Origin: Nitrospirales bacterium
GTDB lineage: Bacteria > Nitrospirota > Nitrospiria > Nitrospirales > UBA8639
Length of the DNA: 64,000 nucleotides
Assembly (NCBI GenBank): GCA_963555755.3
Contig: OY820905.2
Span: 4,320,001 to 4,384,000, forward strand
Direction of reading: 5' to 3'
Shown: piece after piece, positions 1 to 64,000 of the stretch
Position numbering within the stretch: the stretch's first letter is position 1
Layout of the letters: each line of letters starts with the position of its first letter
Notes under the pieces: generated by a model
The model's input: the letters and a program-made list of their open reading frames with translations, nothing else
Told to the model about the DNA's origin: nothing
Database searches by the model: none
Translations under genes and position numbers: made by a program

Positions 1-990
1 TAGGGCATCATAGGCCCACACTTGGTTCACGTAAGGATAAGCATGGTTACCTTTAGAATTATCAACCGGATCGTTGCAGACATCAGCCTCCCCATAACAA
101 TATGTTCCTGTTCCATGTATCCCAAAAAAGAGTAAGCTTCGGCTGTCCTTGGGAAACACTACGCCTTTAATCTTAGTGGTACCATTGAAATAGAGATTGG
201 TTGTATCCCACTCACGAAGGGGGTCAGAGGATGGGTATTGAACCAGTGGAGTTGCAGGTACAGGTGATTGTTGCCCTACATTTGCTGGATCGAAGACAGA
301 AGCTGCAGGCCCATATGAAGTTCGAGATATGATCGAAAGACAGCAATTACCGGTAATGGCAGGACCACCGAAAGACGTTTGCCATTCTGGTGGGATATGA
401 GTCATATACCCTGACACAAATCCTGCGTTGTCTCCTACCTTATACATTCCTTCAGCGTCACCTTGGATTGAGAGATCTAATGAAGAGGAAAAATGGGAAA
501 GTGTTTGACTGCCGTTGGCATCATAGTAACTATAGGTAGCGCCGTAGAGCTTATTGTTGAATGCCAGCAGTCCCCCCATTTTAATGGTTCCAGAATCGAT
601 GGTGTACATCTTGCCCTCTGATGCATCAGTGAAAGGTTGAAGCACGGTGGCAATGGGAAGGTCTTCTTCTTGTGAAGTCACGAGGGGAGTGGGAATGCTC
701 ACTTCTGCCACCATTTGGTGATGAGAGTGTCCAACGATGAACAGAGAGTTGTTCAGCGGATGGTATTCTATCACTTCGCCTCCATAGGTGAAATTTGATC
801 CTCCAAAGGTACCTTTGGGCAGGATGAAAGCTCCTTCGTAGTCTAAGTTCTCTTGATAGAGTAAGGGGGCTGATTGTGGGTCAGCGGCATTGACGAAGGA
901 TGCCCCGATGTGGGCTTCCCAGAGAAAAAGGGTGCTCAGAAATATAATAAATTTCACGGCGCGGGGAAGAAAATGCGCGTTCGCTTTCAT
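1..990 (-). CDS. Secreted hypothetical protein (runs off left edge of window)
   Basis: Manual translation from ATG at 990 (RBS AGGAGG upstream): MKANAHFLPRAVKFIIFLSTLFLWEAHIGASFVNAADPQSAPLLYQENLDYEGAFILP..., with no stop to position 1 and a signal-peptide-like N-terminus. Absent from the ORF track because it is incomplete. Confidence 0.85.
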   Translation of the reverse strand, partial: MKANAHFLPRAVKFIIFLSTLFLWEAHIGASFVNAADPQSAPLLYQENLDYEGAFILPKGTFGGSNFTYGGEVIEYHPLNNSLFIVGHSHHQMVAEVSIPTPLVTSQEEDLPIATVLQPFTDASEGKMYTIDSGTIKMGGLLAFNNKLYGATYSYYDANGSQTLSHFSSSLDLSIQGDAEGMYKVGDNAGFVSGYMTHIPPEWQTSFGGPAITGNCCLSIISRTSYGPAASVFDPANVGQQSPVPATPLVQYPSSDPLREWDTTNLYFNGTTKIKGVVFPKDSRSLLFFGIHGTGTYCYGEADVCNDPVDNSKGNHAYPYVNQVWAYDAL

Positions 991-1026
991 AACGGAACCT
1001 CCTAAGATTAAAGCCTTGATCAAGAG

Positions 1027-2373
1027 TCAACTCAAGGATTGTGACTTCGTTTTTTGAAGAACGATTTTATCTCCGACTTTCCTGCCTATTGCATGAGTTG
1101 TGCGATGGTCGTGAATTTCACTTATCAGAGGTTCTTGTGCCCGACACACAAAGGTTGAAGTTTTCATTGGTCTCTGCATATTGATGAACCTGTCAATAGA
1201 AATAGAGCCTGGGCAGAACTGGTGTGGATTGGTGAAGTCAACTCCTTCGTTTACGATTTTCACGGGAATGTCCCTCATGATAATTTCTGTTGGCACATCT
1301 AGATAAATGTAATCTTGTTCTGTTCCAATGACCAGTGCTGTATCTAGTATGACCTCAATTATTTCTTTTTCTTTCGGAATTTGGTGGGGTGATTAGGTAA
1401 GGAATTCCAGGTATCCGACTGTCTTCTTCCCAATCACTGGCACCTTGTTTATTGTGGGTCGTTCACTAGAGCTCCATACCGTTTTTTTTCGCTGATACTG
1501 GCTCTCCTTTAGGCAGCCCGAAGTTACCCGAGGGCCGTTTGTATTCCAGTTCAGCTCCCAAGCCGACAATCCCCCCTTTTGGCCTTCACTCACCTAAAAC
1601 GCTTCAATATGTCGCAAGTCTTGGTAATACACTGGGCACAGGGATCGGTGATGCCCTCCTCCCAGGCGACACACCCTCATTTTTAAACAGCTGGCTAGGC
1701 TTCGAACTCCTCCTGCTTCTAAAGGTATGTTTCCCAGCAATCAACAACCAATTCCCCTTTTTGTTCAGCCCTGTAAATGGTGTTTCGTAATGCCAATAAA
1801 TCCCGGTGCCGTATGTTTCTTTGCCAGTATGGCCAAGGTTGGTGTTTTGGCCGTGCCAAGCATCTTTCAGATTCCGTCAAGCACTTCTGGAGTGGTGCCG
1901 TATTGTGCTGTGTCAAAAACGCCCTGACCATCAACGCGTAGATCTAAAGTCTGTTCCCCGACGATGAATGTTTGCGCTGAAGCGACTTAAAATGGGTGAA
2001 TTAATCGTCCCGACTCTCAGCGTACTGTTGGGTATGAATCGTAACGTTTCGCCCCTGAATTGTGTGTTCCTGAATCGCAACGTTTCATTGGACGCACTCT
2101 CTATCACATCGGCCTCGCTTGTAGACCACCGTCGGTCACATTTTGTTGGTGATTAACATCACCATCTTGGGGAAGACGGGCCGGATTCCATGTGGACGTA
2201 CTGGCCCATGCGCCATTTTGCGCGCTCTGGATTGTGTGATTCTGGGAGAAGTTTGGAATCGAATCGTGGTGTAATTGGAAAAAAGCAGGTCCCTGAGAGG
2301 CTGTGCTCTCTGTGACTCCGAAGCTAAAGCTTACGATGAGTATCAGAAATGATAATTGAATTAACCGTTTCAT
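1027..2373 (-). pseudogene. Decayed G8-domain-like secreted protein relic(s)
   Basis: Signal peptide plus 'HHDSIPNF...SAQNGAWASTSTW' (2104-2373), then shifted-frame pieces 'LRFIPNSTLRVGTINSPI' and 'FDTAQYGT...GTAKTPT', and a second similar piece 'EIIMRDIP...NPHQF...MKTSTFV' (1027-1296). Multiple stops and frameshifts. Confidence 0.5.
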
Positions 2374-2455
2374 GATTCGCTCCTATCCTGTATGCCGTGA
2401 GAAAGGCAGCGCTCGTATGTTTCTTCAGTTCGTTGAGCGCGCTAGTGGTTCACCC

Positions 2456-5400
2456 TTAATTTGGGATTACCTTCGTTCCTTCAAGAGAATAGGGACTTTC
2501 ATTGCCTGCAAAGTCTACCGCGGTGACCGTGAAATAATAGGTCCCTGGTGCTAAGCCAGTTATTATATAGTGAGGGGTATTCGGGGTACTGGTCAACCCG
2601 ACGTTCATACCCGTGCTGTACGACTGTGGTTGATTGCCGAAATAGACCCTGTAGTAGCTTAGGTCCGATTCCTGATTTTTTTGCCATGTCAGTACCGCGG
2701 TCCCCTGTGGTGGAGTGGGCGTGGTGACCGCTGTTTCGGGCGACGGGGCAGAGTTGTTGTCTGCGGCATCATGGGCGACGACGAAATAGGCATAGGTCGT
2801 GGATGGGGATAAATTGGAATCCACATAAGACAAATTGGACGTGGTGGCCAGAGGGTTGTTATCGCGGTACAGCGTGTAGCCAGTCACCGCGACATTATCC
2901 GTAGCGGCCGACCAGGTGAGGGTCGCTTGAGTCGAGGAGTCCACCACCGCCGATTGAATCATGGGGGTACTGGGTGGGGTCGTATCTGCGAGGGAGAGGG
3001 TTGTGCCCGTAACCGGGGCAGAGTGAGTAGACTCATTGTCCGCGGCGTCAAGAGCGGTCACCGAATAGGTGTATGTGGTAGACGGGGTGAGGTTAGAGTC
3101 TGCATAATTCCAGTTTGGGGTGGTTCCAACAGGCACCCCATCTCGATAGAGGGTAAAGGCCGTCGCGGTTCCCCCTCCAGAGCTTTGGGAAAGATGATAA
3201 TTTTCTGCCATAATATCGATAAACCAGTTAGCTTGGGCATCTGTGATATTACCCTCAAGTGTTCCCTGCTGGGCTGGAAGTGGACTGCGAACGATGATAG
3301 GAAAGTTAGTTAAATTGTCGGAAATGTTTACGGTGGTGGGTCCAAATCGATATTCAATTGACCAGTTCACCGAGTGATTCAGGCCTTCATGATAATAGAT
3401 GGTATTGTGTTGAACCTGAGAATTGAGAGCATAATTATTTTCAATGGCGGCGTCTGCCGGTTCTGTGAGAGCCAAGATAACATTATTTTCCACGAGTCCG
3501 TTTTGGTGATCATAGAGTACGTCGGCTCCGCCCCGTGAGAGCGTATGTGGCGAACTAAGCCCCAACGCAATACCTCGCCAACTGTCGACAATCAGATTCC
3601 GGCGAATAATGGTGTCAAGCGAGTTTCTCCAGACTAGGATTGCAGGCCCAGCCGGACCGGCTTCGCTTCGAATCCGACGAAACTCATTGTCGCGAATGAC
3701 CCATCCCTTCCCCGCGAGTATGTCCACCCCGTTTGTGTAGCTTGGCAGTGAGGTGCCAGTTCCTTTGGAGAATGTCGTATATTCGATGCGGGAGCAGGCC
3801 ACGAGACCATAGTCAGCGAATTTCCCGAGGGTGCCATCACCAGTGCTCACTTTCACAAATTGCTGTCCGGCATCCAACAGATGAACATTGTAAATCGTTG
3901 TTCCGGTAATGCCCTTTTCCCCTCGCACTTGAATGTTGTGATTGGTGGGCTGACTCAATGTCACGTCGGCGACTGTAAATTCATCTACATTGACTGAAAT
4001 ATTGTTGTAGCCTCCCTCGATGCGGACGGCCTCTCGGTTGCCGGAGGCGCTTCGGATGGTCAACCCAGGTGTTTTAATTTCCAGTGATTTATTCGATGGT
4101 AGTACATAGACTCCATCCTCTAATAGGAAAGTGGTTCCCGATTGGGCGGACGATATTTTTGACAAGAGGTCATTCACATCACCACTGGCAATGTTGATAA
4201 TTGGTTGGCCAGACTCGGGTTGTTCCATTGCCGGACAATATGCTGCCGCTCCAAGATTCACGGATGCCTCAACCCCGGCCAAGACATCTTCAGGGGCTGG
4301 GATCCAATTGATGGTAAGTTGTGAATCAGAATCAACCTGGACTGCCTGAATGGTTGGGGCCCCATGAGGGTCGGTGAATTCGGGAAGTGTCGTGACAGAA
4401 ATGGTTGAACTTGGGGAAGAAACGTTATTGGCGGCATCCTGAGCAACGACTGAATATCCATAGGTCGTGAACGGTGCCAAATTGGTATCCACATAGGTCA
4501 GATCAGGTGTGGTGTCCAGTAACGTATTGTCACGATAGATGGCATAGCCTGTGACGCCTACGTTATCGGTGGCCGGAGACCAGGTGAGGGTGGCTTGAGT
4601 GGAGGAGTCGGCCACCGCGGATTGAATGGCTGGGGTGCTGGGGGGGGTGGTATCTGGGAGAGTCGGTGTCGTAACAGAGGCGTTTGCAGAAGGGTCAGAG
4701 TTATTATCAGCGGCATCATGGGCCACCACGAAGTAAGCATAAGTGGTGGACGGGGAGAGCGTGGTATCGATAAACGTCAGGTTCGATGTTGTGGTCAAGG
4801 GATTGTTATCGCGGTAAAGGGTATAGCCGGTCACCGCGACATTATCCGTAGCGGCCGACCAGGTGAGGGTGGCTTGAGTGGAGGAGTCGGCCACCGCGGA
4901 TAGAATGGCTGGGGTGCTGGGGGGGGTGGTATCTGGGGGGAGAGCCGGTGTCGTAACAGAGGCGTTTGCAGAAGGGGCAGAGTTATTATCAGCGGCATCA
5001 TGGGTTACCACGAAGTAGGCATAAGTGGTGGATGGGGAGAGCGTGGTATCGATAAACGTCAGGTTCGATGTTGTGGTCAAGGGATTGTTATCGCGGTAAA
5101 GGGTATAGCCGGTCACCGCGACATTATCCGTAGCGGCCGACCAGGTGAGGGTGGCTTGAGTGGAGGAGTCGGCTACCGCGGATAGAATGGCTGGGGTGCT
5201 CGGTGGGGTGGTATCCGTGGAGTCGTTTCCCCCAGGGCTGAGTACTTCCACGGTCTCCCCAACATAGAGATGCTTTCTTGTAGCGCTGATATCCAGATCT
5301 TGCCAATCAATCATGTTACTCTTGTCCTTGCCTCGAATGATCCAGGCCGATGTGTTGGTGCCGCCTGTGTAATATACCGTTGTCATTCCCTTAGGCGCCC

Positions 5401-5746
5401 AGAACGTTAGAAACACGTCCTGCTCGGCCACCAAATCGAACGCAATGGGATCACTGGTCACCGTCTCGCCTGCTGGCACTGTCACCCCCGCGTCCCAAGA
5501 CCCGCCAAAGGTCACCTGCCGAAAGCTACTATCCACCCCATTAAGCGTACTGCCGTCCCGTTGCACCAGCGAAACCCGTTGCACGGTGTAACTGCCCGAG
5601 GCGCGCCCTTGAAGTGTCAGCTGGATGTTAGATCCTGTGGTGGTAATGGAGGCTCCGTCGAGTAATATTCGAAAACTCCGCTTGTCCCACCCGGAATTCT
5701 TCCAGGTCCCTTCGGGATTTTGGTCTGTGGCCGTCCACGCCACCAC
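2456..5746 (-). CDS. C-terminal part of giant fibronectin type III repeat / right-handed beta-helix surface protein
   Basis: 1096-aa ORF with repeated FN3 units (DTTPPSTP...LTWSAATDNVAVTGYTLYRD...Y.Y.VVAHDAADN.S), a parallel beta-helix-like segment and a terminal FN3. No signal peptide; it continues the upstream ORF in another frame. Confidence 0.85.
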   Translation of the reverse strand: MVAWTATDQNPEGTWKNSGWDKRSFRILLDGASITTTGSNIQLTLQGRASGSYTVQRVSLVQRDGSTLNGVDSSFRQVTFGGSWDAGVTVPAGETVTSDPIAFDLVAEQDVFLTFWAPKGMTTVYYTGGTNTSAWIIRGKDKSNMIDWQDLDISATRKHLYVGETVEVLSPGGNDSTDTTPPSTPAILSAVADSSTQATLTWSAATDNVAVTGYTLYRDNNPLTTTSNLTFIDTTLSPSTTYAYFVVTHDAADNNSAPSANASVTTPALPPDTTPPSTPAILSAVADSSTQATLTWSAATDNVAVTGYTLYRDNNPLTTTSNLTFIDTTLSPSTTYAYFVVAHDAADNNSDPSANASVTTPTLPDTTPPSTPAIQSAVADSSTQATLTWSPATDNVGVTGYAIYRDNTLLDTTPDLTYVDTNLAPFTTYGYSVVAQDAANNVSSPSSTISVTTLPEFTDPHGAPTIQAVQVDSDSQLTINWIPAPEDVLAGVEASVNLGAAAYCPAMEQPESGQPIINIASGDVNDLLSKISSAQSGTTFLLEDGVYVLPSNKSLEIKTPGLTIRSASGNREAVRIEGGYNNISVNVDEFTVADVTLSQPTNHNIQVRGEKGITGTTIYNVHLLDAGQQFVKVSTGDGTLGKFADYGLVACSRIEYTTFSKGTGTSLPSYTNGVDILAGKGWVIRDNEFRRIRSEAGPAGPAILVWRNSLDTIIRRNLIVDSWRGIALGLSSPHTLSRGGADVLYDHQNGLVENNVILALTEPADAAIENNYALNSQVQHNTIYYHEGLNHSVNWSIEYRFGPTTVNISDNLTNFPIIVRSPLPAQQGTLEGNITDAQANWFIDIMAENYHLSQSSGGGTATAFTLYRDGVPVGTTPNWNYADSNLTPSTTYTYSVTALDAADNESTHSAPVTGTTLSLADTTPPSTPMIQSAVVDSSTQATLTWSAATDNVAVTGYTLYRDNNPLATTSNLSYVDSNLSPSTTYAYFVVAHDAADNNSAPSPETAVTTPTPPQGTAVLTWQKNQESDLSYYRVYFGNQPQSYSTGMNVGLTSTPNTPHYIITGLAPGTYYFTVTAVDFAGNESPYSLEGTKVIPN

Positions 5747-8307
5747 CGGTGTCCCCCCCCGCCGCTCGTCACGGACATTGGGGCGGAAGGTGCTGACGTG
5801 TTGTTCATGGCATCATGGGCCACCACGGAGTAGGCATAAGTGGTGGAGGATGAGAGGGTGGTATCAATAAATTTCGGATTCGACGTTGTAGTCAGAGGGT
5901 TGTTATCGCGGTACAGCGTATACCCGGTGACAGCCACGTTATCGGTGGCCGCGGACCAGGTGATGGTAGCTTGGGTCGAGGAGTCAGCTACCGCGGATTG
6001 AATGACTGGGGTGCTTGGCGGGGTGGTATCTGGGGGAGCGGGAGTCGTGATTGATGTGTTTGTTGACTGGCCAGAGTTGTTGCCCGCGTCATCATGAGCC
6101 ACCACGAAGTAGGCATACGTGGTAGAGGGGGAGAGCGTGGTATCGATAAACGTCAGGTTCGATGTTGTGGTCAGTGGGTAGTTATCGCGGTAGAGTGTAT
6201 ATCCGGTGACAGCCACGCCATCGGTGGCTGCGGACCAGGTGACAGTGGCTTGAGTGGAGGAGTCCGCCACTGCGGATTGAATTTCGGGGGTGCTGGGTGG
6301 CGTGGTATCGGTGGGAGAGGTGTCTCCGATTTGATACTCCACATGGAGCAACGGGGCGGCACTGGAATGGCCATTATACGATTCAGCCACCCGTTTTCCT
6401 GTTCCGGTGATGAGTAAGGCCACGGCGTTGCCACTGGTCCACCCACCGCGGTTGACGAGTTCCTGCATGATGGCAGCCAGATTAGGCGTTTGTTGATCTG
6501 GCCCGGCCACCCCAACACTCGACCAGGGGGCTGGACTCCAATTCACAGAGGCTGCCGTGCGGCTGCGCGTGGATATATTCCCCGTCGCATCTCCAAAGGA
6601 TTCTGCCTGATCTGTGGCTTCACCTTCAATGGTGAGTGTGGTGGTGTCGGTGGAGACTTCATCTACTTGGAATTGCACCCAAGCATTCACAATCGTGGCT
6701 CCTTGAGGAATCGTGAGCCCGGCAAAGCGCATCCCGACGGTCTGATTCGTCGACGCCAAGACGAGTTCCAGGTCACTACTGTTCATATTCACGGCTCCCG
6801 TGGTGTGCTCTTCAGCATCATCAGACCCCGCTGCGACTCGCACGTCTAAGATTGTGATTTCCTCAGGACCTTTTGTGGTGACGGTGGCTTCTGTCGAAGG
6901 TGCAGAGTCGTTAGCCGCGCCATCATGGGCCACCACGGCATACGAGTAGGTGGAAGAAGGCGAGAGATTGGTATCGGTAAAAGTCAGATTGGGCGTAGTG
7001 GTGACCGGATTATTATCGCGATAGAGCGTATACCCGGTGACGCCGACGTTATCTGTGGCGGGTGTCCACGTGATGGTGGCTTGTGTCGAGGAGTCCGCCA
7101 CTGCGGATTGAATTTCGGGGGTGCTGGGTGGCGTGGTATCGGTGGGAGAGGTGTCTCCGATTTGATACTCCACATGGAGCAACGGGGCGGCACTGGAATG
7201 GCCATTATACGATTCAGCCACCCGTTTTCCTGTTCCGGTGATGAGTAAGGCCACGGCGTTGCCACTGGTCCACCCACCGCGGTTGACGAGTTCCTGCATG
7301 ATGGCAGCCAGATTAGGCGTTTGTTGATCTGGCCCGGCCACCCCAACACTCGACCAGGGGGCTGGACTCCAATTCACAGAGGCTGCCGTGCGGCTGCGCG
7401 TGGATATATTCCCCGTCGCATCTCCAAAGGATTCTGCCTGATCTGTGGCTTCACCTTCAATGGTGAGTGTGGTGGTGTCGGTGGAGACTTCATCTACTTG
7501 GAATTGCACCCAAGCATTCACAATCGTGGCTCCTTGAGGAATCGTGAGCCCGGCAAAGCGCATCCCGACGGTCTGATTCGTCGACGCCAAGACGAGTTCC
7601 AGGTCACTACTGTTCATATTCACGGCTCCCGTGGTGTGCTCTTCAGCATCATCAGACCCCGCTGCGACTCGCACGTCTAATACGGTGATATCCCCGGGGG
7701 GTTCTGTCGTGATGGTTGCTTCTGCCGAAGGGTCGGAGTTGTTATCCGCCGCATCATGGGCCACCACGGAGTAGGCATAAGTGGTGGAGGGGGAGAGTGT
7801 GGTATCGATAAATGTCAGATTCGATGTCGTGGTCAGGGGGCTGTTATCGCGGTACAGCGTATACCCAGTGACAGCGATATTATCGGTGGCCGCGGACCAC
7901 GTGATGGTGGCTTGGGTCGAGGAGTCGGCCACCGCGGATTGCATCGCTGGGGTGCTCGGAGGTGTGGTGTCCGGTAGGCCTGGAATAACCGTACTGATTT
8001 CATATCCGGGCAAACTCACATTGCCCGATTGGTCAACAGCTGTCAGCGTGAAAAAATACTCTTGTCCGCTTTGGAGCCCAGTGACAGTAATGATATTTTG
8101 AGGGTGTACAATGAAGAGAGGAGAATTCGGGGCATCGTAGTTCCCGGTCTGGGTGCCGAAATAGATGTAGTACCCATTGATATCTGGCTCGGAGTTTAAC
8201 TCCCACCTCAGGCTAACTTGTCCAGCCAAGACAGAGGCGGGAAAGAGAGTAAGAATGGTTGAAATAACAACGGTGTAAAATGCGCAGGCCACGCTTCGGT
8301 TCAGCAT
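5617..8307 (-). CDS. N-terminal part of giant FN3-repeat surface protein (signal peptide); frameshifted at G8 tract 5753-5760
   Basis: 896-aa ORF with signal peptide (…FPASVLAG), FN3 repeats and two identical ~175-aa 'VAAGSDDAEE' domains. The C-terminus after the poly-G looks like out-of-frame sequence. Confidence 0.85.
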   Translation of the reverse strand: MLNRSVACAFYTVVISTILTLFPASVLAGQVSLRWELNSEPDINGYYIYFGTQTGNYDAPNSPLFIVHPQNIITVTGLQSGQEYFFTLTAVDQSGNVSLPGYEISTVIPGLPDTTPPSTPAMQSAVADSSTQATITWSAATDNIAVTGYTLYRDNSPLTTTSNLTFIDTTLSPSTTYAYSVVAHDAADNNSDPSAEATITTEPPGDITVLDVRVAAGSDDAEEHTTGAVNMNSSDLELVLASTNQTVGMRFAGLTIPQGATIVNAWVQFQVDEVSTDTTTLTIEGEATDQAESFGDATGNISTRSRTAASVNWSPAPWSSVGVAGPDQQTPNLAAIMQELVNRGGWTSGNAVALLITGTGKRVAESYNGHSSAAPLLHVEYQIGDTSPTDTTPPSTPEIQSAVADSSTQATITWTPATDNVGVTGYTLYRDNNPVTTTPNLTFTDTNLSPSSTYSYAVVAHDGAANDSAPSTEATVTTKGPEEITILDVRVAAGSDDAEEHTTGAVNMNSSDLELVLASTNQTVGMRFAGLTIPQGATIVNAWVQFQVDEVSTDTTTLTIEGEATDQAESFGDATGNISTRSRTAASVNWSPAPWSSVGVAGPDQQTPNLAAIMQELVNRGGWTSGNAVALLITGTGKRVAESYNGHSSAAPLLHVEYQIGDTSPTDTTPPSTPEIQSAVADSSTQATVTWSAATDGVAVTGYTLYRDNYPLTTTSNLTFIDTTLSPSTTYAYFVVAHDDAGNNSGQSTNTSITTPAPPDTTPPSTPVIQSAVADSSTQATITWSAATDNVAVTGYTLYRDNNPLTTTSNPKFIDTTLSSSTTYAYSVVAHDAMNNTSAPSAPMSVTSGGGGHRWWRGRPQTKIPKGPGRIPGGTSGVFEYYSTEPPLPPQDLTSS
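6257..7680. repeat. Intragenic duplication: 6257-6849 = 7088-7680 (593 bp, offset 831)
   Basis: The sequences read identical by eye, and shadow ORFs 6490..6849 and 7321..7680 have identical translations. Confidence 0.9.
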
Positions 8308-8369
8308 GGGACTTCTCCTTTTGATCGGATGGCCCCATACTCCACGAGAGCGTGTGTGCTCTTCCCTTC

Positions 8370-8452
8370 TTTCGGTAACCCGGCTATCAGTTGTTGGTCA
8401 CTGACCCGTGGCTTTGCGTCCCCACCTTACGATGGGTTTGCCGTTGTCGAGA
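8370..8452 (-). ncRNA. Cyclic di-GMP-I (GEMM) riboswitch
   Basis: Minus strand reads TCGACAACGGCAAACCCATCGTAAGGTGGGGACGCAAAGCCACGGGTCAGTGACCAACAACTGATAGCCGGGTTACCGAA. It has the GGCAAACC, GNRA loop, GGGACGCAAAGCC and AGCCGGGTTACCGA elements of the class, ~65 nt upstream of the 8307 start. Confidence 0.88.
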
Positions 8453-8877
8453 AGGGGCCTGAAAAACTAAATAGTGTGAATGACTGTCATATGCACCTAT
8501 AATGAATGGGCGATCGAGATATCCTATTAATCGCACCTTATCGGATGAAAAATGACAGACTTTAACGTCATGTAGATAACCAACGTTCATGTAGATAACC
8601 AAAGTACATGAACGTTTTCTAAATGAATTAAATGAAAAATTAGTAGCGGTCAAAGATTATTTTGTAAAGGAGATTCATACATTTAGTGAAGGTTGGAAAA
8701 ACTTCATGTCTGCAATGGTGACAGGCTCCTAGGAAGCAAAAGGAGTGCAACTCGAAAAATCCGTATTGCTAATTTATATAAGTTTCAAAGTCCCGTTCCA
8801 CTTGAGCATTAAGAGCATGACGGAATATTGAGGCCTTTGCTGGCTTTTTGTGTCACACTTCGACTTCCACCTGAATC

Positions 8878-8895
8878 TGTCGAAAAATGGCGACA
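8878..8895. promoter_or_regulatory. Candidate enhancer-binding-protein site TGTC-N10-GACA
   Basis: TGTCGAAAAATGGCGACA palindrome ~140 bp upstream of an imperfect sigma54-like element (minus strand TTGCACTCCTTTTGCT, 8735-8750). Confidence 0.4.
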
Positions 8896-10042
8896 TCAAC
8901 CGTTATATCCCTCAAAGGTATAGATTTCCGCTTTTGATTGAGTGTTGGTTGTTTCTGGAATGAAGTACTCATAGGGCTTCCAATAGTCGCTCATCATGCC
9001 TTTAAGGGCGGCATGTTTCCCCATTTCCCCCTATTGTTTGTTGGTTCCAGCATCAAGCAGGAATTTTTTCAGACCTAATAGTAGGTGTGCATTTCCTCCA
9101 TTTCTATGATTTTGATGCCGGATCGCGAGCGAAAAGGTTTCAATGGATTCGCCGAAGGCCTTGATCCTGTGGTGCACCGACACAGGACTGCATTGCAAAA
9201 AATGGCCGCTCAAACGAACCCAAAGGCTTTCCAGGTACAACTCCGAGGTCTGGCGCTTGAAGGTCGGGGTTCTTGCCACGGAATCGTACGGTATGCCGAT
9301 ACTGGCACACCTTGCAAAGGTAACGCTGTCAGCTTTTCACCACACCATCTTTGACGCAATTCATCCCCACCCATTTCGAGCAACGCATCATACCGGATTC
9401 TGCACATGCGTGTGAAAGTGGAGGAAAACAATTTCTAAATTAGTTTGATAATACCAACTTTACCTGGGCGCAGCCTCCCAGCGTACTCAGTGGTCAGATA
9501 CAACTGGGATGCTGCTGCGAATTGCTCAAGGAAACTCCACTCCAAGGGAAAGGTGAAGCCTCGTACGACCTCAAACCTGAACGAGCCAAAGTACGTGTTT
9601 TCCTAACCGACCGACGATTGACGTAGATAACTTGATTGGATATCTGTGATCTTCACTTTTTTTACGTATAAGCACCCTTTCCTCTGCATGTTTTTCTACC
9701 ATCTTGTTTCTCATGAATAGAACTCGGTAAATCTTTTGTCGTTAGTATCAGAAGCACGGTCGGAAAAATTTACAAAAGTAAATTTCGTCTAACAGGCTGA
9801 ATAATTCAGCCTTTCTCGAACATTTTTATTTTTGGGTCAAAAAATTGTTGGAGAATTTTACAATTCTTAAATTAAAAATTTTGGTTTTAGAGTTCGAGAA
9901 TGATCGAACGACCGTGATTTTATCACGTACATTCAATCGCTTATAGAAATATTGGTTGGTATGGCGGCTTGGCGGTCTCGCAAGACTCGTCAAAACCAAT
10001 AAAGGAGTCAGGGAACTTTCACCTAGCGCCATTCACCCTTTT

Positions 10043-10082
10043 CCGGCGGTTCCTTCCACAGAGGGAACCGCTGGTTTTTTTT
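10043..10082 (+). terminator. Rho-independent terminator
   Basis: CCGGCGGTTCCTTC-CACA-GAGGGAACCGCTGG followed by T8. Confidence 0.75.
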
Positions 10083-10244
10083 GTGAGAAATGTTGATGTT
10101 GCCGGTGTTGTGATGTGAGGTGTCTTTAGAACGATCCTGTTGAAATGGGATTCCCACCCTGCAAGCTATCAGATGTATACTCTCCTTCAGGATGATGAAG
10201 AAAGAATGTCATGCAGAATTCTTATCGAAGGAGGTATCGAGCAA

Positions 10245-10720
10245 TCATTTCGTGACGGACCTTAAGGTCGGACGACTGACCCCGAGTCTAGATGCTGCTC
10301 TGGCTATAGTGGCTCCTGTTGTTTTTAAGGTTTGTTGAATGAGCTCATGTTCTACTGCTTCTCGTGAATGCGTAAGAGTACATTCTGAATATCCAATGGT
10401 GAGGGAATCCCGTTCCATATCCCCCGAGGTAATTCGGATGTTGTCAGCCATAGCCACGCCCTGTTTAATGCGATTTTCTCATTCCCTCACGTTGCCGGGC
10501 CAATGATAGCGTTCGATGTTGATGAGGCTAATATTGGTGGTGGTGGTAATTCTTGCGTCGATGTCGATCGATTCCCGACCTCAAATTTGTTCAATGCACC
10601 GTTCCTGCAAGAATCGAAGGAGTTTCACTTGCAAGGCAGTGGGCAGTTCATCAATCTCACCTAAAAAGAGCGTGCCTCTGTCAGCGGATTTAATGCGGCC
10701 TTTGCGGCGTGTATGGGCAT
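10245..10720 (-). pseudogene. Degenerate copy of the 3' half of prsR
   Basis: Colinear similarity to 12850-13495 (e.g. gcaagaatcgaaggagtttcacttgcaaggcagt; 'ELIQQTLKTTGATIARAASRLGVSRPTL'), with an internal deletion and indels. Confidence 0.85.
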
Positions 10721-10751
10721 TGGTGTGTCAATTTTTAACCAGGCAATTCTT

Positions 10752-11223
10752 ATAGAGTACATTAAGGGAGCAATGCGAGTATAATGCCAGCATGAAAAAA
10801 AAAGATGCACGTACCCGAGACACGGGAACATCCACGCAGATAAGCGATTCGGTTAAAGAAGACGGAGTACGGGTATGTGGAGATTGCCATGATCATTGGA
10901 GCCCACCGGAACACCGTGTTATATTGGTGGATGGTCTATGAACGGGAAGGAATCACAGGCTTGAAGTCAAAGAAGCGAGGTTTCGAGAAAGGTCCATGGC
11001 GCACGCTCGGCAGTGCACAAGCACATGAGATTCAAGTGTTGATCGTGGAGAAGACCCCTGATCAGTTTGAAGTTGGTCTTTGCCCACTGGACCCGCTAGG
11101 CGGTGCAAGAGTTCATGAACATTCACTGTGTGAATCACTTTGCCTATTCGTACGGTCGGAGAGTATCTGAAGCGTTGGGGATGTACGCCGCAAAAGGCCT
11201 TGAAACGCGCGTATGAACGCTGA
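10752..11223 (+). mobile_element. IS630-family transposase remnant (N-terminal HTH part only)
   Basis: Fragments MKKKDART..., EIAMIIGAHRNTV..WW..YEREG..GLKSKKRG..KTPDQ, and KRWGCTPQKALKRAYER. Frameshifted; no DDE domain. Confidence 0.65.
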
Positions 11224-11527
11224 ATACCCTTTTCTGTGGTGTGAGGTAAAACGTACGAGCCATTCTCTGGGACCTGAGAGTTTTGTTGTGGGATGTCCTC
11301 GTCGCGGTCCCCCCTCCGAGGGCCAACCTACTGATAAAAGACTTTTTCAGGGATGACTAGTTGAGGAATACTGGGGGAAATAATAATAGTCAGTATTCTC
11401 GTTGGAAAATCCACTTTAGCAATCATCCAAAAGATCAAGGCCGTATAATCGTGTATCCTGAATTTAAGAATGATACACGCGTTCTCATAAGAAAATTCTC
11501 TTTTACAAACCTTTGAAGATTTGAGTT

Positions 11528-12121
11528 GTGTCTATGGAAAATCATATTGATCGAATTGGCGTCATCATCAATAACTCTATCAACGTCAAATTGGACTTAC
11601 TCAAGAATGAGGAGATACTCAATACCATTCACCAGGTGGCCACCGAGATTACCCTGGCCTATAAGAACAACAATAAGCTTCTCTTGTGTGGAAACGGTGG
11701 TAGCGCGGCTGATGCCCAGCACATTGCTGCCGAATTCACAGGCAGGTACTACTTGGATCGAGATCCGCTGCTTGCTGAAGCCCTGCATGTCAACACCTCG
11801 TACTTGACGGCGGTTGCCAATGATTATTCTTACGATAAAATTTATTCACGATACGTGAAAGCTGCTGGACGGGCAGGGGATATTCTCCTTGGATTCTCAA
11901 CTTCGGGCAATTCTGGAAACGTGGTAGATGCCTTGAGAGTCGCGAATGAACTCAATATGAAAACCGTCGGACTCACGGGCTCATCCGGTGGGAAGATGAA
12001 AGATATCTGCCACTATCTTATCAATGTGCCATCCATCGATACGCCAAGAATACAGGAGAGTCACATATTAATCGGGCATATTCTTTGTGAGATAGTCGAA
12101 TCAAACATTTTTGGCCAATAA
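11528..12121 (+). CDS. gmhA: D-sedoheptulose 7-phosphate isomerase
   Basis: Motifs LCGNGGSAADAQHIAAEF, TAVANDY, STSGNS, RIQESH. The start may be the ATG at 11534. Confidence 0.95.
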   Translation: MSMENHIDRIGVIINNSINVKLDLLKNEEILNTIHQVATEITLAYKNNNKLLLCGNGGSAADAQHIAAEFTGRYYLDRDPLLAEALHVNTSYLTAVANDYSYDKIYSRYVKAAGRAGDILLGFSTSGNSGNVVDALRVANELNMKTVGLTGSSGGKMKDICHYLINVPSIDTPRIQESHILIGHILCEIVESNIFGQ

Positions 12122-12279
12122 GGGCTCGCGCAAGAATACCTTCCCCTGTTTGTGTGCTGAGACGCCTGTCTGGCAAGGCGCGAGGACTGCGCATACTCCC
12201 CCGTATGGAAAAGACGAGCAACGCCGCCAGGCAGGATGGATCGACGCCCAAACAGGGGAAGGTATTCTTGCACGAGCCC
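12122..12279. mobile_element. MITE family A copy 1
   Basis: ~30-bp TIR GGGCTCGCGCAAGAATACCTTCCCCTGTTTG; TAA on both sides (the left TAA is the gmhA stop). Confidence 0.85.
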
Positions 12280-12805
12280 TAACACCCAGCCCCATCCCCC
12301 ATCTACTTGCTACCCCAACGGCATACTGATTGGCCCTCATGTTTGTTTTAACGTGAATCGGAGATTTCCGATGAATGGCATTGGGAATTTTTTCACAAGT
12401 TGGGGTAGGATAAAGAGGGTAAAGATCAGTGACGGGGTTTTGTCGTTGATGAGATGGTTGGCAGAACGGTGAGGAGTCTTTCCTTCCAGATAAGCGACGG
12501 ATTGATTTTTCCCGTAAAAAATGAAGTGAGGAAAATTAAAGACATTAGAAAAGGTAAGGAGGTGAAGTCGGGGGTTGCCCTGGGAAAATAAGAATGGATG
12601 GGGTAGCCCTATTGGTGTTCAAATGGGTAGTGGTGTAGAGGATTGAGCAGGTGTCGAAATATCGACAACCTGCTTTGAGAAATGAGATCTTTGTGAAAGG
12701 AGGAGGGTTTAGTTTCTATGAGGGCGAGTGTGGCTGCGAGTCTCTAGTCATTGTTGTTGATGGTCTACCTTCGTTTCGTGTGTTTTCATGTCATGGTCAC
12801 CACTC

Positions 12806-14239
12806 TTAACATTCTTTGGGCTCGCGAAGCGAGTATCGTACGATTAAATCATGAAGAGTGGGGCGGCTGATTCCCAGTTCTGAGGCGGCCCGTGTGATGT
12901 TGCCTCCTGTTTTTTTCAGAGTTTGTTGAATGAGTTTGCGTTCGATCGCTTCTCGTGCATCTTTGAGGGTATGTCCGGTATACCCCACGTTGGGGGAATC
13001 CAGTTCCAGATCTTCTGCGGTAATGCGGTTGCCATCGGCCATGGCGACGGCCCGTGTAATGCGATTTTCTAATTCCCTCACGTTGCCAGGCCAATGATAG
13101 CGTTCGATGCTGATTTTGGCCTCCTTGGTGAAGCCCGCAAAGTTTTTATCAACTTCGTCGGCGATGCGTGGCAGGAATCGCTCTGCAAGCAAAAGAATGT
13201 CACCCCCTCGATCCCTTAAGGGTGGAACTGGGATGGTGATGGTATTGAGTCGATAATAGAGGTCTTCCCGAAATTGTCCTTGAGCCATCGCTCGATCCAG
13301 GTCTACGTTGGTGGCGGCGATAATTCTTGCGTCGATTTCAATTGATTCCCGACCTCCAATTCGTTCAATGCCACGGTCTTGCAAGAATCGAAGGAGTTTC
13401 ACTTGCAAGGCAGTTGGCAGCTCACCAATCTCATCTAAAAAGAGCGTGCCTTTGTCGGCGGATTCGATGCGGCCTTTGCGGCGTGTATGGGCACCGGTGA
13501 AGGCGCCTTTTTCATGTCCGAATAATTCACTCTCCAATAAATTCTCGGGAATGGCTCCACAGTTAATCGCCACGAATGCTCCGTGTGCGCGGTCACTTTG
13601 TTGATGGAGTGCGCGGGCAATGAGTTCTTTCCCTGTTCCGCTTTCTCCGGTCACCAGAACGGAAATATCGGACTTGGCGACTCGTCGGACCACTTCAAAG
13701 ACTTTTTGCATGGGCGCACTCGTTCCGATCAAAGCCTCGAAATCTGACTGATCTTCCTGTTTTTTCAAGGTTCGGTTTTCCCCTTCGAGACGAAGGAGGT
13801 AGTTCGCGCGTTCCAGCACCACTTTCAATACTTCGACATGAATGGGTTTCTCAAGAAAATCATAAGCTCCGAGTTCGATGGCTCGGAGTGCATGGCGTCG
13901 ATCGGTGTTGCCGGTGGCCATGATGATTTTCAAATCCCGATTGATGGATAACATTTCTTCGAGAGCCGCAAGCCCTTCGACAGCCTCGTGGGGTCGGGGA
14001 GGTAGCCCAAGATCTAAAATGGCCAAATGTACAGGCTCATTTTGGACAATGTGGACGGCGGTCGTTCGGTCTCCAGCTTCCCGGATCTCGTAGTCTGAAT
14101 GTAGCGCCCATTTCATTTGTTGCCGAAGGTCTTCATCATCTTCGACAAGCAAGAGAGTTGGATGAGGGGTGTTCCTGTTCTTGGTCTCCATGGCATCATC
14201 CGGCGAATCATTCATTGGTTGGTTCAGTTGTGTCTTCAT
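12806..14239 (-). CDS. prsR: PEP-CTERM-box sigma54-dependent response regulator
   Basis: Receiver with LDLGLPP, AAA+ with GESGTGKE/GAFTGA, Fis HTH; adjacent to prsK, epsI and exosortase. Confidence 0.9.
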   Translation of the reverse strand: MKTQLNQPMNDSPDDAMETKNRNTPHPTLLLVEDDEDLRQQMKWALHSDYEIREAGDRTTAVHIVQNEPVHLAILDLGLPPRPHEAVEGLAALEEMLSINRDLKIIMATGNTDRRHALRAIELGAYDFLEKPIHVEVLKVVLERANYLLRLEGENRTLKKQEDQSDFEALIGTSAPMQKVFEVVRRVAKSDISVLVTGESGTGKELIARALHQQSDRAHGAFVAINCGAIPENLLESELFGHEKGAFTGAHTRRKGRIESADKGTLFLDEIGELPTALQVKLLRFLQDRGIERIGGRESIEIDARIIAATNVDLDRAMAQGQFREDLYYRLNTITIPVPPLRDRGGDILLLAERFLPRIADEVDKNFAGFTKEAKISIERYHWPGNVRELENRITRAVAMADGNRITAEDLELDSPNVGYTGHTLKDAREAIERKLIQQTLKKTGGNITRAASELGISRPTLHDLIVRYSLREPKEC

Positions 14240-14277
14240 ATCATTCCTCTCACGTGTCGCGTGTCAGATAGCGGTGC

Positions 14278-17200
14278 TTACGCCGCTGGCAAGACAATAT
14301 GGACATTGGTTCCTTGCCCCTCTTGGCTTTCAATGCGAATCGAGCCTCTCGATTGTTCCACGATCGACTTACATTGATAGAGCCCAATCCCCAAACCGTC
14401 CTTTTTCGTCGTTTTAAATGGTTGGAAGAGGGTTCGTAATTGAGTCTCGGGGATACCCGGTCCCGAATCGGCAATGGTGATGGCGACGCTTCCCTGTGTG
14501 TCTTTCGTGGAAATGTGAATGGTTCCGGAATCCCCTGCCGATTGCGTGGCGTTCATCATGAGGTTCATGAATAATTGCTTGAATTGATCGGGGACGATGG
14601 AGACAGGAGGTAACGCCTGGGCCATGGATAACGTGGGTTCTTGTATGCTGGTCGCCAGGGACCGAATGGCTTCATTAATAATGTCATTGATATTGACCGT
14701 GTGAAAAGACTCCGCGTGTTCAACAGTGACAGCTTGTGATTGCACCGACAGTTTATTAATAAGTCCGGTGAGTTTCGTGACCGTATTGGTGATGGTCCGC
14801 ATGGCTGATGCTTGAAAGGTCGGATCCTGGCCATGGGTCTTGGCGTTTTGGGCTACCATGGAGAGGCCGGCAATCAGGGTTTTGAGGTCGTGTAGATAAA
14901 AGGTAGAAAATCGGCTGACGGCTTCCCATTTGGCTGTAGCCGTCCGTTCTTCGGACAGCTTGGCTTGAGTGAGTTGCACGGATACGTAATGGGTGATGGA
15001 CGTCATGAGATCAAAATCGTCTTGTCGATAATGACGGTGTCCAAATTGGCCGCTGAGCGTAATGAAACCGTGACACACATCGGTGGTTCGTAACGGGATA
15101 CACAACAGGGCATGTGTGGTATGTAGGAACGGTTTCCACCCAGGTGAGTCTGTGCCCTCAACACGGGAAAGTTCAATGATTTCCTCACCCGACTGTATAA
15201 GGTCGTGAAGGGGATGCTGAATGGGTAAGGGGTGGGGGGCGTCGTCGATATTCGCGGAACGAACCTGGTGAAATCGTCCATCGGCTTCATAGTGAAGCCA
15301 GGTGGTGACGTGTTCGGCTCCAAACGTTCGAATCATCAATTCCAGGCAGTTGTCTAAAATCCTATCAACGGAATCGCACGTCCGAAACGCGTCTGTGACC
15401 TCGATCCATTTGAGGCGATAATCGTATTTTGAACGCAAAAAGTGGCGTGTGAGCAACAGCCGAAGCTCTGTTTTCACCTGTCGTGAAGAGAGAATCACAA
15501 TGAGGCCGATAGTGGCGATAAAGACAACCAGAATCCCGATCGATTCACCGATGGCCCAGTTCGTTCGCCTGATCAATTCGCCCAGCCCACCGACGATGAT
15601 AAAGTAGCCTCCGACAATGAGAAGCGTGAATGAGGTGTACAGGGCTTGAGGAGAGATATACACGGCACGGCTCAAATCGTGAAAGTGCCACCGTCCCAGG
15701 CCGAAGCCGATCAGGGCGAGGGATAAGAGCGTTATGACGCCTTGGGCGAAAATGTAGCCCTTGTTTCCCTGCAGAAAAATGTCCAGTTGGGTCGACTGGA
15801 GGATGGCGAAACCTGCCAAACTCCCCAGCCCAATAATGACAAACTTGATCTGATACCGGAGCGGGTCACGAGAAGCTCGGAGGACTTGTTCCAATTGGGC
15901 CAATGCCGCCACTAAGGCGATTAAAATAAAGGGGTCTTCGTGGAATTGAGTGGGTAGAATAAACGGGCTGATCGTCTATAATGTGCTCAGGACAAGGGAT
16001 TCAAAAGTTTTTCTACCTGAAAAAAGTTGGCATAGGTGACGGATGCGTACACCCCGACGACTTGAGGACACGTATCGCTTCCCGGGGTTTCGTCCCCGGG
16101 CCACTGTTCGGGGGGTCTTTGGGGATCCGAAGGTCCGCATTCTCCCGCTCCAGCGTCGGGGAAAAAAACACTCTGTGGGACGTGTGGCCGTGGGCATCGC
16201 ACGTTTTACGACCACACGCTCCGTTGGATTCGGGATTTGTCCTGTGGCGACACGCGTATCTACCTGGAAGTCCCCATTCGGCGGGTGTGGTGCCGGACCT
16301 GCCGCAAGGTGAAGCGGGAGCGGCTGGCCTGGCTGGCCACCAACCCGTTGTACACCAAACGCTTTGCGTTCTACGTGGGGCGGCGCTGTGCCAGTGCTCC
16401 GATCCGTGCCGTAGCCCGCGAGCTGCAGCTGGACTGGCATACCGTCAAGGAGCTGGAGAAGCAGTATATGCGAGCGCAGCTCAAGCGCGCAGGGACACCT
16501 GGGCCCCAGGTCATCGGCATTGATGAGATCTCGATCAAAAAGGGGCACACCTACCGGATTGTGGTGAGCGACCTGGTGCGACGGCGGCCCATCTGGTTCG
16601 GAGGTACGGACCGCTCGGAAGCGAGTATGGATCAGTTCTATCAGTGGTTGGGGTCGAAGAAGAGCCAAAAAATTCGCCTGGCGGTGATGGATATGTGGAA
16701 AGCCTTCCGCACCTCGACGCGCCACCCGAACCATGCACCAGCGGCGGCCATCTTGTTCGACAAGTTCCATGTCCTGCGCCATTTGAGCAAAGCCCTCGAT
16801 ACAGTCCGTAAGCGGGAATATGCCCGGCTGACCGGCAAGGAGCGCGCCTACATCAAGGGCCAGAAATACACCTTGCTCTCCCATCGGGACAATCTGACGC
16901 TTGATGGACGCCGCGCACTGAAAAAGCTGTTGGCCGCGAATAAGCGATTGCACACAGCCTACCTCCTCAAGGAATCCTTCAGCCAACTCTGGGACTACGA
17001 CAAGGAAGGTTGGGCCAAACGATTCTTCGAGCAATGGAAAGCCTCGCTGAAATGGCAACGGTTGAAACCGTATGAAGAATTTGCACGAGTGATCGACCGG
17101 CATTGGGATGGGATTGCCGCCTACTGTCAACCCGAAAACAAAGTGGCCTTGGGGTTTGTCGAGGGCCTCAACAACAAAATCCGAGTGCTGCAACGACGCG

Positions 17201-17727
17201 CCTATGGCTTGCGGGATGAGGAGTACCTCCGCTTGAAAGTGCTCACCTGCATGCTGCCAGAGATCTAAAATGCCTCAAATGCACCCACACGATTACGCGA
17301 AGAGCCAAATAAAGAGACTGATGATTTTGCCCGGAACCCAGAGTGGAAGGAGATCTGCTAAAGGAAAGAACGTGGGAGCCAAAAGAATAGCCGTACACAG
17401 AAGGCCCAGGATCCAAAGGGCTTGAAACCGCCACCTAGATTCGGAAATGTTATCGGGATGGTGCTCAACTACAAATGAGGCCCCCACCTTATACAAGATG
17501 ACGGGAAACATGATTTCTCCTGCCATGGCCAACTGTTTCCACATGAGCGTTCGTGTAGGATCAAGGATTTCCAATACATGGCCGGCTTGAATCCAAGCCA
17601 TGGTGACCAGGACGGCAACCAAGGCTTTTTCCACTGGACCGCGCGATCGTTTAAGAAGAATGGCTCCCGCGAGCAAGAGTGAGGCGAGTGAACTGAGGAA
17701 TATCGGAACTAACCAGCCAATTGCCAC
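14278..17727 (-). pseudogene. prsK: PEP-CTERM system histidine kinase, interrupted by ISL3
   Basis: N-terminal TM part (17307-17727) plus C-terminal part with SKYDYR, GAF, HDLK and HATPase. Removing the IS and one TSD gives 2067 nt in frame (688 aa). Confidence 0.9.
15932..17306 (+). mobile_element. ISL3-family insertion sequence
   Basis: TIRs GGGTCTTCG.../...CGAAGAGCC; 8-bp TSD AAATAAAG (15924-15931, 17307-17314). Transposase motifs IGIDE, MDMW, DKFH, VEGLNNKI; split in two frames at an A7 tract (16162-16168). Confidence 0.93.
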
Positions 17728-17737
17728 AACTAATCCC

Positions 17738-18418
17738 TCATGTCATGGCGGACGGAGGCATATGGGTCAACAAGACTGGCCACATGTCTTTGAGAAATGC
17801 CACGCCAACCTCAAAGGCCTCTTCCGGTGTGCCGGAGACTGGTATAATAATGCGGACTAATGAGCCATCCGTTCGATTTTTGGTCATCGAGTCCCAAATC
17901 ATATAGCCTTTCGCCCAGTATTCGCTCGCAATCACTCGGCCGCGGTCATGGTACCAATACAGTACAAGTTGTTGATCAACTCCCTTTTGAATGAGCACTT
18001 TATTGATAAGAATTGATGGTCCGCTCTTGGTCATGGGAACCGAGGCCATGCTGATATCGGCAAAATTCCAGCCGGCCCCAGGCAGACAATTTTTGGGAGA
18101 GTGATAGGTCGCCCCGGTTCGTTGGCTTTCGTAATACCCAATGTACAATGAAACGGGTTCCAAGGGAGGCGTCTGATGTGCGCCCGCGGCTGCTGGGGTG
18201 GGGGTGTAGATGCGCATCAAATAATCACTGACCTTGAGCTTGTCTAGGACTTTTTCCTCAAGTGGGAGTTCTTGGCCTTCCCAGCGGTCGGCGAGTGTTA
18301 TTGAAAAGTCAGCAAAGGGTTTTTTCGCGGGAATGAGTTCTCCGTGGGAAAGCGATTGTATGAGTCCAATCGTTCCAACCAGAATCAGTGATGCCACCAC
18401 AAAAGGCCAAGGTTTCAT
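17738..18418 (-). CDS. epsI: Exosortase-associated EpsI-family protein
   Basis: Motifs LYIGYY.SQR.G..YHSPKNCLPGAGW, VLYWY, RTDGSLVR; downstream of exosortase. Confidence 0.9.
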   Translation of the reverse strand: MKPWPFVVASLILVGTIGLIQSLSHGELIPAKKPFADFSITLADRWEGQELPLEEKVLDKLKVSDYLMRIYTPTPAAAGAHQTPPLEPVSLYIGYYESQRTGATYHSPKNCLPGAGWNFADISMASVPMTKSGPSILINKVLIQKGVDQQLVLYWYHDRGRVIASEYWAKGYMIWDSMTKNRTDGSLVRIIIPVSGTPEEAFEVGVAFLKDMWPVLLTHMPPSAMT

Positions 18419-18507
18419 GATTGCTCCATGTGAACAGACACGCGGTTTCGGTTACTCCGAGGATTCTCTTCTGATCGGAACAGCCGTGCCGAGTGTCATG
18501 AGAGTGA

Positions 18508-18686
18508 GGACCTGAGAGAAAATACCTTGGACCATATCGCGCCAAGATTTGGGTCGGATTTGGACGGAACGATTGAGAAAAACCCGAAGCATAGCACAGC
18601 TATGTTGAGGGTTTGTCGATTGAGGCCCGTTCAAGGATGGCCCGAAGATTGGATGCGAGATGTCCACGTTATGTTCTCTCAGGTCC
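18508..18686. mobile_element. MITE-like element (family D)
   Basis: Inverted ends GGACCTGAGAGAA ... TTCTCTCAGGTCC, abutting the exosortase stop codon; internal CATAG-N5-CTATG hairpin. Confidence 0.6.
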
Positions 18687-19589
18687 TCACACCGGAGTCA
18701 CGGAATGGCGAGGCGGTTGTTTGCCGATTTTTGCGATAATGGTGCCGCATCCAAGCAAGAGAATAAACGCCACCACAAACACGAGCCAGCCTTCAAACGT
18801 ATGATAAAAACCTTCTGCGGCTTCCGTGCCCCAATAGTTTGCTAAGATTCCCGTTCCCGTGACCCGAAGTGCATTGGCCACAATAGCGATGGGGATGGAC
18901 AATAAGACCAAGGCCCAACGTTTCCACAGTTGGCGTTGGGAGAAATAACCATAGACGGTCCCGAGAGCCAGTAATGCGACGAGTGAGCGAAGGCCACTAC
19001 AGGCTTCGGCCACTTCTAAGGTTGTTCCGGCCAGGAAAATGAGGTTCCCTTCTCGTAAGACCGGGATCCCTAAATTAAAGAGGCAAAATGAGGCGGATTG
19101 TGCCGCAAAAATTTGCAAGGGGAAGGCGATCGTATTCACCACGATAGCCGGGAGAGGGATCATGAACAAGAGGAAGACAATGGGGAGACTCAGTGTAACC
19201 AGCATCCGTTTGCCGAGTATCAACAGTGTCAGTCCTGTGATCAGCACAATAAACGACACGCGTTGCGCAAAGAGTTCAGCGCCCACTGACCCGATGACCA
19301 ACATCGCCATGCCCAGAATCAGGATGGGGATGCCCAAGATACTTGGTTGAATCGGCAATTCTCGTAATCCAGTCCATCGTTCGTAGATAAAAAAGGCGGA
19401 CATAAAAGGAACAATAAACCCATGAGAATAGTTGGGATCGTTATCCCAATCATAGAGTAAGCCGGCAAAGATTTCGTAGTATAACGCGGTGATGAGACCG
19501 AACAGGATGGTGGCAAGCAGGGAGCCGATGATCACCCCGGAGTGCCCACGTTCCTGTTGATGAAGACCTTCATTCATGATTTGTGACAA
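18687..19589 (-). CDS. Exosortase (EpsH/Xrt family)
   Basis: Multi-TM protein with YSHG, VAEACSGLRS, NALR and YH.F.GW, giving the catalytic Cys/Arg/His. Confidence 0.93.
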   Translation of the reverse strand: MSQIMNEGLHQQERGHSGVIIGSLLATILFGLITALYYEIFAGLLYDWDNDPNYSHGFIVPFMSAFFIYERWTGLRELPIQPSILGIPILILGMAMLVIGSVGAELFAQRVSFIVLITGLTLLILGKRMLVTLSLPIVFLLFMIPLPAIVVNTIAFPLQIFAAQSASFCLFNLGIPVLREGNLIFLAGTTLEVAEACSGLRSLVALLALGTVYGYFSQRQLWKRWALVLLSIPIAIVANALRVTGTGILANYWGTEAAEGFYHTFEGWLVFVVAFILLLGCGTIIAKIGKQPPRHSVTPV

Positions 19590-19862
19590 CCTCGGTCAGA
19601 GTTGAGCAAACCGTCGAGGCCAGGTCGTGACGACAGTGCTCATTATTCCGAATCTTTTTACTTTGTAGGGATTTAGTCGGACGAGGTGACGAATTTCTTT
19701 ACACTTTCCAGTCGTCGTTTTAGATCGGCAATATTGTCCATGTGTCCAGGTTGGTGAGGTTCTGCCTCATTCTTGAAGGATTGGGCGAATCTTGTGTTGT
19801 TCCTGTTTGTTGAGGCGAATGAAAGCGTGAGTCAGTGCCATTCACCGCATGCCACTATGGTA

Positions 19863-20008
19863 GGGTTGTTGAAAAAAGGTTATCCAGCAAGGCCGCAGGG
19901 GATGTGGCGCCCGCAGCGTACATGGAGTACGTGAGGGCGAATGGCGCGAAGAGCGCCAAGTCTGTGAGCGCGAAGCTCGACAAAGCCCCGACCTGCCTGC
20001 GCGAACCC
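19863..20008. repeat. MITE-like repeat, family C left end with a family A-like right end
   Basis: GGGTTGTTGAAAAAAGG...GCAAGGCCGCAG...AGCGTAC-N5-GTACGTGAG..., ending GCGCGAACCC next to the stop codon at 20009-20011. Confidence 0.6.
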
Positions 20009-21391
20009 TTATGCAGATTGATCAGATTTATTCGTCGGAAATAAGTGATATTTTTTTAGCAGCTTATAAAAGTCTGAACGGTATCGTCCGGCGATTTGAG
20101 AGGATCGGGAAATATTGCCTTCTGTAATTTGCAGTAACGTTTTTAAATAGTCTTGTTCAAAGGATTCTTTGGCTTGGGTCAGGGGGGCGAGCATACCTTT
20201 GCCGGCTTGTCGCACAATGGGAAGAAGATCAGCCGTGATCATGTCCTGTGTAGCCATAATCACAGCATGCTCTACGACATTTTCTAATTCTCGGATGTTG
20301 CCAGGCCACGAATGGACGGTCAATTTTTGTAAGGCCTCGGGAACAAAGCCGCGAATGGCTTTATTGGAACGGGCTGCACTCTTTTGCAAAAAATGTTGGG
20401 CGAAGATGGGAATATCCTGTCTCCGTTCCCGGAGTGGGGGAAGGGTAAGCGGGACGACTTGGATGCGATAAAATAAGTCCTCTCGAAATCGGCCCTCTCG
20501 TACGGCGGCGCTCAGATCTTTGTTGGTAGCCGTAATGAGCCGGACATCGATTTTAATGGGCTGCCGGGCGCCAATGGGAAAGACTTCTCGCTCTTGGATG
20601 GCTCGAAGCAATTTTCCTTGAAGCGAAAGCGGTATTTCGCCAATCTCATCCAGGAAGAGCGTTCCTCGATGGCCGGTTTCGAAGAGACCGATTTTTGAGT
20701 GATAGGCGCCGGTAAACGACCCTCTCGTGTATCCAAATAACTCACTTTCAAACAGTGCGTCCGGGATTGCGGCGCAATTGACACCGACAAATGGGCCTGT
20801 GGCTCGTGAACTATTACAGTGTAGGACACGGGCAATGACTTCCTTGCCGGTCCCAGTCTCTCCGGAAATACAGACGGTGGCATCCGTATTGGCTACTCGA
20901 CTCACCTGTTGAAGAATTGCCTGCATTTGCGGGCTGCGAGCGACGACATTGTCAATCCCATACAGTTCGTTGACCAACATCTTTAATCGTTGAATCTCCT
21001 GAGTCATGCGCTGTTGCGACAGGGCTTTATCAATGCACCCATGCAGTTCCTTATCGTCAAAGGGTTTGGTTAAATACGAGTACGCGCCTTTTTTCATGGC
21101 TTCCACGGCATCCGGAATGCAGCCATGGGCTGTCAGGATCAAGACGGGAAGGTTGGAATGGAGCTGGAGTAATTCTTCCATGACGGTCAGCCCACTCATG
21201 TCCGGCATCCGAACGTCCAAAATGGCGAAGTCATAGAGGTCTTCTTGAATATGGGCAATCGCGGCCTTCCCGTTTGAACAGACGGTGACGTCGAAGCCAA
21301 AAGCGGTCAAACGCATTCGTAACAAGGTGAGTAGGCCTTCATCATCATCCATGATGAGAATGCGTTCCTTGGTGGCATTAAGGGCTGTCAC
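20009..21391 (-). CDS. Sigma54-dependent response regulator, GlrR/QseF-like
   Basis: Receiver plus AAA+ (GETGTGKE, GSFTGA) and C-terminal 'IAGRYRSDFYKLLKKY', resembling the GlrR tail. Confidence 0.85.
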   Translation of the reverse strand: MTALNATKERILIMDDDEGLLTLLRMRLTAFGFDVTVCSNGKAAIAHIQEDLYDFAILDVRMPDMSGLTVMEELLQLHSNLPVLILTAHGCIPDAVEAMKKGAYSYLTKPFDDKELHGCIDKALSQQRMTQEIQRLKMLVNELYGIDNVVARSPQMQAILQQVSRVANTDATVCISGETGTGKEVIARVLHCNSSRATGPFVGVNCAAIPDALFESELFGYTRGSFTGAYHSKIGLFETGHRGTLFLDEIGEIPLSLQGKLLRAIQEREVFPIGARQPIKIDVRLITATNKDLSAAVREGRFREDLFYRIQVVPLTLPPLRERRQDIPIFAQHFLQKSAARSNKAIRGFVPEALQKLTVHSWPGNIRELENVVEHAVIMATQDMITADLLPIVRQAGKGMLAPLTQAKESFEQDYLKTLLQITEGNISRSSQIAGRYRSDFYKLLKKYHLFPTNKSDQSA

Positions 21392-22138
21392 GAGATTCCT
21401 CCTTGGGGGTCAAAATAGTTTCCGAGGGAGTGGTGGGTGTGGCTTTTTCCTTGAGTTCCTGATCGATCCGTCGGAGCGCATGGAGTTGACCCGTGAGTTC
21501 GGCGACCTTTTTATCACGGGCCTGCAACTCTTGTTGAAGCAAAGGCATCGAGGCCGATTCGGTTTTGAGTGTTGCCACTTCTTGTGAGAGTTTATGCATG
21601 TGCTCACTCAGGGCGTTGATTTTGGTTTCTTGGGCAATCAGGTGAAGCTTCAGATCTGATGAGCCAGTGGTATGAACGGGCAACTCTTCTAATAACTCAA
21701 GGTCTCGCTTGAGTAACGTCCGGACCAATTCTCGAGTCATGTCTTTGGCAGAGGCCGGTTGGGATTTGGACGGACGAAGTTCGTCTAAGAGCCACAACCA
21801 CACCCGACTTGCCTGACTCACACGATGTTGGGGTGACGACTCTATGACTTTTTGAAAGTGATAACTGGCGATATCGGTATTGGAATGCAAAGCGGTTAAG
21901 CCTTTAAGAAAATGTGCCTGGGTACAAGCCGTGGGATTTCGGCATTGAGATAATTGGTTGTCTGCGCGAACCCCAAGCACATCAAGAAATGTTGCATCCT
22001 GAGGATCCGGATTCAAAATCATGGAAGGGGAGATCGGTGTTCCGGTCTTGGGAAAATGGGCTGTCATGGGATAGGGCAGGGCCATTTCATTCTTTTTATA
22101 AGCAAGGGATTCCATGAGGTTTTTTGTGCGCTCTTTTT

Positions 22139-23980
22139 CAGGGCAGGGCCATGCGGATGGCTAAATGGGGCTTGCCCCAGAGCAGTCTACACGCCTGCGC
22201 GATATTGGTGTAGCCTTTCAGGCGTAAGAGACTGATGGCATAGCGTCTCAGACAGGTCATGACCATTGGGCCATTGAGACTTCGTATCTGACTCCTGTCT
22301 TCATCAAAGGTGACGTCCAACACATAATGCTGCTTATTCTCCACACTCCAATGCTTTCGGTTTTGCGAGAGGATGGTCTTCGGCCCCGCCTTGTCTTTGG
22401 ACTGACTCGTGACACCGCAGACCGCTTCGACGGTCGTGAGGCCCTGCTTGAGATGCGTCACTTCCCTCTCAATGCAGAAGACTTGCTGGACATGAGGAAA
22501 GTTGACATAGGCATTCAGGGAGTCATCGCACCAGATCCTGCGGGTCGTGATCTGCCCATGGCCTTTCTCGGTGGTGGCATAATCGCACCGGCGTGCTCGC
22601 AACGCTAAGGCCTCAATGTCGTGCTTCAAGGTGGGCTGGTTTCCCTTGACGGTGAAGACGAAGTCGGCGCCGCGTTCGTGCACCAGGTACTCGGCAATCT
22701 CTTTCTGGGTGAGGAGCGCATCCGCCGTGATCACCTTCCCTGCGATCTCGAGCGCATCTAACAGGGGCCGCACGCAGGGGATCTCATTGGTCTTGGAGTG
22801 AACTTTTTTTGGGTGAGGTGGCGCCCGGCTTGATGGGTGACGGCGCTGAGGACGTGGGTCTGTTCGCTTGGGACCTTCGACGTCCCCCGCATGGTCTTCC
22901 CATCAATGGCAATGCCCTGATCCTCCCCGCCGAAGGTGTCCAGCCACCGGCCGAGCAGGGTATCGACTTCACAGGGGTCGACGGCCGTGATAAAGCGGTA
23001 AAGAGTGCTGCGGCTCGGGACGAGGTAGCGCCCCCCTCGCTGAGTACAGCCTAGCCGCTTGCGCATCGGCTGCGATAACTGCTGGGCCCAGTCCGAGATC
23101 GCTTCATAGCCGCGCGCGCCGCACAAGGTGGCACAGAACATGATCGCCGTGAGGGCGCGTCGGGTGTGCCGTTGCCCTTGCAAATGGCGGGGATCGGTCA
23201 GCTGCACCACATACGTAAAGAGGGAGTCCGTCTGTTTTGTATTCAATCTCATCTGAGGCGCTTCTCCTTTCTGATAGGGCTGATCAAGCATCGGGCGTGC
23301 AAGGATCTCTCGGGCTTGGGGATGCAGCCGCACGACTAGGATGCGCTTCGGTCTCTCATGCTGAACATAACACGTGTTCGACTTGCGAAACCCTCGTGTC
23401 AGACCGAGCTCGTGCCACCCGGCGGCCCGATAGCAGGTCCCGGTGAAGCGGGCAGGATCGACGAAGGTCTCTAAGAGGAGCAAGGGGTAGCCGTGGTACA
23501 GTTGCCAATCGGCCGAGATCCGTTTCGCGCAGAGCGACAGGACTTTCGAGGCGAGGTTCTTTTGCGAACAGCCCGGCAGCATGAGAAACCAGGTGTTGTT
23601 GGCCAGTAAATGGAGTCGTTGCCATTGAAAACAGGGGGGCCAGCCGATCCAGTGGTCTCGCGGTCTCGATTTGAGGGCCGCCGCCGCAAACACCAGCAAG
23701 GCCAGCCAGCGATCCTGCACACAGGCGAGATATTGTATCGATTGGCCAATCAGCGGGGCATGACCGAGGTAGTGGTGTCTGTCGAGAAGGGTCTTGAAGG
23801 CGTCCTTTTCGTCTCGGACAATTGGGCGAACCACGACTTGCCTCAGATCAATGTCCGGCTGTCCGCTTGGCGATTCGTCTGGCATGCAAAAGAGTATGCC
23901 GTAAACGAAAAGAAAAAGCCAGCCTAAATCGATTATTCCTTATTATCTATAAAGTTACACTTTAATATGAAATAGCCCTG
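22139..23980 (-). mobile_element. ISAs1-family element with N-terminal DUF4338 domain
   Basis: Ends CAGGGC-N5-CAT. ORF 22758-23885 has HHYLG, LLETFVD..RF.GTCYRAAGW, DPR and IAIDGKT; ORF 22138-22773 has ITADAL.TQ, VKGNQ and HWSVEN..HYVLDVTF.ED. They join at a slippery AAAAAAG near 22803-22810. No TSD visible. Confidence 0.88.
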
Positions 23981-24053
23981 TGGGATAGGGGGTGAATTCT
24001 TGACATCCCGTGATCCCTAGCAAGCCTGAAAGCATGAAGAGGCTGACCAGTAC

Positions 24054-25052
24054 CCTGCATACCCGGTTGACGCCACTACATACAAGGGGTAGTATCTTAG
24101 CGCATCTTTTGGGGTGCATAGGGGCTGGGATCTTTGGCAACGGCATTTTCAAGGACACGGTAAAAAAGCAAGCCCCTCGAAGTGGAGGTGCGTCTGTTCA
24201 ATCGAAACGTGAATTCATTGAGATAGGTATCCAGGTTCATAGGATCAATTCTGCCGTGATATGTTCCGTAGTACCAGCGCTTGAGGAGCGAGGCAACCCG
24301 GTGAACGCGCGGCAATAGTTCATCGGCATCGCCCCCTTTTTCTTCCCACGAATATGGTTTTTTCATGGGCATATGAATATAGCCCTGATTCGTCACCCCA
24401 CAATAACTATTCAGTCCATCGGTGACGACGGTGCTTCCTGGATTGATGTATTTTGCGACAAAGCCCTGTAGTACAGGGCCTGATCGATCGGTAATTTTCT
24501 CCATGCGGATTCTGCCCGTCTTTTTGCCATCAATTTGCGCAGCAACTCCGATAAGCTGCTTATTGTTTTCCCCACCGAGGAACACTTCATCTACCTCTAT
24601 TGCTCCAGACAAACGATCCTGATGGGGGCGAACCATGGCGATGCGTAGTTTGTGCAATATTCTCCATGCCGTTTCGTGGCGCGTAATTCCCACTGCCCGC
24701 TGTAAGCCAATCGCACTGATACCCGTTTTTTGATTCGTGAGCCACCAGATGGCTTGGAACCAAATTTCCAGGGAAATTTTGGTGTCTTGGAAAATTGTTC
24801 CAGCCAAGATAGAAATTTGGAAATCGCAATCAGCGCACTTGAGAACGGGGCGGTTCATTCTCCTCCACAGACGCAGAGATTGACATCGCGGACATTGGAC
24901 TCCACTTGGCCACCGGATCTTTTCCAAATAATCACGGCAGGATGCCTCGTCCGGAAAACGCTTTAGCAATTCTCCAATAGTCCTCGGGTACTGCCGCATA
25001 CGTATATTAAATACTATCCCTTGTGGTTAGTGGTGTCAACCGGGTATCCAGG
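24054..25052 (-). mobile_element. IS1595-family insertion sequence (transposase 24097-24999)
   Basis: Zn ribbon CPRC..CADC, VEVDE-like IEVDE, TDG and YLNEFTFR.NRR motifs; ~40-bp imperfect TIRs; TSD ACCAGTAC/CCCAGTAC (7/8). Confidence 0.92.
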
Positions 25053-25148
25053 CCCAGTACATTGAACCTAGAAACGGCAGTTGGGCGCAAAACAGAGGTG
25101 TAAGATTTTGGTGTGCATGGTGCAATACAAAAAGTCGTGGTCACCTTA

Positions 25149-25305
25149 GGGCTCGCGCAAGAATAACTTCCCCTGTTTGGGCGTCGATCCATCCCGTCTG
25201 GCGGCGTTGCTCGTCCTTTCCATACGAGGAGTATGCGCAGTCCTCGCGCCTTGCCAGACAGGTGTCTCAGCACCCAAACCGGGGAAGTTATTCTTGCGCG
25301 AACCC
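25149..25305. mobile_element. MITE family A copy 2
   Basis: Same sequence as 12122-12279 in the opposite orientation; TTA on both sides. Confidence 0.85.
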
Positions 25306-25348
25306 TTAGTGGTGATGAGACCTTTGTGTATTGTGCCAGGCGCGCTAA

Positions 25349-25611
25349 GGGTCCGTCACGAAATATCCGGTACAATTGGGAGGCCCAGATTTGTGATCGG
25401 GGCAAGGCGCGATGAGGGAGCCTAGCGGGGCTATGTGACCGAGGAGCAACGCCGCCCCGGGCCAAAGATGGGCCTCCCCGGAGGGCCGGACGCTTTTGGG
25501 CTCCGCTCGCGTCGCTCATCGCTTCCATACTCCCGGTATGCGTGCTCTTCGCTCCTTGGCTCGCTCCAAAATCGTCTCGGCCAATTGTACCGGTTATTTC
25601 GTGACGGACCC
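25349..25611. mobile_element. MITE family B
   Basis: TIR GGGTCCGTCACGAAATATCCGGTACAATTGG / CCAATTGTACCGGTTATTTCGTGACGGACCC; TAA TSD. A lone similar end is at 10247-10262. Confidence 0.85.
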
Positions 25612-25676
25612 TAAGAGCTTTCGCGGACTTTTGTGATCCAACTGCCGATTCTAGGGTGAAGCGGAGAGGCAACCTG

Positions 25677-27224
25677 TTACGACGCATGAGCCGTCTCTCG
25701 AAGCATCTCGGCTGGAAGTGTGAAGTGAACGGTGGTGCCATTGTCTGGTTCACTGTCAATCCAAATCGTTCCGTGGTGGGCTTCAACGACTTTTTGGGCC
25801 AGGGCAAGACCGATGCCACTACCAAATCGGGCTTCCCCGTCTGGTGTTTTTCCCTGATAAAACCGATCGAAAATATGGGGAAGGTCTTCTGGACGAATAC
25901 CTGGCCCTTCGTCTTTGACCGCAATCGCGGTGACGTGTGTCTTCAAGTTGTGATGAAGCGTGAGGGTAATCGATGAGTCGTGTGGGCTAAATTTGAGCGC
26001 GTTGGAGAGAAGATTCTCCAACGCCTGCTCGATGCGGATGCCGTCCAACGGTAAGAGATGGTCTGGTGGAAGCTGGTCATCGATCACGAACTGGATGTGT
26101 TTTCGTTCGGCCAATAATTGTACCTTGTCAACGGTGTGTTGAACGAGCTGGGTTAACCTCGTCGGTGAAAAACTATAGGGCATCATATTGGCTTCCATTT
26201 TAGAGAGGTCCAGTAAGCTGGCGATGAGTTGGTTGAGGCGTTGGCTACTGTCAAGCAAGATCTCAAGCGTCTGGCGTTGTTCCGGGGTCACAGGACCGGG
26301 AACCTGATCCAGGAGTAATTGCGTGCCCTCGCGGATTGAGGTGAGCGGGGTGCGAAGTTCGTGTGAAATATTGGCCAGGAATTCCGCTTTCATTTGATCA
26401 AGTTCTTGCAGTTGCATGCCCATCCAATTGACGGTGCTGACTAACTCTCGCAGCTCTTGCGGGACTTCGCCTTGAATTGAGGCACGAAATTCTCCTTGCC
26501 CAATTTGGCGAATTTGTCTTTGGACGCGTCGCAAGGGTCGTAAAATACTGAATGTGGCGATTCCGGCTAATCCCATTCCAAACACCACTCCCGACACCAT
26601 CAATTGACGTGTAATGTTTTCCGCTTGCTTAGCCCGTTCATGAGATTCACTCAACACAGCAATGATTTGCTGCTCGTGTAAGGCGATGTAGGATCGAATG
26701 GCTTGAGTCATGTCATCGACGAGAGCATCTCGTTTGCTTTCATATTGAGCCAAGGTTTGCGTGTAGCGATTCGCCCGTTCTACTCCCTCGCTGAGAAACA
26801 AGGTTTGGAATTGATCATGTGAATCGTGGATCTGTTGAAGTAGTGTCTGGCCTTCTTCTGAAGGGTCTTGGTCGATGAGAGAAAGTAAGGTTTTTTTAAA
26901 TTGCCCGGCTTCCTGCAGAAATTCCTTTAACAGGCTCGTATCCCGTAAGACGAGGTATTGCTTGTCACTTTTGAGTTGAACGAGCAAGCTGGTGAGCAGG
27001 CGTTTTCCTGTCTCTACGGTGGGGTAGTAGTACGACACTAATTCGGTGCCTAATTCGGATAATGTCCGCAACTGGTTCAGAATGAACCAATTGACCCCTA
27101 TGACTAAACCCATGATCGTGAGGTAGCCTAATGTAAGGCGAACAAAAATCGAGAGTTTTGCAATCTGCTTCCAGGCTTGCAACTTGGTATTCCTTATGAT
27201 GACCAGCAGTTTACCACGAACCAT
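25677..27224 (-). CDS. HAMP-domain sensor histidine kinase, GlrK/QseE-like
   Basis: Two TM segments, HAMP, SHELRTPLTSIREG, NLLSNALKFS, GSGIGL. Confidence 0.9.
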   Translation of the reverse strand: MVRGKLLVIIRNTKLQAWKQIAKLSIFVRLTLGYLTIMGLVIGVNWFILNQLRTLSELGTELVSYYYPTVETGKRLLTSLLVQLKSDKQYLVLRDTSLLKEFLQEAGQFKKTLLSLIDQDPSEEGQTLLQQIHDSHDQFQTLFLSEGVERANRYTQTLAQYESKRDALVDDMTQAIRSYIALHEQQIIAVLSESHERAKQAENITRQLMVSGVVFGMGLAGIATFSILRPLRRVQRQIRQIGQGEFRASIQGEVPQELRELVSTVNWMGMQLQELDQMKAEFLANISHELRTPLTSIREGTQLLLDQVPGPVTPEQRQTLEILLDSSQRLNQLIASLLDLSKMEANMMPYSFSPTRLTQLVQHTVDKVQLLAERKHIQFVIDDQLPPDHLLPLDGIRIEQALENLLSNALKFSPHDSSITLTLHHNLKTHVTAIAVKDEGPGIRPEDLPHIFDRFYQGKTPDGEARFGSGIGLALAQKVVEAHHGTIWIDSEPDNGTTVHFTLPAEMLRETAHAS

Positions 27225-27429
27225 TATATGGTCGGCCTACTGAAATTGATGTGATCCATGTCATACTTTCCGTGACCAACCCTGTCTATTTTTTCAATTG
27301 GGATGACGCCTGATCGGTGATGAGGTGCTCGAGCTACTCCAATGATGGAGAAGACAGGGGTGAATGTAAAGAACGAATGGGAAAATGCGGATTCTGTGAT
27401 AGACAGAAGGCGAGTGATGGTGAAAAGGT

Positions 27430-28653
27430 TTACGTCGTGTAGGAGGCATTAATCTTCACATATTCATAAGAAAGATCGGTTGTCCACAACCGGTGGAAGC
27501 CTGCGCCTTTGCCTAATGAAACGGACAAGGTCAGTTCTTTACGTCGCATGACCTGTTGTGCACGGTTGTCGGCTTGTGTGCTCACACGTTGTCCATCCTG
27601 AACGACCGTGACCTCATCAAACTTCAACGTGATGTGTGTGGGATTGAGCGGGACCCCTGCTCGTCCTATGGCCGCGATGATACGACCCCAATTGGGGTCT
27701 TCGCCAAATAGTGCGGTTTTGACGAGCAAGGATGTGGCAATCGTTTGTCCAATCTGTTTCGCCTCGCGATGGGATGTGGTCCCTTCGACAATGATTGTGA
27801 CGAGTTTCGTAGCGCCTTCACCATCTCGGCAAATATTCAAAGCGAGCGATTCGCAGGTGTGTTGAAGTACGGTATGGAAGGTATTCCAACCTGGTGTGCC
27901 GTGTTTGATGAGAGGGTTCTGTGCCAGGCCATTGGCAAGGCACACAACCGTGTCGTTGGGACTGCTGTCACCATCAACAGAGATGCAGTTAAATGAAACA
28001 TCTACTGACAGCGTAAGCGCGCGTTGCAACGCGTGTGGGGTGATCGCGGTGTCGGTCGTGAGATAGGCCAACATCGTCGCCATGTTCGGGTGGATCATCC
28101 CCGAGCCCTTGGCCATTCCGCCAATCGTGATGACCTGACGGCCTATTGTAGCTTGGCACGCAATTTCTTTTGATTGGGTATCGGTGGTCATGATGGCTTC
28201 AGCTGCCTGGGTATGACCGGAGCGGCTGAGTTGTGTGATAATCCGAGGAATTCCCCGGCGAAGGGCCGCCATTGGGAGGGTCCGGCCAATAATCCCGGTT
28301 GAACCGACAAAAACCGCGTGCTTGGGGATGCCAAGATGTTTGGCCGTTAAGTCTAAGACCTCTTTAGCATCAGCCATCCCTTGAGGACCCGTGCAGGCGT
28401 TGGCATTGCCACTATTGATGATGATGGCTTGTCCAGTCTTTTTCTTGAGTTGACGTTGGTTCAACACCACGGAGGCAGCCAGGATTTGATTTTGGGTAAA
28501 CACGCCCGCGATTGGGCCTTCCCGTTCCGATATCACAAGAGCGAGGTCCAAGGTGGGTGCGGGTTTCACGCCGGCATGGATACCTGCGGCCAGAAACCCC
28601 TTTGGGGCAGTCACACCGCCCTTTATTTTTTTAATAGGAGTAGCTTTGCGCAT
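27430..28653 (-). CDS. argJ: Bifunctional ornithine acetyltransferase/N-acetylglutamate synthase
   Basis: NSGNANACTG, IMTTDT, AKGSGMIHPNMATML, DGEGATK, DPNWGR. Confidence 0.97.
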   Translation of the reverse strand: MRKATPIKKIKGGVTAPKGFLAAGIHAGVKPAPTLDLALVISEREGPIAGVFTQNQILAASVVLNQRQLKKKTGQAIIINSGNANACTGPQGMADAKEVLDLTAKHLGIPKHAVFVGSTGIIGRTLPMAALRRGIPRIITQLSRSGHTQAAEAIMTTDTQSKEIACQATIGRQVITIGGMAKGSGMIHPNMATMLAYLTTDTAITPHALQRALTLSVDVSFNCISVDGDSSPNDTVVCLANGLAQNPLIKHGTPGWNTFHTVLQHTCESLALNICRDGEGATKLVTIIVEGTTSHREAKQIGQTIATSLLVKTALFGEDPNWGRIIAAIGRAGVPLNPTHITLKFDEVTVVQDGQRVSTQADNRAQQVMRRKELTLSVSLGKGAGFHRLWTTDLSYEYVKINASYTT

Positions 28654-28776
28654 GTGGCTTACATTTTCTCGTTTTTATGGTCGCGGGAATGGGAAATTCT
28701 GAGTGGTCGGTTGAATAATTTAAGAAATTTTTCCATTCGGTCTTAAGCCCCAATATTTTTTAGCGTCAGGTAAAAA

Positions 28777-29282
28777 GGGGGCTGTTCAAAAAGGTCCATT
28801 GTCTGACCCGCCCAACCCAGGCGCGCCAAGACGCGCCCTTCCACGGGCAAGGCCGCAGCCCGCCCGGCCTTTGTAGCCACTTCGGCGGAGGTGGTTCGGC
28901 GGAGTAGGCTTGGCGCGCGGAGCGTACTCCTAGGAGCCTGTCCGAGATTAGACGGATCTACTGCGGATGCGCTGGATGTGGCCAGATCTTCCGATCCTTT
29001 TCGGGGAAGGTTGAAAAAGGCCGCCAGCTGCGTTCTCGGGCTTTTGGCGTGCTCACGTACTCCGTGTACGCTCCGCGCGCCAAAAGCCCTGCGGCCTTGC
29101 TGGGCGGCCTTTTTCAACCTTCCCCGTTTCGTTGAATAGTCCCACTATTCGCCTCAAACGATCGAAACATCTGACTCAAACCAGCACATCCTCGCTACGA
29201 TCGCTAATCTCAGACAGGCTCCTAGTACGTGAGCACGACAACGGCCCGAGAACGCCGCTGGCGGCCTTTTTGAACAGGCCCC
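28777..29282. mobile_element. Three nested MITE-like elements
   Basis: Outer GGGGGCTGTTCAAAAAGG...CCTTTTTGAACAGGCCCC; middle 28934-29221 GAGCCTGTCCGAGATTAG...CTAATCTCAGACAGGCTC with CTAG duplication; inner 29003-29125 GGGGAAGGTTGAAAAAGGCCGCC...GGCGGCCTTTTTCAACCTTCCCC. Confidence 0.85.
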
Positions 29283-30364
29283 TATGGGAAAATTCCTGGC
29301 GAGGCCAATCCGGTATCTTCAGGATAACCCATCATGAGATTCATGGATTGAATGGCTTGGCCGGCAGCGCCTTTCACAAGATTGTCTAAGGCCGCAACCG
29401 TAATAATCGTGCCGGTGCGCGAATCCGCAAACACCCCGATGTCACAAAAATTCGAGCCTCGCACTTGGCTGGGACTGACAGTGGTAGATTCTTTTCGAAT
29501 TCGAATGAATCGTTCGCCACGATAGAATTGGCGATACAGGTTTTGCAGGATTTCCGTCGTCACGGGTTTGGTCATTTTGGCATAGGCGGTACTCAAGATC
29601 CCTCGATTCATTGGCGTGAGATGAGGGGTAAACATGACCTGGAACGGCTCACGTTGTCCTGCAGGTCGCGAACGGGGTTTCAGGAAGATCTTATTGAGTT
29701 CTTGTTCGATTTCGGGGGTGTGACGATGTTGCCCAATTTTGTATGCCGTCATGGAATCGTGGGCTTCCGGGAAATGATACCCAAGCGCTGGAGTTCGACC
29801 TGCGCCTGATATACCCGACTTGGCATCAATGACAATTGAATCTTCTTTGATGATCCGTTTTGCCAAAAGTGGCGCTAATTGAAGAATAGCAGCCGTGGGA
29901 TAACACCCTGGGATGGCCACGAGCTGCGTGCGGGAAATTTTTAATCGGTGCAGTTCGGGCAGCCCATAGACAGATTTCCGTAACAACCGTGGGAATGAAT
30001 GTGTCACTCCATACCAGTGTTCATAGGTGATGTGATCATCCAAACGATAGTCGGCGCTGAGATCAATGACGCGCTTCTTGGCTTTGATGCAGTGCGCCAC
30101 GGGTTCAATCGATTTGGTGTGTGGTAACGCCATGAACACGAGGTCGACGGTGTTCGTGATATGCGGTAGGTCCATGGGTTGGAATATAAGTGGGAAAAAA
30201 GTTTCAAGGTTTGGGAAGTGTGATGAAATAGGCATCCCGACGGCTTTGTCGCCGGTGACCATCGTAACATTGGCGTAAGGGTGTTGCGCCAATAGGCGAA
30301 GGAGTTCTCCTCCGGTGTACCCGCTGCCTCCGAGGACGGCGATGTTGATTCGTGCTTTAGCCAT
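29282..30364 (-). CDS. argC: N-acetyl-gamma-glutamyl-phosphate reductase
   Basis: GGSGYTGGEL, DLSADYR, PGCYPT, SGISGAG, DNLVKGAAGQA. Confidence 0.97.
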   Translation of the reverse strand: MAKARINIAVLGGSGYTGGELLRLLAQHPYANVTMVTGDKAVGMPISSHFPNLETFFPLIFQPMDLPHITNTVDLVFMALPHTKSIEPVAHCIKAKKRVIDLSADYRLDDHITYEHWYGVTHSFPRLLRKSVYGLPELHRLKISRTQLVAIPGCYPTAAILQLAPLLAKRIIKEDSIVIDAKSGISGAGRTPALGYHFPEAHDSMTAYKIGQHRHTPEIEQELNKIFLKPRSRPAGQREPFQVMFTPHLTPMNRGILSTAYAKMTKPVTTEILQNLYRQFYRGERFIRIRKESTTVSPSQVRGSNFCDIGVFADSRTGTIITVAALDNLVKGAAGQAIQSMNLMMGYPEDTGLASPGIFP

Positions 30365-30399
30365 GGGTGATGAAGATCTTACCTGATGAAATGGTGAGA

Positions 30400-30430
30400 G
30401 AAAAAAAGGGAAGGCCTGGTGGCCTTCCCT
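30400..30430 (-). terminator. Rho-independent terminator after rpsI
   Basis: Stem GGGAAGGCC-N4-GGCCTTCCC followed by a T run on the minus strand. Confidence 0.75.
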
Positions 30431-30432
30431 TA

Positions 30433-30589
30433 GGGCTCGCGCAAGAATAACTTCCCATCTTTGAGCGTCGATCCATCCTGTCTGGCGGCGTTGCTCGTCC
30501 CTTACATACCAAGAGTATGCGCAGTCCTCGCGCCTTGCCAGACAGGTGTCTCGTCACCCCAAAATGGGAAGTTATTCTTGCGCGAGCCC
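30433..30589. mobile_element. MITE family A copy 3
   Basis: Family A TIRs and body; flanked by TTA/TAA. Confidence 0.85.
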
Positions 30590-30619
30590 TAAGCAAAACG
30601 ATTGCAGCCTGAAACACAC

Positions 30620-31012
30620 TTACCGTTTGGAGTATTGGAAGAGGGCCCTTGCTCCCTTTTGCCCGTATTTCTTTCTTTCTTTGACTCTGGAATCGCGAGT
30701 GAGCATTCCTTCTTTCTTGAGTGGTCCACGAAACTCTGGGTTCACGTGAACGAGGGCTTTTGCAATGGCATGTCGTAGGGCACCGGCTTGTCCGGAGACG
30801 CCTCCTCCACGGACAGAGGCGCGAATTTGAAATTGCCCGAGCGTGCTGGTCTTTTCTAATGGCGATTCGACTTTCACGCGATGGGGGGCCAATGTGAAGT
30901 AATGCTCAAAGCTTCGCCCGTTTATCGTAATTTCGCCTTGACCCGGTTCAATCCAGGCCCGAGCAATCGCATTTTTTCGTTTTCCCGTTGCGTATTGACG
31001 CTGACTTGCCAT
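30620..31012 (-). CDS. rpsI: 30S ribosomal protein S9
   Basis: ATGKRKNAIAR, GGGVSGQAGA, TRDSRVKERKKYG, QYSKR; start moved to the ATG at 31012. Confidence 0.98.
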   Translation of the reverse strand: MASQRQYATGKRKNAIARAWIEPGQGEITINGRSFEHYFTLAPHRVKVESPLEKTSTLGQFQIRASVRGGGVSGQAGALRHAIAKALVHVNPEFRGPLKKEGMLTRDSRVKERKKYGQKGARALFQYSKR

Positions 31013-31085
31013 GTATACACCTTTCTGTAGATGAAGTCGTTGCTTTTTGTTATCTGTGGGTGGAAAGGTTTTTTCTCTCAGGTCC

Positions 31086-31514
31086 TTAAGACCAAGGCTC
31101 CGGGTTCTGTGCGGAATGGGGATGTTCAGACCCGGCATAGATCCGGAGTTTTCTCGCCATCTGCTTTCCTAACGGAGTTTTGGGAAGCATCCCACGAATG
31201 GCTTTGTTGACCACTTCGGTTGGTTTCTTCTTCATGAGGAGTTCAGCCGTGATGGATTTGAGTCCTCCAGGAAAGCCCGAGTGGTGACGATAGATTTTGT
31301 TTTTCATTTTTTTTCCGGTTAAATGAACCTCTTTGGCATTCACGATAATGACGTGGTCGCCCGTATCGACGTTGGGAGTGTACGTAGGTTTGTGCTTGCC
31401 TCGTAAGAGCGTGGCAGCTTGAGTCGCCAATCGACCAAGTGTGGCGCCTTTGGCGTCAAGAACATGCCATTTCCGGACGACTTCATGAGGCTTGGCTTGA
31501 AAGGTACGCATCAA
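31086..31514 (-). CDS. rplM: 50S ribosomal protein L13
   Basis: [25 protein letters not shown]. Confidence 0.98.
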
Positions 31515-31561
31515 TGCTTCTCCATTCGAATTCGAGTAAATATACGCTAAGCGTTAGACTG

Positions 31562-32023
31562 TCAAAATTGTTGCGGATCCAACTTGGCAAGCCAGGCTTC
31601 AAGATTTTCTCCGCCGCGGCGTTTCAACACGTCATGAGTGACAAAAATGGGACTTTTAGCCCGTAACGCCAAGGCAATTGCGTCGCTTGGGCGTGCATCC
31701 ACCGTTCGTTCTATTCCCTTGGACGTGAGATGTATGGTGGCATAGTAGGTATTGTTTTTCACGTCTGTAACGACGATATGGGTAATGGTCATTCCTAAAT
31801 GATTCGTCAGACTGGTGATGAGATCATGACTCATTGGACGAGGGGGGACGAGCCCTTCCATGGCTAACCGAATGGATGCCCCTTCGGCTGTTCCCACCCA
31901 GATCGGCAACACATCCGTATTGGTCTCATCGCGTAAGACCACGATTTGCGTATCAGTATTCGGGTCAACGAGAACGCCGTGGACTTTAAGCGGGATAAGA
32001 TCTGTATTTTGTTCAACACTCAT
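31562..32023 (-). CDS. Bifunctional nuclease family (DUF151) protein
   Basis: LPIWVG..E, RPMSHDL, DARPSDAIALALR. Confidence 0.93.
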   Translation of the reverse strand: MSVEQNTDLIPLKVHGVLVDPNTDTQIVVLRDETNTDVLPIWVGTAEGASIRLAMEGLVPPRPMSHDLITSLTNHLGMTITHIVVTDVKNNTYYATIHLTSKGIERTVDARPSDAIALALRAKSPIFVTHDVLKRRGGENLEAWLAKLDPQQF

Positions 32024-32082
32024 GAGGCGATGAATCCGAAGATGATATTCTCGGTTAGCTTTGAATCGGCGCTGGCAAATGG

Positions 32083-32538
32083 CTATGTATCAAGCTTCCC
32101 AAAATCTTCCGGTTTAAGATTTTCCAGCCATCGTTCAAGTTCCTCTGAGTTTTGTTTTCGGAGAACCTCTTCGGTCGTAAAAATCGGAGCTTCGGTACGA
32201 AGGGCTAGAGCAATCGCGTCACTTGGACGAGAGTCAATGGAATACTCTGAGTCGCCATACCAAAGATGTATTTTGGCAAAGTAAGTATTGTCCTTTAAAT
32301 CCGTGACCACGGCACTCAAGACTTTTGCATCGACGTTGTCCAGAATGGATTTCATAAGATCGTGGGTCATGGGTCGTGGAGGGGTAATACTTTCCAATGC
32401 AAAACTGATGGCACTCGCTTCAGACTTTCCAACCCAAATGGGGAGCATATCTGAGTTTTGTTCGTCACGAAGAATCACGATGTAGGCATTGTTGTACGGG
32501 TCAAACAACAGACCCCGAACATTCATCTGTGTAATCAT
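32083..32538 (-). CDS. Bifunctional nuclease family (DUF151) protein
   Basis: LPIWVG..EA, RPMTHDL, DSRPSDAIALALR; start set at ATG 32538. Confidence 0.93.
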   Translation of the reverse strand: MITQMNVRGLLFDPYNNAYIVILRDEQNSDMLPIWVGKSEASAISFALESITPPRPMTHDLMKSILDNVDAKVLSAVVTDLKDNTYFAKIHLWYGDSEYSIDSRPSDAIALALRTEAPIFTTEEVLRKQNSEELERWLENLKPEDFGKLDT

Positions 32539-32699
32539 TGGAAACGGTCCACCGTTTAACGCACTTTTCCATCTTAAAGGAAATAAATTAGCACCCATTT
32601 CTTTCTTTTGTCAACGTAAGTCCGAGATTTTAAAGGAAATCCTGGGTTTGAGCCTGCTATGCCGAGGGTGGGTAAATGGGGCAATTGATGGCGGTTAGA

Positions 32700-33207
32700 T
32701 TAGATATGTGGGAGTTGAAAGGACGATAGTTGTTTTGTCAAATACGCAGTGACGTGGCTGGGCTCGATTTGGGCTACTTCTCCTGTTCGTCGATCCTTGA
32801 TCTCGATAATCCCCCTGGCGAGCCCTCTGTCTCCAATGGTGACGTGGTAGGGTGCCCCGATCAGGTCCGCATCATTAAATTTCACTCCGGCGCGTTCGTC
32901 GCGATCGTCCCATAAGACTTCTATCCCTGCTTCTGTTAATGCCTGATAGAGTGACTGGGTGGTCTCCTGAACTTTTTCAGAAGCCGTGACTGGGAGAAGA
33001 TGAACGTGAAACGGGGCTATCGGGGCAGGCCAGATCATCCCTTTGGCATCGTGATTTTGTTCAATAGAGGCTGCAGCCGTGCGGCTGACCCCAATCCCAT
33101 AGCATCCCATAATGGGTAAGGTTTCTTTACCCTGCTCATCGAGGAAGGTGGCTCCCATGGCTTGGCTGTATTTAATGCCGAGAAGGAAGACATGGCCGAC
33201 TTCAATG
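32700..33207 (-). pseudogene. proS: Duplicated 3' end of proS (direct repeat of 53495-54002)
   Basis: 508 bp near-identical to the proS 3' end (offset 20795). Differences cluster in the last codons (YLTKQ...PHI vs YLAEQ...PNI). Confidence 0.95.
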
Positions 33208-33400
33208 AGAGGTGGTCCCAGGAATCGGACAGGGTTTTAGGCTACAATTGATGACTAAAGGAGGGTCATGGATTATGAGTCGAACCCGAAAGAATTATCC
33301 TGCCAATTTTAAGACCAAGGTTGCGTTGTCCGTGCTCCGAGAGGATGCGCCGATATCGGATCTGGCTTTAAAATATGGCGTGCATGCCACCATCATTTCG
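33206..33400 (+). mobile_element. IS3-family left end and truncated OrfA
   Basis: TG-initiated end TGAGAGGTGGTCCCAGGAATCGGACA, RBS, then MSRTRKNYPANFKTKVAL...LALKYGVHAT; truncated. Confidence 0.7.
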
Positions 33401-34114
33401 AGGGCTTCAACAATTATTGTCGATTTAGTTGGTCTTCCTCAGATAATTACAGTCACCAAAAGACTAATAACCTCTTAGTCAGATCCCCCCTCTTGTTGGT
33501 TTTATCAGGATATTCATTCAGAAAGCATAGGTTTGCTAGTATACTAATTGACGTATGGGTGTCCTTATTTTCCAACAAAGGCGATCGAGACAGGAAGTAC
33601 TATGCCGAATGCACCCAACCCTGGGGTTTTTCATGTAAGTTGTGCATGAATCCATTCGTTTTTAATCAACGGCCGAAAAATCGATGTGAACCCAATCGAA
33701 CTACATTGGATCCAGCGGTGACACTATTAGTGTCACCGCAGAGTCTACTTTTTCGTTGAAGTCTAAAGTCGGGTTCATTTATTACCGAATACAACACTAT
33801 TAGGAATGATTTCCTTATAAAATCCTGTTGTATTTTGAAGAGTTGTAATTTGGGGTAGGCAGTCCAGACAATTCCCATAGCGGGCGATACTTTCATAATT
33901 GTCCTGTAATCCTTTTCTAAGGGGAAGTGCTGTTTGATTTCTAAGAATCCATTTGGAAACAGGTGATTCCTGGAGATTGTCCAGATTACCAGAAAGAAGC
34001 CACGTCCTGGGGTTAACAGAAGAAATGGTGAAAGGTGGCCTTTCCGGGTTGAAACGGGATAAGTTTTGAGTGGGGTAGTACCCTGGCATCATTAACTTTG
34101 GGAAGAAAGAACGC

Positions 34115-35293
34115 ATGAAGATTTTAGTGCTGAACTACGAATTCCCACCTCTAGGCGGTGGTGCATCTCCGGTCGGATATGAGATTTCCAAGCGGTATAT
34201 CGAGCGGGGCCACCAGGTTGATGTCGTGACCATGGGTTTCAGTGCACTGCCGAGTTTTGAGAATGTAGAGGGAATGAATGTCTATAGGGTTTGGTCTTTG
34301 CGACGGAAAAAAGAGATTTGCCAACCATACGAAATGCTTTCCTTCGTTCTCTCAGCAATTCGTTTCCTTTCCAATCGTCTTAAAACAGTTTCATATGACG
34401 TCTGCCACACTCATTTCATCATACCGACAGGTCTTGTGGCTTTGTATTTGCGCAAGAAATTTGGTCTTCCATACATCGTGTCCGTGCATGGGAGTGATGT
34501 GCCTGGATACAACCCTGATCGTTTTAATTTTTTTCACAAGTTCACTGCACCAATTATCAGAAAAGTCTGCCACAATGCCGCCACCATTGTTCCTTTGTCA
34601 AAGTACCTGGAGACATTGATTTATCCCCAACTAAATGGAGAGGCGGACGGGAAAATACAAAAAATCCCAAATGGCATTGATCCAGAAAAATTCCCTCCTG
34701 GTGAGAAGAAACCCATTCTTTTAGCCACCGGGCGGCTTCTTCCTCGGAAAGGGTTTCAATACTTGATTCAGGCTCTTTCAGATGAAGATTGTGGTTGTGA
34801 GATTCACATCTGTGGAGATGGGCCAATGCTATCGCATCTCAAATCGCTTGCAAAAAAATCTAAGACGAAAGTGATGTTGCACGGTTGGGTCAATAATCGT
34901 TCGGAATTCTATAGGGACTTGTTGGGCTCAGCTGCCATTTATGTCCTGGTCTCTAAAAATGAAAATGCGAGTGTGGCCTTGTTAGAGGGAATGAGTGCAG
35001 GTTGTGCAGTGGTGACCTCTAATGTTTCGGGTTGCCCAGAAACGATAGGGGATGCGGGAATCCAGGTTGTGCCGGAAAGACCTTCTGAATTACGACAAGC
35101 GCTGCTTACCTTGATCCAAAATGAAGATGTTCGGAGAAAATATCAGCACCTGGCTCGACAACGGGTTCTGAATGAATTTAATTGGGAGACCATAGTCTCC
35201 CGTTATGAAACGTTACTTAATAAATCGATGAAGGCGACCAGTATAAACCCAAACAGAAACACTTTAGAGTCATTGGCACAAAACTCGCAATAG
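34115..35293 (+). CDS. Glycosyltransferase family 4
   Basis: MKILVLNYEFPPLGGG, HGSDVPG, IPNGID, GRL..RKG, E...VALLEGM. Confidence 0.93.
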   Translation: MKILVLNYEFPPLGGGASPVGYEISKRYIERGHQVDVVTMGFSALPSFENVEGMNVYRVWSLRRKKEICQPYEMLSFVLSAIRFLSNRLKTVSYDVCHTHFIIPTGLVALYLRKKFGLPYIVSVHGSDVPGYNPDRFNFFHKFTAPIIRKVCHNAATIVPLSKYLETLIYPQLNGEADGKIQKIPNGIDPEKFPPGEKKPILLATGRLLPRKGFQYLIQALSDEDCGCEIHICGDGPMLSHLKSLAKKSKTKVMLHGWVNNRSEFYRDLLGSAAIYVLVSKNENASVALLEGMSAGCAVVTSNVSGCPETIGDAGIQVVPERPSELRQALLTLIQNEDVRRKYQHLARQRVLNEFNWETIVSRYETLLNKSMKATSINPNRNTLESLAQNSQ

Positions 35294-35378
35294 TATTCCG
35301 TACGAAAATAATTTAGTGGAGGTCAGGCTCGTCTGACCCACTTCAAGGTAACGTGCAGCTTAAAAAAAGTGGTATACT

Positions 35379-36170
35379 ATGAAATCCTTGAATATGAAGA
35401 TTCTGGAGCGCCACCAGCTGATCGAAGAAGTGATCGGGATGGTGCTAAGTATCTCGCCCACTTGTCTCCCCTTCTCGTCGCCTAAGGAGACGATAAGCCG
35501 CCTCTCACGGACATGGAACGCTGCCGATTTCCGCCTTCGCCTCCCGTTCCGCCGTCTCGAAGAACTGGTCGCCGGGCAAGCACTAGCGGTAACGATCCCA
35601 GACCTATATTCGGTTCAGGCTTCCCTGCCGCCCTATGAGAAGCTGATCCTGGCGTCGCTCGTCTCGATGCTGCAGCCGCGCAACATCCTTGAGATCGGTA
35701 CATTCGACGGAGCGACCGCCCTGCTCATGGCGGCCAACTCGCCCGGTGCGACAATTTATACCTTGGACCTGCCGGAAGATGCACCCGAATACACCGGGCC
35801 GGTCACCGAGGCCGATTTCGATCATATCACGAACCGGAGAGTTGGCCATGTGTACCAAGGCACCCCACAGGCGGAGCGGATCGTGCAGCTGTTTGGAGAC
35901 AGCATGACCTTCGATTTCGCCAGCATTGGCGTCACGTTCGATTTCGTATTTATAGATGGGGCGCATACCTACGAGTATGTTTCCTCAGACACAGAACGTG
36001 TCTCACCCTTCCTCTCCGAGTTGGCGTGGATCGTCTGGGATGACTACGACATGTATAATTCTGGAGTCCGGCAGTATCTGAATACACGTAAGGCGAGGGG
36101 ATCGTTTCGCGTGACCAATAGCCGTCTCGTAGTCGAGGATTCCGCAAACCGGTACGGCACTGGGACTTGA
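35379..36170 (+). CDS. Class I SAM-dependent methyltransferase
   Basis: ILEIGTFDG, TLDLP, GDS, FDFVFIDGAHTYE, WDDY. Confidence 0.9.
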   Translation: MKSLNMKILERHQLIEEVIGMVLSISPTCLPFSSPKETISRLSRTWNAADFRLRLPFRRLEELVAGQALAVTIPDLYSVQASLPPYEKLILASLVSMLQPRNILEIGTFDGATALLMAANSPGATIYTLDLPEDAPEYTGPVTEADFDHITNRRVGHVYQGTPQAERIVQLFGDSMTFDFASIGVTFDFVFIDGAHTYEYVSSDTERVSPFLSELAWIVWDDYDMYNSGVRQYLNTRKARGSFRVTNSRLVVEDSANRYGTGT

Positions 36171-36255
36171 ATAAAAGCCAAAGGGGAAAATAGAAATGGG
36201 AGTGTTCCCTGACTGGCATTAAGCTTTATGGTTTTGCGCCACGAGGAGGTTAGTT

Positions 36256-37485
36256 ATGAGGGTCTGTCTTTCCTGTGTCGAGTTTTTTTGTTATGGAAAA
36301 ATTGGAGGGTTTGGCCGGGCAACAAGGACCATTGCAAAAGGATTGGTGAAACGTGGACTCGAAGTGTTTGCTGTTGTCCCTCGACAAGCGGGCCAACCTC
36401 CAATGGAAAAGATAGACGGAATCACTGTGTTGAGTTTTCCCAAATATGAACCTTGGAGGATGTGGGGGCTTTACAAACAAGTCAACGCTGATATTTATCA
36501 TGCGTCGGAACCGTCACTGGCCACCTGGATTGGAATGAAGGCCATGCCAGACCGGAAGCATATTGTCGTCTTTCAAGATGCACGAAATTTCCATGATTGG
36601 ATGAAGGAACTTTCCCTGCCGGCCAAGAGCAAGCTTCAGGTCATTTCCAATTACATGTACGAGCACCACTTTCTGGCACAAATTGCCGTTCGCAAGGCGG
36701 ACGGGGTGTACACGCAGTCAGAAGAACAAACTGAGAAGATCAAAGACGTCTATAAACTTCAAGACGATGTCCTGCCTCTTCATAATCCGGTCACCGTACC
36801 AGCCAGCGTTGAAAAGGCGGCTGTTCCCACGGTTGGTTGGATGAATCGATTTGATCGAATAAAGCGCCCTGAACTATTTTTGGAACTGGCGGTCAAATTC
36901 CCAGAGGTCAAATTTATTGCCGCGGGCTTTTCTAAAGACAAAGAATGGGACCGCTATTTGCGGAACAAATATGGGCATCTTCCGAATCTCGAAATGCCAG
37001 GGTTTATCGACCAGTTCACTGATAGTAAACGGCACTCGGAGATCTTACAACAATCCTGGATCATGGTGAACTCATCGTTGAAGGAAGCGCTTCCAAACAA
37101 TGCGTATTTGGAGTCCCTCGCAAACAAGTGCGCGCTCTTGTCTAATATCCCCCCAGATGTCACGGATTTTTATGCGACGAATTTTGGCTATTGTGGGACC
37201 CAGGATGATCTCTCGGAAGGCCTTCGCTTTCTTCTTGAAAATGACCGTTGGCGGGAACTTGGCGAGAAGGGGTACAGTCATATGCTGGAACAATATCGTA
37301 CCGAGCTCGTTATTGACCAACACCTTCATGTCTATGACATGGCCATGAAGGGGCTTCCCCCGAACGTTGAAGGAGGCCAAATCAAACCACCCAATCACAC
37401 GCACGAATGTGAAGATGGGGCGTTCGCCATCAACGGAGAGTTAGACCGAAACCGCAATCCGAGGTACGAATCGGCATGCAAATGA
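36256..37485 (+). CDS. Glycosyltransferase family 4
   Basis: GKIGGFG N-terminus, RFDRIKRPE, EALPNN.YLES. Confidence 0.85.
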   Translation: MRVCLSCVEFFCYGKIGGFGRATRTIAKGLVKRGLEVFAVVPRQAGQPPMEKIDGITVLSFPKYEPWRMWGLYKQVNADIYHASEPSLATWIGMKAMPDRKHIVVFQDARNFHDWMKELSLPAKSKLQVISNYMYEHHFLAQIAVRKADGVYTQSEEQTEKIKDVYKLQDDVLPLHNPVTVPASVEKAAVPTVGWMNRFDRIKRPELFLELAVKFPEVKFIAAGFSKDKEWDRYLRNKYGHLPNLEMPGFIDQFTDSKRHSEILQQSWIMVNSSLKEALPNNAYLESLANKCALLSNIPPDVTDFYATNFGYCGTQDDLSEGLRFLLENDRWRELGEKGYSHMLEQYRTELVIDQHLHVYDMAMKGLPPNVEGGQIKPPNHTHECEDGAFAINGELDRNRNPRYESACK

Positions 37486-37614
37486 AAGCCGCGATGTGAA
37501 GCTGAAACAAGAGACCGGAGGATCTCGCCAATTATCAGAAGTATCGTACGTTGAAAGTCTTCAGCCGAATTTCTTCACAAATATTTTCCTCTCATAGTCT
37601 TCAGATCATTTGAC

Positions 37615-38616
37615 ATGGATAAAAGACGAATCTTCAGTGTTCTCCTGAAACTTGGATTGACGGGAGTTGTGATAGGTCTTCTGCTCAACTTTGTTGGGTG
37701 GGATAAGGTAATCGGTGGAGTAAAACAGGCAGATCCAATATGGTTGATGGCATTCTTTGGTATCGCTCTGGTAGGTAGATGTATTGAGGCTATCCAAATG
37801 CGTCTGGTACTCACTAAGCTGGAGGTGAAAATCACAATACTTCGGATCTTTCAGGCCAATGCCTTATCCGTGCTCTACTCTCTGGTCGTGCCGGGCGATG
37901 TTGTAGCGAGTGTGGCCAAATGGAGTAATCTTTCGGCTGCGACAGGAAAAAAAACACTCATCCTCAGTGCGATGGTTTACAACCGAATCGCACTGCTCAC
38001 ACCCGTGCTTGCCGTAGGAACCGTAGCGCTGGTGATCGAAAACCCATTTACTGAAAGTACTTATATCGTCGTCGGGGTAATGCTGACCAGCATCCTGATC
38101 ATGTTACTGGCTCTGGGTTTGTTTCATCCGACTCTTAGTGTTTTTGGCTCTAGTGTTCTGCGATGGCTCTGCAAGCCATTTCCTCCCCGGATCCGCGAAA
38201 TGGTCGAGTATGTAATAGTCTCACTCGAGGGTTTCCGTAGATTTGGGGTCAGGGATCATCTGGCGGTATATGGATTGTCTCTGCTGGTGTCATTCACGAG
38301 TGTTACCATTTTAGGCTGTGCGACTCGCGCTATGGGGATCGAACTTTCCCCCTTGGTGTTATTTTGGATCATGGCGATATTGATTGTGGCACGTCAAATT
38401 CCAGCAACTGTGGGCAACCTTGGCGTTCGGGAAGGCCTCTTAATTATGTTGATGGGTCTCTATGGCGTTGAACCGGAACGTGCCTTGGCCGTGGGCTTGA
38501 TACTGTTCAGCGGCATCCTGATGTATGCGCTATTTGGTTTGGCCTACCAAGTAACCTTGAGTCTTGGGTTAGCGAGCTGGCGTCCTCAATTGGCATGTGA
38601 AACACGTGACCATTAG
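37615..38616 (+). CDS. Lysylphosphatidylglycerol synthase TM-domain / flippase-like membrane protein
   Basis: Multi-TM; 'PGDV' and 'IPATVGNLGVRE' motifs. Confidence 0.8.
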   Translation: MDKRRIFSVLLKLGLTGVVIGLLLNFVGWDKVIGGVKQADPIWLMAFFGIALVGRCIEAIQMRLVLTKLEVKITILRIFQANALSVLYSLVVPGDVVASVAKWSNLSAATGKKTLILSAMVYNRIALLTPVLAVGTVALVIENPFTESTYIVVGVMLTSILIMLLALGLFHPTLSVFGSSVLRWLCKPFPPRIREMVEYVIVSLEGFRRFGVRDHLAVYGLSLLVSFTSVTILGCATRAMGIELSPLVLFWIMAILIVARQIPATVGNLGVREGLLIMLMGLYGVEPERALAVGLILFSGILMYALFGLAYQVTLSLGLASWRPQLACETRDH

Positions 38617-38945
38617 CTAGATTATGGCCCTTCACCCCGAATCCTTTGTGAAAAGTACTCACTCTCACGTCTAGGGTTTCTCCTGCCACCTCATCACGTG
38701 CCCACATTACATATGAATGAATTGCTGATCACAGCCAAGGCTACCTTTTAGGTAGGGTTTGGCTATAATCGCCAAAAATTCATGTGTAGGGCCAACACAG
38801 GATGGCCCAAAAGCCCCACCAATGAATTTTTGGCCTAGGCGTCATAAGGAGAGAAGTTCTGAAAACATAACGGAAAATATTATATGTTTTTTGAAGTGCT
38901 GAACCGTGAACCGGGCCTACAAACGGCTAACAACAAGATATCACT

Positions 38946-41900
38946 ATGGAAGAACGCAAAGGAAACGTAAGACACATAATAAACCTCATGGATTTGAGGT
39001 CCACCTACCGGTGGGGCAATGGCATTCGGTTTGGTTCGAACGAACAATCTGCCTTCTCTGTTATCAGCGGAACTGGTTGATTGATCAGGGCTTCTGAACC
39101 GAAGTCGCCCTGGTGTCCTTTTTCGCTTGACTTCTTTTCCGTCTTCTGAGAGACTATCCTCGATGAAGACTGTGGACACCTTACCCAAGACGACCTTTAG
39201 CGGGCGGCGGTTCACCCGCAAGCAGTTGGCGCAGGTCCAAGAAACCGTCCAGCTGTTCCCCCACCTGAGTCGGAAGGAATTGGCCCTCACCGTCTGTGAG
39301 CATCTCAGCTGGACCACGCCGACGGGCCACAACAAGATTCATTCCTGTTTGACCTTGCTGACCGAGCTGGAAGCGCACGGGATCGTGACTCTGCCGGCCA
39401 CGCGCCACAAGCGCGCGCCGGGACACCCCATCCCTGCGTTTCACGAGCCGCCCCCCACCGAGCCACTCACCGACACCCTCGCCGCCGTGGCCCCAATTAC
39501 CCTGCACCGGGTGGTCTCGAAAGAGGAACGCGAGAGCTGGAAAGCCTACCTGCAGACCTATCATTATTTGGGCTATAAACACCCGATCGGGGCCCAGCTG
39601 GGCTATCTGGTGAGATCGGCCGCCCAGCCGTACCCGCTGGGCTGTCTGCTGTTTTCGGCCTCGGCCGCCTGGGCGCTGGCCCCCAGAGATCACTGGATTG
39701 GCTGGGACGTGACGCACCGGAGGAAGCTCCTGCCATTGGTGTTGCGCAATGATCGGTTTTTGATCTTTCCGTGGATTGACGTGCCGAATCTCGCCAGCCA
39801 TGTGCTGGCGCGGGCCACCAAGCAGATCGGGGACGACTGGGTTGAAGTCTACGGTTATCGCCCGGTGCTGATTGAAACGTTCATCGATCCCTCCCGGTTT
39901 GCCGGGACCTGTTATCGAGCGGCCAATTGGCACTTCGTGGGCTACACCGAGGGGCGCGGGCGGTTTGGCTCAACGTCGGACCGTCCACCCACGACAAAAG
40001 AGATTTTTCTCTATCCGCTCCAACCCGACTGGCGCGCGTGCCTGACTGCCGGGCATCGAGCCGTCACGGTGAAGACACGCTATCGCAACGACGTGCGAGC
40101 CAGTCGCACACGGTCCGTCGGGGAAGGGTTTGTCGCCTGGTGGAAACAGGTGGTCCACATCCTCCACGACGTGGCGGCCCAGTACGATGACCAGTGGCGC
40201 GTCCGGAAACGGGTGATCGATTCCCTGATCCTGATGCTGTTGATCTTTCGGTTGGTGTCGTCAACCAACTCCCAAAGTTACGGCACCACCATTGATGACT
40301 TGTGGGACAGTTGCGACAACCTGGCGCTCGCGCTCCCGCAACCCCACAGCATCGCGCCGGCGTCCTTTTGTGTCGCACGTCGCAAACTGGACGAAGCCAT
40401 TTTCCAGTCCGTCAACCGGAACATTCTGGACGCCTATGCCCCACACGACTCCAACGACACTTGGTTGGGCCATCGGGTGTTTGCCGTCGATGGCTCCAAG
40501 CTTACACTGCCCCGCGCGTTGCGGGCGTGTGGCTACCCCTTGCCCTCTGACAATGCACACTATCCTCAAGGGTTGCTGAGTTGCCTCTACCACCTCACGT
40601 CGCAAGTGCCCTGGGATTTCGACCTCGTCGCGCATGGCAACGAGCGACGGTGCGCCCTGCGGCACCTGGCTGTGCTGAAGCCCAACGATGTCGTGGTGTA
40701 CGATCGAGGCTATTTCTCCTACGTCCTGCTGCATCAGCACTGGACCGCCGGGATCCACGCCGTGTTTCGTCTCCAAGACAGCGGGTTCAAGGAGATTCAA
40801 GAGTTTTTTGCCGGCCCGGACACCGACACCACGGTCACCCTCTTCCCCGCCGCACGCACGCAACGAGACATCCGGGCGGTCTATCCTGATCTCGCCATCA
40901 TCCCGTTGAGCCTGCGGCTTCTGAAATATGAGATGGCCGGCAGCCGATTTTGCTTGGGCACCACCCTGGTCGGCCCCCAGCAGCGGTATCCGCTCCAGGA
41001 GTTCATGGATCTCTACCATGCCCGTTGGGGCATCGAGGAACTCTACAAGGTGAGCAAGCGCCTGTTCCTCATCGAGGAGTTTCATGCCAAAACCGAGCGC
41101 GGCGTCAAACAAGAGCTCTTCGCGCATTTCGTCCTGATCACCATGAACCGGCTGTTCGCCAATCGGGCGGACCACGCACTCAATCCCGAAGCCCCCGCAG
41201 CTGAGCCCATGGCCCCTCCCGGATCGTCCATAGTTGGAACCGGCACCGGGGCGAGGCGGACATTCAAGACCAACTTCAAACATTGCCTTCACGTGTTTGC
41301 GCGAAGCTTCGAAGATCTGCTCGTGCTCCATGCTCGGATGCAGACCGCCGTCCAACGGGCCTTCGAGTCCATTGTGAGTCACTACCAACGGGTGAGGCCG
41401 GGCCGATCCTATCCTCGAACATCCATGAAACCGGAGTCCACGTGGCATCCACCCAAAAAGAACAGCCAGTCCAAGAACCCCACAGGGTCGATGGCCTCTA
41501 TCTGAAAGTCCCTTAAGCACATGGAATCCGTTTCTTAAACGAATGAGCCAAATCCTTAAACGAATGCCGCCCATTCCTTAAACGAATGCCATTGACCGGT
41601 GGGGAGGTGGGCCTGACAAAACCATATTAAACTCAGCCAAACAGCATGATCCTGCTATCGTCAAAACGACGGTGGTCTATCTGTGCTCAGATTGGGATAC
41701 TGATTTTTCACTCGGCACTAAGGCCAGGGAAATGGGACTTAATATTGTTGAGATCATTGAACACGGTGCATTTGATAGAAAAGCGTTCTTGGAAGTTGTT
41801 CGCATAGTTCGGGAACAAAAAATTGATATTATTCATTCACGTGACTATAAGACCAACCTGTACGCTCTTCTTATACGTTACTTCTTTCAAAAATCTGTAA

Positions 41901-42210
41901 AAATTGTAACCTTGGCTCATGGGTGGGTTGGAAGCGGGTTTAAGCTGCAGTTTTATTACACCATAGACAAGGTACTTGCCTCTTTTTTTGACCGAAACCT
42001 GCTGCTTTACAAATCACAGCGAGACCTGTTTATTCGAAAGCCAAATCGGGACAAAACAACCATCGTATTCAATGGTATAGACCCCCTAGATTGGTCACGT
42101 AGAAACATCTCGACCGATACCCTAAGGCAAGAGCTAAACATACCCAGCGAGCAGAAAATAATTGGTTTTGTTGGTCGAATAATGCCTGAAAAGGACATTA
42201 TTTCTATGCT
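38946..42210 (+). pseudogene. Glycosyltransferase family 4, interrupted by IS and 3'-truncated
   Basis: MEERKG...LRSTYRWG|GGPDKTIL... rejoins in frame across the IS. HSRDYK and GFVGRIMPEKD are present, then the gene is cut off by AAAGGGGTC repeats. Confidence 0.85.
39017..41594 (+). mobile_element. IS4-family element with DUF4338-DDE fusion transposase (39127-41505), copy 1
   Basis: TIR CAATGGCATTCG; 10-bp TSD ACCGGTGGGG; motifs YHYLG, IETFID..RFAGTCYRAANW, AVDGS, YDRGY, Y..RWGIEE.YK. Confidence 0.93.
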
Positions 42211-42218
42211 AGCGAAAA

Positions 42219-42720
42219 GAAAAGGGGTCAGAAAAGGGGTCAAAAAGAAACAGGAAAAAGGGGTCAAAAAGGGGTCAAATCTTTGGTTGACTAAATAGTG
42301 TCTGAGAGAAAACGCAATCTCTAAGCCAGACGTGGAGTTTCGCAAAAGTATGCTGGTGAATCTTTTGCCTACTTGGGGAACAACCCCTGAAAACAGCGTG
42401 TTTTTCGTGTAGAATGCCGCAACATTCACCCCATCATCTGGAGGATCGAGGCAATGCGGCAACGCTTTGAACGGCAGTTGGAGTTAGGCCAGACCCCGAT
42501 TGAGGAAGTCTTCATTCCCTCCAAGAGTCGGGATGAACTACCGCCGGTGTTACGCGATAAGGGATAAGGGGTCGAATCTTTGGTTGACTAAATAACAAAG
42601 TTGCAAACTCTGCTTTGACCAGAGAAGGTCCGGGAAATCCCCACATTGAGCAACAAGCAGTTGCGGAGGGATGGCTGAGGGTATAAACCGAAACTCTTAA
42701 CCAAAGATTTGACCCCTTTT
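42219..42720. repeat. Cluster of AAAGGGGTC / GGGGTC(A/G)AATCTTTGGTT REP-like repeats
   Basis: Four AAGGGGTC units in 42219-42280; a 29-bp direct repeat at 42269-42297 and 42567-42595; an inverted copy at ~42699-42720. Confidence 0.7.
42298..42560 (+). mobile_element. Transposase 5' remnant (ISNCY/IS5-like)
   Basis: From ATG 42454: MRQRFERQLELGQTPIEEVFIPSKSRDELPPVLR, then truncated. Confidence 0.55.
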
Positions 42721-42721
42721 C

Positions 42722-43067
42722 AATCCTCAACGTGGGCGTTGCTACGCCTGGGGTTTTGCTCCCTCAGATCGACTCAATCTGACCCAAATCTGGGCGCGAA
42801 TTCTGGGAAGGTATTGTTTCGCGAGCCCTCAGATCCCGCCTTCCAGAAATGCCTCGAACTCGTCTTTGACAAACTGAGGCAGCCCCGACCCCGTTTCCTG
42901 TTCGACTTGGGCCAAGAAGGTGTCGACGTGATCTTGGATCACCTGGTAGAGCGTGGTTTCTTCGGGACGGCGGCGTTCGTAGGGAGCCGGGGTGTCATCG
43001 GCTGGAGCCGGGCTCGCGGTCTTGGGGCTCGCGCCACCGCGCGTTGACGGAATCGCTGTCCCAAGGG
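42722..43067. repeat. Duplicate of 52392-52757 (half MITE plus 5' end of IS91-like transposase), with a 20-bp deletion-free colinear match by eye
   Basis: Shadow ORFs 42709..43047 and the end of 52030..52737 are near-identical in translation. Confidence 0.85.
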
Positions 43068-46000
43068 CAATGGCATTCGTTTAAGAAACTGGGTGCATTC
43101 GTTTAAGGAATTGGCCTCATTCGTTTAAGACACGGGTTCCATTCCCTTAAAGGGCTCTCAGATAGGGGCCATCGACGCTGTGGGTTTCCTTGGCTGTCTG
43201 TTCTTTTTGGGGCTTGTCAAGTTAACTGTGTAACTGAATTGTGGGCTAGATTGTTGGCACTCGATCTCCTAAGAACATGGCGAATTGGTTGAGAGCCCGC
43301 TTCCAGTGCGGAATGGGCATCGTCCATTGCTTCGCAATCCGCTGCATCCCTAAATACCGCACCTTCAGAATTGATTCATCTGTCGGAAAGGCTCCCCGAC
43401 TTTTCAGGACTTTGCGTAACGAAAAATTCACCGATTCGATCGCATTGGTGGTATAGAGGGCTTTCCTGATTTCTGGGGGATAATCAAAAAAGATCGTGAG
43501 CCGACTCCAATGCCGTCGCCACGTCGCACTGCTCGTCGGATATTTCGCATCCCCCGTCGGGGCAAATCGCTCGAATGCGGCTTCCGCCTCCGACAACGTC
43601 GCGGCGCCATAGAGGGCCGCAGATCCCGCGCCACGGCTCGTCGCGCTTTCCACACCACATACCGCAAGGATTGCCGTACCTTATGCACAATGCACAGTTG
43701 CACCTGGGTGTGTGGGAACACCGTCTCCAAGGCTTCTGGCAAGCCCTCAAGCCCCTCAACGCAAGCCACAAACCAATCCCGGACCCCGCGCTGCTGGAGT
43801 TCGGTGAAGATCGACAGCCAGAACTTGGCCCCTTCGGTCTCACTGATCCAGAGCCCCAGGAGTTCTTTCTCGCCCTGTAGATTCACCCCTAAGGCCACAT
43901 ACACGGCTTTATTCTTGACGACGCCCTCCTGCCGAGACTGCACACACAGACAATCGAAGGACAGAATCGGATACACGGCATCTAAGGGCCGACTCTGCCA
44001 GATGCGCACATCCTCCCACACCGCATCAGTGATGGCCGAAATAAGCGTGGGCGACACCTCCACGTCATAGAGTTCTTCCAGATGCCCTTGAATGTCGCGA
44101 GTCGTCAGCCCTCGGGCATACAACGCCAGGACCTTCTCATCAAACCCTTCCACGCGCCGGTGGCGTGTGGGCACCAACAGCGGCTCAAAGCGGCCTTGAC
44201 GATCACGGGGCACCTGGAGCGGGAGATCCCCGTGGGCCGTCTGCACCGTGTTCGACGGGCTCCCATTGCGGGCATTGCCGGATCCACGGCCCTCAGGGGC
44301 ATGAGGGGCATAGCCCCAATGCTCGGTCAGTTCTGCCCGCAGGGCGCGTTCTACGAGCCGTTTCGTGAGACGCTTCACCAGCCCATGTGTGCCGAATATG
44401 TCTTCGGGTGACGCACACCCTTCCCATAGCTCATCTAACAGCACATCGGTTTTGCTTGGGGTCTTGGCTCTGGTCATCAGTCCTCCTTATTCAATGGATC
44501 CGTCATGATAACCAGTTACACAGTTTATCTTACAGGCCCGCTTTTTGGGTGGACGCCACTTGGACTCCGGCTTCATGGATGTTCGAGGATCGGATCGGCC
44601 CGGCCTGACCTTTTGGTAGTGACCCACGATGGACTCGAAGGCGCGGTGGACTGCGGTCTGCATCCGGCTATGGAGCAAGAGCAGGTCTTCGAGGCTCCTT
44701 GCACACACGTGCATGCAATGTGTGAAGTTGGTCTTGAGTGTTCGTATCGCCCTGGTGCCGGCTCCAGACATGGACGATCCGGAAGGGGGCATGGGCGCAG
44801 CTGAGGGGGGCTCTGGATTGAGCGCGCGGTCCGCCCGATTGGCGAACAGGCGGTTCATGGTGCTCAGGACAAAATGCGCGAAGAGCTCTTGCTTGACGCC
44901 GCGCTCGGTTCTGGCGTGAAAGTCCTCGATGGTGAAGATGCGCGTGCTGACCTTGGAGCGTTCCTCGATCCCCCAGCGGGCATGGTAGAGATCCATGAAC
45001 TCGTGCAGCGGATACCGCTGCTGAGGTGCGACCAAGGTGGTGCCCAAGCAAAATAGGTTGCCGGCCATGTCATATTTGATGAGTCGCAGGGTCAATGGGA
45101 TGATGGCGAGAGAGGGAGAGGCTGTCCGGATGTCTCGTTGCGTGCGGGTGGCGGGAGAGATGGTGACCGTGAGGTCGGTCTCCGGGCTGGCAACACACTC
45201 TTGCATCTCCTTGAAGCCGCTGTCTTGGAGACGAAAAATCGCATGGATGCCGGTGTGGCAATGCTGAGGGAGCAGGACAGAGGAGAAATAGCCTCGGTCG
45301 TACACCACGACGTCGTTGGGTGCCAGCACGGTCAGGTGCTGCAGGGCGCACTGTCGCTCGTGGCCCTGCGCGACGAGATCGAAATCCCAGGGCAATTGTG
45401 ATGTGAGGTGGTAGCGGCAGCGCAGCAACCCTTGCGGATAGTGCGCGTTGTCGGAGGGCAGGGGGTAGCCGCACGCCCGCAACTCGCGGGGCAGGGTGAT
45501 TGTTGACCCATCGACGGCAAACAGCCGATGGCCCAACCAGGTGTCGCTGGCGGCCTCAGGCGCATACGCCTCCAGGATTTTCCGATTGACGCACGTGAAC
45601 ATGCCTTCGTCCAGTTTGCGGCGTGCCACACAACACGACGCCGGCGCGATGCTGTGGGGTTGCGGGAAGGCCAGCTCCAATGTGTCGCACCTGTCCCACA
45701 GGTCATCGATGGTGGTGCCGTAACTTTGGGAGTGTTGGGACGACACTCAGCGAAAGATCAAGAGCATCAGGATCAGCGAATCGATCACGCGTTTCCGGAC
45801 GCGCCACTGTTCATCATACTGGGCCGCTACCTCGTGGAAGATAGGGACCACCTGTTTCCACAATGCGACAAACGCCTCCCCGACGGATCGTGTGTGACTC
45901 GCTCGCACGTCGTGGCGATAGCGTGTCTTCACCTCGACGGCCTGATGGCCTTCGGTCAGGCACGCTTGCCAGTCGGCTTGCAGTGGATACAGCAAAATCT

Positions 46001-46927
46001 CTTTTTTCGTGGGCGGCCGGTCCTGAGTCAAGCCCCACCGCCCGCGCCCTTCGGTGTGGCCCACGAAGTGCCAATTGGCCGCCCGATAACAGGTCCCGGC
46101 GAACCGGGAGGGATCGACGAACGTCTCAATCAGCACCGGGCGATAGCCGTAGACCTCGACCCAGTCGTCCCCGATCTGCTTGGTGGCCAGCGCGAGCACG
46201 TGGCTGGCGAGATTCGGAACAGCAATCCACGGAAAGATCAGAAACCGATCGTGGCGCAACACCAACGGGAGGAGCTTCCTCCGATGCGTCGTGTCCCAGC
46301 CGATCCAGTGATCGCGCGGCGCCAACGCCCAGGCCGCCGAGGCCGAAAACAGCAGACAGCCGAGCGGGTGCTGCCGGACTGCCGAGACCACCAGAGAGGC
46401 TTTCCAGCAGGCGCGCTCTTCCTTTGAGGTCACCCGGTGCAGGGTGATGGGGGCCAGGGCGGCGAGAATGTCGGTGAGCGGTGCGGTGGCCGGCGGCTCT
46501 TTGAACGCCGGGATGGGATGCCTCGGCGCCCGCTTGTTGCGGGTGGCCGGTAGCGTCACGACCCCGTGCGCTTCCAGCTCGCTCAGCAAGGTCAAACAGG
46601 AATTCACCTTGTTGTGGCCAGTGGGCGTGGTCCACTCGAGATGGTCACAGACGGTGAGGGCCAATTCCTTCCGGCTCAGGTGGGGGAACAGCTGGACGGT
46701 TTCTTGCACCTGCGCCAACTGCTTGCGGGTGAACCGTCGCCCGCTAAAGGTGGTCTTGGGTAAGGTGTCCACAGTCTTCATCGAGGATAGTCTCTCAGAA
46801 GACGGCAAAGAAGTTAAGCGAAAAAGGACACCAAGGCGACTTCGGTTCAGAAGTCCTGATCAATCAACCAGTTCCGTTGATGACAGAGAAGGCGGATGTT
46901 TCGTTAGAACGAAAGTGAATGCCATTG
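43068..46927 (-). mobile_element. Degenerate DUF4338-IS4 element (copy 3), interrupted by IS256
   Basis: Both CAATGGCATT ends are present. Transposase is split (45747-46808, 44487-45746) by an in-frame stop, lacks the YHYLG segment and has an altered YREK-like motif. Flanks do not form a TSD. Confidence 0.88.
43210..44539 (-). mobile_element. IS256-family element, frameshifted
   Basis: TIRs GGGCTTGTCAAGTTAACTGTGTAACTG / GGGCCTGTAAGATAAACTGTGTAACTG; TSD (T/G)CTTTTTG; motifs VPRDR.G.FEP, QLCIVH, YTTNAIES in two frames. Confidence 0.9.
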
Positions 46928-47154
46928 CCCATCGGGCCCCTCCCCCGCGGCCTGGAGCCGCTGAACCTAACCGTGCCCGCTCACCCCCGAAGGACTTGCC
47001 CCGTCGAGGGCGCTCATGGCCTGATGGAGTGGACTCGCCCATGTCTCCCTTTTCCCCCTTTGGTGCCCCCTGGGGCGAGGCCCCCGCCCTGTCGGTTACC
47101 CCGGCCTGGGAGGGGGGCTCCTACTGGCAGGCCTTTGGGGGAGGCGGACCCTGG

Positions 47155-47879
47155 TTATTGTGGCATCGGAAGGCCACACGCATCGTTTCTATAGAAAGGG
47201 AAGGTCCCGCCCACCGTAAAAGCATCATGCTCCAACAGGCAGAGTTCGGCGGTGGGTAGATCTAACTGCATGCTAAGATCGAATCGACCTTCAGCAGTGG
47301 TCCCAAACACGGTGCAATTTCCAAATTCTCCAAATTTTCTGGCACCCGTGAAGAAATTGTTACCTACATCCTGCACACAAGCTGCCGTCGACTGGAACTC
47401 GATGTCCCCATCCTCATCGTCGTCAAATTTGTCCAGGCAACGGTCGAGAGTCCCGCAATCCGCTGGGGTATTCGTGAGCCACAAGTCGGCCAAGGTACTG
47501 CCTTCCGGCCACCCTTCCGGTTGCGTGCCATTCCAACACGGACACTCACTGTCCGAGACAAGGCAGGGCATCGGCGGATCGCCTTCCTGCATTTTCTTGT
47601 TGTAGTTTCGTAACAGGCGGTCGCCCGAACGGCCGCAGGCGGCGGGGTCCTCGAGACAGTCGGTTTCCCAATCCTGGGCTTCGCAGAAGGCAATGCATAA
47701 CCCGTAGAGCCCCTTGGTGTATCCATCTTTCAGTTCGTCGCACACGGACTTCTGGGCGGGCGTCTCGCCGTCTGGCGTTTGGGCGTGAGCGTGGCTGACC
47801 GCGCCACTCCCCACCCAGGCGATCAACACAAAAAAAGGCACACTCCACATCGTGCAGTATTGTCGTCGAGTCATGATCA
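47155..47879 (-). CDS. Secreted cysteine-rich hypothetical protein
   Basis: RBS AAGGAG before ATG ~47879/47873; signal peptide (…SHAHA|Q); many Cys, e.g. GLYGLCIAFCEAQD, PPMPC, CPCW. Confidence 0.75.
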
Positions 47880-47946
47880 TTCTCCTTTCGGTTTTGAAGG
47901 TCTTCATCATCTTCCTGACTTCGAGGGTGGGGAGCTCCCATCGGGC

Positions 47947-50524
47947 CAATGGCATTCGTTTAAGGAATGGGCGGCATTCGTTTAAGGATTTGGCTCATTC
48001 GTTTAAGAAACGGATTCCATGTGCTTAAGGGACTTTCAGATAGAGGCCATCGACCCTGTGGGGTTCTTGGACTGGCTGTTCTTTTTGGGTGGATGCCACG
48101 TGGACTCCGGTTTCATGGATGTTCGAGGATAGGATCGGCCCGGCCTCACCCGTTGGTAGTGACTCACAATGGACTCGAAGGCCCGTTGGACGGCGGTCTG
48201 CATCCGAGCATGGAGCACGAGCAGATCTTCGAAGCTTCGCGCAAACACGTGAAGGCAATGTTTGAAGTTGGTCTTGAATGTCCGCCTCGCCCCGGTGCCG
48301 GTTCCAACTATGGACGATCCGGGAGGGGCCATGGGCTCAGCTGCGGGGGCTTCGGGATTGAGTGCGTGGTCCGCCCGATTGGCGAACAGCCGGTTCATGG
48401 TGATCAGGACGAAATGCGCGAAGAGCTCTTGTTTGACGCCGCGCTCGGTTTTGGCATGAAACTCCTCGATGAGGAACAGGCGCTTGCTCACCTTGTAGAG
48501 TTCCTCGATGCCCCAACGGGCATGGTAGAGATCCATGAACTCCTGGAGCGGATACCGCTGCTGGGGGCCGACCAGGGTGGTGCCCAAGCAAAATCGGCTG
48601 CCGGCCATCTCATATTTCAGAAGCCGCAGGCTCAACGGGATGATGGCGAGATCAGGATAGACCGCCCGGATGTCTCGTTGCGTGCGTGCGGCGGGGAAGA
48701 GGGTGACCGTGGTGTCGGTGTCCGGGCCGGCAAAAAACTCTTGAATCTCCTTGAACCCGCTGTCTTGGAGACGAAACACGGCGTGGATCCCGGCGGTCCA
48801 GTGCTGATGCAGCAGGACGTAGGAGAAATAGCCTCGATCGTACACCACGACATCGTTGGGCTTCAGCACAGCCAGGTGCCGCAGGGCGCACCGTCGCTCG
48901 TTGCCATGCGCGACGAGGTCGAAATCCCAGGGCACTTGCGACGTGAGGTGGTAGAGGCAACTCAGCAACCCTTGAGGATAGTGTGCATTGTCAGAGGGCA
49001 AGGGGTAGCCACACGCCCGCAACGCGCGGGGCAGTGTAAGCTTGGAGCCATCGACGGCAAACACCCGATGGCCCAACCAGGTGTCGTTGGAGTCGTGTGG
49101 GGCATAGGCGTCCAGAATGTTCCGGTTGACGGACTGGAAAATGGCTTCGTCCAGTTTGCGACGTGCGACACAAAAGGACGCCGGCGCGATGCTGTGGGGT
49201 TGCGGGAGCGCGAGCGCCAGGTTGTCGCAACTGTCCCACAAGTCATCAATGGTGGTGCCGTAACTTTGGGAGTTGGTTGACGACACCAACCGAAAGATCA
49301 ACAGCATCAGGATCAGGGAATCGATCACCCGTTTCCGGACGCGCCACTGGTCATCGTACTGGGCCGCCACGTCGTGGAGGATGTGGACCACCTGTTTCCA
49401 CCAGGCGACAAACCCTTCCCCGACGGACCGTGTGCGACTGGCTCGCACGTCGTTGCGATAGCGTGTCTTCACCGTGACGGCTCGATGCCCGGCAGTCAGG
49501 CACGCGCGCCAGTCGGGTTGGAGCGGATAGAGAAAAATCTCTTTTGTCGTGGGTGGACGGTCCGACGTTGAGCCAAACCGCCCGCGCCCCTCGGTGTAGC
49601 CCACGAAGTGCCAATTGGCCGCTCGATAACAGGTCCCGGCAAACCGGGAGGGATCGATGAACGTTTCAATCAGCACCGGGCGATAACCGTAGACTTCAAC
49701 CCAGTCGTCCCCGATCTGCTTGGTGGCCCGCGCCAGCACATGGCTGGCGAGATTCGGCACGTCAATCCACGGAAAGATCAAAAACCGATCATTGCGCAAC
49801 ACCAATGGCAGGAGCTTCCTCCGGTGCGTCACGTCCCAGCCAATCCAGTGATCTCTGGGGGCCAGCGCCCAGGCGGCCGAGGCCGAAAACAGCAGACAGC
49901 CCAGCGGGTACGGCTGGGCGGCCGATCTCACCAGATAGCCCAGCTGGGCCCCGATCGGGTGTTTATAGCCCAAATAATGATAGGTCTGCAGGTAGGCTTT
50001 CCAGCTCTCGCGTTCCTCTTTCGAGACCACCCGGTGCAGGGTAATTGGGGCCACGGCGGCGAGGGTGTCGGTGAGTGGCTCGGTGGGGGGCGGCTCGTGA
50101 AACGCAGGGATGGGGTGTCCCGGCGCGCGCTTGTGGCGCGTGGCCGGCAGAGTCACGATCCCGTGCGCTTCCAGCTCGGTCAGCAAGGTCAAACAGGAAT
50201 GAATCTTGTTGTGGCCCGTCGGCGTGGTCCAGCTGAGATGCTCACAGACGGTGAGGGCCAATTCCTTCCGACTCAGGTGGGGGAACAGCTGGACGGTTTC
50301 TTGGACCTGCGCCAACTGCTTGCGGGTGAACCGCCGCCCGCTAAAGGTCGTCTTGGGTAAGGTGTCCACAGTCTTCATCGAGGATAGTCTCTCAGAAGAC
50401 GGAAAAGAAGTCAAGCGAAAAAGGACACCAGGGCGACTTCGGTTCAGAAGCCCTGATCAATCAACCAGTTCCGCTGATAACAGAGAAGGCAGATTGTTCG
50501 TTCGAACCAAACCGAATGCCATTG
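47947..50524 (-). mobile_element. DUF4338-IS4 element, copy 2 (transposase 48036-50414)
   Basis: 2578 bp; protein identical to copy 1; 10-bp TSD CCCATCGGGC. Confidence 0.93.
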
Positions 50525-50729
50525 CCCATCGGGCCCCTCCCCCGCGGCCTGGAGCCGCTGAACCTAACCGTGCCCGCTCACCCCCGAAGGGCTGGGCCCT
50601 TCGAGGGCGTTCATGGCCTGGTGGAGTGGATTCGTCCATCTTTCCCTTTTCGCCCCTGCGGTTCCCCCTGCGGCGATGCCTATCGTGAGAACAAGGTTTC
50701 ATTGTCCCATGGAATGACAACGAGGACTA

Positions 50730-50802
50730 TCAGCTAAACCCCCAAATGTTCGTCAGCTAAACCCCCAAATGTTCGTCAGCTAAACCCCCAAATGTTCGTC
50801 AG
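50730..50802 (+). repeat. 23-bp tandem repeat x3.2 (TCAGCTAAACCCCCAAATGTTCG)
   Basis: Units start at 50730, 50753 and 50776. Confidence 0.92.
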
Positions 50803-50807
50803 ATTTT

Positions 50808-52767
50808 GGGAATAGGAAATTCAAAAGGCCTTTTTGAGAGAATAGCAAAGTACCAAAGACCTCGTTGAGGATTCAATCCCCAGCTTCGCTGTCCGACATG
50901 CGAGCGTTCATCCTGCGAGGAGGGTCTGACCAGCACATTTTTCTTGGATCGGGCCAGGATGTCGCTCCATTGTGGCGCGTGGGCATGGGAACTGGGCAAA
51001 GGGGGAGTGTCGGTTCGGGTACCGAACCGGAATCCGGGGAGGGATTAGGCTGTTTGCATGAATGCGTCGAGGCGGGCTGGGGCTCGTGGTGGGGCGCGGC
51101 GGGGTAGGCCCAGGTGGCCCAGAATCTTGATGATCACCGCGGGATCCTCGATGCCTGTCCTGAGCCAGCCGAAGGGGCCGCGAGGATGGTCAATGGCCCG
51201 CCGCATTGTGGACAGGTGGTGAGGTCGATGGCGAAGACGCGTTTGAGTCATTGGGCCCAACTCAGGCGGGCTCGTGTGGAAGGAGCGAGGGCATCGCCCT
51301 CCTCATTGGCGGTGTTCGGCGCCGGGTCGGCCTCGCCGGGCACGATCTGGGACCGCAGCGCCGCGTTGGGTGCCAGCACGCCATGGAAACGAATGAGATG
51401 GAGCCGAGGACGTGGGACGAGGGTGGCCAGGCGTTGCAGGAATTCCAGCGGGGTCATCACCAGATGGGTGGTGCCATCGCGGTACGGGGTTTTGAGTTGG
51501 AGGACGACCTCGCCGGCTGGTGTACGGCGCAGGCGTTTATGGCCCAGGGCCGGACGGGTGATGTCGCGACAGCGCTGTTCGAGTTTTTGTCGCTGATGGG
51601 GACCACACCATGTGTCCGCATGCAGACTGAACCCTTGCGCACTGACACACCCCTGGGATTGCGGCATGTCTGGGCTCGCGAGGCGCAACGACGGATCTTT
51701 CCACGTCAGCACTTTTTGGCCGGCTCGGGGGCCAAGGGCAATGCGGTAGGTGCAGGCGGCCGCATGCAGCGGCGCCAAGGCGGGATCGGCATCGGGGTCG
51801 GTCAGATACGGAATCTCGGTGTCTTCCTCCGTGAGCGCACCGTGGCGCGTTAAGGCCTTCAGCAGCCGGGTGATGATCCGCGTGAGGACGGTCTGCAGTT
51901 GGTCAGCGGTAGGGGACGGCACGGGCTGACAGATCGGCCCCCCGTCGGTGAGGCGATAGACGCCATCGAGCATCAGGCAATGCAGATGAATATTGAGATT
52001 GGCGGCGGAGCCAAAGCGTTGGATGCGGTTTGCGCCTGGGCATGGGTCAAGCCGGCTTGGTGGATCACGAAGGTCGAGAGGGCGCGGTGAATGACTTGCA
52101 ACACTGGGGAAAGAAGCTGCGGCTGGGTTGCGAACAGATGCCGCAAGGGGATAGGACACGAGACCAGCCATTGGCGCACGGGCACGTGAGGGATCACCTG
52201 CTCCACCAGATGGGCGGCAGTCTCGGCCATGCGTCTGGCGCCACAGGCCGGGCAAAACCCGCGGCGTTTACAGGAGAAGGCCACCAGCTTCTCATGGGCG
52301 CAGTCCCCACATCGCAGGCGCAGAAACCCGTGCGCTCAGGGCTCGCGAAACAATACCTTCCCATTTTCGCATCCCAGCTTCAGGCCATCTTGAGCCGATC
52401 TTCACTCGCAAAATCCTCAACGTGGGCGTTGCTACGCCTGCGGTTTTGCTCCCTCAGATCGACTCAATCTGACCCAAATCTGGGCGCGAATTCTGGGAAG
52501 GTATTGTTTCGCGAGCCCTCAGATGCTGCCTTCCAGAAATGCCTCGAACTCGTCTTTGACAAACTGAGGCAGCCCCGACCCCGTTTCCTGTTCGACTTGG
52601 GCCAAGAAGGTGTCGACGTGATCTTGGATCACCTGGTAGAGCGTGGTCTCTTCGGGACGGCGGCGTTCGTAGGGAGCCGGGGTGTCATCGGCTGGAGCCG
52701 GGCTCGTGGTCTTGGGGCTCGCGCCACCGCGCGTTGACGGAATCGCTGTTCCCAGGGCCGCCAGCAT
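50808..52767 (-). mobile_element. IS91/ISCR-like rolling-circle element, transposase inactivated
   Basis: YERRRPEET.LY, Zn domain (RC.DC...AFSCKRRGFCPAC), HUH motif NIHLHCL, FSLHA, TPLEFLQRLA.LVP.PRLHLIRFHGV. oriIS-like end CCTTTTGAATTTCCTATTCCC at 50808-50828. Frameshifts and a MITE insertion are present. Confidence 0.85.
52339..52518. mobile_element. MITE family A-related element inside the IS91-like transposase
   Basis: TIR GGGCTCGCGAAACAATACCTTCCCA; TCA TSD. Confidence 0.88.
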
Positions 52768-52785
52768 CGTTCGGGCGCCGTGGGC

Positions 52786-53361
52786 TTAGGTGGGATAGGT
52801 GCGTATCACCGCGATGACCACGGCGGCAATGCGCAGGTGCTGCTTCGGGACAATCGTCGGGAAGTGTGGGTTCGCGGGTTCCAGTAAGACGCGCCGCCCC
52901 CGCTTGCGGAACACTTTCATCGTCCACTCGCCATCGACCTCGGCAATCACGATGTCCCCCGTCTTGGCCTCCTTCCGGCGCTCCACCAGGACGGCATCCC
53001 CTGGGAGAATTCCGGCGTCGATCATGGACTCACCTTGAACCCGAAGTAGGTAGGTGGCCTGCGGGTTGCGGATGAGGTGTGTCTCCAGATTGATGGTGTC
53101 GAGGTGGACCTCTTCCGCCGGCGCGGGGATGCCCGCCTCCACGGTGCCCAACAGGCGAATCTCGGAAAAGTATCGACTGGGCAGGAGCCGCCCGGCGTCG
53201 TCCTGTTGGATCAGGTGGGCGGCGAGGAGCTTCTTAACCAGCTTGGCGGCGGCATTGGTGGAGCGAAACCCGGCCATCCGCATGATTTCCCGGTAGGTAG
53301 GCATGCGCCGGTGCGTGCGGTAGAAGGCGACAATGGCAGGGAAATGGGAGTGGGGTTCCAT
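52786..53361 (-). CDS. lexA: LexA-family repressor (S24 peptidase)
   Basis: wHTH 'MPTYREI...GFRSTNA', Ala-Gly site VEAGIP, catalytic Ser (GESM) and Lys (EWTMK); start ATG 53361. Confidence 0.85.
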   Translation of the reverse strand: MEPHSHFPAIVAFYRTHRRMPTYREIMRMAGFRSTNAAAKLVKKLLAAHLIQQDDAGRLLPSRYFSEIRLLGTVEAGIPAPAEEVHLDTINLETHLIRNPQATYLLRVQGESMIDAGILPGDAVLVERRKEAKTGDIVIAEVDGEWTMKVFRKRGRRVLLEPANPHFPTIVPKQHLRIAAVVIAVIRTYPT

Positions 53362-53370
53362 GAGGGGGCA

Positions 53371-53400
53371 AGGGTAGGGTGAACAGATGTTCACTGTCAA
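53371..53400 (-). promoter_or_regulatory. Sigma70 promoter with a GAAC-N4-GTTC operator between -35 and -10
   Basis: Minus strand TTGACA-GTGAACATCTGTTCAC-CC-TACCCT (18-nt spacer); palindrome at 53379-53394. Confidence 0.72.
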
Positions 53401-53494
53401 GCACCCCGGCCTTTTTTTTTGGTTAGGGAGGTCAGGTTTTGATTGAATCTATCTACCAGGGTGCCGCTGGCGAGATACGGGGGATCATTTATGA

Positions 53495-55216
53495 CTAAAT
53501 GTTTGGAAGTTGAAAGGACGATAGTTGTTCGGCCAAATACGCGGTGACGTGGCTGGGCTCGATTTGGGCTACTTCTCCTGTTCGTCGATCTTTGATCTCG
53601 ATAATCCCCCTGGCGAGCCCTCTGTCTCCAATGGTGACGTGGTAGGGTGCCCCGATCAGGTCCGCATCATTAAATTTCACTCCGGCGCGTTCGTCGCGAT
53701 CGTCCCATAAGACTTCTATCCCTGCTTCTGTTAATGCCTGATAGAGTGACTGGGTGGTCTCCTGAACTTTTTCAGAAGCCGTGACTGGGAGAAGATGAAC
53801 GTGAAACGGGGCTATCGGGGCAGGCCAGATCATCCCTTTGGCATCGTGATTTTGTTCAATAGAGGCTGCAGCCGTGCGGCTGACCCCAATCCCATAGCAT
53901 CCCATAATGGGTAAGGTTTCTTTACCCTGCTCATCGAGGAAGGTGGCTCCCATGGCTTGGCTGTATTTAATGCCGAGAAGGAAGACATGGCCGACTTCAA
54001 TGCCCTTGGCCGATGACAAAGGGGTTTGGGTTCGTGGTGAAGGGTCACCAGCCTGAGCCTGACGCAAATCCGCAAAGGTTTCCACTTTGAAGTCCCGATC
54101 CCAATTCGCATTCAGCAAGTGGGTATCATTGGCATTTCCGCCCACCACAATATTTTTCATGGCTCGTACGGCCTGATCCGCCACAATCCGTATTCCGTCC
54201 AACCCCACGGGACCGGCAAATCCTACTGGCGCTGAAGTCACTTTGGTGACGGTTTCCGGATCGGCCAAGGTAAGCTCGGTCGTGGCCAGCAGACGATTGA
54301 TCTTGATTTCATTGGCTTCGTGGTCACCGCGCACTAATACGGCGACGACTTCGTCTTCGGGCGTTTGGTACAGGAGCGTTTTCACCAGTCGTTCAGGAGA
54401 GATCTTTAAAAATGTACAGACATCCTCAACCGTTTTCATTCCCGGTGTCTGTACATGTTTGAGAGGTAACGCTTGTTCAGTTGACATGTCTGCCGGTGGC
54501 AGAACTTCAGCCTGTTCAACATTCGCGGCATAAGTCCCGTGCTCTTCGTACAAAATGGTTTCTTCCCCAGTTTCCGCCAGGACCATAAATTCATGGGACA
54601 TGCTTCCACCGATCATGCCGTTGTCTGCTTCGACCGCGCGAAAATTCAGCCCGCACCGCGTGAAGATGCGTTGGTAGGCCTCATACATCTTCTGGTAGCT
54701 CACCCGAGCGCTGGTGTCATCACGATCAAAGCTGTACGCATCTTTCATGATGAATTCGCGTCCACGCATGAGGCCAAACCGGGGTCGGATTTCATCACGA
54801 AATTTTGTTTGGATTTGGTAGCAGTTGAGGGGCAACTGGCGATAGGAGCGGATTTCTCGCCTGAACAAATCTGTGATCACTTCTTCGTGGGTTGGCCCAA
54901 AGCAAAAGTCGCGATCATGCCGGTCCTGGCATCGTAGTAATTCTTTTCCATAAAAGTCCCATCGACCGGTTTCGCGCCAGAGTTCGGCAGGAGAGAGAAT
55001 GGGCATCAGGATTTCCTGTGCACCAGCTCGATTCATCTCTTCACGAATGATGCCCTCAATTTTCCTAATGACCCGAAGGCCCATTGGTAAATAGGTATAA
55101 ATTCCCGCCGCGACCCTTCGGATCAAGCCGGCTCTGAGCATGAGCCGATGGCTGACGACTTCGGCTTCACCGGGATCTTCACGAAGGGTTGGAATCAAGA
55201 CTTGAGAAGTTCGCAT
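53495..55216 (-). CDS. proS: Proline--tRNA ligase
   Basis: GPTHEE, FRDEIRPRFGLMRGREF.MKDAYSF, INS editing domain, MGCYGIG, anticodon-binding domain. Confidence 0.98.
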   Translation of the reverse strand: MRTSQVLIPTLREDPGEAEVVSHRLMLRAGLIRRVAAGIYTYLPMGLRVIRKIEGIIREEMNRAGAQEILMPILSPAELWRETGRWDFYGKELLRCQDRHDRDFCFGPTHEEVITDLFRREIRSYRQLPLNCYQIQTKFRDEIRPRFGLMRGREFIMKDAYSFDRDDTSARVSYQKMYEAYQRIFTRCGLNFRAVEADNGMIGGSMSHEFMVLAETGEETILYEEHGTYAANVEQAEVLPPADMSTEQALPLKHVQTPGMKTVEDVCTFLKISPERLVKTLLYQTPEDEVVAVLVRGDHEANEIKINRLLATTELTLADPETVTKVTSAPVGFAGPVGLDGIRIVADQAVRAMKNIVVGGNANDTHLLNANWDRDFKVETFADLRQAQAGDPSPRTQTPLSSAKGIEVGHVFLLGIKYSQAMGATFLDEQGKETLPIMGCYGIGVSRTAAASIEQNHDAKGMIWPAPIAPFHVHLLPVTASEKVQETTQSLYQALTEAGIEVLWDDRDERAGVKFNDADLIGAPYHVTIGDRGLARGIIEIKDRRTGEVAQIEPSHVTAYLAEQLSSFQLPNI

Positions 55217-55325
55217 AATCGAAAGGCCTTTTTACAAATAAAAATAAAGGGAAAGCTGGCTTGGTGTTCCTTCTGTTCTTCTTGTTATCGTGAGAAGCAG
55301 AGGATTTTGTCAAGAGGGGAACTAG

Positions 55326-56690
55326 TTATTGAAGGAGGCGTTGGATATCGTTGAAAAAGGCAAAGATCATGAGGCTGAAGAGCAACAGCATTCCAACTTG
55401 CTGGGCAAACTCACGCTGGCGATCTCCGAGTGGACGACGCAAGATGGCTTCACAGGCAAAGAAAAAGAGGTGGCCTCCATCTAAAATGGGAATGGGTAGC
55501 AGATTGAGTATGCCGAGGTTGATGCTCAAGATCGCCACCAATAACACCAGATTGGACATGCCGTTTTCCGCAGCTTGCCCCGAGGCGCTGGCAATCATGA
55601 TGGGCCCACCAAGATTTTTCGATGAAATCTCTCCGGTGAGGATCTTGTAAATGCCGACGACGGTCAATTCCGACCATCCCCACGTGGCCTGAATGCCGTA
55701 AAACAGGGCCGTCAGGGGAGAATCCGCGCGGACGATTGAACGCCCAGGCCCGGTGATGCCAATTTTCCCAATTTCTATGGGCAGATCATGTTCCGTGGTC
55801 TCGAAAGGTTCTGGCGTAACCGTGAGTGTGATGAGGGCACCGTGTCGATCCACACGAAATTCGAGGGGTTGATTGGCACTCCCTCTGACGATTTTCGTCA
55901 TTTGGGACCACGTATGAATCGGCTCGTCCTCTATCGCCACGATCCGATCGTTTTCTTGTAGCCCGCCAGCCATGGCTGGCATGTCCGGCATGACGGACGT
56001 CACGACCGGTGCCGCTTCTTCGATTCCAATGAGGTAGACCGGTTCATCGGTTGGGTTGGGGTCCATGAGTTCGGGAGTGACGACAAACGTTTTGTGTTGT
56101 CCACCTCGCAGGATTTCAACGGTGAGAGGGCGTCCCTGACTTTCGGCGATCATCGCAAAGACGTCGTGGTGTGTCGTGATCTCTTGCTCATTGATCCGTG
56201 TGACCTTATCGCCGATTTCAAGCCCGGCTGTCCTGGCGGGCGACTCGGCTCGTATCGCTTGAATCGTCGGAGTTATTTCTTCGAAGGTTGGTATGGGAAG
56301 TGGAGCACCAGTTGCCAGCCACGCACTAAAAATGAGATAGCTCAGGAGGAAGTTAAACCCTGGGCCAGCCGCGACAATGAGCGTGCGTTTCCACAAAGAT
56401 TTATGGACGAACGATTCTTCCTGCTCTTGAGGAGAGATCGATTCGCCCAGATCTTCACCGAACATTTTGACGTATCCGCCCAGGGGAAACAGCGAGACGA
56501 TATATTCGGTATCCCCAACTTTGCGGCTAAACAATTTCGGGCCGAACCCGAGCGAAAATTTGAGTACCTTGACCCCGGCCCATCTGGCAACGATGAAGTG
56601 GCCGAACTCGTGAAACGTCACGAGCACACCCAGGACTACCAGAAACCACCAGAGCTTTTGACCAATGACGTAAATGAGATCAGGGGACAT
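55326..56690 (-). CDS. rseP: RIP metalloprotease RseP
   Basis: HEFGH, two PDZ domains, NLLPIPILDGG. Confidence 0.96.
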   Translation of the reverse strand: MSPDLIYVIGQKLWWFLVVLGVLVTFHEFGHFIVARWAGVKVLKFSLGFGPKLFSRKVGDTEYIVSLFPLGGYVKMFGEDLGESISPQEQEESFVHKSLWKRTLIVAAGPGFNFLLSYLIFSAWLATGAPLPIPTFEEITPTIQAIRAESPARTAGLEIGDKVTRINEQEITTHHDVFAMIAESQGRPLTVEILRGGQHKTFVVTPELMDPNPTDEPVYLIGIEEAAPVVTSVMPDMPAMAGGLQENDRIVAIEDEPIHTWSQMTKIVRGSANQPLEFRVDRHGALITLTVTPEPFETTEHDLPIEIGKIGITGPGRSIVRADSPLTALFYGIQATWGWSELTVVGIYKILTGEISSKNLGGPIMIASASGQAAENGMSNLVLLVAILSINLGILNLLPIPILDGGHLFFFACEAILRRPLGDRQREFAQQVGMLLLFSLMIFAFFNDIQRLLQ

Positions 56691-56726
56691 AGAGTTTAGT
56701 ACGAACCAAGGTTGTAGGAAGACATT

Positions 56727-57887
56727 TTATGATGTCAGGCTGTGAATACACGATTCCGCTTTTTCCCGAGCCCATCGGTCTGCTTCCAGTGCATCATCAA
56801 TGTAGGTTAAGGTTTGAGGCGTTGCCGCGTTCATAGTGTGATCAATCACCTGGGCAATGTCCACAAATGAAATGCCGCTGTTGAGAAAGGCCTCGACGGC
56901 AACCTCATTGGCGGCATTCAACACCGCAGGCAATGTGCCTCCTCCTTTGAGTGCTTCGTAGGCCAAATCCAAACAGGGAAATCGTGTCGTGTCCGGTTGA
57001 TAAAACGTCAATTTTCCATATTTCCAAAGATCAAGCTGTGGCGGATCCAAAGGAACGCGTTCTGGATAACTCATGGCGTATGAAATGGGTGTGCGCATAT
57101 CTGGCAACCCGAGCTGGGCTATCACCGATCCATCTCGATATTCTACCAGAGAATGAATGATACTTTCTCGGTGAACCACGATATCAAGTTGAGACGGCGG
57201 GCAATCGAAGAGCCATCGGGCCTCGATGACTTCGAGCCCTTTATTCATGAGCGTGGCCGAATCAATGGTAATTTTCGCGCCCATGTCCCAATTGGGGTGT
57301 TTCAGGGCTTTTTCCAGAGTGGCATCCTTCATTTGTTCGTAGGTAAAGTCCCAAAACGGACCTCCTGAAGCCGTCAAGATGATGCGCCGGACATCCTCAC
57401 GGCGATGGCCAACCAGGGCCTGGAAGATCGCGCTGTGCTCGCTATCAATCGGGAAGATTGGCAGCCCTTGTCGATGCGCTTCTTCTTGCATCAACTGGCC
57501 GGCCATCACCATCGGTTCCTTGTTCGCCAACGCCACACGCCGACCGGCCTGAATCGCCGCCAGTGTGGGGACTAACCCTGCGGCTCCGACGATCGCGGAA
57601 ATGACGAGATCACTGTCCGGGTGACAGGCGACGTCTTTGATCCCCTGCGGTCCATCCAAAATCTGCACGGTTGAATCATTGAGACGATCACGCAAACGCT
57701 TCGCGGCTTGGGGATCGGACAGGGCTACAACCTTTGGACGAAACGTTCGAATCTGTTCTTCGAGCTTGTCGTCACTCTTCCCGGCGACGAGTCCGAGGAC
57801 GGAGAACCGATCAGGAAATCTCGTGATAATGTCCAACGTACTGGCCCCGATGGAGCCGGTAGATCCAAGAATAATGATCTGTTTCAT
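56727..57887 (-). CDS. dxr: 1-deoxy-D-xylulose 5-phosphate reductoisomerase
   Basis: LGSTGSIG, LANKE, PIDSEH, TASGGPF, HPNW.MG.KITIDSAT. Confidence 0.98.
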   Translation of the reverse strand: MKQIIILGSTGSIGASTLDIITRFPDRFSVLGLVAGKSDDKLEEQIRTFRPKVVALSDPQAAKRLRDRLNDSTVQILDGPQGIKDVACHPDSDLVISAIVGAAGLVPTLAAIQAGRRVALANKEPMVMAGQLMQEEAHRQGLPIFPIDSEHSAIFQALVGHRREDVRRIILTASGGPFWDFTYEQMKDATLEKALKHPNWDMGAKITIDSATLMNKGLEVIEARWLFDCPPSQLDIVVHRESIIHSLVEYRDGSVIAQLGLPDMRTPISYAMSYPERVPLDPPQLDLWKYGKLTFYQPDTTRFPCLDLAYEALKGGGTLPAVLNAANEVAVEAFLNSGISFVDIAQVIDHTMNAATPQTLTYIDDALEADRWAREKAESCIHSLTS

Positions 57888-57907
57888 AATGTTGGCTTCA
57901 TAATTCA

Positions 57908-58063
57908 GGGCTCGCGCAAGACTAACTTCCCTTGTTTGGGCGTCGATCCATCCCGTCTGGCGGCGGTGCTCGTCCTTTCCATACGAGGAGTATGCGCAGT
58001 CCTCGCGCCTTGCCAGACAGGTGTCTCAGCACCCAAACAAGGGAAGTTAGTTTTACGCGAACC
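57908..58063. mobile_element. MITE family A copy 4
   Basis: Family A body between cdsA and dxr, abutting the cdsA stop. Confidence 0.85.
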
Positions 58064-58951
58064 TTAAGACAGGGCCATGGAGTTTTTGATGACGACCATA
58101 TAATAATAGAATGTAGGCACAGTGAGAAGGAGGCTGTCAATGCGGTCCAAGAATCCTCCATGGCCGGGGATCAAGCTCCCTGAATCTTTGGCTCCGGCCT
58201 GGCGCTTAAACGCGGACTCCGAAAGATCTCCCACGGTGCCCAGAAGGGTCAGTGCGATTCCCAAGATCACGCAATCGGCCACGGTGAATGTCGGTAAAAA
58301 CCAGAGGCTTGCCATCCATGCGATGAGCGTGGCGCCAATCAAACCACCCACTAAGCCTTCGATGGTTTTCTTGGGGCTCAGGATGGGGGCCAAGGGTCGA
58401 GAGCCAAAACCCCTGCCGACGAAATAGGCGGCGGCATCTCCACCCCACGTGACCAGCAAGACAAAAAATATCAAAAATGGGCCGTCCGGGAGTGTTCGAA
58501 TCCTGAGGAAATGGCCGAGGGTGAGACTGATATAGAACACGCCGAACAAGAGCATGGGAATATTGCCGAACGATGGTGAGGGCGCCATCCACACTTGATA
58601 GGCAATCAGCACGGCAAGGATGGTAATACAAGTCGTGTGAAATCCGATCAAAGCCGGCCATTGCAGGGAGACCAAGATGATGCCTCCGCAGAAGAGCCCA
58701 ACGAGCGATGATTGCCGGTGGTGTTCGTCTACAAAAGTGAGACTGTAAAATTCCCACATGGCCAAACATGAAACGACTGTGATGAGGATAAAGAAAAAGA
58801 TGGGAGGTAAGTGACGCGTGAGAAGATAAAACAGAGGAACAAACACCAGCGCGGAGTACACCCGTTTGGGATCAAACGGTTTTGGCGGTTCTGAGGGAAT
58901 CAGGTCTGGAGTCTTCGAAGATGAGGGTGAGGAACCGGCATGAGGTTTCAC
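58064..58951 (-). CDS. cdsA: Phosphatidate cytidylyltransferase
   Basis: SPKKTIEG, GDLSES.FKR..G.KDSG.LIPGHGG.LDR.DS; likely GTG start overlapping the uppS stop. Confidence 0.95.
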   Translation of the reverse strand: MKPHAGSSPSSSKTPDLIPSEPPKPFDPKRVYSALVFVPLFYLLTRHLPPIFFFILITVVSCLAMWEFYSLTFVDEHHRQSSLVGLFCGGIILVSLQWPALIGFHTTCITILAVLIAYQVWMAPSPSFGNIPMLLFGVFYISLTLGHFLRIRTLPDGPFLIFFVLLVTWGGDAAAYFVGRGFGSRPLAPILSPKKTIEGLVGGLIGATLIAWMASLWFLPTFTVADCVILGIALTLLGTVGDLSESAFKRQAGAKDSGSLIPGHGGFLDRIDSLLLTVPTFYYYMVVIKNSMALS

Positions 58952-59745
58952 GAGCCACGTTGCGAGGAAGCGGTCTGAGACACACGTCCAAACCGACGAT
59001 CTCGTTTTTGGTAATCCAGTAGGGCCAAGAGTACCTCTCGACGCCGAAAGTCTGGCCACTGGACTTTGGTGAAGTGCAATTCCGTATAGGCAAGTTGCCA
59101 AAGAAGAAAATTGCTGATCCGGGCCTCGCCACTGGTGCGAATCAGCAAATCCGGGTCGGGCAAGTCAGCCGTCGTTAGATACTGTTCAAATTGGCCTTCC
59201 GTGATAGGGATAGAGACCTTCCCGTTGCGAGCGTCCTCCAGCAGGTCATTGACCGCATCAATGATTTCCGATCGGCCACCGTAACTCAAGGCGACGGTTA
59301 ATATCCGGTCGGTGAAATGTGCAGTTTCTTCCGCGACATCATTGACCACGGCTTGGGTGGATATTGGTAAGGCGTTCAAGCGACCGATCGGCAAAAATCG
59401 CATTTTCCGATCTTGGAATGTTTGTCGCTCCTTTTGAAGAAATTGCTCAAGAAGGGTCATCAGTAAGGCAACTTCCGCGCGTGGCCGGTTCCAGTTTTCC
59501 TGAGAGAAGGCGTAAATGGTAAGAATGGGAATCGATAATTCGTCGAAAAAGTTAATGACCTCACGGAGGGCTGACAGCCCTTCCCGATGGCCGGCAATGC
59601 GGGGCAGGCCTCGCGAAGCGGCCCATCGTCCATTCCCGTCCATGATGATCGCGACATGGCGAGGCATGAGGTCAGGCTCAAGGCTCAACTGCAGCTCCTG
59701 CTCAGTGAGTTCCGAATGAATATCCGGTGCTGAAAATGTGTCCAT
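58948..59745 (-). CDS. uppS: Isoprenyl transferase (undecaprenyl diphosphate synthase)
   Basis: HVAIIMDGNGRWA, YAFS.ENW.RP, DLLIRTSGE.RISNFLLWQ; start set at ATG 59745. Confidence 0.96.
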   Translation of the reverse strand: MDTFSAPDIHSELTEQELQLSLEPDLMPRHVAIIMDGNGRWAASRGLPRIAGHREGLSALREVINFFDELSIPILTIYAFSQENWNRPRAEVALLMTLLEQFLQKERQTFQDRKMRFLPIGRLNALPISTQAVVNDVAEETAHFTDRILTVALSYGGRSEIIDAVNDLLEDARNGKVSIPITEGQFEQYLTTADLPDPDLLIRTSGEARISNFLLWQLAYTELHFTKVQWPDFRRREVLLALLDYQKRDRRFGRVSQTASSQRGS

Positions 59746-59930
59746 GCTGTCCAGGAAAGACCTTACGTAGAAACGATCCCCTCGAAAGGGGGATACGACA
59801 TAAAAACTAAGTCTAATCGGCATGTTCGGTCTTGTCAATCTTCTCTAAGCAGGTCCACGCATTTTTCATTGAGTCTATGCTGTGGGGGTTAATTGAGACC
59901 GTCGTGACAAATAGCCTTTCCAGGTTCAGC

Positions 59931-60725
59931 GTTCGTGGGTTAAAGGGTTCACGGTTGAGAGTGAAAGAGGTGTTAAGATTGATTTGTTTGAACATATTGA
60001 AGTTGGCAAAAGGACGATGCGAAGTTTCTAGAGCCAAACCCTGAACCTTTCAACGTTGAACCTGAAAATGCTGACAATTGCGTCACTGTGTTCGTGGGTT
60101 AAAGGGTTCACGGTTGAGAGTGAAAGAGGTGTTAAGATTGATTTGTTTGAACATATTGAAGTTGGCAAAAGGACGATGCGAAGTTTCTAGAGCCAAACCC
60201 TGAACCTTTCAACGTTGAACCTGAAAATGCTGACAATTGCGTCACTGTGTTCGTGGGTTAAAGGGTTCACGGTTGAGAGTGAAAGAGGTGTTAAGATTGA
60301 TTTGTTTGAACATATTGAAGTTGGCAAAAGGACGATGCGAAGTTTCTAGAGCCAAACCCTGAACCTTTCAACGTTGAACCTGAAAATGCTGACAATTGCG
60401 TCACTGTGTTCGTGGGTTAAAGGGTTCACGGTTGAGAGTGAAAGAGGTGTTAAGATTGATTTGTTTGAACATATTGAAGTTGGCAAAAGGACGATGCGAA
60501 GTTTCTAGAGCCAAACCCTGAACCTTTCAACGTTGAACCTGAAAATGCTGACAATTGCGTCACTGTGTTCGTGGGTTAAAGGGTTCACGGTTGAGAGTGA
60601 AAGAGGTGTTAAGATTGATTTGTTTGAACATATTGAAGTTGGCAAAAGGACGATGCGAAGTTTCTAGAGCCAAACCCTGAACCTTTCAACGTTGAACCTG
60701 AAAATGCTGACAATTGCGTCACTGT
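59931..60725. repeat. Five identical tandem 159-bp units
   Basis: Units start at 59931, 60090, 60249, 60408 and 60567; no variable spacers. Confidence 0.95.
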
Positions 60726-61409
60726 AAGGCCTCGGTTATACCTCAGTTTTTCCGTGAAGTCGAAGAATTGCTGGCCGAACGCGGCATCACCGTCACCTAT
60801 GAAACCGTTCGTCAATGGTGCCGAAAGTTTGAGTCGGTCGATGCGAGGAAATTGAAGAAGCGACAAGGTCGTCTCGGTGATACGTGGCATCTTGATGAAG
60901 TGTTTGTGTCCATCCACGGCGAACAGCAGTATCTCTGGCGAGCCATGGATCAAGACGGCGATACCATTGATATGTTGGTGCAACGCCGACGCAATACACA
61001 AGCGGCGGTCCGCTTCTTCCGCCGCTTACTGAAAGGCCAAGGCCGTGAGCCGCGCTGGATGATCACCGACACACTCAAAAGCTACGGGGCCGCACACCGG
61101 GCCGTCAGGCCGACCGTCGAGCATATCAATGCGGTCTACGCCAATAACCGAGTTGAAGTGTCACACCAACCCACGCGGCAACAAGAATATCATATGCGAG
61201 GGTTTTCTTCAGCAACTCACGCTCAACGGTTTTTGACGTTACACGGACTCACACAGAATCTCTTTCGTCTCGGCCGCCACCTCATGCAGACGGTCCATTA
61301 TCGACTGTTGCGCACCCAGGCCTTTCAGGTCTGGGAGGCAGCGGTGTGCGCATAAGCAGCTTGGGGTAGCTGGTTCAATGTGCCCATCGATCGTGAAGTT
61401 GACAATACC
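60726..61409 (+). mobile_element. IS6-family element, 5'-truncated
   Basis: FREVEELLAERGITVTYETVRQW, WHLDE, YLWRA.D, ITD, NNRVE.SH; right IR AAGTTGACAATACC at 61396-61409. Confidence 0.88.
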
Positions 61410-61570
61410 CCAGGGCGTTATGGGCAAATACCATCAAGGCCATTGCGGGCCGCGTGCAGAGTTTTGGGCCGTTAAATGGTTGGCGGAATTCTGATTCGTG
61501 CTTGTTCAGTTTCCTGAGACTCTGGTTCGGGCGGCCACAGACATTGTTGTATTCGCTGCGGAATGACGCC

Positions 61571-62119
61571 TTATTGATTAATGGTGTATTTGACATTCCA
61601 GTACTTGTCACTACTGTTCCACGATTTTTGGCAGGCGATCGTACAGGTCGCACACAGATTAACCAGGCTGGCTGTTTTGCAATCGTACGGCGTAAAAAAT
61701 GTAGCTTCGCCGCCTCTAAGCTGGAAATTGCCAATTTGGAACGAGCAAACGGCCGCAGCCGTGGTTGCACCAGTGTCCATTTCTAGCTTAACCAGGACAT
61801 CTTTTGAAGAACTAGTTATGGCCGTGGAGATACCGAAGTTTTGATGATCTTTATCGCCTGGTGAGAGTTCCAGGGTGTTTTTCAAATTGCCGTCTCTGAG
61901 GTACCTGACTGAAAACGTCATGTCGGTATTGTTTTTTATTCTGACCTTCGCTTTTTTAGCTTTTAAACCGGGGCCCGATTTCTCCGTGTAAACACAGTTT
62001 CCTGCCATTGCTGTCGATGCTAAGGCAATTCCGCATAGCATGCTGAACATCAGGATTGAACAGATCATTTTCCCGGTTTGGTTGTTAAGTCCCATAGCAG
62101 AAACCTCCTTGTTGGCCAA
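61571..62119 (-). CDS. Secreted hypothetical protein
   Basis: Hydrophobic signal (…ASTAMA|G) and a Cys-containing mature part. The true start may be the internal Met (MGLNNQ) after AAGGAGG. Confidence 0.65.
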   Translation of the reverse strand: MANKEVSAMGLNNQTGKMICSILMFSMLCGIALASTAMAGNCVYTEKSGPGLKAKKAKVRIKNNTDMTFSVRYLRDGNLKNTLELSPGDKDHQNFGISTAITSSSKDVLVKLEMDTGATTAAAVCSFQIGNFQLRGGEATFFTPYDCKTASLVNLCATCTIACQKSWNSSDKYWNVKYTINQ

Positions 62120-62212
62120 TCGGTGTATATTAGGAAGGATTTAGGTAATATACCCAGAAATCCATCGCTATTGAGTAGCTCGTTCTCGAAACCATTTACC
62201 TTGCTCGTTGCG

Positions 62213-62750
62213 TCACCCTCTAAATTTTGCGACCCGATGATGCATGTGTCTTTGTTCTAGTCCTTCTTGCTCAAAGTGATTGTGAGCTTTTCCACCGTCA
62301 TGGTGGGCATGAACTGTTCCATCAATATAGCAAGGTGTGTTGTCAATCAAATCCTTCATGAATACATCATCTATGTTTAGGATCATGGTGGATGCTTCAA
62401 CTGCAGTTTTGAAAACCTGTTGTTTTGCAGCCACTGTTTCTATGATTTCAGATGATGACACGCCAGATATTTTCCTCAGGTTGGAATTAATCTCACCCCA
62501 TTTCACATTTCCATTATACTAGATACTAGACTTTGAAATTTTGTCCATAATAGTATTAAAGTAACTAATACATTCATCCCTAAATTACGTGCTAATGTCA
62601 ATGGTATTTCCTCTCCAGCATCAGCAAATCTCTCTACTGCGATTTGCTCCTTACTTTCAACAGTTCCAGCTCGCTGACTAATTTTTAGTACTACAATCCC
62701 CTCAGCAGAACCAGCACCATGTACAAGGAACAGATTTTCCTCATGGTACA
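62213..62750 (-). pseudogene. Decayed 3' fragment of a group II chaperonin (thermosome), thaumarchaeal-like
   Basis: GAGSAE...EQIAVERFADA.EEIPLTLARN.GM, then a frameshift, then IIET..KQQVFKTAVEASTMILNIDDVFMKDLIDN...DGTVHAHHDGGKAHNHFEQEGLEQR. AT-rich. Confidence 0.75.
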
Positions 62751-63076
62751 ACGCTTCCAAGTGAATGTGGAAGTCAGAGACTTCAACGCCGGTAGGGAAG
62801 AAGTCTGTCTTAGTGATATTGGCCTTAGCGAAAGCCACTTGTGCCGATGTGCCCGTGTGCTGCGATGTTGATTCCTCGGGTTATCGCAGATACGAAGCCG
62901 TGGCTATACCGTAAGGTGGGGTGGGACCAAGGTCTGACCTGATGACACAGCCATAGCCAGGCAGGGCCTTTAAAAAAACCCGCCAGTTTCTCAAATTTTA
63001 TCAATCTAAAACGTGAGATGGGAGGAAGAATATGAAAATACAAACAATCATATGGCTTGGGTCTGGGGTCAGGTCT

Positions 63077-64000
63077 CAATACTGTTCACTTAGATGAAAA
63101 TCTGTTATGCTTCGCCTCCACACGTAATCTGGGAGGAGGCAACATGGCAAGAAAGAAAGTCGGCTTGGGGGCGGGGGCTCGATTGGCGGATTATTTGAGC
63201 ACGGGATTACTGGCTCGTGCCTTTCCGGTGGCCATCATCAACGAAGAACTTGACGCACATCATTGTAACAGTGAACGTGTCCGCACCTTTCCCGCTTCTG
63301 CCGTGGTGTACTACACCATGGCGTTGAGCTTATACAGCGAGGCCGCGTACGAAGCGGTGTTTGCCGCTGTGGCCCAAGGGCTGGCCTGGCAAGACCAGCA
63401 ACCTGTGGCTCCCGTGAGCGTTGTCAAATCCGCCATCAGCAAAGCCCGCTCACGGCTGACGTGGCAGGCGCTGAAAGCCATTGGGCAGCGCTGCTTGCGC
63501 CCGTTGGCTCGTCCAGAGCATGCCCACGCCTTTTTTGCAGGCTACCGACTCGTCGCGATAGATGGCTCCAACTTTGAGGTCCCGGATGAGGAAGCCACTG
63601 TGCAAGCCTTTGGGTACCCAGGGAGCCGAACCGGGCAGGCCGGCTACCCCCAAGCCCAGTGCGCCATTTTGACGGAATGTGCCAGTCACGCCATTTTGGA
63701 TGCCGAACTAGGGGCCTATAAGCAGGCCGAATGGGAGGTGGCCGCGCCCTTGGTGCGTCGCCTCACGCCCGACATGCTCTGCATGGCCGATCGCGGCTTT
63801 GTCGGGTACGCCCATTGGCAGGCCGGCCTTCAGACCGGAGCGCAACTGCTCTGGCGCATGCCGAAGCACTTGCTCCTTCCGGTTGACAAGCTGTTGGACG
63901 ATGGCTCGTACCTGAGCCGTCTGTACCCCAGTGAACGCGCCAGAAGAAAGCGAATCGATGGGATCGCCCTCAGGGTGATTGAGTATGTCTTACCGCAGGG
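63077..64000 (+). mobile_element. IS4-family element (transposase from ATG 63144, runs off right edge)
   Basis: End CAATACTGTTCACTTA; RBS GGAGG; MARKKVGL...SAISKARSRL...RLVAIDGS...YPQ...ADRGF. Confidence 0.88.

Follow-up and report, generated by a model that had tools for sequence, protein, structure and literature searches.

The chromosome of a Nitrospirales bacterium, predicted from its full-length NxrA (best solved match 7b04_B) to be a nitrite oxidiser, carries a broken 503-nt piece of a thermosome gene, which is almost certainly DNA of a Nitrosopumilaceae archaeon acquired by real inter-domain transfer. The piece lies in the window, the 64,000-nt stretch of contig OY820905.2 analysed here (positions 4,320,001 to 4,384,000). 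The host genome comprises 4.62 Mb in two contigs and is 99.4% complete and 0.83% contaminated, and the cluster to which its Dxr belongs contains members named Nitrospirales and Nitrospirota. The transfer is young—recent but fixed—and represents a known kind of event in an unusually fresh state.

The usual evidence for archaea-to-bacteria transfer is an inference from old protein trees, and a high-identity case in a metagenome assembly is generally attributed to contamination. In the present case, the foreign DNA retains 93% identity to that of the donor group, its junctions are bridged, and different strains show stepwise decay. The case shows that a nitrite oxidiser does acquire chromosomal DNA from ammonia-oxidising archaea, its partners in nitrification, on a short timescale. 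The fragment, itself likely inert, is useful as a gene-flow marker and a neutral clock for the host lineage.

The features around the fragment are as follows (L105, L106 and L108 are contigs of related strains, described below):

58948–59838, minus strand: host uppS-like gene, left anchor of the variable spacer; 98% identical in L106 and L108.
59931–60725, no strand: 159-nt unit repeated head to tail in five perfect copies, lying between uppS and the IS6 element; absent from L106 and L108.
60714–61410, plus strand: IS6-family element (NF033587 above cut-off); absent from L105, L106 and L108.
61571–62095, minus strand: intact gene for a 174-aa Cys-rich protein with a signal-peptide-like N-terminus; not archaeal by blastn.
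62237–62739, minus strand: thermosome fragment, pseudogene; ends set by blastn on the closest archaeal loci, with tblastn and tree.
62237–62515, minus strand: second piece of the fragment, donor residues 469–561 with the His-rich tail; tblastn 90% over 93 aa.
62516–62530, no strand: frameshift duplication, a 7-nt tandem with a net gain of 11 nt over the archaeal gene in alignment.
62536–62739, minus strand: first piece of the fragment, donor residues 398–465; tblastn 84% over 68 aa, with Pfam and NCBIfam matches.
62740–63060, no strand: unassigned spacer, 321 nt, 48% GC, single copy; not archaeal by tblastx.
63065–63074, plus strand: motif resembling the terminal inverted repeat (TIR) of a tyrosine-transposase (TIRtron-type) element end; fits the GGGGWSAS consensus given in the available part of PMC3733652.
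63077–64000, plus strand: IS4-family element (NF033592 above cut-off), with many copies in the genome; runs off the window.

The original prediction, made from the sequence alone, placed two frameshifted pieces with chaperonin motifs and a His-rich tail at 62213–62750. Six-frame translation bears this out: two minus-strand pieces in different frames carry the quoted tail, with TPCYI standing between its two halves, and the first piece shares the frame of the open reading frame at 62503–62838. Both match the Pfam TCP-1/thermosome models (E 2e-5 and 7e-11) and the NCBIfam archaeal thermosome model TIGR02339 (E 3e-6 and 1e-11), the latter with scores of 26 and 44 bits against a cut-off of 671, far below what a full-length protein requires. 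Homology to archaeal loci at the DNA level runs from 62739 to 62237, slightly inside the predicted interval. Against full-length 563-aa thermosomes, the fragment reaches E 2e-44 in a 5.8-billion-protein database, which excludes a chance match. It covers codons 398–561 of a 563-codon His-tailed Nitrosopumilaceae thermosome paralogue, or 29% of the gene, beginning mid-gene without a start codon and lacking the last two codons and the stop. Its GC content is 38.6% against 50.9% for the chromosome, and when 500-nt windows are ranked by archaeal 5-mer likeness it belongs to the top 0.1%.

A full-length group II chaperonin was taken to have about 520–560 aa, an ATP-binding GDGTT motif and an apical domain. 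The fragment resembles the models; however, with only residues 398–561 of 563, it has neither the full length nor the GDGTT motif and apical domain, and it has no uninterrupted frame under purifying selection. By descent it is a member of the His-tailed paralogue family, but it fails as a working thermosome gene. The rest of the gene was not found elsewhere in the host genome, where two of the four matches proved to be GroEL; the host GroEL is itself uninterrupted and intact.

The donor group agrees with the predicted source, a thermosome paralogue of Nitrososphaeria. Of the 1184 candidates from a search with the tail piece, 1145 are longer proteins, headed by 563-aa chaperonins at 88%–89% identity, and taxon names among the 120 homologues listed are archaeal throughout (Nitrosopumilus, Nitrosarchaeum, and kin). 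All 44 confirmed loci from a one-genome-per-species collection (130 pattern matches) are titled as Nitrososphaeria-type archaea. The His-rich tail motif is present in 119 of the 120 homologues listed and in the window, whose copy has lost two histidines. At the DNA level, L053, the closest of the archaeal contigs, agrees with the window at 457 of 491 aligned nucleotides (93.1%).

A DNA tree of 41 rows kept 38 of 97 archaeal loci, rows aligned over fewer than 470 nt and duplicates being omitted. It groups the window copy with two related copies from bacteria in a single clade (support 100/99), which nests together with L050, L053, and L054 in a larger one (100/98) surrounded by named Nitrosopumilaceae rows. 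Both the tail and this nesting point to the His-tailed third paralogue as the origin of the DNA. None of 401 Nitrosopumilaceae genomes exceeds 82%, and hence the set searched holds no genome of the donor species; the blastn relatives at 89%–91% are metagenome contigs.

In one archaeal genome, G761, the donor-type gene is a third thermosome copy, 39%–45% identical to the other two. It adjoins a symporter-like gene and lies about 7 kb from urease-like genes (labels read from translations). Zhong et al. 2020 (PMC7265257) describe an extra thermosome copy, and the donor paralogue appears, from its neighbourhood, to fit this gene of MTA1 as given in the available part of that source. The copy studied here differs in comprising only 29% of the gene, broken, and in residing in a bacterium. 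The large subunit encoded by the urease-like genes of G761 (L181:4333–10344) shares 62% protein identity with a host gene (C1:207459–209195) and is the third-best DNA match genome-wide between G761 and the host; the host copy has host-like GC, and any urease transfer would therefore be old. Across 12 archaeal loci compared, no other DNA from the donor neighbourhood was found in the host genome.

As far as contigs show, the fragment is integrated in the chromosome. In each of runs X19, X21, and X23, one contig spans at least 61335–63088 with 0 differences; X19 and X21 derive from one sample, X23 from another study, and the assembly may itself have been built from these runs, which match it best. 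The junction-spanning contigs have depths of 23.5, 47.8, and 61.9, respectively, against 20.6, 53.8, and 42.2 for the contig on the uppS side. Contigs thus span both junctions at host depth, which favours a genuine insertion. For the window's own strain, none of the Logan contigs reaches through the 159-nt array as far as uppS. A third study, sediment run X1, contains a strain about 94%–95% identical, in which one contig crosses the junction at 62739 and a second crosses that at 62237, albeit only 30 nt into the fragment and one base short of the bridging rule.

Diverged copies in host context occur in 6 of 60 metagenome loci (L103–L106, L108, and L109), all retrieved with the 3′ piece and possibly from one campaign. 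Five of the six share the 3′ end of the window copy and are followed by the 174-aa gene. The 5′ end is shared by L104, and in L106 and L108 the contig extends as far as uppS and cdsA at 98% identity. The same fragment ends recur in every bacterial copy that covers them. An assembly chimera, or contamination from a co-occurring archaeon, would join parts through unsupported junctions and bring in a foreign part identical to a genome from the same runs. An archaeon with the paralogue is indeed abundant in X19, X21, and X23, at 12 to 75 times the host depth, but it differs at 35 of 234 nt and is therefore not the source. Contigs that bridge the junctions at host depth show 0 differences, other data sets hold diverged copies at this locus, and the bacterial copies have lesions in common; the chimera is rejected as extremely improbable. 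The original prediction had rested the case for a real, old insertion on decay; integration is best proved by the bridged junctions and the shared ends of diverged copies rather than by decay alone. 'Real' stands, whereas 'old' is relative, the bacterial branch having changed by about 4.6%.

Decay is nevertheless evident throughout. The sole frameshift in the fragment sits at the short duplication, where all bacterial copies covering the site have extra bases of differing lengths: +11 in the window (the frameshift), +9 with a stop in L103 and L104, +12 in L109, and about +6 in X1, counted from indel rows. Individual copies have further breaks of their own, comprising a 63-nt deletion in L104 and single-base indels in L103, L104, and L109, and a host repeat is inserted in the copies of L105, L106, and L109. 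Where the donor has H-C-H, kept in 118 of the 120 homologues listed, the window has P-C-Y. Six changed codons are common to other bacterial copies, including the H-to-P change in this near-invariant motif; a shared Q-to-H change falls where 120 of 120 homologues listed have Q. Over the 348 sites at which four close archaeal copies agree, the bacterial branch has 15 nonsynonymous changes versus 1 synonymous. This ratio is compatible with neutrality (p 0.34) and differs from that of one archaeal pair (5:11; p 0.0006); dN/dS among the four closest archaeal copies is 0.08–0.13. The fragment very probably has no protein function and is a decaying, non-functional pseudogene.

The change on the bacterial branch is similar to the synonymous distance to sister strains: bacterial copies differ by at most 5%, and uppS and cdsA have synonymous distances of 0.03–0.06 between the same strains. 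The fragment was not found in 60 GTDB relatives (by DNA) or in 5 congeners, the closest of which (G005), 64% complete and with a contig ending 225 nt beyond uppS, may still carry it. By protein, none of 400 other genomes of the order matches at E 1e-30. We infer with confidence a single acquisition in a common ancestor, shortly before the strains split, followed by vertical decay. That the transfer crossed domains into a nitrifier, as originally proposed, agrees with the archaeal donor group and the full-length NxrA of the host; donor and host presumably lived side by side at the time.

The fragment occupies a variable spacer between tldD and uppS (gene names read from translations, without family search). 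In congeners, the same spacer holds no long open reading frame (G003), a different small gene beside uppS (G006), or a PIN-type pair (G002). The 321-nt spacer upstream of the fragment is present in X1, and its last 38 nt are present in L104. The 174-aa gene starts 142 nt downstream of the fragment on the same strand and is found only in the host lineage; it is intact in all related contigs covering it, with a dN/dS of 1.3–2.0. Its product has a conserved scaffold with hypervariable patches and, judged by sequence, looks like a surface protein under diversifying selection. The predicted IS-rich setting does not explain the capture: IS6 is missing from three related contigs that carry the fragment, and therefore inserted later and is rejected as the vehicle. 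The IS-rich look is thus at least partly later, and the IS6 element and the 159-nt array are later or strain-specific, since both are missing from L106 and L108. The remainder of the spacer, just beyond the window (L110:5057–11110), is taken up by two IS4 copies, one IS1595, the remnant of a tyrosine transposase, and a gene for a glutaminase. Elsewhere in the window, a LexA/S24-type gene and a Y2-type transposase fragment adjoin proS (51248–53400).

For the route of entry, a moderately likely course is DNA uptake with illegitimate recombination. Loose DNA of a Nitrosopumilaceae archaeon would have been taken up from the surroundings by the bacterial ancestor, and a 503-nt piece would have been joined by illegitimate recombination into the tldD–uppS spacer, after which it would have drifted away as a pseudogene in the descendant strains. 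This course is favoured because the fragment ends, which fall mid-gene and are blunt against three archaeal copies, have neither flanking duplication nor inverted repeat, because ComEC and DprA are intact in the host and above cut-off, and because the host has no Ku and viral contigs yielded no relative of the donor protein. The presence of ComEC and DprA is, however, no proof of competence, each being found in 10 of 14 control genomes, and no empty allele—a recipient site without the fragment—was found in the relatives or congeners searched. In what is available of bioRxiv 10.1101/2023.11.22.568220, SPDIR in Acinetobacter baylyi likewise involves non-homologous foreign DNA with blunt, gene-blind ends, but its patches measure 3 to about 100 bp, a size that 503 nt exceeds. 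A larger insert may also have entered and eroded back to the ends seen now. Ku-type end joining was rejected, the host genome having no Ku. Taken as a whole, one entry, likely by uptake and illegitimate recombination, of a piece that is likely non-functional is a reasonably probable account.

The main alternative is that the piece arrived as cargo of a TIRtron-type tyrosine-transposase element, or was inserted by the enzyme of such an element, and was shortened afterwards; a 5-kb archaeal-like island elsewhere in the genome would then have come in by the same means. The TIR-like motif speaks for this, since about 1% of 20,000 random placements come as close as its 326 nt to the fragment, as do a transposase remnant just beyond IS4 and outside the window, and the second island, which such ends bracket directly (L227:8190–13350). 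At the thermosome locus, however, the motif stands on one side only and is separated from the fragment by the 321-nt non-archaeal spacer; the L104 sequence departs from that of the window 38 nt upstream of the fragment, and mobile ends accumulate in variable spacers in any case. Among 215 archaeal loci, a whole chromosome included, none has a transposase of this kind. The available part of PMC3733652, which leaves TIRtron mobility itself untried, does not describe cargo capture by TIRtrons/TIRYT. Entry by this means is accordingly unlikely. Quite improbable, in turn, is that a larger archaeal segment arrived by way of a virus, plasmid, or vesicle, possibly via another bacterial species, and was reduced by deletions to the present piece: marine viruses with thermosome-like genes exist, as reported in the accessible part of PMC5649160, and the locus is heavily rearranged between strains, but no relatives of the donor protein were found among viral contigs, the host has no other DNA of the donor neighbourhood, and the ends are the same in every copy covering them.

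A further alternative concerns the fate of the fragment rather than its arrival, namely that the protein is dead and the AT-rich 3′ end of the fragment has been recruited by the 174-aa gene to serve as its promoter or 5′ region. The 3′ end is kept in five of the six related contigs, in which 5′ parts are deleted or interrupted, although retention is biased by the use of the 3′ piece in retrieval. Between the window and L104, the last 134 nt are alike at 130 of 133 positions versus 231 of 249 in the mid part; this difference is non-significant (Fisher p 0.057), and the mid part contains the unstable duplication. No minus-strand sigma-70-like site lies in 61400–63060, which has one plus-strand site where 3.0 are expected by chance. 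Co-option is thus very unlikely.

The direction of transfer is that of the archaellum of Chloroflexota, passed from archaea to bacteria (bioRxiv 10.1101/2025.02.02.636118), and of the group III thermosome-like chaperonins of bacteria (PMC12696368), the latter also belonging to the same protein superfamily. In both, as far as the available parts of these sources describe them, whole genes are traced through protein trees, whereas the present case is a decaying fragment with 93% DNA identity in one small lineage. Assignment to group III, which would require a whole gene in a separate bacterial clade, is rejected on the nesting inside Nitrosopumilaceae and the empty protein search of 400 genomes. 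The accessible part of PMC10753782 treats transfers of utp, cynS, and focA/nirC among nitrifiers as bacteria-to-archaea or ancient joint acquisitions in terrestrial lineages. Those cases share with ours DNA common to ammonia-oxidising archaea and Nitrospira-type bacteria; in contrast, the transfer described here is archaea-to-bacteria and recent. The available part of a comparative genomics paper on Nitrospirales (PMC12342949) makes no mention of thermosomes, and no report of the fragment transfer was found in the open literature searched.

When the whole G761 genome (1.885 Mb) was compared with that of the host, the thermosome piece ranked first among 44 matches. Most others have host-like GC and are 64%–80% identical, as expected of conserved genes. 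Two short non-coding matches (94% over 48 nt and 87% over 63 nt) led to a second island at C1:2168190–2173350, which is 5 kb long with 37% GC and has the best archaeal 5-mer score in the genome. It encodes a protein with cupredoxin repeats, a PQQ propeller, and a MopE motif, the gene being split by a host IS1380 with target duplication; several IS1380 copies elsewhere are more than 99.5% alike. The intergenic DNA of the island matches 11 of 251 Nitrosopumilaceae genomes at 78%–97% (a twelfth matches the MopE part only) and none of 150 other genomes of the host order, in which the two matches seen were an IS end and MopE. The C-terminal domain of the island protein matches 15 of 201 archaeal genomes at 27%–37%. 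Against an archaeal source, that domain is also found in 2 of 200 genomes of the host order, and the propeller has no match at E 1e-20 in 201 genomes of the archaeal class. The best relative of the protein is P0290 (62%), a search for full-protein homologues was swamped by MopE-repeat proteins, and Atlas searches gave only leads below 0.9. On composition and these matches, the island is probably archaeal in origin, in which case the route can deliver whole genes. By blastx, 20 other AT-rich segments gave no close archaeal match and one weak match at 27%.

It is doubtful, albeit conceivable, that the lineage repeatedly captures DNA of ammonia-oxidising archaeal partners with TIRtron ends as a tool. 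The thermosome scrap would then be an eroded capture and the 5-kb island a fresher one, whole until IS1380 split it. Were this so, an active archaea-to-bacteria gene pipeline would operate inside the nitrifying consortium, and the role of TIRtrons as carriers of cargo would, to our knowledge, be the first known.

Three tandem reverse-transcriptase genes, group II intron-like, lie just upstream of the second island (L227:212–6450). In two genomes from another genus of the host family, a 200-aa protein (L243:1417–2016 and L244:1456–2055) is related to the C-terminal domain of the island protein and is perhaps an older archaeal acquisition. Finally, many Nitrosopumilaceae genomes share a conserved non-coding motif about 50 nt long (L194:3914–3961; L229–L235), which may be an undescribed repeat or small RNA.
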